This document shows, in pieces, positions 1 through 64,000 of a DNA stretch of 64,000 bases (its first letter is position 1; each line of letters begins with the position of its first letter). Below the pieces are notes generated by a model, which made no database searches, was not told the DNA's origin, and was given only the letters and a program-made list of their open reading frames with translations. Position numbers and translations under genes: made by a program. Location of the stretch: the NCBI GenBank assembly GCA_963715865.1, contig OY970280.1, positions 416,001 to 480,000 on the forward strand, written 5' to 3'. The stretch is from Candidatus Bathyarchaeota archaeon (GTDB lineage: Archaea; Thermoproteota; Bathyarchaeia; Bathyarchaeales; Bathycorpusculaceae).

Positions 1-337
1 TAAAAATCCAACCTCCTGGTAATGGTAACAAGAACCACATGATCACGCAGAGGAAGATTATCGTGGGTGCATTCAAGGCTAAGTATTTAACTTTCGCAAA
101 ACGCGCAAAACGCGATGATACAGTCAGCTTGTCGGCAAAAACTGGACGGAACACTTCCTCGTACTCGCTGAATTGAGTTTTTTCCTGGCCTGCAAGTCCG
201 TTAGACAACCAGTGAATCTTTCTTGCGGACGTGATTATGCTGATGGATGCGCTTCTTCTCCCGAGTTTCTTTAGCTTAACCTTCTCAATCGCAGAGACGG
301 GTATGGCGTAGTTGTCTTGGCTGGCGTTCAGGAGCTG
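1..337 (-). other. Open frame running off the left edge, possibly the frameshifted continuation of the 285..860 membrane protein
   Basis: Manual translation gives QLLNASQDNYAIPVSAIEKVKLKKLGRRSASISIITSARKIHW...PGGWIF with no stop to base 1. It overlaps the 3' end of ORF 285..860 in another frame and has no ATG near its start. Confidence 0.35.
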
Positions 338-860
338 TTATTAGTGGTGTTGGGGAGATAAAACTTTTGCCAGCCAAGTAACCAATCAAGCCACCTGCAA
401 GGGGTAATACTATAATGGCAAGAACTAAAAATCCTAAGCTTCCAATGGCTGCGATAATCTGATTAGCAAACAGTAAAGTGACTCCGAAAAAACCGACTGC
501 AAATCCTAACCCAATGCCAAGTACAACATAGTCTATTCTTTTGCGTAAAACCATATCCGCTCGATTAAGCAGCCGCACTATTACAATCAAGATTATTAAG
601 CCGTCCACTATTCCAGTGAGCCCAGTGAGCACTATTCCAGTGAGCCCAGTGAGCACTATTCCAGTGAGACCATAGCCCAGTATGGTACTATCGATGTAAC
701 CAAGTTTTAATATTAATAGTATTGCCCTTGTTGAAAGGAGGTAAGATAGGGCTAAGCTAATCCAAAAGCGCTTATTGAATTTGAATTTTAAACTAGTTTT
801 GTCTTCGCTTTTCATTATTGTCACGGACAATATTAACACCCTCTTAATTATTTTTCTCAC
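285..860 (-). CDS. Hypothetical multi-pass membrane protein with an internal LTGLTGIV repeat
   Basis: 191-aa ORF with several hydrophobic segments; the start may be the ATG at 815. Confidence 0.55.
   Translation of the reverse strand: MRKIIKRVLILSVTIMKSEDKTSLKFKFNKRFWISLALSYLLSTRAILLILKLGYIDSTILGYGLTGIVLTGLTGIVLTGLTGIVDGLIILIVIVRLLNRADMVLRKRIDYVVLGIGLGFAVGFFGVTLLFANQIIAAIGSLGFLVLAIIVLPLAGGLIGYLAGKSFISPTPLITAPERQPRQLRHTRLCD
606..668. repeat. 24-nt tandem repeat, about 2.6 copies (CACTATTCCAGTGAGCCCAGTGAG)
   Basis: Copies at 606-629 and 630-653, partial copy at 654-668; in frame within the ORF. Confidence 0.9.
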
Positions 861-1130
861 TTGTTTTTATGCTTTATGTCGATTTTCATACTTTGAAAGG
901 GTTCCAAAAAAAGGGGGAAAAGATTGTTTTGCTCAAGGAGTTACTTTGACTGAATCTATAAGCAGATTGGCGCTCATTCCGTTGTCGTCTATGGCGACGA
1001 CAGCGATGTACCTAAAAGCGCTTCCATAATACCCGCAGTCAATCCACCCTGCTGAGCTTGGATAAACTGTTTGAACAGCTTATTTGCGGAAATCAAGCAA
1101 GATTATTCTTCTCAAAGCATAAGTTGTATT

Positions 1131-1208
1131 TGGCGGGCCCGACGGGAATTGAACCCGCGGCCTACGGATTAAGAGTCCGCCGCTCTGGCCTGACTGAGCT
1201 ACGGGCCC
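1131..1208 (-). tRNA. tRNA-Lys(CUU), intronless, CCA encoded
   Basis: Reverse complement reads GGGCCCGTAGCTCAG...GCGGA-CTCTTAA-TCCGT...GGTTCAATTCC...CGGGCCC-G-CCA. Confidence 0.95.
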
Positions 1209-1334
1209 GCATAAAGGCTTCTTTTGAAAAAGGTTCCACTGAATAATATAGAGCTTGCGGTTTTGTTGTTGCATCTTGATGCAGTGAAAAACTAATAACA
1301 AAGCAGCCCTTTAATTTTTTATGGAGCAGTTTTT

Positions 1335-1622
1335 ATGGTAAACTCTTTGGGCGAAGTTTTCATTCTAAAAACTACGGATAGAGCAACAGGCGTTCCTGCA
1401 CTGCTCAACAAGTTTGGCTTAGGCGATTATTCTGGGAAGCAGGTGGCTTTGAAGGCTAATTTTAACAGTGCTGACCTGTTTCCAGCATCAACCTACCTTG
1501 ACACCTTAAGAACCATAGTGCAAACCCTAAAAAACGCAGGTGCAAGTAGCATAACTTTGGCTGAACGAAGCGGCATGGGCGACACAGAGCAGGTTCTTAA
1601 AGCGCAGGTTGCTATGCATTAA
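1335..1622 (+). pseudogene. DUF362-family Fe-S protein, N-terminal fragment only
   Basis: KQVALKANFNSAD...T..DTL...AERSGMGDT is the DUF362 N-terminus. The ORF ends after 95 aa, where it collides with the convergent glpQ. Confidence 0.65.
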
Positions 1623-2286
1623 CACGCATGAGTATGTCTGGCTTATCGCTGGCTATGCCGTCCACGCCTTTCGCAGCGTATTCTTCTACTTCTTCTGGTT
1701 TGTTTATGGTCCAAACTATCACTTTTAAACCGTTCTGGTGTGCTTTCTGAACATTAGCCGTATGCGTGAACCTATAGAAAGCAAGAAGATAGTTCGCTTT
1801 CAACTCTAACGCTGCTTTCACTGGATTCTTATGCTTAGCGTAAATCAACCCAATCTCAATGCCCTTATCTAGTTCTCTAACTTTCTTCAACGCATCTTCA
1901 AGAAAAGAAACGATTACAACACTCTTCCCTAATCCTCGCTCGTTCACTTTCGAGAGCACTTGCTCCTCAACGCCCGCTTCCTTCAACTCAATAAACACCT
2001 TCACTTTCTTATCCAAAAAATCAAGCGCTTCCTGCAAAGTCGGAATTTTCTCGCCTCCCGCGGCAGAAAAACCTTTGATTTCTTTAAGCGTAAGCTCACT
2101 TACCAAGCCTTCGCCATTGGTTGTCCGCTTAACATCTGCATCATGAATAACGACAAGTTGGTTGTCTTTGGTCTTTCTAACGTCTAACTCAACCGCATCT
2201 ACGCCGATTTCCATGGCTTTCTTAAAACTCATCAACGTATTCTCAGGAGCATAAGCCCTGGCGCCCCTATGACCAACACGCAACAT
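1612..2286 (-). CDS. glpQ: Glycerophosphodiester phosphodiesterase
   Basis: GHRGA..APENT, ELDVRKTKD..LVVIHD, WTIN and GIASDKP motifs; start placed at ATG 2286. Confidence 0.9.
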   Translation of the reverse strand: MLRVGHRGARAYAPENTLMSFKKAMEIGVDAVELDVRKTKDNQLVVIHDADVKRTTNGEGLVSELTLKEIKGFSAAGGEKIPTLQEALDFLDKKVKVFIELKEAGVEEQVLSKVNERGLGKSVVIVSFLEDALKKVRELDKGIEIGLIYAKHKNPVKAALELKANYLLAFYRFTHTANVQKAHQNGLKVIVWTINKPEEVEEYAAKGVDGIASDKPDILMRVNA

Positions 2287-2415
2287 AATAAACTGTTTCT
2301 TCAACAAAGAATAATACTTTGTGCAAGTTTCCTCTGCTCAAAGCATTCACAGGCACTTAATAGTTATAACTTTGGCATTAGGCTTGACTTTGACTATACT
2401 ACTGTAGAACTGCCA

Positions 2416-2618
2416 GCTGGATTGTTTGAACAAAACTTTTACGCGATCGAACATATGTCACTAGCTTTTTAATCTCCGCCAACCGTTCACTTAGGAAAAC
2501 TGACTTTATCATAAACGCGTCAGAAGCAAGCTCAATAGTCATCACTTTAGCGCTCGGCTTCACTATCACTATACTAGAGTAGGCTATTCAACAGGCTCAA
2601 TAGTTGCGACTATTGCGC
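2416..2618 (+). repeat. Dispersed intergenic repeat family A, copy 1
   Basis: Near-identical to the reverse complement of 32889..33102; contains the hairpin CAATAGT-TGCG-ACTATTG. Confidence 0.9.
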
Positions 2619-2767
2619 CGCGATTAGTTGCAACTAAAAAATCTAGGCTGAATCTTCGATTGTAGTTCTGACAATTTTTAATAGCTACCTAGCTAACATT
2701 ATTTTACGAATCGAATCGAATGCTTATATAGATTCGAGACCCACTCAAACGTTGAGTGCGGTGACCG

Positions 2768-3229
2768 ATGCCTTTTCAAGAAAAAATCGTTCTAAACCCA
2801 ATCGGTTATGTTAAAACTGAAGCGGTTGGCGATGAAGTTAAAGACAAATCCAGAACCTCGCAAATCGTCCTTCGTGATAATTTGGTTGAAGCTTTAGACG
2901 GCATCACGGGTTTTTCGCATTTGTTTGTTCTGTTCTGGCTGAGTCAAATCCAAGATGAGCAACGAATGATTATGAAGGTTCATCCTAGAGGCAGAATGGA
3001 CATGCCTCTGCTTGGAGTTTTCGCTACCAGAACCAACCTTCGCCCAAACCCCATAGGACTAACATTAGTTGAGCTGTTAAAAGTTGAAGGCAACACCTTG
3101 ACTGTCCGCGGTCTTGACGCTTTCGACGGCACACCAATCTTGGATATTAAGCCCTTTGATTCTTGGGACACCGCTAAAAACGCCAGAGTTCCTGATTGGT
3201 GGATTAAGCTGAACGAGAAAAAACCGTAA
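2768..3229 (+). CDS. trmO: tRNA m6t6A37 methyltransferase TrmO (TsaA/YaeB family)
   Basis: GFSHLFVLFWL, GVFATR...RPNPIGLT and LDAFDGTPILDIKPF motifs. Confidence 0.9.
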   Translation: MPFQEKIVLNPIGYVKTEAVGDEVKDKSRTSQIVLRDNLVEALDGITGFSHLFVLFWLSQIQDEQRMIMKVHPRGRMDMPLLGVFATRTNLRPNPIGLTLVELLKVEGNTLTVRGLDAFDGTPILDIKPFDSWDTAKNARVPDWWIKLNEKKP

Positions 3230-3233
3230 AGGC

Positions 3234-3773
3234 TTATAGCAATTCTTGGATGCCGTATTTTGCGTCAAGCACTTCCAAGAGTTCTTTTCTAAGATCTTCA
3301 CCCTTTAAACCACCCGCCCTAATGCCTCCAATTTCGTTGGCAAGAGCTGCATCTTTGCAAGCCTCTTTTAGCCAATTTTCAAAGTCGCCCCTGTAAAGGT
3401 GAAATTCAACTGAGTCTATTCTGACCTGTTTGATAAACTTGTAAAATTCTTCAAGCGTCTGTGCAGTTAAGTTTGTGGGCTGATTAATGTCGTAGTAAAA
3501 GTGGAAACCCATTTCTTTCGGAACTGGCATGAACGCTTTAAGGGATGCTTTTCCTTTTTCAGTTATGCCATATCCGCCGCCGACTCTTTGCAAAAAGCCC
3601 TTTTTTGCTAATTCTTGGATTTGCTGTATTGTTTGGTTTGGGTTTAAATTGACTTTTTGAGCAAACATGTTCAGGTCCATGCGGTTTGTGGCTTCACTTA
3701 TCGTTTTTAAAACTTTAAATTGTTCTTCTTTCAACAACCTTCCCTCAAGTGTTCGGTTACTCAACCATTCCAA
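3234..3773 (-). CDS. Winged-helix protein with a C-terminal DUF5752-like domain
   Basis: N-terminal wHTH (GGYGITEKG); C-terminal FHFY...TLEEF...SVEFHLYRGDFENW. Confidence 0.65.
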   Translation of the reverse strand: MEWLSNRTLEGRLLKEEQFKVLKTISEATNRMDLNMFAQKVNLNPNQTIQQIQELAKKGFLQRVGGGYGITEKGKASLKAFMPVPKEMGFHFYYDINQPTNLTAQTLEEFYKFIKQVRIDSVEFHLYRGDFENWLKEACKDAALANEIGGIRAGGLKGEDLRKELLEVLDAKYGIQELL

Positions 3774-3892
3774 TTAATACTTATCTAGGGAAATTTAAAT
3801 GTCTTAACCACCACTTAGCTAAAGAAAGGCAACCGTCAAGTTAATAGCAAGTTTTTTTATTCCCAAAACTAAACATTACTCGGTGAAAGCCA

Positions 3893-4216
3893 TTGAAGAA
3901 CAGTTACATCATCATATTAGTTACCAGCAAAGATAAGCAGGAAGCAGAAAAAATAACGCAGTCGCTTTTGAAGGAACATTTGATTGCTTGCGCAAACATC
4001 GTTAATCCAGTCACATCATTTTTTCATTGGTCTGGCAAAATCGACAGGGCTGAGGAATGCTTAATCGTTATGAAATCACGCATGGACCTGTTTACTCAAG
4101 TTGCTGAGCGCGTGAAGGGCTTGCATAGTTATGAGATTCCAGAGATTCTTGCGCTTCCGATTGTTGAGGGCTCGAAGGCTTATTTGGATTGGATGAGTAG
4201 TGTGCTCAAGCCTTAA
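3893..4216 (+). CDS. cutA: Divalent-cation tolerance protein CutA
   Basis: LIACANI, FHWSGKI..AEE and LHSYEIPEI motifs. Confidence 0.93.
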   Translation: MKNSYIIILVTSKDKQEAEKITQSLLKEHLIACANIVNPVTSFFHWSGKIDRAEECLIVMKSRMDLFTQVAERVKGLHSYEIPEILALPIVEGSKAYLDWMSSVLKP

Positions 4217-4253
4217 GTACATTTTTGTACCGATAAGCCTTAAATAGTACATT
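4216..4253 (+). promoter_or_regulatory. trp operon promoter: TATA box TTAAATA (4240-4246) flanked by GTAC boxes
   Basis: AGTACATT at 4216-4223 and 4246-4253, TGTAC at 4226-4230; these resemble TrpY TRP boxes (TGTACA). Confidence 0.55.
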
Positions 4254-4289
4254 GGCGTATGCTTCTGAACCATACGGAGAATAAACAAA

Positions 4290-4340
4290 ATGGGGAATCG
4301 CCTTTGGTTCACAAGCATTAACCGAAACCAAACCAGCTAA
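4290..4340 (+). other. 16-aa Trp-containing leader [19 protein letters not shown] overlapping the start of the trpE frame
   Basis: SD-like GGAGA at 4276-4280, ATG at 4290, CTT-TGG at 4302-4307, TAA at 4338-4340. Confidence 0.6.
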
Positions 4341-5706
4341 CCCCCTAAAAATCAAAAAAATCACAATCACACAACAACCCCTCGAAATATTCTCAAAACT
4401 CCAAAAACAATACCAAACAACCTACCTTTTAGAATCCATCGAAGGACCAAAAAAACTCGCACAATACTCATTCATCGGATTCGACCCAAAAATAACCATC
4501 CAAGCTAAAAACAAAAAAGCCCAAATCAAAAACGAGAGAAACGGGGAAATAATTAAAGAGGTAACAAGCGACCCACTGCAACTTATAGAAGAACTGCTTA
4601 AAGGCGACTCTGTTCCCACTCGTAAGTTTCGATTCGTCGGCGGAGCTGTTGGCTATATTTCTTACGATGCCGTTCGTTACTGGGAGAAACTGCCCCTGAA
4701 GTGTCAAGCTGACCTTGACTTCCCTGACTTGGAGATGGGCATATTTGACGACGGCTTAATTTTCAACCACATAAAAAAACAAGCCTTCTACTACTACCGC
4801 AACGAGAACCGCTTGGCTGAAGTTGAAAACCTGCTCAGGCAACCTGTTGATTTTGACGAATTATCTTTCACTCAACCAAAAGTTAACACTAAAAAAGAAC
4901 ACTATGAACAGGCGGTAGAGAAAGCAAAAGAGTACATAACCGCAGGCGACATTTTCCAAGTTGTTCTCTCCAAACGCTACCAGTTCCAAATAAAAGGCAA
5001 CCTAATCCCATTCTACCAGTCGCTGAGAAGCATCAACCCTTCACCCTACATGTACTTCTACAAGTCAGGCGAGCGGCAAATCGTTGGCTCTAGCCCAGAA
5101 ATGCTCGTCCGAGTTGAAAACAGAAAGGTAGAAACCTTCCCAATTGCAGGCACCAAGCCAATTGCTGACAAACCAGGCGAAAACAAAAAGATAGCTAGAG
5201 AATTGCTTGATGACCCTAAAGAGCGGGCTGAACACGTTATGCTCGTTGACTTAGCACGCAACGATATCGGAAGAATTTCTAAGTTTGGAAGCGTTCACGT
5301 GCCCGAATTCATGAAGGTTCACCAGTACAGCCACGTACAACACATCGTCTCACAAGTTGTTGGCGAACTTAAAGAAAACCTTCAAAGCTACGATGCGCTA
5401 AGGGCTGTTTTTCCTGCTGGCACGGTTTCTGGAGCACCAAAAGTACGCGCCATGGAAATCATTGACGAACTGGAACCTGCAAGGCGTGGACCATATGCGG
5501 GTGCTGTAGGCTACTTCTCATACAATGGCAATGCAGACTTTGCCATAACCATCCGCACACTCTTCGCCGATAAGAACCAAGCTTACATCCAAGCTGGCGC
5601 AGGAATCGTGGCTGATTCCGTGCCTGAGCGAGAGTGGTTCGAAACTGACCATAAGGCAAAAGCTCTGATGCAGGCGCTTGAGCAGGCTGGAGGTGCAAAA
5701 CCATGA
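4290..5706 (+). CDS. trpE: Anthranilate synthase component I; needs a +1 shift near codons 2-6 (about 471 aa)
   Basis: The TrpE frame is open from 4285 (after TAA 4282) and contains [22 protein letters not shown] and [16 protein letters not shown]. It has no ATG/GTG/TTG before 4729. The C-terminal part has [22 protein letters not shown] and [10 protein letters not shown]. Confidence 0.9.
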
Positions 5707-6293
5707 AGGTAGTGGTAATTGATAATTATGATTCGTTCGTTTACAACCTTGTCCAGTACATAGGTGAACTTGGCGCAGAAACCATAGTTTACAGAAACAA
5801 CCAAGTTAACCTAAAACAGTTAACCCAGCTTAAACCCGACAGAATCGTGATATCGCCAGGACCAGGCACACCTGAAGATGTCAAGTATTTTGGCGTTTGC
5901 ACATCAATTCTGCAGACTATGAGCCGAACAACGCCAACTTTAGGCGTTTGCCTAGGTCATCAAGGAATAATCAACGCGTTCGGCGGAAAAATCATCCATG
6001 CAAAAAGGCTCATGCATGGAAAGACTTGCACCATAAAACATGACCAAAAAGGCATTTTCACAGGTGTCCGTAATCCTTTCACTGCGACAAGGTATCATTC
6101 GCTTGCTGGAGAACGGTGCTCCATTCCTTCGTGCTTAGAAATTACTGCAGAATGCGTTGATGACGGAGAAATCATGGGCGTTCGCCATGTTGAGTACCCG
6201 ATTGATGGCGTACAATTTCATCCTGAATCAATTCTCTGCGAGGACGGGAAAGTTATAATTAAAAACTTCTTGGATGGCAGACGACGGCAATGA
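5703..6293 (+). CDS. trpG: Anthranilate synthase component II (glutamine amidotransferase)
   Basis: IDNYDSFVYNL, SPGPG, LGVCLGHQ and GVQFHPES motifs. Confidence 0.95.
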   Translation: MKVVVIDNYDSFVYNLVQYIGELGAETIVYRNNQVNLKQLTQLKPDRIVISPGPGTPEDVKYFGVCTSILQTMSRTTPTLGVCLGHQGIINAFGGKIIHAKRLMHGKTCTIKHDQKGIFTGVRNPFTATRYHSLAGERCSIPSCLEITAECVDDGEIMGVRHVEYPIDGVQFHPESILCEDGKVIIKNFLDGRRRQ

Positions 6294-7348
6294 TTAGGGA
6301 AGGCATCCAGAAACTCATCGAAGGCTACAGCCTAACAAGCGATGAATCAGGAGAAATAATGAGGGAAGTTATGTCGGGAAAAGCAACAAACTCGCAAACT
6401 GCCGCTTTTCTAACAGCCTTACGAATGAAGGGTGAAGCGGTTGAGGAACTCATCGCCTTTGCATCCGTTATGAGAGAGCATAGCAGCCAAATACATCCCC
6501 ACGTACATAGCCGCCTAGTCGATACTTGCGGGACAGGCGGAGACAAAATAAAAACCTTCAACGTAAGCACAGCAGCAGCCTTCGTCATTGCCGGAGCCGG
6601 CGTCGCAGTTGCTAAACATGGAAACAGGGCTGTAACCAGCAAAAGTGGAAGCGCCGACGTATTAGAAGAGCTCGGTCTTAACCTACATTTGGAACCTGAA
6701 GCAGTTGAAGGCATCATAGAAAAAGTCGGCATAGGCTTCATGTTTGCCCCAGCTTTTCACCCTGCTATGAAATTTGCCGCTGAGCCAAGACGCGAGATAG
6801 GCATTCGCACAGTATTCAACGTTCTTGGACCATTAACGAATCCAGCATGCGCTAATGCTCAACTGCTCGGCGTTTACGACCCAAAACTGATCAGCCCATT
6901 GGCTTATGCTCTAAAGCGGCTTGGATGCGAAGAAGCAATGGTTGTTCATGGATTAGACGGGCTAGACGAGATATCAACTGTAGGAAAAACAGTAATTGCG
7001 CACCTAAAGAAAGGCGAAGTAACAAAGTTAGAAACTATTCCAAGCGATTTCGGCGTAAAAAAAGCAAGAATAACTGACTTACAAATGTCAACGCCTGAGG
7101 AAAGCGCAGAAATCCTCTTTAAAATTCTAAATGGCAACGTTGCTGATGACCCGAAAGCTGAGCTTGTGCTCGTCAATAGCGCTGCAGGAATCATTGTGGG
7201 TGGGAAAGCAGAAGATTTCAAAGGCGGCATGGAAATAGCAAGAGAATCAATCGAAAGCGGAGCTGCCTACGCTAAGCTTAAGATGTTGGTTAAGGCTTCA
7301 GGCGGAAGCCTCTCAAAACTAGAGGAGTTCGAAGCGCAATATGAGTGA
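6290..7348 (+). CDS. trpD: Anthranilate phosphoribosyltransferase
   Basis: DTCGTGGD, FNVST, KHGNRAVTSKSGSAD and RTVFNVLGPLTNP motifs. Confidence 0.95.
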   Translation: MIREGIQKLIEGYSLTSDESGEIMREVMSGKATNSQTAAFLTALRMKGEAVEELIAFASVMREHSSQIHPHVHSRLVDTCGTGGDKIKTFNVSTAAAFVIAGAGVAVAKHGNRAVTSKSGSADVLEELGLNLHLEPEAVEGIIEKVGIGFMFAPAFHPAMKFAAEPRREIGIRTVFNVLGPLTNPACANAQLLGVYDPKLISPLAYALKRLGCEEAMVVHGLDGLDEISTVGKTVIAHLKKGEVTKLETIPSDFGVKKARITDLQMSTPEESAEILFKILNGNVADDPKAELVLVNSAAGIIVGGKAEDFKGGMEIARESIESGAAYAKLKMLVKASGGSLSKLEEFEAQYE

Positions 7349-8120
7349 CTTTCTGGATATGCTGGCGCATGATGCCAAAGAAACCATTAATAGCGGATAC
7401 TATGAAACGTTAAAAGCTACAGGAAGCATGCGCGTTAGTTTGAGGAAGGCAATTTTAGATAGCCAAGTTAATCCGGTCATAACTGAAATTAAAGCTGCTT
7501 CACCCTCAGCCGGTATAATCAGAAGAAACGTTAAACCAAGCATGATTGCGAAAGCCATGGAAAAAGGCGGAGCAGTTGGCATTTCAGTTCTAACTGAGCC
7601 AAAACACTTCAACGGCTCTCTAGAAGCGTTGGCTCAGGCACGAGAGGCTGTGAAACTTCCCATACTCATGAAAGACATAATCATTATTCCCGAGCAAATA
7701 GAAACTGCCTCACAATTAGGCGCCAATGCAGTCTTGCTAATTGAAGCTCTTTTTGAAAGAGGCTATTGCGAAACCAGCGTCGATAAAATGATAGCTTTTG
7801 CTCACGCAAGGGGCCTTGAGGTTTTGCTGGAAACACACACAGAAGAAGAATTCCAATCGGCTATTGAAACCAACGCTGACCTTGTTGGAATTAACAACCG
7901 AAACATCGCAACCCTAAAAATCGACTTAAGTACAACAAAGCGCATCCTTGAAAAACATAAGAATAATGGCAAAATGGTCATAAGTGAAAGCGGAATAAAC
8001 ACGCCAGCAGACATACGTTTTCTTCGTGAAAGTGGTGCATGCGCTTTCCTTGTCGGATCAGCCATCATGTTAACCGATAACATTGAAGAGAAAGTTAGGG
8101 AGTTTGTGAATGCAAAATGA
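7341..8120 (+). CDS. trpC: Indole-3-glycerol phosphate synthase (monofunctional)
   Basis: [30 protein letters not shown] and SESGI motifs; 259 aa with no TrpF domain. Confidence 0.93.
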
Positions 8121-9313
8121 AACTAAGCAATTACCCGATTGATGGAAAATACGGGAAATATGGCGGCCGTTTTGTTCCAGAAGTTCTGATGGCGGCGATT
8201 AAGGAGTTGGAAGAAGCCTACGAGCAAGCTCGAAAAGACCCGAATTTCCAGAAAGAGCTTGATTATTACCTTTCAGAGTTTGTGGGAAGACCAACACCGC
8301 TTTATTACGCTGAGAACTTAACGCAGAAACTAGGCGGCGCCAAAATTTACTTGAAGCGTGAAGACTTGACCCATGGAGGAGCACACAAAATAAACAACAC
8401 AATGGGGCAGGCGTTGTTGGCGAAGCGAATGGGCAAGAAACGTGTAATCGCCGAGACAGGAGCAGGCCAACACGGCGTAGCAACAGCAATAGCATGCGCT
8501 GCCTTAGGCTTGAAAGCTGAGGTTTACATGGGTACAGAAGACTGCGAACGGCAACGGCTTAACGTTTTTAGAATGAAGCTTCTAAACGCACAAGTGCATC
8601 CCGTAGAAACTGGCTCAAAAACCTTGAAGGATTCTATTAACGAAGCGTTTAGGGATTGGGTTACAAACCTTGAGAACACATACTACTTAATCGGCTCAGT
8701 AGTGGGCCCTCACTCCTATCCCATGATTGTTAGGGACTTCCAAAGCGTAATCGGCAAAGAACTCAAAGAACAATTCCAGAAAAAAGAAGGCCGACCGCCA
8801 GATGCACTTGTTGCTTGCGTAGGCGGCGGAAGCAACGCCATGGGCACCTTCTACCCATTCGAAGATGATTATGAAGTGAAGCTTTATGGTGTTGAAGCTG
8901 CAGGTCAAGGCTTAGAAACAGGCAAACACGCAGCCTCACTTGGCGCAGGAGCAGAAGGAGTCTTTCACGGCATGCTAACGTACGTTCTCCAAGACAGTAA
9001 CGGGCAAATACAGAACACAAGCAGCGTTTCAGCAGGCTTAGATTATCCTGGTGTTGGACCAGAACATTCCTTCTTAAAAACGTTCAAGAGAGCACAATAC
9101 ACTTCAGCCACAGATAAGGAAGCGGTGGAGGCTTTTCTCACCTTGTCCAGAGAGGAGGGCATTCTTCCTGCATTGGAATCCTCGCATGCAGTAGCTTACG
9201 CAATGAAGTTAGCCAAGCAGATGAAGAAGACGCAGTCAATCGTTGTCACATTGTCCGGACGAGGAGACAAAGACGTGGAAACCGTAGCAGACTACATAGG
9301 GGCAAAAATATGA
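8117..9313 (+). CDS. trpB: Tryptophan synthase beta chain
   Basis: [33 protein letters not shown] and [13 protein letters not shown] motifs. Confidence 0.97.
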
Positions 9314-10125
9314 ACGCTATAAACGAAGCATTCCAAAAAGCAAAGGCGCAGGGAAACGGCGCGCTCGTCGGCTACATTATGGCTGGAGACCCAAAGCCAG
9401 AACTGACACCGAAAATTGCTGATGCCCTAATCAAGGGCGGCGTAGACATTTTGGAGCTTGGGCTTCCCTTCTCTGACCCAATTGCTGATGGACCAACAAT
9501 TCAGGCTGCAAGCGTACGCGCGCTGGCTGCTGGAACAACGCCTGTTAAGGTGCTAGAAATTGCTAAGGAAATACGACAAAGCCATGATGTGCCAGTTGTA
9601 ATAATGACCTACTATAATCCTGTTTTCAGGATGGGGCTCGAGAGGTTTTTCGGTTTAGCTGAGAAATGCATGGTTGACGGAGTTATAGTTCCTGATTTAC
9701 CAGTTGAGGAAGCAGGTGACTACAAGAAAGCCGCAAGCAAATTTGGTGTAGACACAATTTTCCTAGCAGCACCTTCCACTTCCAATGAGCGGCTTGCAAG
9801 GATAGTTTGGTGCTCTTCAGGCTTTCTGTATCTTGTTTCGCATTTCGGGGTGACAGGAGCAAAAGCAACGATAGAAGATTCAACCATTCACTTAGTCAAG
9901 CGTGTTTTACCCTTCACATCCGGAAGAATTCCATTGGCGGTTGGGTTTGGCGTTTCGAAGCCTGAGCATGTTCAGCGCATTGTTGGGGCAGGAGCTGACG
10001 GCGTCATAGTTGGAAGCGCCTTCGTCAATCTAATTCAAAAGCATCGGGAAAAGATTGATGTTCTGCTAAATGAACTGCAAGCGACCGCTTGTAAATTAAA
10101 AGCGGCAACAAAAATCATCCAATAA
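9310..10125 (+). CDS. trpA: Tryptophan synthase alpha chain
   Basis: [28 protein letters not shown] and ADGVIVGSA motifs. Confidence 0.96.
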
Positions 10126-10195
10126 TTTGTGAAAACCAGAAAAATTCGTTTTGTGTCTGGGAAAGTTTTAATGTTCGTTCTAACCTTTAACTTTC

Positions 10196-10514
10196 GGCGG
10201 TGGATCTTAGGCGGTGGGGTAGGGGTCCATTGTACCGTAAACCCTCTATACGACGGGCCGACATCTGCGGATGAGGCGTCAAAGGCCGCTTGGATCTTCA
10301 TTTCCGAAACATTGACTATCCGTCCTTTGGGGCTGGCGGTCAGTGTGCAGCTTCCGTAGGGGAGTTGTTTCACTGTTCACCAGGCGAACCCGGCTAGGCT
10401 CGGGAGAGAGCAACCTAAGTTTGGACGTTATGCGCTCAAGGGGGTGCGGGTAAGAGCGTAGGGCTTGAGGTCTCCAGGCGGAGTCTAGGCGTCAAACCGC
10501 AGTGGTCCACCGCT
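10196..10514 (+). ncRNA. ffs: Archaeal SRP (7S) RNA
   Basis: The ends pair (GCGGTGGA with TCCACCGC). There is an Alu-like 5' domain (TAGGCGGTGGGGT...TGTACCGTAAACCC), helix 6 with a GUAG loop, and helix 8 TAGGCTC-GGGA-GAGAGCAACCTA. A TATA-like TTTTAAT lies at 10166-10172. Confidence 0.9.
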
Positions 10515-10653
10515 ACTGTTTTTCAGCAATTTATCCCTACAAAAAATTCATATTACTGGATAACCCAATAAGCTCAATCAGGTTACTATAGAATGGCTAG
10601 GAGTGTGTCTTTTGAGCCAATTTGAAAAATGGCAACAAAAAATTTTGGAAAGA

Positions 10654-11196
10654 TTATTCTTTTACAAAATGGTGCTTTTCAATGAATCTAGCGGCATCCA
10701 GAATTTCTTGTGCCTGCTTCACACTTAACCTAAACCTTTTCTTACCCAACTCGTCAACCGCTCTTTCCACCTCACCTAACCCAATGTAATCTTTGCTTAA
10801 GCCTTCCAAAAGCAGCGTCCAAGTACTCCAAACCCTAAGTCCATACATTTTGGAAAGGTTCGAGAGCAGTTTTTCATCAGCCAACAGCTCGGCTTTTTTC
10901 TCCACAGCCAATAGCAAGGTTTCGGCATCCGCTATGGAAATGTTTTCGCCTTCAGCCAACTTCAAAGCAGACTTGGCTAAACGTTCAGGAACAGGCTCAA
11001 TCCTCAGCCAGCCATCTGCCAAAGCATTGCCGACTGCTTTTGCGTCAGCACAGCCGAGCCTGACGCCCTCATCAAAAACCTCAACCTTAACCCTCTCGGT
11101 AACAATTACGGTGCCAAAAAGCTTCTTCAACAACGATAGTTTGCCGATCTGCGCTAGGTGAATTAGCGGTCCCGCATCAGAAACCACGGCAGGCAA
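10654..11196 (-). CDS. PIN-domain (DUF3368-type) toxin
   Basis: VVSDAGPLIHL, V..EV, ADAETL and LADEK motifs. Confidence 0.8.
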   Translation of the reverse strand: MPAVVSDAGPLIHLAQIGKLSLLKKLFGTVIVTERVKVEVFDEGVRLGCADAKAVGNALADGWLRIEPVPERLAKSALKLAEGENISIADAETLLLAVEKKAELLADEKLLSNLSKMYGLRVWSTWTLLLEGLSKDYIGLGEVERAVDELGKKRFRLSVKQAQEILDAARFIEKHHFVKE

Positions 11197-11201
11197 TGGG
11201 T

Positions 11202-11510
11202 TTATTCTCCGTACTTCGCCTTCAAGTACTCTTTGACTCCTTCGGAGTCCCAGTTAACCGCTACGCATTCACGCTCAAGCAACTCCAAAAACTCCCTTAG
11301 CGAAATACCCAAAATCTCTGCTCCTCGTCCAGCGCTCAGTTTGCCTTTCTCGTAAAGGCGTACTACGCAGTCGCGTAAGCCGTCCTCGATGAACTCCTTA
11401 AAAAGTGTTGAGCGGTCAACATTTTCAAGGGCTCGAACAGCCTCAACTCTACGCAAGTTACGCTTTGATAAGCGCACGGTGACAACGCTGCTTTTTTCAA
11501 CTTCGACCAT
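11202..11510 (-). CDS. UPF0175-family antitoxin
   Basis: RHH-like N-terminus plus LYEKGKLSAGRGAEILGISLREFLELL; lies directly upstream of the PIN gene. Confidence 0.8.
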   Translation of the reverse strand: MVEVEKSSVVTVRLSKRNLRRVEAVRALENVDRSTLFKEFIEDGLRDCVVRLYEKGKLSAGRGAEILGISLREFLELLERECVAVNWDSEGVKEYLKAKYGE

Positions 11511-11686
11511 GCAATCGCCTTACTTATAAAGAATACAATGTAACACATAAAACTTACGCAAAAAAATAAAACAAGCGAACCCATTTTCAAAAATCTAGAA
11601 GTGTTAGGTTTCATTTGTTAAAACTGGATATTGGCAATTCACAATTAATATAAATAATACAACTGCAAATACAGCAATCGAAAACC

Positions 11687-12625
11687 ATGAGCATGCAACA
11701 GGAGCTTCCGCAATGCCCCGTATGCGGTTCAACAAGCGGATACGAGCTTTCAGGAATGGTTGGAAAATTCGCTAAATGCTTCCAGTGCCAAACCAAATGG
11801 AAATTGTTCATAGAAAACCAAAAAATAACAGGCTTAACGCTTTATGAACTGCCAAAAAACGGAGCCGCACTATACAAAGTCGCAAGCACAAACCTCCCCT
11901 TATTCATCGCACTCGGCAAACCTATTGCATTACCTTTCTGGAAGAACCTTAAACTCGACGGAAAAATAGACTGGGAATTCCTATCGAAGGCAGTAGACCC
12001 AACCATTTTAAAATCCGTCATAATAGACAAATCAGAACTCGTCCTAAATGCTTGGACAGGCAACCGCTACATACAAAACATTAATGTGGCACCAGGTCCT
12101 GCGCGTGCAAGAATGATTTTGCAAATAGGTGCTCTTCTGCTTACAAGTCGCAGGCTTATCTGGCTGGAAAGGCGACAAATCGGCGTGTGGAAACCACAAA
12201 TCACCTACCAAGTCGCCCTCGACATGCCACTGGAAAACATAAAGGGCATCTTAGCAGAAAGCGGAGACTGCGGCACCTGGGCATCCGCAAAAAAAGTTTC
12301 AATCGTCACCAACGACGGCGAAAAAACCTTCAACCTGCAAAGCGCCTTCCAAGAACTGCTCAGGCCAATGATTGAAAGCGCCATAAAAATGCGAATAGAC
12401 GAAAATGAAGCTGAAAAGAAAAGAGAAAAAATACATGTCATGCTGGACTTCTCTTTTTTGAAATCAACCATGGAAAAAGGCGGCCTAGTAATGCAAGTGC
12501 TCAAATGCCCCGAATGCGGAGCCACCGTTGATTTTCCAAAAACCGGAAACGAAACACAATGCGTCCACTGTGGAAAAACAATTTACGCTCAAGACGTTTT
12601 CGAAAAAGTGAAAGGACTAATATAA
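11687..12625 (+). CDS. Hypothetical protein with N- and C-terminal zinc ribbons and a PH/GRAM-like middle
   Basis: CPVC...CFQC and CPEC...CVHC; central GALLLTSRRLIW. Confidence 0.65.
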   Translation: MSMQQELPQCPVCGSTSGYELSGMVGKFAKCFQCQTKWKLFIENQKITGLTLYELPKNGAALYKVASTNLPLFIALGKPIALPFWKNLKLDGKIDWEFLSKAVDPTILKSVIIDKSELVLNAWTGNRYIQNINVAPGPARARMILQIGALLLTSRRLIWLERRQIGVWKPQITYQVALDMPLENIKGILAESGDCGTWASAKKVSIVTNDGEKTFNLQSAFQELLRPMIESAIKMRIDENEAEKKREKIHVMLDFSFLKSTMEKGGLVMQVLKCPECGATVDFPKTGNETQCVHCGKTIYAQDVFEKVKGLI

Positions 12626-12671
12626 CAACTTTCATATCAGTTTCTAACGTTCTTCAGCGTTCGCGTAATGC

Positions 12672-13202
12672 TTACTTTGATTCATCAAGGCTTTTTTTGT
12701 AAAGCGCTTTGTCGATTATTCTTACGTCCAGGTTTTGTTTGGCAGCTGTTTTCCTCATTGCCAAGAGCAGTTTTAGATAATTCTGAGTTGTTAACAAGTT
12801 AGGCGGTGGATTGCCAAGCAACGCTTTCCAAACTGCTACGTCTATGATGCCGTATTGTTTGGGGTCAAAAAACGCGAGGATCACGCTGGCTAACACCGGG
12901 CTGACGCCTTCCAGCAGTGTGAGGCAGTTCATTCGGTAGGCGTCTTCGCAAGAAGGAATGCTTAGAGCTTGGCTTGAAAGGCGGTCAACAGTTGCCTCAT
13001 CATTTCGAGTCACTAACGCTAAAATCCGCGCTTTCTTCTCAGGCTCTTCTTTAAACTTCCACTCAACAACCTGCGCTAAATCACCGCAAGTTAACGCCTT
13101 TGCCTTTCTGAATTTGGCGCCCAACTCCCGCTCTTTCTGCGCTTGCCAACCGAAGCTTTTATCGTACTTGCGGCTCCACAACAAGAAATCAGCTTTATCC
13201 AC
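12672..13202 (-). CDS. Uncharacterised HhH-GPD-like (DNA glycosylase-like) protein
   Basis: LEGVSPVLASVILAFFDPKQYGIIDVAVW and the C-terminal RIIDKALY pattern. Confidence 0.5.
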   Translation of the reverse strand: MDKADFLLWSRKYDKSFGWQAQKERELGAKFRKAKALTCGDLAQVVEWKFKEEPEKKARILALVTRNDEATVDRLSSQALSIPSCEDAYRMNCLTLLEGVSPVLASVILAFFDPKQYGIIDVAVWKALLGNPPPNLLTTQNYLKLLLAMRKTAAKQNLDVRIIDKALYKKSLDESK

Positions 13203-13294
13203 GCAAATTCACCTACAGCGAATAATTGAGAAATCGCTTACATTTCTGCCTTTGCCCAAAAATAATCAAAAATAAATTAAGAAAAGGTTGATGG

Positions 13295-13420
13295 TTAATT
13301 TTGGTCTACTAGATGCGCTGTTCCGTCTGGACAATACACTTTCTCATCTTTGCCAACTCGACTGTAACGTTCACTGCACATGTGCAGGAGCGTGCAACCG
13401 TCGCAATCTCTACTCAGCAT
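13295..13420 (-). CDS. 41-aa Cys/His-rich small protein (not in the ORF track)
   Basis: MLSRDCDGCTLLHMCSERYSRVGKDEKVYCPDGTAHLVDQN, with SD AGGAGG 7 nt upstream of the ATG. Confidence 0.7.
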   Translation of the reverse strand: MLSRDCDGCTLLHMCSERYSRVGKDEKVYCPDGTAHLVDQN

Positions 13421-13577
13421 TTCTTCGCCTCCTTTAGGGGCTTTCACGATGCTCAAAATTCGCTTATAAAACTATGTAACATGCATGTATATACATGCAA
13501 TCGCCAATCCAGCATGCATTCGCAAAAGTTGTAGAACACTTAAATTATGCATTCTAACTATTTGTAATGATGCACGC

Positions 13578-13910
13578 TTGAGCAGCAACCCACAAAGCCA
13601 AGAAACCAAAAAATTCTATTTCCAAGAAATCGACAAAATAATCTGTTTTCCAAACCAAGGAAACCAAGGAAAATACTGCAACTACCACATACAACTCAAA
13701 GGCAAGAAAACTGCAAACCAGCTTGGGGAATCAGCAGTCCTCGGCGAATTCTTGGATAGTCGAGAAATCGAAAACAACTACCCTTACACGGTAGGCTACT
13801 ACAAGGAATACAGAGGAGAAGGCGCAAGCTTTAAGCCTGAATACTTGGAGTTACGGAAAATCTGCACGATTGAAGAATTCTGGCTGTTTCTTAATGCCTC
13901 AAATGTTTAG
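13578..13910 (+). CDS. Hypothetical protein
   Basis: Open frame with protein-like composition; probable TTG start at 13578. Confidence 0.55.
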   Translation: MSSNPQSQETKKFYFQEIDKIICFPNQGNQGKYCNYHIQLKGKKTANQLGESAVLGEFLDSREIENNYPYTVGYYKEYRGEGASFKPEYLELRKICTIEEFWLFLNASNV

Positions 13911-14138
13911 TCGTGCGTCGACTACATAAAAACTAACCCGCAACTGCACATGGATTTTAAACGGATAATTGCCGAAGGCAACCTTGTAGCAGTCCACAGC
14001 CACCTAAAACCCAACCCTCAAGACAGTGGAGCAGCAGTTGTCGATATTTTCCGAGTAGAAGATGGCAAGCTGGCGGAGCACTGGGACGTAATCCAGCCCG
14101 TTCCAACACAAGCCGCAAACAAAAATGGCATGTTCTAA
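13911..14138 (+). pseudogene. SnoaL-like (NTF2-fold) protein, C-terminal half only
   Basis: KRIIAEGNLVAVH...VDIFRVEDGKLAEHWDVIQ; the frame opens immediately after the upstream stop and the N-terminal half is absent. Confidence 0.7.
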
Positions 14139-14659
14139 ACGTGACTTTCCACGCGGACGATTGGTTTACCCATAATGTCTCGGATTGTATCCGCCACTTT
14201 GAATGGCGAGCGGACAAGCAGAAGTTTGGTTTCTCGTTCACCCTGAGAGTTAACCGTTAAATCCCCATAACCAAAAATCCTGCCGCCAATGGACTGGTAA
14301 ACCATTAAATCCCCAAAACCCGAAGGGGTAACAACAAACGAATGCAACCTAATAATGCCATGGCGAATTTCTAAGCCATCCTGCCGTAGCACGTAAGTGT
14401 TGGATGCCCGAAAAACCAGCAGCTCCAACATGCTAAGCAACCATATCACGCCAAAAGCCAGAAGAGTCCAAGTGGCAACTGCTAAACCAGCCATATATGA
14501 AAAGGCAACACCGAAGTATATTTCAAGCCAGAGAAAGAGAACTGAAACAACAAAAACAGTGACCGTTCGAACGATAGCTGCTGGGGTAACCCAAGGCTTT
14601 CCCGACCAAACCACAGCGCCATGCTGAACATGCTTATCAGAAGACAAACTAAAACACAA
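14135..14659 (-). CDS. Membrane protein with a bacterial PH (bPH_2/YdbS-like) domain
   Basis: Two TM helices followed by YVLRQDGLEIRHGII...QSIGGRIFGYGDL. Confidence 0.7.
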   Translation of the reverse strand: MCFSLSSDKHVQHGAVVWSGKPWVTPAAIVRTVTVFVVSVLFLWLEIYFGVAFSYMAGLAVATWTLLAFGVIWLLSMLELLVFRASNTYVLRQDGLEIRHGIIRLHSFVVTPSGFGDLMVYQSIGGRIFGYGDLTVNSQGERETKLLLVRSPFKVADTIRDIMGKPIVRVESHV

Positions 14660-14708
14660 CCACTAGGCAATAAGCAAAGAGCGTATTTAAGCATTAAAGT
14701 CAAATGAA

Positions 14709-15254
14709 CTATGCAATTAACGCTTCAAATATTTCAAGTGTTTCGTCTTTCTGCGCCTGTTTTTTGATCGCATTGATATTCAATTTGGTGAAAGCTAAAA
14801 TTGCCTTAACATCTTCCTTATCTTTAATTGCGCGTTCAGGCGGCAGGGTTACCTTAATCATCCTGAGTTTCGCTACAATCAAGCCTTCAGGTGATTGAAA
14901 AAAGGTTTTTAGGCTATCGATTTTTCCTGATTTTTTATCCAGTTTGCCATCTGAAAGTATGATGTCAACAGTGTATGGTGTAGTTTTGTCTTTGAATGTC
15001 GCTATTTTATAACCTGATGTTAATGCAGTCTCAATTTTTCGTTCATCAACTTCTAAATCTGCCTGTCTTAATGAAGACGCAATTTTTCTTTTCAAGTCAG
15101 TTTGGTTAGTGACTGCAATTATCATGTCTACATCAGTGGTGGTTCGGGGAACGCCGTAAAAACTCGCTGCCAACGCACCAGTGAAGGCATAATCTAAGCC
15201 TACTTTGTCAAAGGCATCAGCAAGCTTCTTAACAAAATTGTAAAATGCTTCCAA
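14709..15254 (-). CDS. Nucleotidyltransferase toxin, MenT1/Rv0078A (AbiEii-like) type
   Basis: YAFTGALAASFYGVPRTTTDVD, PEGLIVAKL and KDKED motifs. Confidence 0.7.
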   Translation of the reverse strand: MEAFYNFVKKLADAFDKVGLDYAFTGALAASFYGVPRTTTDVDMIIAVTNQTDLKRKIASSLRQADLEVDERKIETALTSGYKIATFKDKTTPYTVDIILSDGKLDKKSGKIDSLKTFFQSPEGLIVAKLRMIKVTLPPERAIKDKEDVKAILAFTKLNINAIKKQAQKDETLEIFEALIA

Positions 15255-15260
15255 CGCTAA

Positions 15261-15470
15261 TCACCGGTTACGCTTGGCCCATTCAAGACGCTCACGCAAT
15301 TTCTCAAGAAGATCTTCCTCGCTAATTCCTGGATACTGATTTTTTATGCCATCCGCGCAAATGCGCACGCATCCATCAGTCATGTCCATGCATATTAGCA
15401 CTTTTTCTTCAGGCTTTAAGCGTCCTAAACGTTTCCAGTCCTTATCCATAAACAGTACACACGCATTCAA
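15261..15470 (-). CDS. Small antitoxin, Rv0078B/MenA1-like
   Basis: LKPEEKVLICMDM...GIKNQYPGISEEDL; lies directly upstream of the NTase gene. Confidence 0.6.
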   Translation of the reverse strand: MNACVLFMDKDWKRLGRLKPEEKVLICMDMTDGCVRICADGIKNQYPGISEEDLLEKLRERLEWAKRNR

Positions 15471-15598
15471 GAATATAATTGCGGGGTAGTGCTTAAAATA
15501 ACCTTACATGACTTCAAATTGAGCACACAGCTGGTAACCGAAAAATATCGCTACATACAACGCCATAAAATCGTCCATTCGCCGATTGCATTAATGCG

Positions 15599-16279
15599 CT
15601 ACTTTTTCTCCCCGTTCCTCTGAGGCCTATGAGCAGGCCAACACTTCTGGCAGTACACGGGTCGATCTGCACGAGGTTGAAATGGCACTTTGCATTCGCA
15701 GCCGCAGTCGCTGCAAACAGCGGTGTAAACTGGTTCCTGGTGAAATTGCTTAAACAAATGGTAATTCTTGAGGCGTGGCCACCCAGTCTTGGCGTAGCGT
15801 AGCATTTCAGGGTTGTCTTTTAGCCAGCGCATCATGTGGAAGAAGCTTTTGCCTCTTTTTTCTTCACGTTCAGCTAATGGTTCATAGCCTAAGTTGCGGA
15901 TTTCATCTAGATACGCGATTTCTGTAAGCTTCTGCGCTTCGCCGACGACTCTTATGCGTTTAACGCGGTCTTCACCGTAAACTTTGCGGAGTTCCTCAGC
16001 GGCAACATCAAAGATGCAGCCTTGGCAAATGTGGATTGCCTCGTCTGGCTTAAGGTTAAACCATGCGACAAGTTTAGATACGATGCGTGAGGATTCTTGC
16101 AGGTACTCTTTTTCGCGGAAGATTTCTTGGTAGAACCTTACGTCGATGAGGTCGTATTTGAATTCGCCTGTTTCTTCTCGGTAGGCACCGACTACAACGC
16201 CGTAAAGCAAGTCGCCGCTGCCTGCGTCATCAACAATAACTGTCAAGTAATGATGTTCCCTCTCTTTCTTCTTATGCAA
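15599..16279 (-). CDS. RNase HII-like domain fused to a C-terminal CxxC-x17-CxxC zinc ribbon
   Basis: IVDDAGSGDLLYGVVVG resembles RNase HII DEAGRG; C-terminus YTAVCSDCGCECKVPFQPRADRPVYCQKCW. Confidence 0.6.
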   Translation of the reverse strand: MHKKKEREHHYLTVIVDDAGSGDLLYGVVVGAYREETGEFKYDLIDVRFYQEIFREKEYLQESSRIVSKLVAWFNLKPDEAIHICQGCIFDVAAEELRKVYGEDRVKRIRVVGEAQKLTEIAYLDEIRNLGYEPLAEREEKRGKSFFHMMRWLKDNPEMLRYAKTGWPRLKNYHLFKQFHQEPVYTAVCSDCGCECKVPFQPRADRPVYCQKCWPAHRPQRNGEKK

Positions 16280-16347
16280 TGTTTAATTCGTGTATAAAAA
16301 TAGTCCTCCCAAAAAGAAAGAGAACTAAAGGGGCAGTGCCTTAAAGT

Positions 16348-16998
16348 TTATGATGCTGTTGCTAACTGTTGCTTAATACCTTCCGCAGGGCTTTGTAATA
16401 TGCTGAGAACTCCTTTTTTTCCAAGGCGCAGTTGTCTCTCGCCTCTAAAAATGCATACGTGGGCATTCTTTATTTCAATGTTTTTTCCAACAGCGATGGA
16501 GTTTATTTGTCCTTCCCATAGGCAGAGTTTGATTTTTCCAGTTTCGTCTCCAACCAAAGCGTTAACTACCGTGACAGTGTTGCCAAACTGCGTGTGAACC
16601 TGCGCCGGTTTAGGAATCTCCAGAACTTCAGCCTTCACATTAATCCGTTTCATACCAGCCCTCAAATCATGAACAACAATGTAAATTGATTCTGTATTTT
16701 GTTTAGCGATTTTTTTGCATATTTTATCAGTGCTCATCCAGCTTTCAAAAGGATTATCCTTTCTCAACAGAAATTGTTCATCAACTCTGAACTGAGCCAC
16801 AGCATTGTTGTCTTTTTTTATTAGAAAAATTATTTCATCTTTCACTTTGCCACGGTATTCAACTGTAAGGTTGCCGCAGACGGCTTTTTCGTTGTTTCTT
16901 GCTTTAATTAGTGCTTGGAAAACTTCAGAGGGGTAAATGTTGTGTTTTACTGAAAGAAGAGCAATGTGCTCCCCTAAAGTTGATTTTTTCTGTCTCAA
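16348..16998 (-). CDS. OB-fold single-stranded nucleic-acid-binding protein with an N-terminal extension
   Basis: DLRAGMKRINVKAEVLE...NALVGDETGKIKLCLW...IEIKNAHV..FRGERQL. Confidence 0.8.
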   Translation of the reverse strand: MRQKKSTLGEHIALLSVKHNIYPSEVFQALIKARNNEKAVCGNLTVEYRGKVKDEIIFLIKKDNNAVAQFRVDEQFLLRKDNPFESWMSTDKICKKIAKQNTESIYIVVHDLRAGMKRINVKAEVLEIPKPAQVHTQFGNTVTVVNALVGDETGKIKLCLWEGQINSIAVGKNIEIKNAHVCIFRGERQLRLGKKGVLSILQSPAEGIKQQLATAS

Positions 16999-17372
16999 AT
17001 TCCTTCTCCCTTGTCATGTCATAGTTAGGAGAAAAAGTAAAGTGCAAAGTTGATTTATACTTTCTCTCAAATATGTCGAATGCCTACATTATATCAAAGG
17101 TACTTATATTAGTCTGACTATAAAAAAAGGCATTTCATGCTGTTTTTAAAGAAATTTAGGACTTAACTTATACTTATGAAAGCCTTTCAAAAATCCCCTC
17201 GGCTTCATTTTTCCCTCCATAGAATTCAATCAAAAGGGGGTTTGGAATAATAATTGGATGTTTAATCTAAAAAATAGAAGCATTCAATTTATAAGCATGG
17301 ACGATACGTTAAAGGGGTAATGTGTAAGAAGCGATTTTTGCACACCAAATATAGTAGGAGTTGAAATAGCGA

Positions 17373-17513
17373 ATGTATAATAACAAAGAAATGCACAAGG
17401 CAACCTGCGCTGACTGCGGAAAAGAATGTGAAGTTCCTTTCAAGCCAGACGGCACAAGGCCAGTTTATTGCCGCGAGTGCTACTCAAAACGAAGACCACC
17501 ACGAAGATATTAA
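17373..17513 (+). CDS. Stand-alone 46-aa CxxC-x17-CxxC protein (not in the ORF track)
   Basis: MYNNKEMHKATCADCGKECEVPFKPDGTRPVYCRECYSKRRPPRRY; AGGAG upstream and a T-tract downstream. Confidence 0.88.
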   Translation: MYNNKEMHKATCADCGKECEVPFKPDGTRPVYCRECYSKRRPPRRY

Positions 17514-17551
17514 GCTCATTAGCTGAACATCTTTAACTTCGTCTTTAGTTA

Positions 17552-17571
17552 TTTTCTTTTTTTATTTTTTT
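17552..17571 (+). terminator. Oligo-T archaeal terminator
   Basis: TTTTCTTTTTTTATTTTTTT lies about 40 nt after the small CxxC gene. Confidence 0.45.
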
Positions 17572-17670
17572 AATATTCTGGAGCTAACCCCACTCTGTCT
17601 TGCTAGAACCACAATTATTATAATTCTCGCCTCAAATAACAACGCTACATGTAAAAGGGAGCCAATTGAA

Positions 17671-18435
17671 GTGAAACAGTTTCTCATTACACCATCGGCA
17701 GGTAAACGCTTAATCGCCAAAGCATTAGCAAATCACCCGACGATTTTAACTGCAATTAAAAACGGCACGCTCGTAATCGTCGCTGGAACAACAAACGGCT
17801 ACATAGCTGAAGAAATACTAAAAACCCAGAAAAACTCCGGCGATTTCTCAAGAAAACACTTTTTCCGCGGAATAACCCTGCCTCCAAACAAAACCGTAAG
17901 CGTGGAAGGGCGACTAGCTGACGAAAGCAAGTTTCCCGGAGACGCAATAATAGTCAAAGGCGTTTGGCAAAAAGGCAAAACAATAGCCGACGTAGTTGAT
18001 TCTCTCAAAGAAGGCGACGTCATCTTGAAAGGCGCAAATGCTTTGGATTTAGAGCGCAAACAAGCAGCTATCCTAATCGGTCACCCGAAAGCTGGAACCA
18101 TAGGCTTAGCATTGCCCGCCGTTGCAGGACGCCGAGTAAAACTAATAATACCAGTAGGTTTAGAGAAGCGCGTAAACGACGATTTATATGCTTTAGCTGA
18201 AAAATTGAATGCGCCCGGTGCAGGTGGCTACCGTTTATTGCCTGTTCCCGGCGAAGTGTTTACTGAACTTGACGCGGTGAACTTTTTGACTGGAGCCAAT
18301 ACTGAGTTGATTTCGGCTGGCGGAGTCTGCGGCGCAGAAGGGTCATGCTGGCTGGCTGTTATTGGCACAAAAGAACAAGAGGAAAACGCAGAAAAACTTG
18401 TGGCTTATGAACCAGCATTTAATCTGGAAGAGTGA
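17671..18435 (+). CDS. Conserved hypothetical protein
   Basis: 254-aa ORF with [27 protein letters not shown] and AGGVCGAEG; function not recognised. Confidence 0.7.
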
Positions 18436-18635
18436 AAAAGCGCTATTTGATGGACATAGTAGGGATTAAAGACGGAATAAGAGTGTTTAACATGGAATAA
18501 CTCGTTTTGCCTAATTCGGTGGAACACAGAATGAAACAGTAGCGGCTTTTTTATTCAAACTGTCAGTAGGCGGTAAGATGCACACGCTGTAATAGCTAAG
18601 GACTCATTCAATAAGAACTGAAAAGGCGTTTAACA

Positions 18636-19085
18636 GTGAAAAAGTCAAACCTCATAGCTTTAGTTTGCGTCATTGCCGCAATCGGAGCCATCAGCCTATC
18701 GTTGGTAACATTAGCCAGCATAGACCGATATGAGTCCAACGGTTATGTAGATTCCCATTCCTCAGACTCAGACTTCCCCTATGTTCAAGGCGTCACAAAA
18801 AGCAATGGCTACTACAATATTTCTTTAGCATTTTCAAACGTAACGGATCCTATAAGATTAGACAACATCCTCATCAACCCAAATAGCCAAGAAAACGTCA
18901 CAGACCTAACCATTTACGTAAACGGTACCACCGTAAACACATATCCACTTAGTTACCTACACAGCGGCGATAGCCTCCAAGTCAACCTCACATTACCCTG
19001 CACCGAATACGCCTCAGGATCAACAATATCACTTTGCGTCATGGGCGACTGCATTGGGTGCGGCGAAGGCGTTGTGCTTCCATAA
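18636..19085 (+). CDS. Secreted or membrane-anchored hypothetical protein
   Basis: N-terminal hydrophobic helix followed by an Asn/Ser/Thr-rich beta domain. Confidence 0.65.
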   Translation: MKKSNLIALVCVIAAIGAISLSLVTLASIDRYESNGYVDSHSSDSDFPYVQGVTKSNGYYNISLAFSNVTDPIRLDNILINPNSQENVTDLTIYVNGTTVNTYPLSYLHSGDSLQVNLTLPCTEYASGSTISLCVMGDCIGCGEGVVLP

Positions 19086-19260
19086 CAGGACTTGATACCA
19101 AAAAAGAAACATCAAAACACGGGTCGCGACAACCGGAGCAAAACATAAAATAAGTTGTTTCTAGATAACCTTTTAAAACCGCAACTGGAATTGCCCTTCC
19201 TCGGCAAAAAATAAAAAAGAAGTTTTAACATGCAAAGCAAAAATAATCCTTAACTAAAAT

Positions 19261-19461
19261 TTACTCTTGACCATGGTGCATAATCATTCCTATGCCATGT
19301 CCTTCTTTTCTTTTAGACCACATCCTTGATCTCCAAACGTCCGCACCCTGTGACGCTAATTCTGTCATAATATCAATATCTTGCCTGATTAACTCCATGA
19401 TTGGCTGGTTTAACTCAAGCTCGAAAGTAAATTTTACCTTGCCACTTTTTTCGTCTGCCGT
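19261..19461 (-). CDS. Small hypothetical protein, probable ACG start
   Basis: Perfect SD GGAGGTGA (19466-19473) followed by 4 nt and ACG GCA GAC GAA. Confidence 0.55.
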   Translation of the reverse strand, partial: TADEKSGKVKFTFELELNQPIMELIRQDIDIMTELASQGADVWRSRMWSKRKEGHGIGMIMHHGQE

Positions 19462-19613
19462 AACTTCACCTCCTAAAACACTCAACAAAATCAAAAATCT
19501 GTTTCGACGATATTACTAGGGTTAGATGGGGCTTTTTTAAGTATACGTGGCTGTGCCTGTACTACAACATTAATCAAGTTTATGCTGATTAACTTGTTTC
19601 TTGGCTACGCTTT

Positions 19614-20220
19614 TTACTTTATGCTCCAGTATCGAGCTAACGCCGCTAACGCTTCCTCAAACAAGTAGTTCTGCGGCATCACGTCAACTTTTATGCCCAT
19701 TTCCCTCAAGGCTTCAGCAGTTGTCGGCCCAATGGTTGCAGTTGTCACTTTGCCATTTATTATGCCACGGAGCTTTTCCATGGAGGCTTTTTCAGTGAGC
19801 ATTGTGAAAATGTTTTTTGCACTTAATCCGCTGCCGAAAACAATCGCGTCAATCTTTCTAGAAATTAAATCTTGAAAAAACCTGTCTTTCAGTTTCTCGT
19901 CCACTGGCAAGCCTGACTCGTAAACATAAACCTCTTCCACTTGGGCGCCCATTTCCTTGAGCTTCTCAGTTAAAGTCGGCGTTGCCCCAGTAGTCCTTGG
20001 AATGCGTATCTTTTTGCCTGAAATGTCTTTGCCTTGCAAGCACTCGATTAATCCTTCAGAACTGTACTTCAATGGGACTAAGCCCACATGTACGTGGTAT
20101 TCGTCTTCCAGCGCCTGAGCAGTTCGCGGACCAACCGCGATAACAAAAGCTTTACCTAAGCCTTCTTTCAATTGGCTGGATTGCTTTAGGCTCTCAGCAG
20201 CGCTAAAAAGCTTTCACGCC
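19614..20220 (-). pseudogene. hemD: Uroporphyrinogen-III synthase, 5'-truncated with a frameshift
   Basis: AVGPRTAQAL, YSSEGL, V..VYVY and IGPTTAEAL motifs. The N-terminal part is missing, and the frame breaks at the A5 run 20205-20209. Confidence 0.7.
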
Positions 20221-20224
20221 GCCT

Positions 20225-21499
20225 CTAGAAGGGAGAGTAGCTATCGAAAAATTCCCAAGCAACATTGAATCGCCAAGGGTCACCCTTTTCTGTGAGCTGT
20301 ATTTTTCCATCTTTAGTTTCAATTAAGCCCTTCACTTGCAATCGTTGAATTGCCTCGGGGAATACCTCTTCGGGTAACTTTCCAAACCGAGACTGAAAAA
20401 CGTCACGATCTAAAGGAACACGAATGTAAATGAGCATCATGGCTTTCCTCATCTCATCTTCAACCGAAAGCTTGGTAACCCGCTCAATCGGAAAAGTACT
20501 GCTTCCCACCGCTTCAATATAAGTCTGGACATTCTCGATGTCAGAGTACAAAAAGTTGCCAATATGGCCCATAAAAAAGCCCGCTCCAGAACCTACTACT
20601 TCGGAAGAAGGCTTTTCAAAATCCTCCTTAACACGGGAAAATCTGTTGTGACAAGTAGGATAATACCCATTCTTCCTGAAAATATTGGAAGCTTCAAGAT
20701 ACATTTCCATTTCGACACTGGCATCGCCAGTAGCAGGCAACTCGCCAGATTCAATTTTCTTTGCAAGAAAAGTATCAGGATACAAATCTAAAGGATAACA
20801 ATCTACACTCTCAAGTTCAAGCTCCAATGCCTGTTCTATGTCTGCTTTCCATTGCCTAGGCGTTTGGCCTGGTAAGTTATAAATCAAATCAATGCTAACA
20901 CCAAGTCCCTGCTTTCTAGCCTGTTTTAGTTTTGCCGCAACTTCACGTTTGCTGTCACGGAGCATCAGAATTTTGCGGAATGTGTCATCAAACGTTTGAA
21001 CCCCAATATCTAATTGGTTCACCTTCTGTGAATAAAGCAGGCGTATTTTACTTTCGGAAAGATTGGTGGTGCAAGCTGCAAATTTGGTCTGATGATCCTT
21101 GCTAAGGTTGAAGTTCTCTCGGCAGAAATCCAAGATATCTACTGTTTGCTCATTTGCAAGAATAGAGGGGCTTCCACCGCCAATGTAGAGTTCATTAAAA
21201 AGGCTGGACTTGATATAATTGTTCTGGGCGTAAAGACTCAGTGCTTTCTTTAGAGCAGTTAGATAAGGGATAATACTCTGCTTATCGCAACTAACAGGAA
21301 AATAGCAAAATGCACACTTTCCTTCACAGAAAGGAATCCATGGTTGCAACTCTCTTGTTTGTTCAATCGTACTGCCTGTTTTCAGAAATTCAGCAAAATC
21401 TGTCAAGACACTGGAAGTAGGAAGAGCCCTATCTCTGTAAGTCATAGGAGGCCAATGTTGAATAGTCTTGTATGGCCAACCATTATTTGCATCCTGCAA
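20225..21499 (-). CDS. HemN-like (HemW/ChuW/class C-type) radical SAM protein
   Basis: IPFCEGKCAFCYF (CxxxCxxC), YIGGGSPS, IGVQTF and DLIYNLPGQT motifs. Confidence 0.8.
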   Translation of the reverse strand: MQDANNGWPYKTIQHWPPMTYRDRALPTSSVLTDFAEFLKTGSTIEQTRELQPWIPFCEGKCAFCYFPVSCDKQSIIPYLTALKKALSLYAQNNYIKSSLFNELYIGGGSPSILANEQTVDILDFCRENFNLSKDHQTKFAACTTNLSESKIRLLYSQKVNQLDIGVQTFDDTFRKILMLRDSKREVAAKLKQARKQGLGVSIDLIYNLPGQTPRQWKADIEQALELELESVDCYPLDLYPDTFLAKKIESGELPATGDASVEMEMYLEASNIFRKNGYYPTCHNRFSRVKEDFEKPSSEVVGSGAGFFMGHIGNFLYSDIENVQTYIEAVGSSTFPIERVTKLSVEDEMRKAMMLIYIRVPLDRDVFQSRFGKLPEEVFPEAIQRLQVKGLIETKDGKIQLTEKGDPWRFNVAWEFFDSYSPF

Positions 21500-21715
21500 T
21501 AAGCGGCACCTTTTGAGTAAAAGTGTTATTTTGTCTTTTAAAGCTAACCATACCTCGGAAAGAATAAGCCTTTAACAATCAATATTAGTCTCAACAAAAG
21601 TCAGCAAACGATTATAATAGCGGACAATTCTGGAGCGGTTCGTTAGACAGATTGACTAGTTGGTAGCTCCAAAGTCCATGACGCTGTTAAGTGTGCGCGA
21701 GTAGTAACCCGGGAG

Positions 21716-22030
21716 TTACCGTTCCCAGACTGTAATTTCTACCGAAATCTCCCCTTTTTTCAACAGATACGGGGTCGCTGGGGTACGCTTGATTTTTTTC
21801 CAATACTCTGTATGTTTCTTTGTGCTTGGACGCCTTCGCCTCTTCAATCCTTCCTCTATAGACTCAGTCACCTTGCGCACAAACTCGCTCGGTTCAAAAT
21901 TTACCAAGTGGGTATAAACAAGACTGTTCTCAATTCTCTTGTGTCCAAGTATGTGCTTGACGTGGAGGGCGCTTTTAGTCCTCTGGTACTCGTGTGTGGC
22001 CTTCCAGTCTCTGAAGGATTTGAATGCTAC
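21716..22030 (-). pseudogene. Tyrosine integrase C-terminal remnant
   Basis: Manual translation AFKSFRDWKATHEYQRTKSALHVKHILGHKRIENSLVYTHLVNFEPSEFV contains the R, LGH and Y catalytic-box region; no N-terminus. Confidence 0.75.
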
Positions 22031-22113
22031 TCAACTTGACATTAGCTTAAGTTAAGCCAAAGTTTATATAGGGCTGGATAATCCATCCATGCTGTAGAGG
22101 GGATTAAAGATAG

Positions 22114-23103
22114 ATGAACAACAAATATGTCATTTATATTGCCACCATTATAACCATCGCCTCAATTGCTTCTGCCGCTTTCATGTACGTTAATTATTCA
22201 GCACAGACTGCTAACCTGAAATCTCAGAATTCCAATCTGACGTTTGTAGATGATGAAGGTTACGTAACCAATTTAACCTCTGTTCCTCAGAGAATTATCT
22301 CGCTTGCGCCGAGTTGTACGCAAATCTTGTTCGCTATAGGCGTGGGCGACAAAGTTGTGGGTGTGACAACCTATGACGATTACCCGTACAATTTCTCAGC
22401 TTGGATCGCAGCTGGCAACATGACGAGCATAGGAGGCTATTCAACTCCAAACATGGAAGCCATTGCTTCGCTTCATCCCGATCTAATAGTCTCCGACAAC
22501 ATAAACGATGCTAGCCTCCCAAACATGAGAAGCTTAGGCTACAAAGTACTCGTGCTTAATCCAAACAGCATCAACGGCATTTACCAAGATATATCGCTCC
22601 TAGGCAGGGCAACAGGCGCCACACCTCAGGCAACCGCGCTGATTAATAACATAACCAGCAGCATCAACGCGATAACCGCGAAAATCGCAGCCACAAACAT
22701 CACAGCTCCTCTGAAAGTCTACTATGAGATTTGGTCCAATCCGCTCATGAGTGCGGGCTCAACATCTTGGGTAAGCGATGTTATAGCCAAAGCTGGAGGC
22801 GTCAACATCTTCGCTGACGTGGCCCAAGGATATCCAACTGTTAGCTCTGAAACCGTAGTACAACTTAATCCAGACGTAATACTCTTGCCCACAAGTCCAG
22901 GAGGCTCAGGAGGAATGGCGTTCTACGGAAGCATTGCCCAAGTCGAAGCAAGACCAGGATGGAACTCGATAAGTGCGGTGCAAAACAACAGAGTCGACGC
23001 CATCGACGAAGAACTCTTCGCTCAACCAGGACCGAGAGTCGCTGACCAAGTGCTGGCTGTCGCTACTTGCTTGTACCCGCAACTCTTTAACTCAACCTCC
23101 TAA
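22114..23103 (+). CDS. btuF: Cobalamin/Fe-chelate ABC substrate-binding protein (BtuF-like)
   Basis: PQRIISLAPSCTQILFAIG, PNMEAIASLHPDL and QPGPRV motifs; N-terminal membrane anchor. Confidence 0.8.
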   Translation: MNNKYVIYIATIITIASIASAAFMYVNYSAQTANLKSQNSNLTFVDDEGYVTNLTSVPQRIISLAPSCTQILFAIGVGDKVVGVTTYDDYPYNFSAWIAAGNMTSIGGYSTPNMEAIASLHPDLIVSDNINDASLPNMRSLGYKVLVLNPNSINGIYQDISLLGRATGATPQATALINNITSSINAITAKIAATNITAPLKVYYEIWSNPLMSAGSTSWVSDVIAKAGGVNIFADVAQGYPTVSSETVVQLNPDVILLPTSPGGSGGMAFYGSIAQVEARPGWNSISAVQNNRVDAIDEELFAQPGPRVADQVLAVATCLYPQLFNSTS

Positions 23104-23122
23104 TTTTTTTTGTAGTGAAAAC

Positions 23123-24202
23123 ATGAGTGCGGACAAAGTTGAAGGCACATACTTTAAGCGCTCTTCGCAATGGAAACTAATTATAATCACGCTAATAGTA
23201 GCTTTAGTTGCAGTCGTCATTGTTTCTCTTAACGTGGGTTATGCTCCGATTTCATTCTCCGAAATCCTCTCAATAATAGGTAAACAAATTCCATTCTTGA
23301 ACGGCTCAATCAATCCGTCATCCATATCCGCAGTGGATGAAGCAATAATTCTTCAAATTCGCCTTCCCCGCATTTTAGCAGGTGCTCTGGTTGGCGCCGC
23401 GTTGGCTGCAGCAGGAGTATTGTACCAAGGCGTCTTCAAAAATCCGATGGCTGACTCCTATCTGCTCGGTGCCTCAGCAGGAGCGTCGGTAGGATTTACC
23501 GTTGCCGTCCTGTACGTCACTTCAGCCTTAACGTTCATAGGCTTTGGAACAGCGCAAATCTTCGCTTTCATATTTGCTTTATTAACTACGTTTTTGGTGT
23601 ATTTCATTTCAAGAGTTGGAAACAAAGTCCCGATAACCACGTTGCTGCTTTCCGGCATAATTGTAAACATCTTCCTGCTAGCGATAGAAACAGTTATGGA
23701 ACTCCGCTCCAATCAAGCTCTCATGGGTATAGTAGCGTGGCTTGCAGGCGGATTCTCCGACATCGTGTGGGCGGACGTCTGGGGAATACTGCCCTTCGTT
23801 CTGATAGGAACGGCAATAGCGTACTTTTTTGTCCGCGACCTCAACGTGCTTTCCCTAGGGGACGACACAGCACAGCATTTAGGCGTGAACACGGAAAGAG
23901 TGCGACAAATACTTTTAATTTTAGGTTCTCTAATGACGGCGGCAGCGGTCTGCATAAGCGGAATTATAGGCTTCGTGGGCCTAATAGTTCCTCACATGAC
24001 AAGGCTCATAATCGGACCTGACCACAGAATTCTCTTGCCTGCCTCAACAATCGTTGGCGCAATCTTCTTAGTGGTTTGTGATGCCATAGCGCGCGTAGCA
24101 ACGGGGGCTTCCGAACTGCCTGTTGGTGTCATAACTGCGCTTGTAGGAACGCCTTTCTTCATCTACCTTCTTAGGAGGAAAAAGACAACTTATTCACTTT
24201 GA
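23123..24202 (+). CDS. btuC: FecCD/BtuC-family ABC permease
   Basis: RLPRIL, FKNPMAD..LLG.SAGA, GIIGFVGLIVPH and ELPVG motifs. Confidence 0.88.
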   Translation: MSADKVEGTYFKRSSQWKLIIITLIVALVAVVIVSLNVGYAPISFSEILSIIGKQIPFLNGSINPSSISAVDEAIILQIRLPRILAGALVGAALAAAGVLYQGVFKNPMADSYLLGASAGASVGFTVAVLYVTSALTFIGFGTAQIFAFIFALLTTFLVYFISRVGNKVPITTLLLSGIIVNIFLLAIETVMELRSNQALMGIVAWLAGGFSDIVWADVWGILPFVLIGTAIAYFFVRDLNVLSLGDDTAQHLGVNTERVRQILLILGSLMTAAAVCISGIIGFVGLIVPHMTRLIIGPDHRILLPASTIVGAIFLVVCDAIARVATGASELPVGVITALVGTPFFIYLLRRKKTTYSL

Positions 24203-24219
24203 GAGGAGAATGAAAGCGC

Positions 24220-25560
24220 ATGGTGTTGCTGAATGTTGATGGCGTCGAATGCCGTTACGGCTCTGTAAAGGTTCTTGAGGGAGTTACCCTTTCAGTCAAG
24301 GAAGGTGACTTCGTGGGAATTCTCGGACCAAACGGGTCTGGAAAAACTACGCTTTTCAAAAGCATCAGTAGGACACTTAAACCTCACAAGGGTACAATAC
24401 TGCTCAACAATGCTGACGTATACACTCTCAAGAGCATAGAGGTGGCGCAGCACATGGCCATTGTTCCACAAGAAAGCAGCATAGGGTTCAGCTTCAACGC
24501 GCTCGATATAGTTCTCATGGGGCGTAACCCGCACATGCGCAGGTTCCAGATGGAAACCGCGAAGGATTTGGAAATTGCCAAAAAAGCCATGAACATGACG
24601 AATACATGGTACCTGGCGAAGAGACCAATAAACGAGTTAAGCGGCGGCGAAAAACAACGTGTCGTTATTGCCCGTGCGTTAGCGCAGGAGCCTGAAATTC
24701 TGTTGCTGGATGAGCCGCTTACTCACTTGGACATAGTTAACCAACTGGAAATAATGGACCTTGTGAAGGGTCTTTGTGTGAAAGAGGGCTTGATAGCCCT
24801 AGCAGTTGTCCATGACCTCAACTTGGCTGCTCGTTACTGCAACTATGCCTTGCTTCTAAAGAACGGAGAAGTCTTCGCTGCAGGATCTTTGGATCAGGTT
24901 CTGACAAGTAAAAACATAAAAAGCGTGTTCCACGTAGACGCTATAGTGAAAAAGAATCTTGTCACAAACTCTCTCTACGTTATTCCGTTGTCACCTCCAA
25001 AGTCTTCACCACCAAAAAACTGCTCGATTCATTTGATTTGCGGGGCTGGCACCGGAACCGCGCTCATGAAGATTTTCTTGGAAGAAGGTTACAGCGTCAC
25101 GGCTGGGGTGCTCAACGTGTTGGACACCGATTTTGAGACAGCGGAATTCCTGAATATACCGGTGGCGAGTGAAGCGCCGTTTTCTCCCATAACCGAGAAA
25201 ACTCAGAAAGCTAACTTAGCCATGATTAGTAAGGCGAGCACCGTTGTGGTGACTTCGGTTCCGTTTGGCCACGGTAACCTGCAGAATCTCGAGGCGGCGA
25301 AGGAAGCCCTGAAGAAAGGCATTCCGCTTTTCGTCATTGACCAGGTGCCTATTGAAAGCAGAGATTTCACTCAGGGACAAGCGACAGCGTTGTTGGGGGT
25401 TTTGAAAAGTATGGGCGCCGTTTTCGTTAAGAATCAAGATGAGCTTTTGCATATGCTTAATGTGTCAGAGGAAAAGTTGAAAATGGCGAAGGATGTTCTG
25501 CCAAGTATTGCTGATCACTTAAAAGCTGGGCGGGCTTCTTTAGGAAAGCCAGATAACTGA
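24220..25560 (+). CDS. btuD: BtuD/FepC-type ABC ATPase with a C-terminal extension of about 190 aa
   Basis: GPNGSGKT, LSGGE and LLLDEP motifs; extension begins IHLICGAGTG. Confidence 0.85.
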   Translation: MVLLNVDGVECRYGSVKVLEGVTLSVKEGDFVGILGPNGSGKTTLFKSISRTLKPHKGTILLNNADVYTLKSIEVAQHMAIVPQESSIGFSFNALDIVLMGRNPHMRRFQMETAKDLEIAKKAMNMTNTWYLAKRPINELSGGEKQRVVIARALAQEPEILLLDEPLTHLDIVNQLEIMDLVKGLCVKEGLIALAVVHDLNLAARYCNYALLLKNGEVFAAGSLDQVLTSKNIKSVFHVDAIVKKNLVTNSLYVIPLSPPKSSPPKNCSIHLICGAGTGTALMKIFLEEGYSVTAGVLNVLDTDFETAEFLNIPVASEAPFSPITEKTQKANLAMISKASTVVVTSVPFGHGNLQNLEAAKEALKKGIPLFVIDQVPIESRDFTQGQATALLGVLKSMGAVFVKNQDELLHMLNVSEEKLKMAKDVLPSIADHLKAGRASLGKPDN

Positions 25561-25585
25561 TAAAAAGCGAAATGGGGAAAAGAAA

Positions 25586-26254
25586 ATGGACTTGATTATT
25601 GGCGGCGGAAAATACGGGTGCAACGCAATTGAATATCTCAGACGGAAGCGCAGAAGTTTCGTGGTCGTGGATGTAGATTCGAGTTGTCTCGCAGTCCAAA
25701 GGTTCGCTCTGAAATCTTCCGTCAGCATCGGTTCAGAGGGTGAATACTTCGTTATTGGGGGATTTCCGAAGGTTTTAGAGTTGATGGACTCCTTGAAGCC
25801 TGAGTACGTTTTTCCCACTGCTCCGGTTCACATAGCCGCTGATATGGCGAAAATCAAGTTTAATCTTATCCCGTGGAGTGAAGCAATAAACAGTATTCTG
25901 CCCAAATTGCCTGAGGTTGTTGTCCTCCAAGCGGGAAAAGGAAAACTGATCTTAAGCTTCAACAGAGACCACGACTGTTTGGATAACTGTGCAATGCCTG
26001 AGGTTTGCCCCTCTTCAGGGACGAAGAAACCGTGTACCATGATCAGACTGATGAGGTTTGCAAGTCCAGAAGCGTTTATTCTGATAAGTTATTCGATGGC
26101 TCCAGGCATGGGCGCGTTGAAGGGTAGTGAGCTTTCGGAGTTTTTTGATTGGGCCAAGACCAAAGAGAATTTCGTCGTTGGCACAGCTTGTGATTGTCAC
26201 GGAGTCTTTTCAGCTTTTCATAAAGTTCCAGTAAACGCTGAGAGACTGAAGTAA
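25586..26254 (+). CDS. Rossmann-fold (TrkA-N-like) protein with a Cys-rich C-terminus
   Basis: LIIGGGKYG; HDCLDNCAMPEVCP..KKPC and TACDCHG. Confidence 0.65.
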   Translation: MDLIIGGGKYGCNAIEYLRRKRRSFVVVDVDSSCLAVQRFALKSSVSIGSEGEYFVIGGFPKVLELMDSLKPEYVFPTAPVHIAADMAKIKFNLIPWSEAINSILPKLPEVVVLQAGKGKLILSFNRDHDCLDNCAMPEVCPSSGTKKPCTMIRLMRFASPEAFILISYSMAPGMGALKGSELSEFFDWAKTKENFVVGTACDCHGVFSAFHKVPVNAERLK

Positions 26255-26569
26255 GCAGCGTAGTCAAATTGGTCTTTTAAGCTGTCAGGATACTGCTTTT
26301 CAGCCGCTCAGCCGCCATCGCTGCGTCAAGAGACTTAAACGTTTTCGTTCTTGTAGTAGGCAGAATGGTTAACCGCATGATCCAAGAAATAGACCAAATC
26401 AACATGAAGACCACGAGCAACATAATTTACGAAGTCAAAGACGCACAAATTTCTTAACAAATTCATAACTATATTATTGACGCCTAATACGAATCCCCAG
26501 TTTTTCTTTTACTTTAGTGCAAATTAAAAAAAAGAATAGGTTGGTTGATTGCCAACATTTGCGGTTTAT

Positions 26570-27079
26570 TTAACTGGTTGCAAAGGTTGAAGCAGGTATT
26601 GTAGCATTCACGACTATGTTGTAGATAGTATAGGAACTAGTTCCTGAGGTGTATGTGTAGTCTCCAGTCCCATTCCAATTGACAAGCGCAGTATCATAAT
26701 TGTACCATGCTGCACCCCATGTAGACCAATCAGCAGTGTAATTGCCCTCTGTCCATGCGCCATCATTAACTTTGTCCCAAGATTTTTGTTGACTTACGCT
26801 TAGAATATAACTGTAGTTACCAGATGCACCACCAGGTATATCAACCCTCAGCATAAGACTTGACGTATTCACGTTATTGCCTGCGAACTCATAAGTTACT
26901 AGTGCCCCATTAGTAGTTTCATTAACGCTGAACTGCAAACTAGTCGCACCTACAACACTCACTGGCTGAGTGGTTCCGCCATTTCCGCTATTATTAAGCA
27001 ACACGAATGCTGCCACACCTGCAATAACAATGACAACAACTAAAACCGCAACAATAATGTATATTGTCTTCTTGTTCAT
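26570..27079 (-). CDS. Exported or membrane-anchored hypothetical protein
   Basis: MNKK followed by a long hydrophobic helix and an N/S/T/W-rich domain. Confidence 0.7.
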   Translation of the reverse strand: MNKKTIYIIVAVLVVVIVIAGVAAFVLLNNSGNGGTTQPVSVVGATSLQFSVNETTNGALVTYEFAGNNVNTSSLMLRVDIPGGASGNYSYILSVSQQKSWDKVNDGAWTEGNYTADWSTWGAAWYNYDTALVNWNGTGDYTYTSGTSSYTIYNIVVNATIPASTFATS

Positions 27080-27210
27080 CGAATCACCGATTTTGCTTTA
27101 CCCTTGTTTAATGAAAGGGCATATAAGCTTTTACCCGAATTTAAACTACAAAACCGTAATTTTCCAAAGACCTTTTACAGTGTAGTCTTTGAAAAAATTA
27201 TCGTTAAGCT

Positions 27211-29298
27211 TTACCGTTCAATTGAGATTTTGCTGACTCCAGCCTCTTTTTCAAGAGTAATCACATGATCAGCTTTTCCTGCGAATGCTTCACTGTGTGT
27301 AACTGCGATTATTTGTTCAATTGCTTTGAATCGGCTTATGGCTTCAGCTAACCGCTCTATGCTGCCATCTTCGCTGCCAAGGTTTTCTGTGGGTTCATCA
27401 AGCATTAGCATGCTTAAGCCGTGACCAGTTCGCGACTGCATAATCAACTGCCCCAAACCTAAACGGTAAGCAAAAGCCAAAAGCGTGCGTTCTCCGCCTG
27501 AAAGGTTTGAAACTTCCCGGTCAACGCCTGTTTCGCTTTTCACGTAAGGAGTGTAAGTTTCATCAATAAGCACGTTGAGCATGGGTGTTTCTCCGCCAAC
27601 TAGACTATCGAGGACTTGCTGAACAAAATTGCGCAAAACCTTCACAAACTCGCTCCGAAGTTTAGGCTGAATACTACGGTAAGCATCACGAATAGCGCTT
27701 AAAAGTTCAACGGTTCTGCGGATTTTCTCCATGCGCTCAAGCTTTTCCTGTGCAAGATTAATCCGCTCTTTAGTTTCGTCTAAGCGTCTGAAAAGGTCTT
27801 TTTTGCGGTTCTCTTTCGTGCACAAATCCGACTCTAACATGTAATACTGCTGGAAAGCCTGTTCACGCAGTGTTCTTGCCGCGTCAAGTTCTGATAAGTC
27901 AAACTTGCCGATTTCAAACTGTACCAGCTCAAGCTGCAAACGCAGATCAGCTTCAAGCTTCTGTTTCTCCTCAAACTCGCTTGATAGATTATTAAAGTTG
28001 TTTTCTTCTTCGCTCAGGCGGTTTTTTAATTCCTCAGCTCTTGTCATGCAAGTTTGCAAGTTCGAGTAAGCTTCAGAAGCCAAAGTTTTTGTTTTCTGCA
28101 GACTATCAATTTCAATTCGTAGCTGACTGATTGCTTTTTCGCGTTCACTATTTTCCTGTTGAATCTTTGAAAGCAGATTACCTTTGTATTCACCATCTAA
28201 CGGTTGCACACAAAGCGGACACTTGCTCTCCTGCGACAACGAAACAACTCTCTTTTTATCCGTTTGCAGGTTCCTTGCCGTCGCTTCTTGATCCGCTCGT
28301 AAACTGCTGATTTTATCATCAAACGCTGCCAAAGAAGAATGCAATGATTCAACAGGCTGATTAATTGGCAAACCTGCTTGCTCAAGTTTACCCAAGCACA
28401 CTTTAGCTTGAGCATCAATTGAGTTTTGGCGCTGATGCAAATTATCCACGATCGTTTTTTTGCCTTCAATGCGCTGATTTAGCGAAGCCAAAGTGTTAGT
28501 CATGTTAACAGCGTCGGCATGTAGCTTTGCTTCTTTTCGCTTAAGCTCCTCAATAACTTGTCGTTTCTCTTCCAGCTTTTTCAGCTTTGAATCTGCTTCA
28601 TCCAACGCTTTCTTGGCAACCGCCAACTTCTGCGTTGCGTTCTCAAGGTCCATTTCTAAAAGTGCGTATTCTTCACTTGCCCTGTTGCATTCGTTGCTGA
28701 GTTTTTCTAAGCCATTAACGTCTGGGTCTTTCTCGTAAACCCGTTTTTCAGTCTCATAATCTCGTTGGTACTGCGCAATATTGCTCCATGCTGTTTCGTA
28801 ATCGGATAAACCGAATAATTCGTCCAAACGTCTTTGCCTATCGCGTGGTTGAGCATCCAATAGCTCTTTGAGATGTTCTTGCCTAAACCAGACAATTTCT
28901 CGGTAAAGATCCTTATCTAAACCTGTAATCGCCTTAAACTGCTCGGCAATCGCATCGGTTTTCATGCTAGCAACAAGCGTCTCATCCTCATAGAGCTTGA
29001 GTTCTTCAAAATTTTGGATAATACTTTTGCCCTTTCTTTTTAATCCACGCGTAAGCTTGTAGGTGCTTCCGTTCTGCATAAACTGGACAGTGACCCTGCC
29101 AGAATCTGCACCTTCACGCAGCAAATACTCAAAACTCCTACCTATCGACTCACCGAACAAAGCGAAGTCAACCGCATATAAAACGCTGGATTTTCCACAG
29201 CCCAAACCGCCGACAAGACAGTTAAAACCGCGTGTGAAGGGCACTGTGGATTTAACGTGGCTGCGAATGTTTTCCAGCTGAACTATTTCAATTTTCAT
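27211..29298 (-). CDS. rad50: Rad50/SbcC ATPase
   Basis: Walker A GGLGCGKS, coiled coil with zinc hook CPLC, LSGGE, LDEPT and VTH motifs. Confidence 0.92.
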   Translation of the reverse strand: MKIEIVQLENIRSHVKSTVPFTRGFNCLVGGLGCGKSSVLYAVDFALFGESIGRSFEYLLREGADSGRVTVQFMQNGSTYKLTRGLKRKGKSIIQNFEELKLYEDETLVASMKTDAIAEQFKAITGLDKDLYREIVWFRQEHLKELLDAQPRDRQRRLDELFGLSDYETAWSNIAQYQRDYETEKRVYEKDPDVNGLEKLSNECNRASEEYALLEMDLENATQKLAVAKKALDEADSKLKKLEEKRQVIEELKRKEAKLHADAVNMTNTLASLNQRIEGKKTIVDNLHQRQNSIDAQAKVCLGKLEQAGLPINQPVESLHSSLAAFDDKISSLRADQEATARNLQTDKKRVVSLSQESKCPLCVQPLDGEYKGNLLSKIQQENSEREKAISQLRIEIDSLQKTKTLASEAYSNLQTCMTRAEELKNRLSEEENNFNNLSSEFEEKQKLEADLRLQLELVQFEIGKFDLSELDAARTLREQAFQQYYMLESDLCTKENRKKDLFRRLDETKERINLAQEKLERMEKIRRTVELLSAIRDAYRSIQPKLRSEFVKVLRNFVQQVLDSLVGGETPMLNVLIDETYTPYVKSETGVDREVSNLSGGERTLLAFAYRLGLGQLIMQSRTGHGLSMLMLDEPTENLGSEDGSIERLAEAISRFKAIEQIIAVTHSEAFAGKADHVITLEKEAGVSKISIER

Positions 29299-30500
29299 TT
29301 TGCCAGCTCCTCAATGGTTTGCTTGACTTTCTCGTCTTGCTTTCGCGTTAAAGGCTCTATGAGACTGAGTGCGGAACGTGCGATTTTGTCAGCTTCTTCG
29401 CGACTGTAGCGCTCTGAGAAAATCTGCAGAAAATACTCAAAAGCTTTGGTCTTCAAATCCTTAAATTCGCTTTCAAAAATTGAACGCACTATTTCGTCTG
29501 AAACAACGCTTTCCTTTAGCAATACGATTGGGTGAACAAGCAAAGCTTTCTCGCCAGCACTTCGGATTTTGGCTATGTCGATTTCTGCTCGGCTTGCTTC
29601 AGCTGGTAACGTGCCTTTCAAAACTGGAATTATTATTGCTCCTTCCGAATCAGCGTCTTTTACAAGTTGAGTGGCTAATTCAGTGATTTTTGCTGATGCC
29701 ATGCCTGAGAAATCTTGCTCAAAAATAACGAATTTACGAGTAGATGTAAGTTCTATGAATTCTGGTTTTACTTCGCCTTTCTCGTTTACTGTAACGTGAA
29801 GGAAGCCTTTCGGGTACTTGGCTTCTCTGTAATCAGTTGTTTCGGTGCAGCCACTGTATGCTAGAAAGCCTGTTTTGAACTTGCCCAAGTACCGTTCATG
29901 CACGTGACCAGCAGCATAATAATCAAAGCCGTTTGGCAATTGCTCCGGCGAAACTTCAGCTTCAATGTAAGGTGGCTTAACGCTTGGCAAGTCCACAGCG
30001 GCGTGGAAAACAAAAATGTTGCAAACCTTGTTACTAGGTGTTGGAGGGTTTTCTTCCATAAACTTTGGGAGTGCCTCTTCAGTTTTATGCTTGTTATGAA
30101 AGTTTGGTATGCCATAAACGTAGCAGCAGTCGGGTTTGCGCCAGCATGCGCCGCTGTATCTTGGCAGATGGTGGATTAATCCTGCGCTATCTAGTGGGTA
30201 GAGGATTGTGCCGGTTATGATGTTTGGTGCGGAATCGTGTGAGCCGTCAACAGTTAAAACTGGAATGTTGGCGTCTTTGAGGCGTTTAAAGCTTCGGATA
30301 GTGTTCTCTAAAGTAACGTTTGATGGTCTTGCTTGGTGGAACAAGTCGCCTGCGATAATCATGAAGTCAGGTTTTAACTCGATTGCTTTATCAACCAACT
30401 CTTTAAACGCATTGTCGAAGTCTTGCCTTCTAGCTTCTAAACCGTACTGCGCGTACCCTAAATGCAAGTCTGAAGCGTGAACGAAGCTGAACGGCTTCAA
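29295..30500 (-). CDS. mre11: Mre11/SbcD nuclease
   Basis: SDLHLG, AGDLFH, GSHD, FH and GHVH phosphoesterase motifs; probable TTG start at 30500. Confidence 0.92.
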   Translation of the reverse strand: MKPFSFVHASDLHLGYAQYGLEARRQDFDNAFKELVDKAIELKPDFMIIAGDLFHQARPSNVTLENTIRSFKRLKDANIPVLTVDGSHDSAPNIITGTILYPLDSAGLIHHLPRYSGACWRKPDCCYVYGIPNFHNKHKTEEALPKFMEENPPTPSNKVCNIFVFHAAVDLPSVKPPYIEAEVSPEQLPNGFDYYAAGHVHERYLGKFKTGFLAYSGCTETTDYREAKYPKGFLHVTVNEKGEVKPEFIELTSTRKFVIFEQDFSGMASAKITELATQLVKDADSEGAIIIPVLKGTLPAEASRAEIDIAKIRSAGEKALLVHPIVLLKESVVSDEIVRSIFESEFKDLKTKAFEYFLQIFSERYSREEADKIARSALSLIEPLTRKQDEKVKQTIEELAK

Positions 30501-30659
30501 GTTGCCTGTGACTCCCTTTTTGTTCCCCTTCACTTTTGATTAGTAGTTTGCCTATCTTAAAGTGTTTATGCGTGTTCAAAATTTAGGCGATTTTTTGTTT
30601 TTTAATGGGATAAAATATAAACCACGATTTGCATGTTAGTTCGAAAGGCGCTTAATTAG

Positions 30660-31478
30660 ATGAAATGCCAGGTATGCATGCAAGAAACTCTTCTACCGTT
30701 TCGCTGTCCATATTGTGGTGGACAGTTTTGTAGTGCTCACCGTTTGCCTGAGAATCATGCATGCCCAAGAATTGAGTTTGCTCGTGCCCAAAGGCAGGAA
30801 CAAGTGATTACACCTCAGTCGTATGACTCTTATCAGTACAGTTATAATTTCGGTCAGCAACCGTTCAAGCGCGAGAGGCATGTTTACTTTAGTCATAAAG
30901 AGTTTAAACACATAACGATTGCAGCGCTACTTGTCATCGGCATTGGTTTTTCCATCGGATTGTATGGAAACCTTTTTGGAGGCTTCAATTTTTATTGGAC
31001 TTGGGATATGATGGCTGTTTTCGCAGTTATCATGACAGCCACTTTTTTGGTCCATGAAATTGCGCATAAAATTATTGCTCAAAAAAAGGGTTTATGGGCT
31101 GAATTCCGCTTAACAACTTGGGGAGCACTGTTGACTTTCGTTTCTATATTTTTGCCTTTTAGGATGATTGCTCCAGGCGCAATGATGATTGCCGGGTCGC
31201 CGAACGGTGACGAAATCGTAAAGATTTCTCTTGCTGGGCCACTAACTAACATCATTTTCTCTACTGCGCTTCTCGGATTAGGGTTTGCTTTACCACCAAG
31301 CACTTATGCGAGCATGCTGCTTTTTGCCGCTTACATCAACGCTTTCATGGCAGTCTTTAATCTGATTCCATTCGGAATTTTGGATGGCTACAAAATTTTC
31401 AGTTTTAACAAGAAGCTTTGGGCTTTAGCTTTCATTCCCAGCGTTATTCTTACAGTGTTCACTTTCTTCTATTTCTAA
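30660..31478 (+). CDS. AN1-type zinc finger fused to an M50 (site-2) membrane protease
   Basis: CQVC...FRCPYCGGQFCSAHRLPENHAC; HEIAH, AGP and FNLIP..ILDG. Confidence 0.85.
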   Translation: MKCQVCMQETLLPFRCPYCGGQFCSAHRLPENHACPRIEFARAQRQEQVITPQSYDSYQYSYNFGQQPFKRERHVYFSHKEFKHITIAALLVIGIGFSIGLYGNLFGGFNFYWTWDMMAVFAVIMTATFLVHEIAHKIIAQKKGLWAEFRLTTWGALLTFVSIFLPFRMIAPGAMMIAGSPNGDEIVKISLAGPLTNIIFSTALLGLGFALPPSTYASMLLFAAYINAFMAVFNLIPFGILDGYKIFSFNKKLWALAFIPSVILTVFTFFYF

Positions 31479-31709
31479 AAAAGATCTAATTTTTATTGCG
31501 ATCTCGCGAAGAGTGGCTTGTCCCTAAATTCGCTAAAGTTTATTTTTGGGTTGGGGCCTCGTATTTTTGAGTAACATCCAATCTTGGGAGGTGAATCCTA
31601 GCGGGGCAAGATGAACACGAGACCCTACAAATTTTACTTTGCTCTTAAAGTTATCATAAATGTTGGTTTCTTTCTCATCTTGAGCAAGCAATAGCTTCTC
31701 TGAAGTTTG

Positions 31710-32720
31710 CTATTGGCAACTTTGTTTCTCAAAAAGTACATTAGGAGCTATCCTTGGGTAGTCTTTCATCACCTTTTGAAGCTTTTTCAACGATACATTT
31801 TCGATGACAAAAGTGGGCAAAGGCGCAACTCCGCCTTTTTGGAATAGAGAATTAACAATCTTGCTTTCGTCAACTTTAGGTTCAAAGGCTGCAAATCGAA
31901 CCCAGAAGCTATTTTGCTTCAAGATTTGAAAGATTTCATCCAATTTTTCATCGGAGAGATAGTCAGGATGTAATTCTACGAGAATTCTCACGTCTCCTTT
32001 AAGTGTCTGGGGCATACCCCTAAATATTTTATATTCATAACCTTCGACGTCCATTCGAATAAGGCTTGGCGAAAGTTTATTGTTGAGGAATCTGTCGACT
32101 GTTTCTTCAGAAACGCTTTGTGTTCCTATAATTTTGCCTCCGACGGAATTTTTATCCATGGAACATAGATTACAAAAGTTGGAAACATAAATCTCGGATT
32201 CTTCGTTGCACTCTCCAAATGCTAGTTGAAAAGTATCCACGTTTTCTAAATTATTTAGGCGCACGTTCTTTTTCAGTAATTTGATGTTACCTTGTACGGG
32301 TTCAACTGCATAGACTTTTCCGTTTGCTCCCACGAGTTGAGACTCGATTAATACGTAGTAACCGATGTTGGCGCCAATATCTAAGACAACATCACCTTCC
32401 TTGATGACGCCGTCACCAATCAAGTAATCAGTGCAGATAACCTCTCTCTTCTTGTACAAAAATAAGTCCCTGTGAATGGCACCATTTTTTGGAAAGAGAA
32501 ACATTTTGGATTTGTTTACTTCTACAATGGCACCGTTTTTAGGCAAGTATCTTAGACGCAGAAGAAGGTTCTTGAGTAATACTGCGATGAATATGGAAAC
32601 TGTCTTTTCAAAGCCTCTCTTGCGAGCCATTTTAATAGTTCTATGAAATGGGATTGTCGTTATTACGAACCTTCTTAATGTTCGCATGGGGTCCTTCGCT
32701 TTCACCCGGCGACCATGCAT
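31710..32720 (-). CDS. FkbM-family SAM-dependent methyltransferase
   Basis: VLDIGANIGYY, AVEP and IRMDVEGYE motifs. Confidence 0.88.
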   Translation of the reverse strand: MHGRRVKAKDPMRTLRRFVITTIPFHRTIKMARKRGFEKTVSIFIAVLLKNLLLRLRYLPKNGAIVEVNKSKMFLFPKNGAIHRDLFLYKKREVICTDYLIGDGVIKEGDVVLDIGANIGYYVLIESQLVGANGKVYAVEPVQGNIKLLKKNVRLNNLENVDTFQLAFGECNEESEIYVSNFCNLCSMDKNSVGGKIIGTQSVSEETVDRFLNNKLSPSLIRMDVEGYEYKIFRGMPQTLKGDVRILVELHPDYLSDEKLDEIFQILKQNSFWVRFAAFEPKVDESKIVNSLFQKGGVAPLPTFVIENVSLKKLQKVMKDYPRIAPNVLFEKQSCQ

Positions 32721-32888
32721 TCATCTTTTTAGCCCTTAAGTAATCCATTTTCCCAGTTTAGCCCCAATTCCTTCCCAAATTAACCAATGATTTGACCTTG
32801 CCCAAGCAAAATTGAAGGAACATAAAGTTATACAACGATTAACAGGTCCAAAAACAGTAAACATTAACTCAATTTCGGGACAAGGCAA

Positions 32889-33102
32889 GCACAATAGTCG
32901 CAACTATTGAGCCTGTTGAATAGCCTACTGTAGTATAGTGATAGTGAAGCCGAGCGTTAAAGTGATGACTATTGAGTCTGCTTCGGCGCATTTATGATAA
33001 AGTCAGTTTTCCTAAGTGAAAAAGGTTGACGCAATAAGCATACAGGCCAAAAGCTAGAGACATTTGTTCGGTCGCGTAAAAGTTTTGTTCAAACAATCCA
33101 GC
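32889..33102 (-). repeat. Dispersed intergenic repeat family A, copy 2 (inverted relative to copy 1)
   Basis: Reverse complement matches 2416..2618 apart from a divergent 20-30 nt middle and a few substitutions. Confidence 0.9.
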
Positions 33103-33225
33103 CCGCAAAAGAAGCCTTGAGCATAGAAAAAGTTGTTAGGAAACACGCATTTGTCTGTCGCTAACGTGGCAGGTTTTCTCTAGGTTTTTATAAAAAGAGA
33201 TTGCCCGTAAGAAAAATGGGCTAAA

Positions 33226-34680
33226 TTAACGTTTTAAAGTGCTGATTAACTGTTTTTCAGCGTTGAAGACTTCAACAGTTAACGGCATTTGTCCAACTGC
33301 AAAGTGCGTTGCGCATCCGAAGCATGGGTCGTAAGCTCGGAAAGCCATTTCAACCATGTTAAGTATGCCTTGGTCAACCTTGCCGCCGTGGATTAAACCT
33401 TTAGCTGCATCGCGTACGCTCATGCATATTGCTGGGTAATTGTTTGTTGTTGCAACAATCAGGTTTACGTCTTTAACAAGCGCATCCTTATCTAACGTGT
33501 AATGGTGAATCAATGTGCCCCTTGCGGCTTCGACTATGCCAACGCCTTCGCCTGGTTCACCTGGTTTGTTGCGTACGTTTGTGCTGGTGATTTCCGGGTC
33601 TTTGACTAGTTCCATTGTTCTTTCAGTAGCGTAAAGCAGCTCGATTAGTCGTGCCCAGTGGAAAGCCAGAGTGCTGTGGACTGGTTTGCCGCCTAAAGTC
33701 TTGTACATTTCTTGGTATTCTGCCTGTGCAAGCGGAGTAGCCATGCCGTCTGAAGCGTTTAGTCTTCCAAGCGGACCAACACGGTAAACGCCGCTGGCTG
33801 CGCCTGAAACTTGGCCTTTCCAACCTACTGCTTTAAGGAATGGGAATTTGCTGTATGTCCATTCTTCGACGTGTTCGCCGATGTGTTTGAGGTAGTCTTT
33901 TGATTCGAATTTTACGAATTCTTTGCCTGATGGGTCGACAACGCGGATTTTGCCGTCATAAAAGTTAACTTTATTGTTCTTGTCAACTGTGCCCATGTAG
34001 TAGGTTGGCATTGTGTAAGCTGGGCTTTTGATTAAGTCAACGTATTTGCTGTTGCCTAAAACAATGTCATGGAAAAGTTTAAGCGTGAACTGCGCGAAGT
34101 TTACGCATGAAGCAGCCATTTTCTCGATTTCTTGCCTGTTAGCTTCACTTAGTGGCTTGGAGATTCCGCCTGGTAAACCGCAGACTGGGTGAGTTGCTTT
34201 TCCACCGATGATTTCAGTTATTTTTTGACCGTAAGCTCGGTGTTTTATGACTTCTTTTGCAACCTCCATTCCTGCTTTCTCGATGACGCCGAGGATGTTG
34301 CGTTTTTCTGGTGGTGCGTCTGGTCCAACTATGAAGTCTGGTCCACCAAGATAATAGAAGTGCAATGTATGATCGTAAATGAAATATGCGCTATACATTA
34401 GTTCGCGCAGTTTCTTTGCGGCTGAGGGTGGTTCAACGTTGAATGCTGCGTCTAAGGCTTTGGTTGCTGCAAAATGGTGAGCAACTGGGCAAACGCCGCA
34501 GATTCTAGTTGTGAGTTGCGGCATGAGTTCGGCTTTTCTGCCGACACAGAATTTCTCAAAACCTCGAAGCTCAGGAATTTTAAGGTAAGCGTTTTCAACT
34601 TCGCCTTTATCGTTGAGAAATATGGAAACGTTTCCGTGTCCTTCAAGACGCGTGATTGGGTCTATGACTATTTCTTTCAT
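33226..34680 (-). CDS. mvhA: Group 3c [NiFe]-hydrogenase large subunit
   Basis: ITRLEGH, RICGVCP and DPCFGCATH motifs. Confidence 0.9.
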   Translation of the reverse strand: MKEIVIDPITRLEGHGNVSIFLNDKGEVENAYLKIPELRGFEKFCVGRKAELMPQLTTRICGVCPVAHHFAATKALDAAFNVEPPSAAKKLRELMYSAYFIYDHTLHFYYLGGPDFIVGPDAPPEKRNILGVIEKAGMEVAKEVIKHRAYGQKITEIIGGKATHPVCGLPGGISKPLSEANRQEIEKMAASCVNFAQFTLKLFHDIVLGNSKYVDLIKSPAYTMPTYYMGTVDKNNKVNFYDGKIRVVDPSGKEFVKFESKDYLKHIGEHVEEWTYSKFPFLKAVGWKGQVSGAASGVYRVGPLGRLNASDGMATPLAQAEYQEMYKTLGGKPVHSTLAFHWARLIELLYATERTMELVKDPEITSTNVRNKPGEPGEGVGIVEAARGTLIHHYTLDKDALVKDVNLIVATTNNYPAICMSVRDAAKGLIHGGKVDQGILNMVEMAFRAYDPCFGCATHFAVGQMPLTVEVFNAEKQLISTLKR

Positions 34681-35667
34681 TTTTTAATCACCTTTCTCTT
34701 AAGGATTGATGCTGGTAAACTGATACATGTAGAATGTGCCAACTGGATCTTGGACTTGGCTAAGTAAGTCTTCAATCTCTTTTTCAGTGTACTTGGTTTT
34801 GCCTGGTTCACCATCATATCCGAGAATGGAAGCTAAAGCAGATATCATTGCTGCTCCTTGCTCTGGAACGTTCGGAGCTGGTCCACCGCAACCTGTGCAG
34901 GGCATGTCAACGTTTAAGCATTGAGCGCCGCAGCCGCTTCTGGTTGCAAGTCCTAGGCAGAGTATGCCTTGTTCAAGGAGGCATTTTTCTGGTTCTGGAG
35001 CTTTCTCGTAGACTCGGTAGATTTTGCCGATTTTTTTGTTTTCTCGTTTTCTTGGGCATTCGTCGCATACTGCTTTGAGTGGTGCGAGCACTGAGCCTTT
35101 TGGCGGTAGCTTGTTGCTTGCTATCGCGTCTACTGCGGCAGCGATTAGTTTGACTGGTGGCGGGCAACCTGGCAGATAATAGTCTACGTCCACTGTTTGA
35201 TCTAGGGTTTTTACGGTGTCGTAGAATTCTGGGATTTTTAGGATGCCTTCTTTAACTTGAGTTTGAGTTTTAGGCGTTACTGCTTGAGGGTTGATGTTTG
35301 ATTTGTCTTTTACGTAAACTTGCTCGAAAATTTCTTTCTTATTGTGTAAGTTTGCTAATCCAGGCACGCTTCCTTGGTGTGCGCATGAGCCGAACGCAAC
35401 AAGGGTTTTAGATTTTTGCCTCAATAGCTTAGCCATGTGTTCTTGTTCGGAATTGCGTATTGAACCGTTAAAGAAGGTTATGTCAATGTACTTGTCAGGC
35501 ATGTTTTCAACATCTTTGTATTTGATGTCAATGGCTACTGGCCAAAAAACTATGTCGGCTATTTGTACTACGTCAAGGATTTTCTCGTTTATATCTAAGA
35601 CGGCTATTTCGCAACCGCCGCAACTTGCAGCCCAGTAAAATGCTATTTTTAACTTGTTTTTACTCAT
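34677..35667 (-). CDS. mvhG: Group 3c hydrogenase small subunit with an extra base near the C-terminus
   Basis: SCGGC, FGSCA, GCPP and C-terminal Cys clusters. Removing one base near 34722-34724 gives ...YMYSLPASILKRKVIKK with an ATGA overlap onto mvhA. Confidence 0.85.
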
Positions 35668-36557
35668 TGTTTGAGTACTCCCTCGGTTACTTGTTTTAGT
35701 ATTTTTGATGCGTTTACTCGGAGTTCGTTGAAGGCTAATTCTTCAGGTGCCATACCCATTGCTAACCCGAGTAATTGTGGGTAATGGAGAATTGGAATAC
35801 CATAGGTTTCATTAAACATTTTCTCTATTCGCAACTCGTTTGTATCATACATTATGTGGCAAAACGGACAAATGGTGATTAACGCTTGTGCATCAACCAT
35901 TTTTACATGGTTTAGTTTGTCTCTTGCGAGTTGCAGAGCGACTTTGTCGCTGACTCCGACGCTTGGTGCTCCACAGCATTCTGTTTCATCAATGTAGTCT
36001 AGGCATGTGGCTCCTGTAGCTTCGATGAGCATTTTGAGTGTTTGCGGGTCTTCTGGGTCGTCAAAGCCTATGTATTCTTTGGGTCTTAGGATGTGGCAGC
36101 CGTTGTGCTCAGCAACTTTAAGCATAGTAAGCGGTTTTACGACGGAGGCTTTTATTTTTTCTACACCAACATCTTCCTTTAGCAGTTGCAGAAGGTGTTT
36201 GGCTTCGATGGTCCCCTTGAATTCTAATCCTACTTCTTTGAGGTGACCGTTAATTTGCTCCTTTAATGCTTTGTCCTCTTTTAGAATCTTGTTAACTTTC
36301 TTTAACGTGCCAGCGCAACCTGGGCACAAAGTGAGAATATTCAATCCTTGTTGTTCTGCCAGCGCCAAGTTTTTTGCCGCTAAAATAAGCATGGTTTCAT
36401 GGCTTACTGGATCTAAAGGTAAACCGCAACAGTTGAATTCTGGCATTTCAACCAGTTCAACGCCAAGTTTAGTTAAGACTTTGCGTGCGGAAATCTCGTA
36501 GGCTGAAACGCGATAGGGGATGGCGCATCCGAGAAAAATGAGGTATTTACTGGGCAT
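35664..36557 (-). CDS. hdrB: Heterodisulfide reductase subunit B (CCG domains)
   Basis: FLGC, FNCCG, CPGC, HNGCH, ECCG and CPFCH motifs. Confidence 0.92.
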   Translation of the reverse strand: MPSKYLIFLGCAIPYRVSAYEISARKVLTKLGVELVEMPEFNCCGLPLDPVSHETMLILAAKNLALAEQQGLNILTLCPGCAGTLKKVNKILKEDKALKEQINGHLKEVGLEFKGTIEAKHLLQLLKEDVGVEKIKASVVKPLTMLKVAEHNGCHILRPKEYIGFDDPEDPQTLKMLIEATGATCLDYIDETECCGAPSVGVSDKVALQLARDKLNHVKMVDAQALITICPFCHIMYDTNELRIEKMFNETYGIPILHYPQLLGLAMGMAPEELAFNELRVNASKILKQVTEGVLKQ

Positions 36558-37104
36558 TTGGTTGCTCTCCTGCCGGTTTTTGGACGGTTTCGATGAATTT
36601 TACGCCTTTGAGCGTTTTTCGCACGTTTTCTGCGTTGCCTTTCGGCAGGGGTGGGAGCCCTTGTGATTCACGTTTTTTAATTCTTAACTCGGGAATCTTG
36701 TAAGCATAGCCTGATTCAAGAAGACTTGCGGCTTGCTCTTTGAAAACTTGAGGTATGCAACCATTTTCTGCTGCTAAATTGCGAAACACGCGGATTACGC
36801 TTGCTACTTCAACGTCTTGTGGGCAGCGGTCTGTGCATGTGAAGCAGGCTGCGCATAACCATAATGTGTCGCTTTTGAGCACGCGGTCACGAAGGCCAAG
36901 CTGAGCCATGTGGATTAGGGTTCGTGGACGATAACTGTCGCTGTATCTTGCGACTGGGCAGTCTGATGTGCATGTTCCGCACTGAAAACATTTGAGTATT
37001 TTTTCGCTTCCGTGCATTTTCAGCAATTCATACTTGAATTTTGGGTCTAGCTCGGAAGCTTTTATCGGCTCTTTGCCTGATGTTGTTGCTGCTGTCTCAG
37101 TCAT
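36547..37104 (-). CDS. hdrC: Heterodisulfide reductase subunit C
   Basis: CFQCGTCTSDCP and WLCAACFTCTDRCP motifs. Confidence 0.92.
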   Translation of the reverse strand: MTETAATTSGKEPIKASELDPKFKYELLKMHGSEKILKCFQCGTCTSDCPVARYSDSYRPRTLIHMAQLGLRDRVLKSDTLWLCAACFTCTDRCPQDVEVASVIRVFRNLAAENGCIPQVFKEQAASLLESGYAYKIPELRIKKRESQGLPPLPKGNAENVRKTLKGVKFIETVQKPAGEQPNAQ

Positions 37105-37380
37105 TTGAATTCACTTGACTGGTTTTCGGTAGCACCATGCGTGCTATTTACTCACAATTCCCAACTCAACTACATAAATGTTCAGTCAAGGCTTAGGCGA
37201 TTCTTCCATAGTTGCAGGTAGTATCATCTTTACTTTTTCCATGTGTCGATACCAGCGTACAAAGGCTTGTTTGAGAAGTTACAGCGGAAAAAATGGAGTT
37301 TTAAAAGTCTTTTTCATTCAAAATGCGCCTATCCTACGTCTTTTTAGGACGAGTTTCACTAGTAAAAAGTAGCCCTCCTC

Positions 37381-37505
37381 CCTCTACCGGTACCTCATTT
37401 TTGAGCCAGAAATCCACTAACAAAAAGCAGCCTACTCTACCCCAGCAACCGCTAAAAACTTACCACGTACAAGCCAAGACTTATGCTCTTTTTGAGCGAT
37501 TAAAA
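37381..37505 (+). repeat. Dispersed intergenic repeat family B, copy 1
   Basis: Shares ordered blocks with the reverse complement of 63614..63747. Confidence 0.7.
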
Positions 37506-37561
37506 ACAAATTCGCTAGAAACTAAAAATGAAGCAATAACAAAAAGAAAGAAAAAGATTGC

Positions 37562-39008
37562 TTATCTTACTTTGCGGTCAACCAGTCTGCCATCAGCATC
37601 GACTAGTTTTACGTCTAATGGCATGTTGCCGACAGCGTGCGTTGCGCAGCTTAAGCATGGGTCGAAATGCTCTGATTACTGCTTCAACCCTGTTTAGCAT
37701 GCCTTCTTGGAGCTGTTTTGCTTTAACGTATTTCTTAGCTACCTGCGTTATTGCCATGTTGTAGGCGATGTTGTTGTGTTCCGTTGCGATTACCATGTTG
37801 TTCCATGTGATTAATCCTTGCGGGTCAACTTTGTAGTGGTGAATTAGAGTGCCTCTTGGTGCTTCAGCTACGCCGACGCCTTCATAATTGTTCACCATGG
37901 CTTTGGATGTGACGTGTTCAGAGAGGATTTCTGGGTCTTCAAGTAGTTTCTTAGCGGTTTCAACACAAAACAGCAGCTCTATCAACCGTGCGTAGTGATA
38001 GTGGAATGTGCTTTGAACAACTCCGTTCTTGCCCAGCTTCTTGAATTCCTTTAGTTCTTGGTCTGCAAGCGGTGTGTCACAGTGCGAAGCAACGTTAAGC
38101 CTTGCCAATGGTCCGACTCTGTATGCGCCGTCTGGGTAACCGATGGGTTTGAAGTATGGAAACTTCATGTAAGACCAGGGTTCAACGGCTTCACCGATAA
38201 ATTCATTGTACTTTGTCGGGTCGACACATTCAGCGACTATTTTGCCGTTCTTATCCCTTATTCGAAGTGTGCCATCGTAATGTTCAAGTCCGCCGTCAGC
38301 ACTTACCAAACTCATATAGTATGTTGGGAAGTTGCCGAAGTTTTCAACTTCTTCGTCGAATCCTTCCAGCCACTTCTTGAATAGCGCAATGGTTTTGAGT
38401 GCGCTTTCTTGGGCTTCAGGCAAATTAGACAACAGGTAATCAGCTCTTTCTTTTGTAAGTGGCCATTTGGCGCCGCCTGGCAAAATCCAGTCGCTTGAGT
38501 GAATTCTTTTGCCAGCTATTTTCTCGATGAGTTCTTGACCGAACTTTCGAAGCCTGATGCCTTGGCGTGCAAGTTCAGGCTGCTTTTCTATCAAGCCGAA
38601 CACGTTTCGTACCGCTGGGTCAGCATCCATACCTAACAGCAAGTCAGGCGATGAAAGGTAATAGAAGTTTAATGCGTGAGATTGAATCAGTTGCCCCATG
38701 TGCATTAGGCGACGCAGCATTATGGCAGTTTTTGGTGGGCTGACTCCGACGATTGCATCGCACGCTTTGGCTGAAGCTAATAGGTGGCTTACTGGACAGA
38801 TACCGCAAGCTCGTGATGTTATGCCGGGCATTTCGTAGAATGGTCTACCTTCAGTGAATTTCTCGAAACCTCTGAAGTCAGTCACTTGGAACCTTGCGTC
38901 TCTTACAGTATCGTCGTCTTTTAGGAAGATGGTTACTTGAGCGTGCCCTTCGATTCTTGTTATGGGGCTGATTACGATTTGTTTACCGTTTTTTTGTTCC
39001 TTAACCAT
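37562..39008 (-). CDS. hoxH: Group 3d (Hox) [NiFe]-hydrogenase large subunit, frameshifted just before DPCxxC
   Basis: ITRIEGH and RACGICP motifs. There is one extra T at 37665-37667; the corrected tail is [18 protein letters not shown]...KVR. Confidence 0.85.
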
Positions 39009-39543
39009 ATTTTGATCTACCCTCCATGTTAGGTGTTCTGCCAGCCAACAACTCGGTTAACACGTAGTTAATCAGGTCTGCAGATGGCGGACACCCAGGA
39101 ATGAAAAAGTCAACTTTAACAGCTTCATGAAGCGGACGAGCCTTAACAAGCAGTTTAGGCACCTGATCTGGACGCTGCGGGTTCAAATCAGACTTGTCAA
39201 GGTAAGCTCTCTCCAAAACTTCTTGGTCACTGCGGTCCCAAGCGTTTCGCAAAGCGGTAACGTTTCCTGTTACAGCACAGTCGCCCAGTGAAATCAAGAT
39301 TTTACTTCTTGCTCTAGCTGTTTTAAGCATAGCTAACTGTTCCTCGTTGGCTAAAGCGCCCTCAATCAAGGTTACGTCAACATTTTCTGGGAATTGCTTA
39401 ATGTCAGCGATTGGGCTGTAAACTAGCTGTATTTTCTGGGCTAAATCAATAAGTCGCTCATCTTGGTCTAGGAATGACATGTGGCAGCCTGAGCAGCCGC
39501 TAAGCCAAATGGTGGCGACTCTAACTTTTGCGGGTGGGGTCAT
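39001..39543 (-). CDS. hoxY: Hox hydrogenase small subunit
   Basis: WLSGCSGCHMS, GDCA and PGCPP motifs; 180 aa, single-cluster type. Confidence 0.88.
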   Translation of the reverse strand: MTPPAKVRVATIWLSGCSGCHMSFLDQDERLIDLAQKIQLVYSPIADIKQFPENVDVTLIEGALANEEQLAMLKTARARSKILISLGDCAVTGNVTALRNAWDRSDQEVLERAYLDKSDLNPQRPDQVPKLLVKARPLHEAVKVDFFIPGCPPSADLINYVLTELLAGRTPNMEGRSKYG

Positions 39544-40247
39544 TTGCGGTTCCTCCTTGCCACGATAAACTCGGCAATATCTTTACGCTTACTATGTGCG
39601 ATGGGTTCTCCTTCTATGTAAATGGCTCCAACAGGACAAACTTTAGCGCATTTGCGGCATGAAGTGCAAGAGCAAGAATTAGCCCAATGCTCATCAAGAT
39701 CCATGATTACCTGAGAATCTTTACCTCGCAACTTCAGGTCAAGCGTGTGAACACCTTCAATTTGATCACACACACGTATGCACCGAGTACACAAAATGCA
39801 CCTGTTCCGATCAATAACTAAGAAGTCATGAGTGGAATCAATTTCGTCGCGGCTCCAGTTTCGCTCAAACATGACATGGTCAACGCCAAGCTGGTTTGCC
39901 ATGTCTTGCAGTTCACAGTGTTCGTCGGCTATGCAGACTGAGCAGATGTGGGTTCTCTCGGCAAGAAGCATCTGCACAACCATCTTGCGGTATTCTTTTA
40001 GTTTTTCTGAGTTAGTGGTAACTTCCATTCCAGTGCTCACAGGAGTTATACAAGCTGGGAAAAGCTTAGGTGAACCGCTAATCTCGACGAGGCAAAGGCG
40101 GCAGCCGCCATAGGCGGTTAAGCCTTCTAGGTTGCAGAGCGTGGGAATAATGATGCCGATGTCTTTGGCAGCTTTGAGAATCATTGTGCCTTCTGGAACG
40201 GTAACTTCAACACCATCTATTTTTAATTTAACAGTTCCAATACTCAA
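39540..40247 (-). CDS. hoxU: Hox diaphorase Fe-S subunit (NuoG N-terminal-like)
   Basis: IPTLC..GGCRLC, HICSVC..C, CILCTRCIRVC and CTSCRKCAKVCP motifs. Confidence 0.88.
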   Translation of the reverse strand: MSIGTVKLKIDGVEVTVPEGTMILKAAKDIGIIIPTLCNLEGLTAYGGCRLCLVEISGSPKLFPACITPVSTGMEVTTNSEKLKEYRKMVVQMLLAERTHICSVCIADEHCELQDMANQLGVDHVMFERNWSRDEIDSTHDFLVIDRNRCILCTRCIRVCDQIEGVHTLDLKLRGKDSQVIMDLDEHWANSCSCTSCRKCAKVCPVGAIYIEGEPIAHSKRKDIAEFIVARRNRK

Positions 40248-40250
40248 GTT

Positions 40251-41896
40251 TTAAGCCTCCTTCCCATTTTTGAAACATTTACCTGCCTTGCATTTTTTCT
40301 CAACAATATGCTCAAGGTACTCATCTTTGAAGTATCGCAAAGTTGTCAAGACAGGGTTCGGTGCTGTTTGCCCCAGACCGCAAAGGCTTGCGTCTCTTAT
40401 GAAAACGCCAGATTTTTCTAAGGTTGCAATATCATCCATTTTGCCAGTGCCTTGCGTGATTCCATCGAATATTTCTTTTATTCGTGCAAGCCCTGCTCTG
40501 CAAGGAGTGCATTTTCCGCAGGATTCATCAACGCAGAATTCTGTGAAGAACTTTGCTGTATCCACCATGCAGGATTGGTCATCAAGGACAACGATGCCTC
40601 CTGAACCCATGATTGCGCCGACTTTTGTTAATGAGTCATAGTCTATTGGAAGTTCAAGTAAAGTGTCTGGTAGACAACCGCCTGAAGGACCACCAACCAA
40701 GACTGCCTTGAATTTTCTTCCATCAGGGACTCCTCCGCCAATATCAAAAACAACCTCTCTTAGAGAGATTCCCATAGGTACTTCAATGAGTCCTGGATTG
40801 TTGATTTGACCAGTTAAAGAGAAGCACTTTGTTCCAGTGCATTTAGGCGTTCCAATCTTTGTGAACCATAAGCCACCGTTCTGCACGATAAGCGGGACGT
40901 TGGCTAGGGTTTCAACGTTCTGGATAAGTGTGGGTTTCTTCCATAAACCAGAATTCGATGGATATGGTGGGCGTGGACGAGGCATTGCTCTCTGACCTTC
41001 AACCGAGGCAAGTATGGCTGTTTCTTCTCCAGCTACGAATGCGCCCGCACCGAAGCGTAGTTCAAGGTCAAACTTGAAGGACCCCATTTCAAGAATGTTA
41101 TCGCCAAGTAGGGACATTGCTTTTGCTTGAGCGATGGCTTTCTGCAAAGTTTGAATAGCCAGTGGGTACTCGGACCTAATGTAAATGTAACCTTTTTGTG
41201 CTCCCACGGCGTAAGCAGCTATTAGCATGCCCTCAATTATAGCGTGCGGGTCAGCTTCTGCTAAAGTTCGGTTAGCAAAGACTCCCGGGTCTCCTTCATC
41301 CAAGTTGGCGACTATGTACTTGGGAAAGTTTTGTGCTCTTGCTACGAGGCTCCATTTTTGCCCAGTTAAAAAGCCTGCGCCACCTCGACCTCTAAGACCA
41401 CTGGTTTTAACTTCGTAAATTACGCCTTGGGAGTCATGGTTGCAAGGCATTTAGCTAGGGCAGAGTAGCCACCTGCGGAAATGTAATCTTGAATTCTTGA
41501 AGGATCAATTTTGCCAGCATTTCTCAAAACAAGCCTATGCTGCTTCTGGAAGTATGCTTGGTTCTTGTAGAGCATTTCTTTGACTGGTAACCCTAAAACA
41601 ATGTGGTCACGCACTATTTCTCGAACTTTTTCAGGAGTAACACTCTGATAGAGATAATCTCCTGGTTCAATCAGCACTGCTGGACCAACTGAGCATGTGC
41701 CTATGCAGCCTGTACGTGCAACTTTGCATTCCTTATCAACGCCGAATTCTTTAACCGCATCTTCGAATGCTTTTAGCACTTTTAAAGCGCCGAAAGGAAC
41801 ACATCCGCTTGAGCAGCACACATTAATGCGGTATTTGTAGGCTCGTTCAAAATCTACTTCATGCTCAGCTACTTTTTGAAGATCATCAAGTTTCAG
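40251..41896 (-). CDS. hoxF: Hox diaphorase FMN/NAD subunit (NuoF-like), split by a 1-nt frameshift
   Basis: The 5' part has a thioredoxin-like 2Fe-2S domain. The 3' part has SGLRGRGGAGF, DEGDPG, GEETA and SCGKCTPCR. One base is missing at 41429-41431. Probable CTG start at 41896 after GGAGGGG. Confidence 0.85.
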
Positions 41897-42374
41897 TTTT
41901 AACCCCTCCAAGTGCACTTTTAATTTTTGCTATCACTACCTCTTTTGTGGCTTTACCGATCACTTCGTCGTCCACAACAATGTTTGGCGCCATTGCACAC
42001 GCACCAATACAGCGAGTTACAAGCAGTGAAAGCTTTCCGTCTGGTGTGGACCCGCCGCGTTTAAGACTGAATTCTTCTTCGATCGCCTGCATGATTTGTT
42101 CAACACCTTTCACATAGCAGGCGGTGCCTAAGCATCCGGTTACGACGTGTTCACCTGGTTTTTTAAGTTTAAAGTAACTATAGAAAGTCGCTACCCCGTA
42201 GACATGGCTGGGAGGAATGTTTAGTGAACCAGAAATATCCATAAGCAAATCTTTATCTAGGTACCCGTAAATTTCTTGGGCACGATGCAGTATTTCTAAA
42301 AGAGCGCTTTCTTGAAAATTATGTTCTTTCAGAACTTTTTCCAGCAATAAACGTCTATTATCTATCTCAGGCAA
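41886..42374 (-). CDS. hoxE: Hox 2Fe-2S subunit (NuoE-like)
   Basis: YGVATFY, CLGTACYVKG and RCIGAC motifs. Confidence 0.88.
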   Translation of the reverse strand: MPEIDNRRLLLEKVLKEHNFQESALLEILHRAQEIYGYLDKDLLMDISGSLNIPPSHVYGVATFYSYFKLKKPGEHVVTGCLGTACYVKGVEQIMQAIEEEFSLKRGGSTPDGKLSLLVTRCIGACAMAPNIVVDDEVIGKATKEVVIAKIKSALGGVKTET

Positions 42375-42608
42375 GCATTTGATCCTCCATTGAGTTTATG
42401 GGAATCATGTTCATCGCAGGCACTACTTGAAGTCCTAGTATAAAAGGTTAGAGGAGCAACTAAATGGAATTTTATAGAAAATTTTCATAAAATATAACGT
42501 AACTATCAAGGAATTTAGTTGTAAAGGATCAAGAAAATAGGCTTTCCCCATTCTTTTCCTTCTTTTAGAAAACAATAAATTGCTCAACTCATCAATATTA
42601 GCAAAAAA

Positions 42609-42627
42609 ATTGCTTACATTAAGCAAT
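42609..42627. promoter_or_regulatory. Perfect inverted repeat ATTGCTTA-cat-TAAGCAAT, candidate operator
   Basis: Lies in the divergent hox/hyd intergenic region, just upstream of the SD of the sulfhydrogenase operon. Confidence 0.45.
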
Positions 42628-42642
42628 CGGAGAAGAGTTAAA

Positions 42643-44559
42643 ATGCGTATAATATCAAAAGAAAACTTTACCGAGTTTGTCAACGCTCTGATAAAAGATA
42701 GTTCTTTGAACGTTATAGGCGTCAAAGCCAAAGGTGATAAATTCGCTTTTGGACCCTTAGAATCTGCCAATGAACTGCGATTGGATTACGATGTTACCCT
42801 TCTTCCGCCTAAGAAGTATTTTTTTCCACAAAGAGAAACCTTAGTAACTTATAATGTTGGAAAGGGATTTTCCGCCAAAAATCCATCTGAAATCAAGCCC
42901 ACGGTAATAATCGGGGTTCATCCATATGACATGATAGCTCTTCTCCACATGGATGAAATCTTTAGCGAAACAAAATCAGACCCTTACTATTTTGAAAAAC
43001 GAAAATCGTCGATAATTATCGGCGTAAACATTCAAAAAATGTCAAAGTGGTGTTTTGCATCTTACATGGGCTCTGTCACAGTAGAATATGGCTATGATCT
43101 TATGCTTACTGATCTTGGAAACAGGTACGCCATCAATATTGGCTCGCCAAAAGGTGAAGAGCTTTTAGATAAATATGCCAAAAACGTGGATAATGCGCTT
43201 GCAAGAGACAGCCAGCTGGTCGGTCAGAAAAAACGGGAAATAATGGCGATGACTCAGCAAAAGCTAGATTTTCCACCAGAATTAATTCCTGAAATGCTAA
43301 GCAAAAGTTATGAAGACAGCATGTTTTGGGAGAAACATTCAGAGAAATGTTTAGCATGCGGTTCCTGCGTCCTTGTTTGTCCCACGTGCTACTGCTTTGA
43401 CGTTAAAGATAATCCTGATTTGTCGCTTGAACATGGCGAACGAGTAAGAACATGGGACGGATGCTTGCTGGAAGATTTTGCGAAAATCTCTTCGGGAGAA
43501 AACTTTCGCCCAACAAGACCGACCAGATATAGGCACAGATACTTCAAAAAAGGCAAGTACTTGTTTGACCGATTCGGATTTATTTCATGTGTTGGTTGCG
43601 GCAGATGCTCCTCAAACTGCCTTCCCAACATTGCCAATCCAGTCAACCTATTCAACGATATGTACCATGAAAGCCAAAACAGCGGAGTGCAAGTAACAGT
43701 TGCATCAACACCAGAAATTAAGATTCAAACTGAAGGCAACATAGACTACGTTCCCAGACTGGCAACAATAATAAAGAAACAACCCATGACTGCTAATGAA
43801 ACGTTATTTGAAATCAAGTTAGACGACGGCTCAGTACTAGGTCACAAACCAGGCCAATTCGTTGAAGTTTCAGTTTTTGGAATAGGCGAAGCACCAATTT
43901 CTATATCGTCGCCGCCGACAAAGAAAAACACGTTTGAACTATGCGTCCGCAAACTGGGCAACGTAACAACCAAGATGCATACGCTTAATGTGGGCGATAA
44001 AGTGGGAATAAGAGGACCATTCGGAAATGGCTTTGACGCAGAATCCCTGAAAAACAAGGACTTGCTTTTTGTAGCAGGCGGTCTTGGGCTGGCGCCATTG
44101 CGGTCATTGTTCAATTATGTTCTTGATAACCGAAAAGACTACGGCCAAGTCACGTTGCTTTATGGTTGTAAAGAACCAAGAGAACTACTTTTCGCTGATG
44201 AACTCCTTGCGCTCGCTAAGAGAGACGATGTAGAATTCAAGCCTACAGTTAACTGGTGCCCTGAAAACGAAGCTTGGACAGGCAACATAGGCGTAATCAC
44301 AACTCTGATTCCTGAAGTCAACTTTGATCCAGAAAAAACTTACGCTGTAGTTTGTGGTCCACCAATCATGTACAAGTTCGTTATCGCCGACCTAAAAAGC
44401 AAAAACGTTCCAGACGACCACATAATCATCTCTTTAGAGCGAAGAATGAAATGTGGAGTTGGAAAATGCGGCCACTGCCAAATTAACCAAGTCTATGTAT
44501 GCAAAGATGGCCCAGTGTTTAATTATTCAAAAATTAAAGGAATCCCGGAGGCGCTTTAA
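42643..44559 (+). CDS. Fused sulfhydrogenase beta (AsrA-like Fe-S) and gamma (FAD/NAD(P), AsrB-like) subunits
   Basis: N-half has CLACGSCVLVCPTCYC and CVGCGRC..NC. C-half has KPGQF, PISISS, RGPFGNGF, AGGLGLAP and CGVGKCGHC. One continuous ORF. Confidence 0.85.
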   Translation: MRIISKENFTEFVNALIKDSSLNVIGVKAKGDKFAFGPLESANELRLDYDVTLLPPKKYFFPQRETLVTYNVGKGFSAKNPSEIKPTVIIGVHPYDMIALLHMDEIFSETKSDPYYFEKRKSSIIIGVNIQKMSKWCFASYMGSVTVEYGYDLMLTDLGNRYAINIGSPKGEELLDKYAKNVDNALARDSQLVGQKKREIMAMTQQKLDFPPELIPEMLSKSYEDSMFWEKHSEKCLACGSCVLVCPTCYCFDVKDNPDLSLEHGERVRTWDGCLLEDFAKISSGENFRPTRPTRYRHRYFKKGKYLFDRFGFISCVGCGRCSSNCLPNIANPVNLFNDMYHESQNSGVQVTVASTPEIKIQTEGNIDYVPRLATIIKKQPMTANETLFEIKLDDGSVLGHKPGQFVEVSVFGIGEAPISISSPPTKKNTFELCVRKLGNVTTKMHTLNVGDKVGIRGPFGNGFDAESLKNKDLLFVAGGLGLAPLRSLFNYVLDNRKDYGQVTLLYGCKEPRELLFADELLALAKRDDVEFKPTVNWCPENEAWTGNIGVITTLIPEVNFDPEKTYAVVCGPPIMYKFVIADLKSKNVPDDHIIISLERRMKCGVGKCGHCQINQVYVCKDGPVFNYSKIKGIPEAL

Positions 44560-45297
44560 ATGAAGACAAAAGTAGCATTCTTTGATTTTGCTGGTTGCGA
44601 AGGTGACCAATTGCAAATCGCTAATTTGGAAGAAGATTTACTTGCCCTTCTTGACCAAGTTGAAGTAGTTAGCTTTAGAGAAGTCATGAAAGAACACAGC
44701 GACAACTACGACATAGCATTCATCGAAGGGTCATGCACTCGGCTTCAAGACGAAGACAGGCTAAAACAGATCAGAAAAAACGCCAAGATAGTGGTTGCCA
44801 TAGGCTCATGCGCAACAATCGGCGGCATAAACTCGTTGAGAAACTACAGGGAACTAGATGATGTCAAAAAAATCGTTTATGGTGACAGCGCAAAACTCTT
44901 CGACGCCTACACCGCAAGACCGATAGACGCCATAATAACTGTGGATGCCTACGTACATGGATGCCCAATAGACAAAGAAGAATTCCTCAACGTAGTTAAA
45001 TCACTGTTACTTGGAAAGAAACCTGACATACCCACCTACCCTGTTTGCGTCGAATGCAAAAAGAACGAAAACGTGTGCGCTTTTGAAAGAGGCCAATTCT
45101 GCGTGGGACCAGTCACAAGAGCAGGTTGCAACTCCTGCTGCATTAACGAAGAAACTATATGCTGGGGATGCCGAGGTTTAGTAGATAATCCTAACGAGAA
45201 TTCTCAAAAAGAAGTTTTAATCAAATATGGCTTAACAGTGGATGATGCAATTAGTAAGTTTAGGTTGTACTTTGGTTGGCAGGAGAGGAGAAAATGA
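44560..45297 (+). CDS. hydD: Group 3b hydrogenase small (delta) subunit
   Basis: FAGCEGD, GSCA, HGCP, PVCVEC and CWGCRG motifs. Confidence 0.85.
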   Translation: MKTKVAFFDFAGCEGDQLQIANLEEDLLALLDQVEVVSFREVMKEHSDNYDIAFIEGSCTRLQDEDRLKQIRKNAKIVVAIGSCATIGGINSLRNYRELDDVKKIVYGDSAKLFDAYTARPIDAIITVDAYVHGCPIDKEEFLNVVKSLLLGKKPDIPTYPVCVECKKNENVCAFERGQFCVGPVTRAGCNSCCINEETICWGCRGLVDNPNENSQKEVLIKYGLTVDDAISKFRLYFGWQERRK

Positions 45298-46604
45298 AAA
45301 ACCGCAACTTAAACCTTGAAGTACACCATGTTACACGTGTTGAAGGGCATGGCAACATATATGTGAACGTACGAGATGGAACAGTCGAAAAATGTGAATG
45401 GGCAATTCCAGAAGCACCTAGATTCTTTGAAGCCATGGTTGTTGGCCGCCAATACAGCGAGTTACACCACATAACCTCTAGAATCTGCGGAATCTGCTCA
45501 ATAGGTCACACGCTTGCTTCGCTTAAGGCAACCGAGGCAGCCATGGGCATAAAAATAAGCGAACAAGACCTAAAACTTAGGAAACTAGCGCTTCACGCAG
45601 AAAACCTGCAAAGCCACATTTTACATTTAGGATTCCTAGTCTTGCCCGACCTTTTAGGAGTAGGCTCAGTTATTCCACTTGCATCTTCAAACCCGAAAGA
45701 AGTAAAAACCGTTCTACGCTTGCATAGAAAAGCAAATGAAATGTCAAATCTACTCTGCGGCAGAACCACGCATCCTCAAAGGCTGATGCCGGGCGGCTTC
45801 TCAAAAATCCCTTCAATTAAAGAATTAACATCGCTCAGACAGAAATTGAAAGAGTCCGTTCCAGATCTTCAAGCCGTTGCAGAATTATTCAAAAGTTTAT
45901 CTCCTAAACTGCCTGATTTCACTAGAGAAACAGAATTCATCGCGTTAACCAGCCCTGACGAGTACGCGCTGTACGATGGAAAAATTGGCTCAACTGACAC
46001 TGGCACAGCGCCGACAAGCGAGTACCTATCATTTGCAAACGAGTACATTGTACCCATATCCACCGCCAAACGCGCAAAACACGCCCGTGAATCCTACATG
46101 GTCGGAGCACTTGCCAGATTCAACCTTAACTACGATAAACTCTCACCTTTAGCTAAGAAAACAGCGGAAATGTTCGACCTCAAACCCGTTTGCCATAACC
46201 CATTCATGAACAACATTGCACAACTCATAGAAGTTGTTCACAGCTTAGAAGACTCAATTAAGCTGATTAATGAATTGGAAGCGGCAGGCTTGAAGAGCCA
46301 ACCAGACTACAATAAACCAGAAATCAAAGTTAAAGCTGGGGGTGGAGTAGGCGCTGTTGAAGTTCCAAGAGGCATACTTTTCCACGATTACACATACAAT
46401 GACAAAGGATATTGCACTAAAGCCAACTGCATAATCCCCACAAACCAAAATCACGGAAACATCGAGTTAGACATGAAAGCACTGCTGCCAAAGATTCTTG
46501 ATAAACCTGAGAAAGAAATTGAGCTAAACTTGGAAATGCTCGTCAGAGCCTATGACCCATGCATTTCTTGCTCGACGCACTACATAAAAGTTCACTTCGT
46601 ATAA
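45294..46604 (+). CDS. hydA: Group 3b [NiFe]-hydrogenase large (alpha) subunit
   Basis: VTRVEGH, APRFFE, RICGICS and DPCISCSTH motifs. Confidence 0.9.
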   Translation: MKNRNLNLEVHHVTRVEGHGNIYVNVRDGTVEKCEWAIPEAPRFFEAMVVGRQYSELHHITSRICGICSIGHTLASLKATEAAMGIKISEQDLKLRKLALHAENLQSHILHLGFLVLPDLLGVGSVIPLASSNPKEVKTVLRLHRKANEMSNLLCGRTTHPQRLMPGGFSKIPSIKELTSLRQKLKESVPDLQAVAELFKSLSPKLPDFTRETEFIALTSPDEYALYDGKIGSTDTGTAPTSEYLSFANEYIVPISTAKRAKHARESYMVGALARFNLNYDKLSPLAKKTAEMFDLKPVCHNPFMNNIAQLIEVVHSLEDSIKLINELEAAGLKSQPDYNKPEIKVKAGGGVGAVEVPRGILFHDYTYNDKGYCTKANCIIPTNQNHGNIELDMKALLPKILDKPEKEIELNLEMLVRAYDPCISCSTHYIKVHFV

Positions 46605-46622
46605 ACTTTCAAACAACTGCAG

Positions 46623-46642
46623 TTTTTTCTTTTTTTATTTTT
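46623..46642 (+). terminator. Oligo-T terminator after hydA
   Basis: T-rich tract about 20 nt after the stop, in a convergent intergenic gap. Confidence 0.4.
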
Positions 46643-46701
46643 AAGAAATTATTGTTGGGAAAATAAAGAGGTTTAACTATGATCTCAAAAAAAGGTTGCT
46701 G

Positions 46702-49521
46702 TTAAGCAGAAGCAACCTCTGGCTGCTCTTGAACTTCACTTTTGTTTTCTTCCGAAACTTGTGTCATCTGCTGTTCTTCTACTGCAACTTTCTGTGAAAT
46801 CTGTGGTCGGAGACATCGGACATCCACATCCTCATTTTTGAGGTCTAAAATACCTTTCACTGTGCCGTCGCTTAAGTATTCAAGGTTGAAACCCATTTTC
46901 TTTGTCAGGCTTAAAGCTCTGTAATTATCCAGCAACATTATCGCATAGACGCTTTCAACGCCCATTTCCTTTGCAATGTCAAGCACGTAATCCACCATTT
47001 TAGTGCCTAAGCCTAAACCCTGCCAGTAGTCAGTTATAATGAAAGCCATTTCACCGCTTTTTCCGTTTGGTTCTATGCTAAGGCGGCTTACTCCCAATAT
47101 TTTCCGTTGTCCATTTTCCACTACTTCAGCAACAATGGCTATTTCTCGGTCGTAGTCAATGTTGCAGTAGCGTACTCGAACTTCATGTGGTGTATCTTTA
47201 AGTATCTGGAAGAACCGATAGCGGATAGATTCCTCGGAGAAGCTTTGGAACATTTCCAGCCACATGGGTTCATCTTCAGGTTTTATGGGTCGCAGCAACA
47301 CTTCTTGGCCGTTTTTAAGAGACCACAGCATCTCGTATTTTTTGGGGTAAGGACTAATCACCATATGCTCGTGAGGTTCAAATTTCTTGCAAACTTTATC
47401 TTTGTCAATTACTATTCGTGCATCAATGATGCAAGCTTCTTTCTCATTTATCAATAGCGGATTGATGTCGATCTCTTTTATCTGCGGAAAATCAATAAGT
47501 AACTGAGAAAAGAGCAGCATAGTTTCATCAAGCCGTTTAAGATCAACGGGCGGCGTGTTACGATATCCTTTCAAAAGCTGGTAAACCTTTGTTTCCTCCA
47601 TCATGCGGCGAATGAGCGTCGTATTTAACGGTGGAAGCCCGATGGAATAGTCCTTGAAGAGTTCCACACCTACACCGCCCATTCCGAACAGGATCACTGG
47701 TCCAAAGACAGGATCGGTTTTTCCGCCGATTATTATTTCATAACCTTTTTTCTCAATCATAGGTTGGACTGCAACGCCGATTATTTGGGCATTCGGGTTG
47801 TAGGCAGTTGCTCTTTGAATTAAAATGTCAAAGGCTTCACGTACCTCACCTGCCGAATTTATGTTTAAGATAACTCCGTCCGCATCACTTTTGTGGACAA
47901 TTTGAGGTGAAAGAATCTTTAAAACTACAGGGTAGCCCATTTCCTGCGCAAGCGTAACTGCTTCATCAACATTGTTGGCAACGCCAGTTTTTACAACTGG
48001 AAAATTGTAGTATTTGAGCACTTTTTTTGCTTCATCTTCAGTTAATACTTCACGGTTTTCAAACCATGCGTTTCTCAGTATAGCCATAATGGGACGTTTA
48101 GGTGGTGAAGCATCAACCGGTAACTCTTCAGGAGTTTCATAAAGAAGCCCGAGATTGCGCTGGTAAGTGTACATGTACATGTAGGTTTTGGTTGCTTGCT
48201 CAGGCATAGAGTAAGTTGGAATGTTGTTGGCGTTAAAAATATTGTTTGCCTCTTGCACCGCATCAAAACCCATGAAAGAGGTGAGAATTGTTTTGTTTTG
48301 GTAGGCTTTGCTACGAATAAGTTCAACTATGCCTTTTGCTATTTCCACTGGTTCTGAACCTGCTTGCTGAGTAAAAATAATTAGTATTCCATCGATAGTA
48401 TCATCGTTAAGGCAAGCTTCAACCGCGGCTTTATATCCGTCAGCGCTAGCATCCCCAAGAACGTCAATCGGGTTGCCTTTGCTCCAGAAAGGAGGCAAAA
48501 CACTGTTAAGCGTATTCATTGTTTTCTCACTCAGTTTAGCCAATTTGCCGCCGTGAGCAATCAAAGCGTCAGTAGCCATTACTCCAGGCCCGCCAGCGTT
48601 AGTTATTACGGCAAGTCTTGGCCCTTTCGGCAACGGTTGGGTTCCTAAAACCTCAGCCGCATTAAACAAATCAGCTATTTCTTCAACCCGAACTATGCCT
48701 GCTCGTTTAAAAGCTGCGTCGTAAATGTCATCTTCTCCTGAAAGTGAACCAGTGTGAGAAGCAACGGCCTTTGCGCTCTCAGCAAATTTGCCTGATTTCA
48801 CAACAATTATGGGTTTGGTTCTTGCAAAGTGTCTTGCTGCACTCATGAACTTGCGGGCTTCTGTTATTCCTTCTATATACATTAGTATACTCTTAGTTTT
48901 TGGGTCAGAACCAAAATAATCAATTAAATCGCCAAAGTCCACGTCAATCATTGACCCAACTGAAACAAAGTTGCTGAAGCCGATGTTTTCGTGAATTGCC
49001 CAGTCCAAAATGGCTGAGCCTAAAGCGCCACTTTGAGACAGAAAAGCAATGTTGCCTGGTTTAGGCACCTTATCCAAGAAGGTGGCATTGAGATTTATTC
49101 TGGGACGGATTATGCCAATGCAGTTTGGACCAATAACTCGAATGCCATATTTTTTGGCGGCTTCAAGAATTTTCTCTTCCAAAGCCTTACCTTCAGGACC
49201 TGTCTCCTTGAAGCCGGCAGAAACAATAATTACGCCTTTCACATGTGCCCTTCCACATTCCTCCATAACGTCAGGAACGGTTTTGGCAGGCGTAGCAATC
49301 ATAGCTAAATCAACAGCCTCAGGAATCTGATCGACTGTTTTGTAAGTTTTAACCCCTAAAATCTCGGGCTTTCGAATATTCACAAAGTAAACTTTACCAG
49401 CGTAGCCTAACTGGGTAAAATTTTTAACTATCGCGTAGCCTACTGAACCTTCAACGTCGCTGGCCCCAATGATAGCTACATTTTGAGGGTTGAAAATCTT
49501 GTCAAGGTTTAATGTAACCAT
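46702..49521 (-). CDS. ADP-forming acyl-CoA synthetase (alpha+beta) fused to a C-terminal GNAT acetyltransferase (Pat/PatZ-like)
   Basis: CoA-binding domain, GPNCIG, SQSGALG, SHTGSL, ATP-grasp (LKILSPQIVHKSD, DPVFGPVI) and GNAT (WQGLGLGT). Confidence 0.9.
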   Translation of the reverse strand: MVTLNLDKIFNPQNVAIIGASDVEGSVGYAIVKNFTQLGYAGKVYFVNIRKPEILGVKTYKTVDQIPEAVDLAMIATPAKTVPDVMEECGRAHVKGVIIVSAGFKETGPEGKALEEKILEAAKKYGIRVIGPNCIGIIRPRINLNATFLDKVPKPGNIAFLSQSGALGSAILDWAIHENIGFSNFVSVGSMIDVDFGDLIDYFGSDPKTKSILMYIEGITEARKFMSAARHFARTKPIIVVKSGKFAESAKAVASHTGSLSGEDDIYDAAFKRAGIVRVEEIADLFNAAEVLGTQPLPKGPRLAVITNAGGPGVMATDALIAHGGKLAKLSEKTMNTLNSVLPPFWSKGNPIDVLGDASADGYKAAVEACLNDDTIDGILIIFTQQAGSEPVEIAKGIVELIRSKAYQNKTILTSFMGFDAVQEANNIFNANNIPTYSMPEQATKTYMYMYTYQRNLGLLYETPEELPVDASPPKRPIMAILRNAWFENREVLTEDEAKKVLKYYNFPVVKTGVANNVDEAVTLAQEMGYPVVLKILSPQIVHKSDADGVILNINSAGEVREAFDILIQRATAYNPNAQIIGVAVQPMIEKKGYEIIIGGKTDPVFGPVILFGMGGVGVELFKDYSIGLPPLNTTLIRRMMEETKVYQLLKGYRNTPPVDLKRLDETMLLFSQLLIDFPQIKEIDINPLLINEKEACIIDARIVIDKDKVCKKFEPHEHMVISPYPKKYEMLWSLKNGQEVLLRPIKPEDEPMWLEMFQSFSEESIRYRFFQILKDTPHEVRVRYCNIDYDREIAIVAEVVENGQRKILGVSRLSIEPNGKSGEMAFIITDYWQGLGLGTKMVDYVLDIAKEMGVESVYAIMLLDNYRALSLTKKMGFNLEYLSDGTVKGILDLKNEDVDVRCLRPQISQKVAVEEQQMTQVSEENKSEVQEQPEVASA

Positions 49522-49677
49522 TTCTCAATTTAACCTCTGCGTTATGGGTCGTGCAACAGCATAAATTAAAGTTTATTGTTCCATAATCTTTATTTTCGGA
49601 TGAGCTTCAGTATTTTAAAAAGCAAAAACTAACGTTTAAAGATTACATAGCTGGGTAAACAGCGCTTAAAACTAAGG

Positions 49678-50124
49678 TTACTGGAAATACTTTTTGATTT
49701 CATCAAGCGAAAGAATAGCAACGCCATTAGCGGTTAACATTTGCTCTGCCTTCTCGATGCTGCTAGGGCGCAGTATCAACGCAACTTTGCCGTCAGCGTG
49801 AACAGCTGATGAATAAGCGTATTCTATGTTTATGCCTCCGTCGCCTAAAATCTTGGTTATCTTTGACAGCGTTTCCTGCGCAGTTATGAAGATCGCAGTT
49901 ACTTCCGTGTTCTTCTTGGACTTAGCAAGATTAAAGTCGGCATCTTCCAAGAACTTAGCAGCTTTCTCAGGCTCTTCAGTTATCAACCGCACTAAACCAA
50001 ACTCTCCTGCCTCAGCAATTGATAACGCGAAAACTTTCATTTTGTTTTGATCGAGCCGCGACATAACATCAAAAAGGGAACCCGGATGATTATCAAGAAA
50101 GACGCTTACTTGAGTTATAGGCAA
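49678..50124 (-). CDS. Tandem ACT-domain protein of the type associated with phenylacetate-CoA ligase
   Basis: QVSVFLDNHPGSL, LSIAEAGEFGLVRLI and GINIEYAY motifs. Confidence 0.8.
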   Translation of the reverse strand: MPITQVSVFLDNHPGSLFDVMSRLDQNKMKVFALSIAEAGEFGLVRLITEEPEKAAKFLEDADFNLAKSKKNTEVTAIFITAQETLSKITKILGDGGINIEYAYSSAVHADGKVALILRPSSIEKAEQMLTANGVAILSLDEIKKYFQ

Positions 50125-50353
50125 ACACGACACCCATACCTCAATTGTTTCAAACGATATTTAACTTTAACCAAAGTATTTTGAAGGAGAAATTGATGGT
50201 TTTTCAGAGTGTTTCCGGAAATTGGTTTAAGTTTTTCTGCCTGAGTTTAAGCACTGATTGTACCAAATGGAACACAAATGCTACAATTTGTGACATAAAA
50301 GTCGCAATATTTAATAGATATCCTTATCCTTAGAAAGAGTTATCCCTAAAAAA

Positions 50354-50584
50354 GTGAAAAAAATAATGATTAATCCCGTAAATTCAAATTTTCAAAATAA
50401 GGATAACAAAGCTAAATGTCCAGACTGTGATTCAGAATTAAATGTTCCATGCGACATAGAAAAAGGAGAAGTACTGAGTTGTCCTAGTTGTGGACTTGAA
50501 CTTGAAGTTAAAAAAATAACTGGTGGAGGTGGATGCGTAGATCTTCAAGAGTTAACTATTGAAGGCGAAGATTGGGGCGAATAA
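50354..50584 (+). CDS. lysW: Amino-group carrier protein LysW/ArgW
   Basis: CPDC...CPSCGLELEV zinc ribbon and the C-terminal EDWGE motif. Confidence 0.9.
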   Translation: MKKIMINPVNSNFQNKDNKAKCPDCDSELNVPCDIEKGEVLSCPSCGLELEVKKITGGGGCVDLQELTIEGEDWGE

Positions 50585-50798
50585 GAGTATTCGCTAAAAT
50601 TTCACTTGTTTTTTAAACACTTTTTCCTATTTTTATTTAAGTTTTCGATTGGGACACGCTAAATAAAATTAAATTGGTTGGTTGGACTAAACATTAGTCA
50701 AGAATCCTCCTGTTGAAAACTTATGAATGAAACAGTATTTTTACCAAACTTTATATTTGCACTTTGAATAATTCCTTGCTAATCGGAGAACGGCTAAT

Positions 50799-51536
50799 TT
50801 GCTAAAGTGCACAGAAGTCTCAAAGCAGTTTGGCGGACTTCAAGCATTAAAAAAAGTAGATTTCACAGTAAACAGCAATGAGATAGCTGGGCTTGTTGGA
50901 CCCAACGGGTCGGGTAAATCTACACTTTTGAACCTTATCAGTGGCGTGTACAAGCCAGATTCTGGAAAAATATTTTTTTTAGACGAAGACATCACGAAAC
51001 TTCCTCCTTACAAAATTTGCGCTAAAGGCATAACTAAGACATCTCAAACCGTTCAATCCTTCCCAGAAATGACCGCCGTGGAAAATGTGTTAACCAGCGT
51101 ACTCTTTAACGAGAAAAAATCCACAGGCAAAATAGAAGCATTGCCTAAAGCAAAAGAACTATTGGATTTCGTGGATTTAAGCAAAGAAAAATTTGATGTA
51201 CCAGCAAAAAACCTAAACGTTGTTGAGTTACGGCGTGTCCAACTTGCCAAAGCTTTAGCAACAAGTCCTAAACTGCTTCTTTTAGATGAATTACTCACGG
51301 GTTTAACTCCAGCAGAATGTGACGAAGCCATCGAACTAATCAAACTCATTAACAAGCAAGGGGTAACCGTGCTCATAGTTGAACATGTAATGAGAGTAAT
51401 AATGGGTTTATGCGATCATGTGATTGTCTTGCACCATGGCGAGAAAATCTGCGAAGGAACACCAAAACAAGTAGTTAATGATGAAAATGTAGTGAAAGTT
51501 TACTTGGGCAAAAGGTTTACGCTTTGTGAGGAGTAA
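50799..51536 (+). CDS. livG: Branched-chain amino acid-type ABC ATPase
   Basis: GPNGSGKST, LLLLDE and VEHVM motifs. Confidence 0.88.
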   Translation: MLKCTEVSKQFGGLQALKKVDFTVNSNEIAGLVGPNGSGKSTLLNLISGVYKPDSGKIFFLDEDITKLPPYKICAKGITKTSQTVQSFPEMTAVENVLTSVLFNEKKSTGKIEALPKAKELLDFVDLSKEKFDVPAKNLNVVELRRVQLAKALATSPKLLLLDELLTGLTPAECDEAIELIKLINKQGVTVLIVEHVMRVIMGLCDHVIVLHHGEKICEGTPKQVVNDENVVKVYLGKRFTLCEE

Positions 51537-51539
51537 AAC

Positions 51540-52244
51540 GTGTTAGAAACCCAAAACTTATCCGCGTCGTATGGCATGGTGCAAATACTCCGCGACGTAA
51601 CCTTCAAAGTGGAAGAGAAAGAAATAGTCAGCATCATCGGACCTAACGGAGCTGGAAAAACAACCCTTGTAAAAACAATCATGGGTTTCTTGCATCCAAA
51701 AAACGGAACAATCAAGTTTAAAGGCGAAAACATTGAGAAACTGCCCCCATACGAGATAGTCAAGAAAGGAATTACAATGATTCCTGAAGGCAGAGAAATC
51801 TTCCCCCGCATGACCATCGAGGAAAACCTGCTTTTGGGCGCCTACACAATAAAAGACAAAGCCAAGATTAAGGAAACTAAGGAGAAGGTTTACCAGATTT
51901 TTCCTGTCCTAAAAAAGAAGGAAAAAGCGTTAGCTCAAACGCTCAGCGGCGGCGAACAGCAAATGCTTGTTATTTGCCGAAGTTTAATGTCTAATCCTCA
52001 ACTGTTAATTCTAGACGAGCCTTCATTGGGACTGGCACCAATCATCGTGGAAAAAGTGTTAGACACTATACGCACAATCAACGAAGAAGGCGTAACCGTC
52101 TTGCTGGTTGAACAGAACATTCACGATTCATTAAATGTGGCTGACAGGGGCTATGTTCTCGAGGAAGGAAGAATCGTTTTAGAAGGAAGGAGTAGGGAAC
52201 TTTTATCTAACAGTCACATAAAAGAAGTGTATCTAGGCCTTTAA
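51540..52244 (+). CDS. livF: Branched-chain amino acid-type ABC ATPase
   Basis: GPNGAGKT, LSGGEQQM and LDEPSLGLAP motifs. Confidence 0.9.
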   Translation: MLETQNLSASYGMVQILRDVTFKVEEKEIVSIIGPNGAGKTTLVKTIMGFLHPKNGTIKFKGENIEKLPPYEIVKKGITMIPEGREIFPRMTIEENLLLGAYTIKDKAKIKETKEKVYQIFPVLKKKEKALAQTLSGGEQQMLVICRSLMSNPQLLILDEPSLGLAPIIVEKVLDTIRTINEEGVTVLLVEQNIHDSLNVADRGYVLEEGRIVLEGRSRELLSNSHIKEVYLGL

Positions 52245-52261
52245 GAGAGAAGGAACAAAAA

Positions 52262-53581
52262 ATGGTAGACGGCAAATACTGGAACGAAAAAATCGAAACC
52301 ATGCCCACTGAAGAACTAAAAAAGTATCAACTTAAAAAACTAAAAGAGCAGGTAAAAAACTGTTATGAAAACAGCATTTTTTACAAGAAAAAATTTGATA
52401 GCGCGGGATTGAAACCTGAAAAAATACGCTCACTAGAAGACCTCCAGAAAATTCCTTTCACAGTAAAGAACGATTTACGAGACAACTACCCGTTCGGCAT
52501 GGTTACCGCTAAATCTGACGAAATAGTAGAGATTCATGCTTCAAGCGGCACAACTGGAAACCCAATAATCAGCGCCTACACCAAAAACGACATGGATATT
52601 TGGCAAGAAGTAATGGCAAGATCCATCTACACCACAGGCGGAAGACAGCAAGATGTCATACACATCGCTTATGGCTATGGTTTATTCACTGGCGGATTAG
52701 GTTTTCACTATGGTGCTCAAAAAGTCGGAGCCACAATCATTCCTGCGAGCGGCGGAATGACACAGCGCCAAATAAAGCTCATGAAGGACTTGGGCGCCAC
52801 AATCTTAGCCTGCACGCCAAGCTTCGCAGTTTACCTTGCTGAAACCATGGCTCAGGAAGGCGTTGACCCAAGAAAAGACCTCAAACTTAAAAGCGGAATG
52901 TTCGGGGCAGAACCATGGTCAGACAAGATTAGAGAAAGAATCGAGAAAGAGTTGGGAATTGAGGCTTTTGATGTTTACGGGTTAACCGAACTGTGCGGTC
53001 CAGGCGTTTCCATCGAATGCTCTGAGCATAAGGGAATGCATATTTGGGAAGACCACTTTATTGTGGAAACAATTGACCCTGACACAGGAGAGGCTCTGCC
53101 TGCCGGAGAAGAAGGCGAATTAGTCTTCACAACCCTTACTAAAACAGGCTTACCCATGCTAAGATACAGAACAAGAGACATCTCCAAAATTGAAACAGAA
53201 AAATGCAAATGCGGACGCACACACGCCAGAATGATGCGTGTGCATGGAAGGTCTGATGACATGTTGATTGTACGTGGAGTAAACGTTTTTCCCTCACAAA
53301 TTGAGTATGCAGTGATGTGCTTCTCCGAATTAGCGACACAGTACTTAATAGTTCTTGACAGACCTGGAGCCTTGGACACGTTTTTGGTTAAGGTTGAATT
53401 GTCTGAGCAAGCCGCTAACAACCCGCAGTTGGACAAGAATGCGTTAAAGAATAGCATTCAGCAGAGAATTCACATTGTTACTGGGTTAACAGCTGACGTT
53501 GAAATCGTTAAGCCAGGCGAGCTTCCGAGAACTGAGGGAAAAGCAAAAAGAGTTCTGGATTTGCGCAAGGGCAAAATGTAA
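52262..53581 (+). CDS. paaK: Phenylacetate-CoA ligase
   Basis: HASSGTTG, YGYGLFTGGLG, YGLTEL, RYRTRD, GRSDDM and EGKAKRV motifs. Confidence 0.92.
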   Translation: MVDGKYWNEKIETMPTEELKKYQLKKLKEQVKNCYENSIFYKKKFDSAGLKPEKIRSLEDLQKIPFTVKNDLRDNYPFGMVTAKSDEIVEIHASSGTTGNPIISAYTKNDMDIWQEVMARSIYTTGGRQQDVIHIAYGYGLFTGGLGFHYGAQKVGATIIPASGGMTQRQIKLMKDLGATILACTPSFAVYLAETMAQEGVDPRKDLKLKSGMFGAEPWSDKIRERIEKELGIEAFDVYGLTELCGPGVSIECSEHKGMHIWEDHFIVETIDPDTGEALPAGEEGELVFTTLTKTGLPMLRYRTRDISKIETEKCKCGRTHARMMRVHGRSDDMLIVRGVNVFPSQIEYAVMCFSELATQYLIVLDRPGALDTFLVKVELSEQAANNPQLDKNALKNSIQQRIHIVTGLTADVEIVKPGELPRTEGKAKRVLDLRKGKM

Positions 53582-53593
53582 AGGACTTAGCAT

Positions 53594-55786
53594 ATGACTT
53601 CCAAGATTGCAGTAAATAAGCCGGGCAGTTTTGCCTTGCTTAACGGCGATGAAGCAGTGGCTAGAGGTGCAGTCGAAGCAGGAGTTAAAGTTGCAGCCTC
53701 GTACCCTGGAACGCCAGCTACTGAAATTTTGGAAGCCTTAGCCGAAGTTTCAAAGGAATTTGACATTTATGCAGAATGGAGCACAAACGAGATTGTAGCC
53801 ACAGAAGTTGCTGCAGGCGCTTCAATGGCAGGCGTCAGAGCCATTGTTTCGATGAAGCATGTTGGCTTAAACGTCGCCGCAGACGCAGCCATGACATTGG
53901 CATACACGGGCATTGAAGGCGGAATGGTTATTGCCGTCTGTGATGACCCAGCATTGCATAGTAGCCAAAACGAGCAAGACAACAGGTACTTTGCTGTCCA
54001 CTCGAAGTTGCCATTGTTGGATGCTGGCAGTCCGCAGGAAGCTTTGGATATGGCGAGGGAAGCTTTTGAATTAAGCGAAAAATTGCATTTGCCAGTGATT
54101 TTGCGGCTAACAACCAGAGTGGCGCATGGAAAGGCAAGAGTGAAACTGGGCGAGTTTCAGAAAATCAAGCGGAAACCTGAGTTTGACAAGAACAGCTCAA
54201 GATGGGTGATGGTGCCTTCTAACGCTATTAGGCAGCATAGGGTTTTAGAGGGCAGGTTGACGGAAGCAAAAAAGCTTGCTAATGATTCAAAGTTTAATGT
54301 GGTTGAGGACAATGGAAGCGAAATAGGCATAATTGGAAGCGGAGTAGGCTACTATTACGCACGTTCAGTTCTGGATACAAAAAAGTTTTCGTGGTTAAAA
54401 TTAGGTTTTGTTTACCCTTTCCCAGAGGAAGTAGTTAAAAAATTCGCTTCAAAAGCTAAGAAGCTAATAGTGATTGAAGAGTTAAGACCATACATTGAGG
54501 AAAACATTCAGCGGTTAAATTTCCAAGTATGCGGAAAAAGCCAGTTAGGCTTAGAAGAGATAGGCGAATTCACGCCCGATAACGTGCGCCAAGCCTTTGC
54601 AAGTTTAGGATTGACCGCTAAAGCAGAACCGCAGGAGCCTCTGGATTTGCAGCCTCGACCGCCAGCTCTTTGCCCAGGATGCCCTCACAGAGCGTTTTAT
54701 TACGCTTTAAACATGGTTAACCAGTACGTTAATTGTGACAACGAGAAATGCGTTGGCTGCGACATTTGCGAGTACGCTTGCTCTTTTGAGAAAGAAAAAG
54801 TCTTCAACCCGCTTAAGTCGCGGATACGTTCGGTGAGGATTGGGCTAACTTTTAACACAGCAGTGACCTGCAAAGCCTGCAAAGATGCGCCGTGTGTCGC
54901 TGCCTGCCCGGAAGATGCGTTAACGCAATCACAAGAGACAGGAGTAATAACTGTTGACGAGGAGAAATGCAAAGGCTGTGACTGGTGCATCGAAGCATGC
55001 GAATACGGCGCCATAACATTGCATCCGAACAAGAACAAAGCAGTTGTCTGTGACATGTGCCAAGGCGACCCTAAATGCATCCCGCTATGTCCAGAAAGCG
55101 CTTTGAGTTTGACTGGAAAATCAAACGACAAAATCGTCACAGGCGACATCGGCTGCTATACGCTGGGTGTTTTGCCGCCTGTAAACACGGTTCAAACATG
55201 CCTGTGCATGGGAGCTGGAATTTCGCAGGCTGCAGGCATGGTTCATGCTGGCGTAAAGGACAAAGTATTCGCAGTCATTGGCGACTCCACCTTTTTCCAT
55301 GCGGGAATGCCTGGGCTGCTGAACATTGCGTACAACAAGGCTAACGTATGCGTAGTTATCATGGATAATAGCATAGTTGCAATGACAGGACATCAGCCAA
55401 CACCAGGGTCAGGAAAAACCGCTATGGGCACTGATGCTAAAATAATAAGAATTCAAGATGTTGCAAAGGGTCTTGGAATAGAAAAAGTAGACGTTGTTGA
55501 CCCCTATGACATTAAAGCCACAACCCAAGCAATAAGAAAAACTCTTGATTACAACGGTCCATCAGTCATTATATCCCAGAGACCATGCCCGCTTTTAATT
55601 GAGAAAGGTGACCCTAGAGAAGTTTTGGAAAAATGCAACGCTTGCGGAGTATGCGTGAAAGCCTTCGGTTGCCCCGCCATCTACTTATCAAGCGAACGCG
55701 CCGAGATAGATGCCACTCTCTGCTATGGATGCGGCGTCTGCGAAACTGTCTGTCCCTTTGAAGCCATAAGGAGAAAAGAAAAATGA
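53594..55786 (+). CDS. iorA: Indolepyruvate:ferredoxin oxidoreductase alpha with an inserted four-cluster ferredoxin
   Basis: YPGTP, WSTNE, MKHVGLNVAAD, SQNEQD, CPGCPHR, GDIGCYTLG and GDSTFFH motifs; insert of about 130 aa at about 54725-55116. Confidence 0.92.
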   Translation: MTSKIAVNKPGSFALLNGDEAVARGAVEAGVKVAASYPGTPATEILEALAEVSKEFDIYAEWSTNEIVATEVAAGASMAGVRAIVSMKHVGLNVAADAAMTLAYTGIEGGMVIAVCDDPALHSSQNEQDNRYFAVHSKLPLLDAGSPQEALDMAREAFELSEKLHLPVILRLTTRVAHGKARVKLGEFQKIKRKPEFDKNSSRWVMVPSNAIRQHRVLEGRLTEAKKLANDSKFNVVEDNGSEIGIIGSGVGYYYARSVLDTKKFSWLKLGFVYPFPEEVVKKFASKAKKLIVIEELRPYIEENIQRLNFQVCGKSQLGLEEIGEFTPDNVRQAFASLGLTAKAEPQEPLDLQPRPPALCPGCPHRAFYYALNMVNQYVNCDNEKCVGCDICEYACSFEKEKVFNPLKSRIRSVRIGLTFNTAVTCKACKDAPCVAACPEDALTQSQETGVITVDEEKCKGCDWCIEACEYGAITLHPNKNKAVVCDMCQGDPKCIPLCPESALSLTGKSNDKIVTGDIGCYTLGVLPPVNTVQTCLCMGAGISQAAGMVHAGVKDKVFAVIGDSTFFHAGMPGLLNIAYNKANVCVVIMDNSIVAMTGHQPTPGSGKTAMGTDAKIIRIQDVAKGLGIEKVDVVDPYDIKATTQAIRKTLDYNGPSVIISQRPCPLLIEKGDPREVLEKCNACGVCVKAFGCPAIYLSSERAEIDATLCYGCGVCETVCPFEAIRRKEK

Positions 55787-56370
55787 AACTGGACATCGTT
55801 TTCAGCGGCGTTGGCGGGCAAGGAGTGGTAGTTTTAAGTGATATTTACTGTGAAGCCGCCATGCTGGACGGCTTTGATGTGGCGAAGGCAGAGGTTCATG
55901 GTATGGCGCAGCGTGGAGGGTCAATAGTGGCATACGCAAGAATCGGCGATAAAGTTGAATCTCCCCTGATTGAAACTGGAAAAGCCGACGTGCTAGTTGG
56001 TTTTGAAATTCTTGAAACTGCAAGAGCTCTTCCAATGCTAAAGAAGAACGGCACCGTAATCGTTAACATGAAGTACATTCAGCCAAACTGCATGGTTTCA
56101 GGTACCAAACCTAAGAAAATAGAAGAATTGATGCAACTGTTGAGGTCTAGAGCTACGGTTCATGAAGTTGACGGGATAGGCATCGCTGAAAAGCTAGGCA
56201 ACCTGTTGGTTGTGAATACCATTCTGCTTGGAGCACTCTCTGCTTTGCCTAAGGTTCCGGTGAAGAGGGAGTCTTTTGAGCAGGCGATAGCTGGTAGGCT
56301 TAAAGAAAAGTACGTCAGTTTGAACCTCAAAGCGTTCAACCTAGGCAGAGAAAGCGTGTTAATCAGTTAA
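55783..56370 (+). CDS. iorB: Indolepyruvate:ferredoxin oxidoreductase beta
   Basis: GVGGQG and EVHGMAQRGGS motifs. Confidence 0.93.
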   Translation: MKLDIVFSGVGGQGVVVLSDIYCEAAMLDGFDVAKAEVHGMAQRGGSIVAYARIGDKVESPLIETGKADVLVGFEILETARALPMLKKNGTVIVNMKYIQPNCMVSGTKPKKIEELMQLLRSRATVHEVDGIGIAEKLGNLLVVNTILLGALSALPKVPVKRESFEQAIAGRLKEKYVSLNLKAFNLGRESVLIS

Positions 56371-56426
56371 TTTTATTAGCTGTACGCTTCGAAATATAGC
56401 AAACAAAAAAGAGAGAGGAAAATAAT

Positions 56427-57812
56427 TTGCAAAAGAAATTGCTTGCTATAATTGTAGTAGTAATAATAATCATTGCAGCAGTTGCAGCAATAGAATTAGC
56501 ACCACAAGCACCTTCAGCAGAAGCGAGAAACATTCAGATAGGCTTAGTTGCACCAGTATCAGGATCACCTGTCGGAGTAGACATGCAACGCGCAGCTCAG
56601 ATGGCTGTGAACGAAATTAACAATGCTGGCGGCGTTTACGTGTCTAGTTGGCACGCTCATGTGAACATTACTTTAGTAACCGCTGATACAAAGGGTGATG
56701 CTCCAGCCGATGCTAAGACAGCCGTAACCCAATTAGAGAATACAAACCCAGTTGACCTATTCATTGGTGGATACGGAAGCGCAGGCACTCTTGCTGACGA
56801 AGTAGTGGCTACACAAGATCGTATTCCATTCATAATAACAGGTGCATCAAACGATCTTGTCACAAGAAGAGGACCACAAGGTGACTATGGCGGTTTCGGA
56901 CCGACAGGCACATACAGTACTAATGATACGGAAGGAATGAGTTACGTTTTCCACTATTGTACCACAACCTACGATTACACTAAGACAGTAGTTGATTTCT
57001 TTGCTCAAGTAATGAAGCCAATGGTAGCAGCCAACCGAAACTTCAGCCTCGCCATACTCTACCGAAATGACGCCTTTGGGCAAGGCGTTGACCAAGCAAC
57101 CAAGTACTGGATAAAGAACGAAAGCTTACCGATTACTGTTGTCTCCGACAGAGGTTATACTGCAGGTGAAACTGATTTTACAACCGACCTCAAAGTTGTT
57201 CAACAATCGAACCCAGACGCAGTATTTGTCGCTGAAAACCCAAACTTAACGCCGTTAGTAATTCAGCAGGGATGGAGTACCGTTGGACTAAAAACTGTTT
57301 ACGTAGCAGTCGAGAACAATCAAGACCCACAGTTCTATAGTCTACTAGAAGGCATGGGTAATGGTATGGGCAACGGCCAACTGATGGAATCAAAGATGGA
57401 CCCCTTCATGAATCCTTCATACAGTACAGCAGTTGGAACATACGCAACGAAATTTAATCAGACTTACAGCGTAATGCCTGGAATGATGGGTGCTGACACC
57501 TATGACGCGTTCTACATCGCTAAAGCAGCAATCGAAAGTGCAGGAACACTTGACAAAGCAGCCGTGCGCCAGGCTATAGAGAACACGAATATGAAAGATA
57601 GCCTTATACTAACGCAAACTGGCAAAATACAGTTCAGCACAGGCGTTAACTATCATGAGATACAGCCGATAACCTTCATGGAGCAACTCAACCGGAACTC
57701 GGCGACTAACAAGCTACAGTCCCAAATAATCTGGCCAACAAGCGCTGCGGGCATAAGCAACTTTAATCAAACGTCATTCACTCTGCCAACAGGATACATT
57801 GCTGGAAAGTAA
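56427..57812 (+). CDS. LivK-type ABC substrate-binding protein
   Basis: N-terminal anchor; AVNEINNAGG, GGYGS, NDAFG and YDAFY motifs. Confidence 0.85.
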   Translation: MQKKLLAIIVVVIIIIAAVAAIELAPQAPSAEARNIQIGLVAPVSGSPVGVDMQRAAQMAVNEINNAGGVYVSSWHAHVNITLVTADTKGDAPADAKTAVTQLENTNPVDLFIGGYGSAGTLADEVVATQDRIPFIITGASNDLVTRRGPQGDYGGFGPTGTYSTNDTEGMSYVFHYCTTTYDYTKTVVDFFAQVMKPMVAANRNFSLAILYRNDAFGQGVDQATKYWIKNESLPITVVSDRGYTAGETDFTTDLKVVQQSNPDAVFVAENPNLTPLVIQQGWSTVGLKTVYVAVENNQDPQFYSLLEGMGNGMGNGQLMESKMDPFMNPSYSTAVGTYATKFNQTYSVMPGMMGADTYDAFYIAKAAIESAGTLDKAAVRQAIENTNMKDSLILTQTGKIQFSTGVNYHEIQPITFMEQLNRNSATNKLQSQIIWPTSAAGISNFNQTSFTLPTGYIAGK

Positions 57813-57933
57813 AAATTCATTTAATATTTTCTCTTTTTTTGTAAGAATCTAATACTGATATGTTTTAAATACTTAAGTGAGAAATAGTTGAGCCAATTGC
57901 CAACTAATCATAAAAAATGAGGAAAAATTCGAC

Positions 57934-58812
57934 ATGTTCATTACCGCATCGACTATCATCTTTTCTCTAATCTGGGGGGTGGCAATTGGATGCGTATACA
58001 TGTTGCTGGCAACTGGATTAAACGTCATTTTTGGCGTTATGAAACTTGTGAATTTCGCGCACGGCCAGTTTCTCATGATTGGCGCGTTCGCAACTTGGGC
58101 TATCTCGGTTGCAATTGGATTAAACGCATATATTGCAATTCTTATCTCAATAGGCATCGTTGCAGTCCTTGGTGTTGTTGTTCAACGGTTTACTTTTCGC
58201 AAGGTTCTTGGCACAGACAAGCTGAACGAAATTTTTGTCAGCCTCGGATTGATTTACATCTTTGAAAACGTCGCAGTGCTTCTTTGGGGAAACGGGTCCC
58301 AACGGATTGTTAGTCCTTTAAACGGTTTAAGTTTGGATATGCAAAGCATTTCGATTAGTTATGACCTCCTCGTTGTCGTCGTTGCCGTAGTAGCTATCCT
58401 CATTGCTTTCGGTGTTTTAATGTACCGAACAAAAATTGGACTAGCAATGCGAGCTACGAGCCAGATTAATCACGCAGCCATGCTCATGGGAATTAATGTT
58501 GACAGAATTTACTTGATTACCTTCACTTTGGGCTCAGCCCTGGCTGCTACGGCTGGAGGATTATATGGGGTCATCTACACATTTAATTATCAAAGCGGGG
58601 AGTTGCCAACTATCATTGCTTTCGCAGTTATCATTCTTGGCGGTTTAGGAAGCATACGGGGAGCCATCGTTGGTGGCTTACTGTACGGCATCGCGGAGCA
58701 AATGGCAACTCTGTTCCTTGGGGGAATATGGTCAAGCGCCGTTGCATTTGCCCTGCTAATAGCTGTCCTTATTGTTAGACCTAACGGGCTATTCGGCGAA
58801 AAAGGAGAATGA
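57934..58812 (+). CDS. livH: LivH-type permease
   Basis: GLNVIFGVMKLVNFAHG, MRATSQ, MGIN and RPNGLFG motifs. Confidence 0.9.
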   Translation: MFITASTIIFSLIWGVAIGCVYMLLATGLNVIFGVMKLVNFAHGQFLMIGAFATWAISVAIGLNAYIAILISIGIVAVLGVVVQRFTFRKVLGTDKLNEIFVSLGLIYIFENVAVLLWGNGSQRIVSPLNGLSLDMQSISISYDLLVVVVAVVAILIAFGVLMYRTKIGLAMRATSQINHAAMLMGINVDRIYLITFTLGSALAATAGGLYGVIYTFNYQSGELPTIIAFAVIILGGLGSIRGAIVGGLLYGIAEQMATLFLGGIWSSAVAFALLIAVLIVRPNGLFGEKGE

Positions 58813-58813
58813 C

Positions 58814-59905
58814 ATGCTAAATAAACAGAAACTGAGCACTCTCGTGCAATCGAAGAGCTTCCAACTTTTCCTAATTGCCACTGCAATTTTGGTCTTGATT
58901 CCAATTTTCATACGGAATAGCTTCTTCATGTTCGTTTTTACTCTCATATTCATTTTTGGGATTTATGCGGCAAGTTGGAATTTTTTAGCTAATTCAGGGC
59001 AAGGGTCCCTTGGCCACGCTGTGTTTCTAGGAATCGGCGGTTTTGCCTCAGCCATAATCGGCACCAAAATATCAGCTACCATAATTTCAGCTTCAGGGGT
59101 TTACACGATGCCGATAGGCTTCTTATCGGTGCTAATCCAGGTTCTTGTGATTCTTGTAGGCGGCTTGCTTTCAGCAGGAATTGGCTTACTGATTGGATTG
59201 GCGTGCGTACGGTTGAAGGCGTGGTATCTGGCAATAGTTACTTTTGGTTTCTCAGTCATTGCTGAAACGCTCTCAAGCCAGTTTGATTCCATCACAAATG
59301 GGATAAATGGCTTTCCGCCTGCAACCTTTGTGCCAAGCGGGTATCCATTTTACCTTTTGGTGATTCTTTTCGCTGTCGCATCAATTTCAGTGATGTATCT
59401 ATTAATGAAATCGCGAATGGGCTTGGCTTTCAGAGCTATTCACGGCAACGAAGCTGAGGCAAGGATGATTGGGATTAACACGGCGAAGTATAAGCTCATC
59501 GCCTTTGTTATCAGCACGTTCTTCGCTGGCCTAGCTGGTGGATTGTATGTTTATTTCTATGGGTTTGTTGATAACTCCATTTTTTCGCCGACTAACTCGT
59601 TTACGCCGCTTATAATGACTGTTATCGGTGGCCTAGGCACGGTAGCCGGGCCTGTAGTGGGCTCGATTTTCTTTACCTCAGTCGGGCAAATTCTGTCAAC
59701 TCAAAGCGTGACACAAAGCCTCAACAATACGCTTGGGCCATTCTTCCCTAATGCTGGCTATGTTGGACCACCTCTGACTTACCTATTTATAGGGGTAATC
59801 CTGCTGGTAATCGTGATTTTCTTCCCCAAAGGCTTAACGCCCTTGTTCCACAAGTTTTACAAGTATATAATGACCGAAGAAAAACCAGAGAGGAAGAAAG
59901 CATGA
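58814..59905 (+). CDS. livM: LivM-type permease
   Basis: GQGSLGHAVF, YLAIVT, RAI..NE..A..IGIN and FPKGL motifs. Confidence 0.88.
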   Translation: MLNKQKLSTLVQSKSFQLFLIATAILVLIPIFIRNSFFMFVFTLIFIFGIYAASWNFLANSGQGSLGHAVFLGIGGFASAIIGTKISATIISASGVYTMPIGFLSVLIQVLVILVGGLLSAGIGLLIGLACVRLKAWYLAIVTFGFSVIAETLSSQFDSITNGINGFPPATFVPSGYPFYLLVILFAVASISVMYLLMKSRMGLAFRAIHGNEAEARMIGINTAKYKLIAFVISTFFAGLAGGLYVYFYGFVDNSIFSPTNSFTPLIMTVIGGLGTVAGPVVGSIFFTSVGQILSTQSVTQSLNNTLGPFFPNAGYVGPPLTYLFIGVILLVIVIFFPKGLTPLFHKFYKYIMTEEKPERKKA

Positions 59906-60264
59906 AAGGAACAGATTACTTTGCTGAAGAGTTAGGAATCAAGCTGGTTGAAGCCAGGGACGGCTACGCAAAAGTGTCAATGAAGGTTGAGAAGAACCAT
60001 ACGAACGCTTTAGGCTTCACTCATGGAGGCGCCATTTTTTCGCTGGCTGATTACGCTTTTGCGCAAGCATGCAACTATGGAGATAACGTTGCCGTTGCAG
60101 TTCAAGTAAACATAAACTTCCTAAAACCTTCTGTTGAAGGAGACACTTTGACGGCTGAGGCAGTCAGGGTTTCTGATGGGAAAACAATGGGCTTGTACCA
60201 CGTGACGATTAAGAATCAGGAGAAAATGATAGCTTTCTTTTCAGGATTAGCATTCAAAAAGTAA
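59902..60264 (+). CDS. paaI: PaaI-family hotdog thioesterase
   Basis: NALGFTHGGAIFSLADYAFA..CN motif. Confidence 0.88.
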   Translation: MKGTDYFAEELGIKLVEARDGYAKVSMKVEKNHTNALGFTHGGAIFSLADYAFAQACNYGDNVAVAVQVNINFLKPSVEGDTLTAEAVRVSDGKTMGLYHVTIKNQEKMIAFFSGLAFKK

Positions 60265-60278
60265 TTTTACTCATGCGG

Positions 60279-60545
60279 TTAGTTCTTATTGCTCTTGTTG
60301 AAGGCGCCGCAGGCAATCCCTGGTCTATGATCTCTAGCGCACACTGGAACACCTTCGACGTTCTCAAAGTTGACGCAGTTTACGCAAAACCGCTCGTATG
60401 GAGCATCAGGGTCTGAAATCTCTGGTTTTGGCTTGAACTCTTGGCAGCAAACCGAAGGCCCATGATGCATAGCGCATAAGGCAACTTTATCGATGCTTCT
60501 TCGGTCCTCGAGGTTCAAGCAGTCTCTGCAACTTTCTATTTGCGT
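60279..60545 (-). CDS. Small Cys-rich protein made of two CxxCxN...C...H.P...C..F repeats; probable ACG start
   Basis: Frame extended upstream of the TTG in the track to SD AGGTGA + 7 nt + ACG CAA ATA GAA AGT TGC AGA GAC TGC. Confidence 0.6.
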   Translation of the reverse strand, partial: TQIESCRDCLNLEDRRSIDKVALCAMHHGPSVCCQEFKPKPEISDPDAPYERFCVNCVNFENVEGVPVCARDHRPGIACGAFNKSNKN

Positions 60546-60805
60546 TTTGCTATCACCTTACTTACTCACTATTCTTCAATTTTGATTAAACAACCATTTA
60601 TTTTATAATAATCTAAACGTATAAAAGGTTTGCTTGAATAATATTGAACGTCTGTTTAAAAGAACAGCCCATAAACCATTATTTGATTAATAAAAACTGC
60701 CGCTCAAACTTAATTTACAAATCAACCAAACACAACCGCGGTCCATTCAGAAAAAGGAATTAACCAACAATATTTTTATGTCGGTCTAAACCCTAGAGTC
60801 ACAAT

Positions 60806-60878
60806 GCTGGGGTGGCCGAATGGTTCAGGCGACAGCCTGCAGAGCTGTTATATATGGGTTCAATTCCCATCCCCAGCT
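60806..60878 (+). tRNA. tRNA-Cys(GCA), intronless, CCA not encoded
   Basis: Acceptor stem GCTGGGG/CCCCAGC with U73 discriminator, ACAGC-CTGCAGA-GCTGT anticodon arm, and GGTTCAATTCC. Confidence 0.95.
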
Positions 60879-60880
60879 TT

Positions 60881-60919
60881 TTGGCATAAACCCATATACT
60901 TTGGATAAACCCATATACT
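60881..60919 (+). repeat. Tandem duplicate TTGG(C)ATAAACCCATATACT
   Basis: Copies at 60881-60900 and 60901-60919; each contains AACCCATATA, the reverse complement of tRNA bases 60851-60860. Confidence 0.8.
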
Positions 60920-61145
60920 ATTTGCGTTTTCTAAAGAGTTTCAGCTTATCCATTTCACAAACGTATTCGTAGCCTGACTCAATGAGATCTGTTGCTTCCT
61001 TGGCGTTTGAAGCTGCTTTACAGATGAAGTCGTCATCCTCGAATGTTACCAGCTGCGTGTAGATTAGAGTGTTTTTGATGTTTTTGTGTCCGAGCAGACG
61101 CATGACGCGCAGGATGTCTTTGGTTTTGCGGTATTCCATTGTGGC
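60918..61145 (-). pseudogene. Tyrosine integrase C-terminal remnant
   Basis: ATMEYRKTKDILRVMRLLGHKNIKNTLIYTQL...KLFRKRK; no N-terminal or DNA-binding part. Confidence 0.85.
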
Positions 61146-61230
61146 AAGGACGTTGCCTCGTCCAGCACTAAAATTTCAGGATTTGCAACCAGCGTTTTGG
61201 CTAAACATGAGTTGCGCGCACTTTCCCATT
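61146..61230 (-). pseudogene. ABC-ATPase Walker B remnant joined to the integrase fragment
   Basis: Manual translation CLAKTLVANPEILVLDEATS. Confidence 0.55.
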
Positions 61231-61284
61231 TGCAGCATTAATTTATCGATTTGCTCTTAGCAAATTATAATTATCTCGCTCACT

Positions 61285-62415
61285 TTGGACAAGGTGTTGT
61301 TAAGAACGGTAAGAACGATCGACGAGTGTGATCCCTTGAAAGAAAAACCCAATGTTCTAATCGTCGGAGCAGGCGCAATCGGTTTAAGCGTAGCAGGCTG
61401 GATTTTTCCTTCCAATGAAAACTTGCATCTTCTAGCACGAGGCGAAAGCGTTGTTGCGATTAGAAAACACGGGTTACGGCTTTATCAAATAGGTAAAGAA
61501 GACACAACTGTTCCAATGCCAGTGAAAGTAATTGAATCATTAGACGAGATTCCGCCTCCAGATATTATAATCATTGCCGTGAAAAACTATGATCTCGACC
61601 GAACAGCTCAGACGCTCAGGCACCAACTCGGAAATTATCAGCCAATCGTTGCGACCCTTCAGAACGGCGTAGACAACCAGCAGATACTGCCCAAGTATTT
61701 TTCCAAAGTAACATACGGCGTCGTCTGCTACAACGCATGGCGAGAAGGTGCCGGGAAAGCCACATATGTGAAACGAGGATACCTAATTATTGGAACCCCA
61801 AACAATGGCCTGCAACCCGAACTTCAAAGCGTTAAAAACGTCTTATATCCTGGATTAGAATGCTTTATCACCAATCGTTTACAGGATGCAGTTCACTGCA
61901 AATTAGCAATTAATCTCATAAACGCATTAATGGCACTAGTGGGGTTTCGAAAACGGTCCATTGAGTCTGAAAAGATTCTTGTGCACATGACAACTAGATT
62001 GCTATGGGAAGGAATTCAGGTGCTGCAAGCGACAGGTTTTGAGGAACATGATCTTGGTAATATGCCCTCTTGGAACGATATCCGAATAGCTGTTAATATC
62101 CCAGAATCACCTGCAAATCCCCTTTACGACTTTATCGTCAACAGGGTCGGACCAACCAGCATGACACAAGACGTGTTCAGTGGAAAGACGAACACAGAAT
62201 TGGAATCATTGAACGGGCATATGCTTGAGTTAGCCCGCAGGGTAGGGGTTCCGATGCCGATTAACCAAGCTATCTATGAGATCGCTAAGGAACGTTTCTG
62301 CTCCAGCTTCAAACCCATCCAAGAAATTGACCTTTGGGAAATGATAAACAATAGAATTCTCGACCGTTCGCACGTGCTTATTCGAAAACTTGCAACATTA
62401 GGCGATTGCAATTGA
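61285..62415 (+). CDS. panE: Ketopantoate reductase (ApbA/PanE) family protein
   Basis: IVGAGAIG, AVKNYD, TLQNGV, KLAINL, SMTQD and ELESLNG motifs. Confidence 0.75.
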   Translation: MDKVLLRTVRTIDECDPLKEKPNVLIVGAGAIGLSVAGWIFPSNENLHLLARGESVVAIRKHGLRLYQIGKEDTTVPMPVKVIESLDEIPPPDIIIIAVKNYDLDRTAQTLRHQLGNYQPIVATLQNGVDNQQILPKYFSKVTYGVVCYNAWREGAGKATYVKRGYLIIGTPNNGLQPELQSVKNVLYPGLECFITNRLQDAVHCKLAINLINALMALVGFRKRSIESEKILVHMTTRLLWEGIQVLQATGFEEHDLGNMPSWNDIRIAVNIPESPANPLYDFIVNRVGPTSMTQDVFSGKTNTELESLNGHMLELARRVGVPMPINQAIYEIAKERFCSSFKPIQEIDLWEMINNRILDRSHVLIRKLATLGDCN

Positions 62416-62610
62416 AAGCAAATGTTAAAGAACGAAAAGAAAAAAGTGGGTTTGCGGGTGACATCTCCACTTTGGTGAGGGTTCAATTCCAATCTCCAGC
62501 TCTTAAGATGAATCATGGATTTCTCGAGATAATTGTTTTCTGTTCACTTGCGTCCTTTCTGGATAGTATAGCTGCAAAAATTGGCAGAAGAATTTCTTCG
62601 TTTTCTTCTT

Positions 62611-63318
62611 TCAGTTTAGCTTAAAGTAAATGCGTCTGTTATTTTTGCCCTTGTTCTCAGTTTTAACAAGTTCGACTTTTCCAATCTCTCTCAGGTTTCT
62701 TACGTGAGTACCGCCGTCCGCCTGCCTGTCTACACCGACTATTTCGACGATTCTGAGGACTGGAAGATCTGGCGGGAACGCTTCAGCCATCTTAACGATG
62801 CCAGGGATTTTCATCGCTTCTTCTCGGGGCAACTCATACCACTTAACAGGGACATCGGTGATGAATAACTCGTTCGCCTTCGCAAGGTACGCTTCCAGAA
62901 GTGCTCTGTCAAATTTTTCTATGCTGAAGTCAAAGCGGACATGGTCTTCTTCAAGCTGGTTGCCCGTGATAAGTGCGCCTGTGCCTTTGTTAAGAAGGGC
63001 TGCGAGGACATGGGCGGCAGTATGACTGCGCATAAGTTTGTACCTTCTTTCCCAGTTTAGAACTAAGCGAACCTTGTCGCCTGGTTGAAGACCAACATGG
63101 TCAACTTCATGAGAGATTTCGCCTGAGAACTTGCCAACATAGATGACGTTATAGACCTCGTTGCCTTTGATTATCTTGCCCGTGTCATGTGGTTGACCCC
63201 CGCCTTTGGCATAGAAAATCGTTTGATCCAGAATCACGTACTTTCCATCTTTGACAGAAACTACGGTAGCGTCGGATTCTTTGAGGTAACTGTCGACCAA
63301 GAACAATGCTTTAGTCAT
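62611..63318 (-). CDS. alaX: AlaX-M trans-editing alanyl-tRNA deacylase
   Basis: DQTIFYAKGGGQPHDTG, HTAAH, RFDF and ADGGTH motifs. Confidence 0.9.
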   Translation of the reverse strand: MTKALFLVDSYLKESDATVVSVKDGKYVILDQTIFYAKGGGQPHDTGKIIKGNEVYNVIYVGKFSGEISHEVDHVGLQPGDKVRLVLNWERRYKLMRSHTAAHVLAALLNKGTGALITGNQLEEDHVRFDFSIEKFDRALLEAYLAKANELFITDVPVKWYELPREEAMKIPGIVKMAEAFPPDLPVLRIVEIVGVDRQADGGTHVRNLREIGKVELVKTENKGKNNRRIYFKLN

Positions 63319-63613
63319 GGAAGCATCTCTTTGAAGGCTCTGTTGTTCTTTCTCTAAAAAACTCTATATCAGCTTTGCGTAAACAGCGGCGCATTTAAAA
63401 GCAAAAGCCAAAGAAGCACAGAACAAAAAATGCATGCCTGCCTAATCCGTGAATTTCCTAAATTCAAAACATGTTTTCGTTCTCAGCTTTTCAGCATACA
63501 TCCCCAGCTTTTGAACGAATCCACAACTTCTGAAGGCGAAGTTCAGGTTGAATCATCCTGTAAGCGAAGTTTTTAATTGGAAAGGGGGGGCAGAGGCGGC
63601 TATTTGCTTGGTA

Positions 63614-63747
63614 GTTTAAGGGTCAAAAAGAGGGTATCCTTTGTCTTGTGCAGTACGTAGTTAAGTTTTCAGCGCATAGCAGGGGTAGGGTAGGCTAGTT
63701 TTTAGCTAGCGAAACTAGGTCAAAAAACTAGGTACTGGTTGGGTAGG
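63614..63747 (-). repeat. Dispersed intergenic repeat family B, copy 2
   Basis: Reverse complement aligns with 37381..37505. Confidence 0.7.
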
Positions 63748-63751
63748 TGTT

Positions 63752-64000
63752 CTAAGCCTTTGATTGATTGCTAAAATACTCTTTCATCGGGTTCCAGTAA
63801 AATTCTGTCCAGCCCTCAGCAATCTCGTCCGCTTGCTCTTTGGGCACATTCGAGTGTACCATCAAAATTTCTGTTCCTCCGGGAACTTCTCTGAAAGTCA
63901 ACTCTAGTTTTGAAGGAGGATAACCTTTTAGCCAATCCGTCGTCGTCCATTCTTGAACTACACGTTTGCCCTCTTCAAGCTCCAAGTTTTTGCCAAAAAT
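63752..64000 (-). CDS. SRPBCC/AHA1-like domain protein, 5' part beyond the window
   Basis: IFGKNLELEEGKRVVQEW...GWTEFYWNPMKEYF; open to the right edge. Confidence 0.8.
   Translation of the reverse strand: MFGKNLELEEGKRVVQEWTTTDWLKGYPPSKLELTFREVPGGTEILMVHSNVPKEQADEIAEGWTEFYWNPMKEYFSNQSKA

Follow-up and report, generated by a model that had tools for sequence, protein, structure and literature searches.

A candidate tryptophan-sensing +1 ribosomal frameshift site at the head of trpE in Bathyarchaeia and other Thermoproteota

Introduction

Bacterial release factor 2 (RF2) is expressed by an autoregulatory +1 frameshift in its gene, prfB, which occurs at the sequence CUU_UGA_C with a Shine-Dalgarno (SD)-like element upstream. 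Archaea, to our knowledge, lack RF2. At the Ty1 and ABP140 sites, the sequence CUU_AGG_C alone directs approximately 40% +1 frameshifting, because AGG is decoded slowly, the Leu-tRNA moves its pairing forward by one base and translation then resumes at GGC (PMC5009743). Antizyme expression likewise uses a +1 shift, which both senses a metabolite and is the effector of a feedback loop, although that shift takes place at a stop codon, with a pseudoknot and upstream elements, and is stimulated by the metabolite. In bacterial trp attenuation, the trp operon is headed by trpL, a short leader ORF with one or more Trp codons, through which ribosome pausing reads the charge of tRNA-Trp; terminator and antiterminator hairpins convert the pause into transcription read-through.

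We know of no translational amino-acid sensor in archaea. The known archaeal trp regulators are two transcription factors, TrpY in Methanothermobacter and TK0271 in Thermococcus (PMC6737238). With respect to recoding, a 2021 review (PMC8211752) reports no +1 case in an archaeal cellular gene and a single programmed frameshift of any kind in such genes, the -1 shift in fucA1 of Saccharolobus solfataricus, which uses A-AAA-AAT and a stem-loop and is described in one species (PMC1616953, PMC8211752). Term searches of that review and of a review on frameshifting (PMC5009743) gave no mention of trpE or anthranilate synthase, and we found no description of a trpE frameshift in the literature searched.

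Here, we examine a locus in a 64,000-nt stretch of a Candidatus Bathyarchaeota genome (the window), for which a sequence-only reading had proposed a prfB-like, tryptophan-sensing +1 frameshift at CUU-UGG that gates trpE. We compared the 5' regions of trpE across the Thermoproteota, delimited the presumed site of the shift and weighed other explanations of its layout.

Results

The window carries trpEGDCBA (Table 1). The product of the first gene is identified as TrpE both by its place at the head of the trp operon and by two Pfam domains, Anth_synt_I_N (E = 1.7e-34), which begins at residue 24 of the +1 part starting at 4306, and then Chorismate_bind (E = 5.4e-99); proteins 97-98% identical to it are present in public data. 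The frame that encodes these domains is closed by a TAA at 4282-4284, open from 4285 and terminated at 5704-5706. As had been claimed, this frame has no ATG, GTG or TTG until the TTG at 4729, which follows 148 start-less codons, the maximum among all ORFs of at least 250 codons in the 2.35-Mb genome. Since Anth_synt_I_N begins at residue 24 of the +1 part, TrpE cannot start at 4729; thus, the domain position requires that it begin near 4290-4330.

The sole start codon in this region is the ATG at 4290-4292, located 10 nt 3' of a GGAG and one base out of the TrpE frame. The sequence from 4270 to 4310 is CCATACGGAGAATAAACAAA ATG GGG AAT CGC CTT TGG TTC, which is read from this ATG as MGNRLW. A +1 slip from CTT (4302-4304) to TTT would lead directly into the TrpE frame (GGT TCA CAA) and yield a protein of 5 + 466 = 471 aa. 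The locus thus consists of two overlapping frames, of which the second lies in +1 and has no start of its own, an arrangement that characterizes programmed +1 frameshifting. Upon re-reading the sequence, we found the remaining elements to be as the sequence-only reading had described them: the out-of-frame ATG behind an SD sequence, opening a 16-codon leader with a single Trp codon and a stop; the GGGGA at 4292-4296, 5 nt before CTT; and the entry into the TrpE frame by a +1 slip, for a product of about 471 aa. On these grounds and on the conservation described below, trpE expression very probably needs a +1 frameshift.

Table 1. Features at the trp operon of the window (positions are those of the window).
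Feature	Position	Strand	Basis
TATA-like promoter box TTAAATAG	4240..4247	+	Read from sequence; A/T box conserved at this distance in aligned Bathyarchaeia loci
Shine-Dalgarno GGAG, 10 nt before ATG	4276..4279	+	Complementary to 16S 3' tail ..GGAUCACCUCCU
Leader ORF, 0 frame, 16 codons, one Trp, stop TAA 4338-4340	4290..4340	+	Translation
Purine-rich SD-like element GGGGAATC, candidate stimulator	4292..4299	+	-10 to -3 from the P-site codon
Putative shift heptamer CTT TGG T; CUU in P site, UGG (4305-4307) in A site	4302..4308	+	Conservation
trpE coding sequence, +1 frame, 466 codons + stop; predicted product MGNRL + ..., 471 aa	4306..5706	+	Pfam
trpG, trpD, trpC, trpB, trpA	5703..10125	+	Pfam; starts overlap previous stops

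The transcript is predicted to start near 4270, based on the TATA-like box. At each of the trpG-trpA junctions the start overlaps the preceding stop, as ATGA or with an 8-nt overlap, which suggests translational coupling along trpEGDCBA. The six operon proteins together contain only 4 Trp in 1942 residues. RNA data from five runs matched small shares of the window; run X16 covered only 4819-5088, at depth 2 and with 14 differences, and the leader lies outside that interval.

We also noted several features of the surrounding sequence. Between the TATA box and the SD sequence, the block GTATGCTTCTGAAC (4255-4275) is well conserved in Bathyarchaeia trpE promoters (L002-L081) and could be either an operator for a trp regulator or part of the 5' UTR; GTATG...CATAC in the same region could form a 5-bp stem. 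On the 3' side of the shift site, 90 nt (4309-4400) are A/C-rich and nearly devoid of G and T on the coding strand, and encode a variable linker rich in Thr, Gln, Lys and Pro; nearly all Bathyarchaeia loci keep the composition of this tract and not its sequence. Elsewhere in the window, pairs of neighboring or overlapping same-strand ORFs at 22114-24202, 14135-15254, 15599-16998 and 41420-42770 may reflect single-base indels.

Conservation of the layout was assessed first in the class Bathyarchaeia, in which a scan of species-representative genomes yielded 80 trpE loci encoding proteins of 65-96% identity, from Illumina MAGs (Stordalen, SPRUCE, co-assemblies and termite gut), Nanopore MAGs and closed genomes. 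We found the pattern ATG RGG NAT NNN NTT TGG at the 5' end of the TrpE frame in 78 of 81 loci, the window included. Within these 78 sites, the ATG, the GG and TTTGG are invariant, as is the T of AT, while its A is present in 77, and the base after TTTGG is C in 72. Columns -14 to -11 are rich in G and A (G at -13 in 69/78). Only the 5' part of the leader is conserved, since leaders are 7-24 codons long and stop at varying places; the TrpE frame downstream is open in every locus. Moreover, 21 of the 78 sites begin with ATGAGG, which puts a TGA in the TrpE frame, and therefore the TrpE frame cannot be entered from upstream in these 21 loci.

The three exceptions are L072, in which a contig end cuts the locus, and L009 and L049, which are in-frame versions with one base missing exactly at the junction of CTT and TGG, such that the ATG is an ordinary TrpE start. 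In L009 (1501-1560) one G of TTTGG is lost, in a Nanopore MAG, and this may be an error; L049 (1501-1560), from a termite-gut Bathycorpusculum, has CTT GAC and no Trp codon. In the public protein P0004, the leader frame continues beyond the Trp codon for 9 codons before it joins TrpE. L009, L049 and P0004 may be constitutive trpE variants.

The variable columns between ATG and NTT in Bathyarchaeia coincide with third positions of the TrpE frame (GGN ATH). This pattern could arise if the shift occurred earlier, or from protein-level selection on G-I-x-F-G. However, TGA and TAG codons in the TrpE frame, as well as different residues in ammonia oxidizers, argue against an earlier shift and against selection for Gly-Ile, and the SD-like element offers an alternative explanation for these columns.

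To extend the comparison, we searched 300 genomes of the phylum and read 80 further trpE 5' regions, so that the phenomenon was tested within the Thermoproteota. The layout was present in seven families of the class and, elsewhere in the phylum, in families f12, f18, f19, f20, f24, f25, f30 and f35, of which f12 corresponds to the ammonia oxidizers Nitrosopumilaceae/Nitrosotalea, judging by its protein names. The motif is absent from family f16, in which TrpE has an ordinary in-frame start, [M/V]ATR; it was also not found in the 5' fragments fetched for f21, f27, f29, f36 and f44. The number of leader codons varies, as in ATG TGC CTT TGG, ATG AAC GGT GGC TGT CTT TGG and TTG AGT AGA GGG GGT TTA GTT TGG.

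The ammonia oxidizers carry ATG GGT GRN NNN NTT TGG in all 22 loci. In 19 of these, a TATA box ends 22 nt before the ATG, a spacing typical of leaderless archaeal mRNAs, which prevail in Thaumarchaeota (PMC6028130); thus, a 5'-terminal ATG is the expected start. All loci also have a GTG 4 nt after this ATG, from which trpE is annotated (451 aa). The ammonia oxidizers and a few other lineages, including a small GIMFG clade, have a GTG or ATG in frame 1-3 codons away from the site, and the shift is therefore not obligatory in these lineages; routes by in-frame start and by shift may coexist in the ammonia oxidizers and the GIMFG clade.

Public trpE starts are inconsistent, being placed at an upstream TTG or GTG inside the promoter or at an internal Ile codon called as Met (439 aa) (P0002, P0003, P0005-P0010), or, in the ammonia oxidizer proteins P0122-P0241, at the GTG after the ATG (451 aa). 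These inconsistencies show that gene callers cannot handle the trpE locus.

Pooling Bathyarchaeia, Nitrosopumilaceae and other Thermoproteota families, we found a start codon, a few codons and N-TTT-GG in 110 of 117 distinct trpE loci, a result that answers in the affirmative the proposed check of whether the out-of-frame ATG, slippery codon and TGG are conserved in relatives. N-TTT-GG has a dual reading: the start frame sees NUU UGG, and the TrpE frame sees UUU GGN. None of the 110 sites departs from it, with TTC never found in place of TTT and no variation in UGG. The leader begins with ATG in 108 sites and TTG in 2; the P-site codon is CTT in 72, ATT in 23, GTT in 12 and TTT in 3; and the base after UGG is C in 83. 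There is no in-frame ATG, GTG or TTG in 58 of the 110.

We also determined the frame of the nearest upstream ATG at sites defined solely by N-TTT-GG at the head of the TrpE frame, with no start presupposed. Of the sites having such an ATG, 112 of 120 had it in the TGG frame, compared to the third expected by chance. ATG-to-TGG distances were 9, 15, 18 or 21 nt, always whole codons, and length changes in whole codons are the prediction of a translated leader frame. The site is retained down to approximately 50% protein identity and across classes, a conservation beyond what coding in either frame explains. Since TTT and UGG are fixed ahead of an otherwise variable linker, the constraint appears to act on the RNA, rather than on Phe-Gly.

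The position of the shift is bounded on both sides. A TrpE-frame TAG abuts TTT in family f35 and in genome G017, and in L133 and L134 the leader reads MGGHLW and then immediately TAA (in other loci a stop comes one codon later). Thus, assuming that homologous sites work alike, the shift window is confined to the step at which NUU occupies the P site and UGG the A site. The P-site sequence N-TTT, CUU-U in the window (4302-4305), permits the tRNA to re-pair in the +1 frame. The tRNAs for AUU and GUU re-pair on UUU less well than that for CUU, which speaks against the shift reading. The genome encodes tRNA-Leu with anticodons GAG and UAG and tRNA-Gly GCC; ARAGORN detected no tRNA-Trp gene, probably owing to an intron in it. 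In a scan of the genome for a start followed by NTT-TGG and a long +1 ORF, trpE was the only convincing case, and we attribute the matches at 1258542, 1070227 and 640726 to chance.

We considered whether elements beyond the heptamer contribute. The 16S rRNA ends at its 3' end with ..GGAUCACCUCCU, and the SD-like RNA element GGGGAAUC lies at -10 to -3. A perfect complement, GGUGAU(C), is found in G045 and G017, and GGUG in all ammonia oxidizer loci; the Bathyarchaeia GG-N-AU(C) would pair with the 16S tail imperfectly and need a small internal loop. Stimulation of the shift by this purine-rich element, 3-10 nt before the slippery codon, is possible. On the 3' side, our analysis agrees with the earlier suggestion that the downstream mRNA is A/C-rich and probably unstructured. 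The predicted fold of 4268-4400 is indistinguishable from shuffled sequences (z = -1.68), the tract has no T run, and no terminator or antiterminator structure was seen in it. In most relatives, a predicted UUUGGUU-AACCAAA pairing comprises only 5 bp. The fold statistics, together with the lack of any Rfam match at E <= 1, led us to reject a known RNA element or attenuator.

We propose the following working for the site. Ribosomes would start at ATG 4290 behind GGAG and read Met-Gly-Asn-Arg-Leu; the P site would then hold the Leu-tRNA paired to CUU, with the leader's sole Trp codon, UGG, in the A site. When Trp-tRNA is plentiful, UGG would be read and translation would end at the stop 11 codons later, so that a peptide of 16 residues, and no TrpE, is made. 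Under scarcity of Trp-tRNA, the ribosome would pause, allowing the P-site tRNA to re-pair one base forward, from CUU to UUU; Gly-tRNA would then read GGU, and the 471-aa anthranilate synthase component I would be made. Given the stop-to-start overlaps of the five genes downstream, gating would probably extend to all of trpEGDCBA. We infer that the shift responds to Trp because UGG is invariant in the A site, the gene heads the trp operon and the operon enzymes are poor in Trp. Taken together, a programmed, Trp-sensing +1 frameshift at CUU-UGG that gates trpEGDCBA is the reading that we consider likely from these comparisons.

If the shift is needed but constitutive, with UGG merely a slow codon that sets a fixed low output of TrpE, then all of the structural evidence for the shift applies equally, and there is precedent in Ty1, which shifts at a rare codon without regulation (PMC5009743). 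In this case any slow U-initial codon would serve in the A site, but UGG occupies it in 110 of 110 sites, and does so in the leader of a trp operon. Moreover, the lineages that lost the site gained ordinary starts, and a weak start codon would be a cheaper route to a fixed low output. Thus, a constitutive shift is unlikely.

A second possibility is that no frameshift occurs: TrpE would start at a non-canonical or nearby in-frame codon (ATC, ATA or ATT in Bathyarchaeia, GTG in the ammonia oxidizers), and the ATG leader would be a regulatory minigene that competes with or occludes this start. The lineage does use non-AUG starts, as judged from hflX, where ACG or ATT follows GGAGG in 12 of 12 relatives; an in-frame ATH is conserved in the Bathyarchaeia trpE loci, with variation like that of third-codon positions; and every ammonia oxidizer locus has the annotated GTG. 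However, no near-cognate in-frame codon is common to the lineages, which have GTT, GAC, AAC or GCC there, and 58 loci have no canonical in-frame start. In the window, ATC 4297 lies 17 nt from the SD sequence, compared to 10 nt for the ATG, and in f35 and G017 the TAG abutting TTT means that what remains, TTT GGC, offers no plausible start. Stalling at UGG would also place the ribosome over such a start, so that starvation would lower TrpE, an effect of the wrong sign, and the invariance of TTT and GG would be left unexplained. We consider TrpE synthesis without a shift to be quite improbable.

The case of hflX was noted outside the window (G000:C1:1898967-1900334), where the frame has no ATG, GTG or TTG for 142 codons. 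In the 12 relatives (among L163, L166-L177), a conserved GGAGG is followed after 7-9 nt by ACG AAA GCC ATC ATA; this codon is ATT in one relative, a TAA directly precedes ACG in another, and an upstream ORF overlaps hflX in a different frame. The ACG is probably a non-canonical start. Two further ORFs outside the window, at G000:C1:705776-706963 and 1872158-1873021 (L164, L165), have 115 start-less 5' codons and encode one Toprim-domain protein and one protein with a DHODB Fe-S binding domain; both are candidates for non-canonical starts or indels.

Finally, an assembly or sequencing error, namely the extra G in GGGG (4292-4295) that the sequence-only reading had itself raised, or a decaying pseudogene can be set aside as having a negligible chance: although the single 2.35-Mb contig that makes up the genome was probably assembled from long reads, and one G fewer would put MGIAFGSQ in frame, three independent peat metagenome runs of different studies yield contigs that cross 4142-4493 at depth 30-187 with 11-12 substitutions and no gap, the out-of-frame layout is found in 110 of 117 loci, including Illumina MAGs, Nanopore MAGs and complete genomes, many relatives have AGG in place of GGG and hence no G run, and the downstream frame is intact in every locus. 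The two observations named beforehand as fatal to the proposal, an indel in reads and in-frame starts in homologues, were thus not made, in that independent contigs carry no indel and most homologues have no in-frame start. Transcriptional slippage was also rejected, as the longest run at the site is only GGGG and 21 of 78 relatives have AGG.

Discussion

Among described systems, the trpE site most resembles that of Ty1. The two share six of seven bases (CUU-UGG-C in most relatives, CUU-UGG-U in the window) and the absence of a large downstream RNA structure; at trpE, as at Ty1, a P-site Leu-tRNA would re-pair forward, a sense codon in the A site would be slow, and a Gly codon (GGC or GGU) would be read next. 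They differ in that the presumed slow codon at trpE is the Trp codon UGG, in place of the rare AGG, in that the trpE site lies in an archaeon, in a cellular biosynthetic operon and 4 codons past its start, and in presumed purpose, which is amino-acid sensing here and the Gag:Pol ratio in Ty1.

The parallel with prfB drawn by the sequence-only reading holds in part. In both, a U comes after CUU, the factor that decodes the A-site codon is itself what is sensed (at trpE, presumably), a purine-rich SD-like element precedes the slippery codon, at approximately -9 to -4, and the short 0-frame product is a dead end; thus the slippery CUU-U and the position of the SD-like element stand. In contrast, the presumed slow codon at trpE is a sense codon read by Trp-tRNA, and not a stop read by RF2, in which respect Ty1 (CUU-AGG-C) is closer. 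Furthermore, the product here serves to make the compound that would be sensed, whereas that of prfB is the sensed factor itself, and in Bathyarchaeia the SD-like match is imperfect. With no UGA stop in its A site, the trpE site would be prfB-like in its working, and is not a member of the prfB family.

Other systems share the proposed logic more than the sequence. Antizyme also couples a +1 shift to metabolite sensing and feedback, but there the metabolite stimulates the shift, whereas lack of the metabolite would do so at trpE. As in trpL attenuation, a short leader ORF with a Trp codon heads the trp operon, and the charge of tRNA-Trp would be read by ribosome pausing. Unlike trpL, the trpE leader has no terminator or antiterminator hairpins, contains just one Trp codon and overlaps trpE out of frame, and its output would be a change of frame instead of transcription read-through. 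Like trpE, fucA1 is an archaeal cellular gene made from two overlapping frames, but its shift is -1 and has no known regulatory logic, while the trpE site is +1 and conserved over several classes.

The distribution of the site, from peat Bathyarchaeia to cultured Nitrosopumilaceae, raises a broader idea, toward which we lean by a little: that a hungry-codon +1 frameshift at NUU-UGG is an ancient Trp sensor across archaeal classes, which gates the trp operon by translational coupling and would be the counterpart of bacterial trp attenuation. Because cultured ammonia oxidizers carry the site, the idea is directly testable. If it is true, the GTG starts annotated for trpE of ammonia oxidizers are wrong, and the real N-terminus would be the trans-frame Met-Gly-Gly-His-Leu/Gly. 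More generally, trpE would be mis-started or truncated by gene callers in hundreds of genomes, with starts called upstream (TTG or GTG), within the gene or, in the ammonia oxidizers, at the GTG.

If borne out, the trpE site would rank as the first +1 frameshift to be conserved in cellular genes of archaea, and as the first frameshift sensor for an amino acid that governs that amino acid's own pathway. It would mean that archaea solved the problem of attenuation by the ribosome alone, without an RNA switch.
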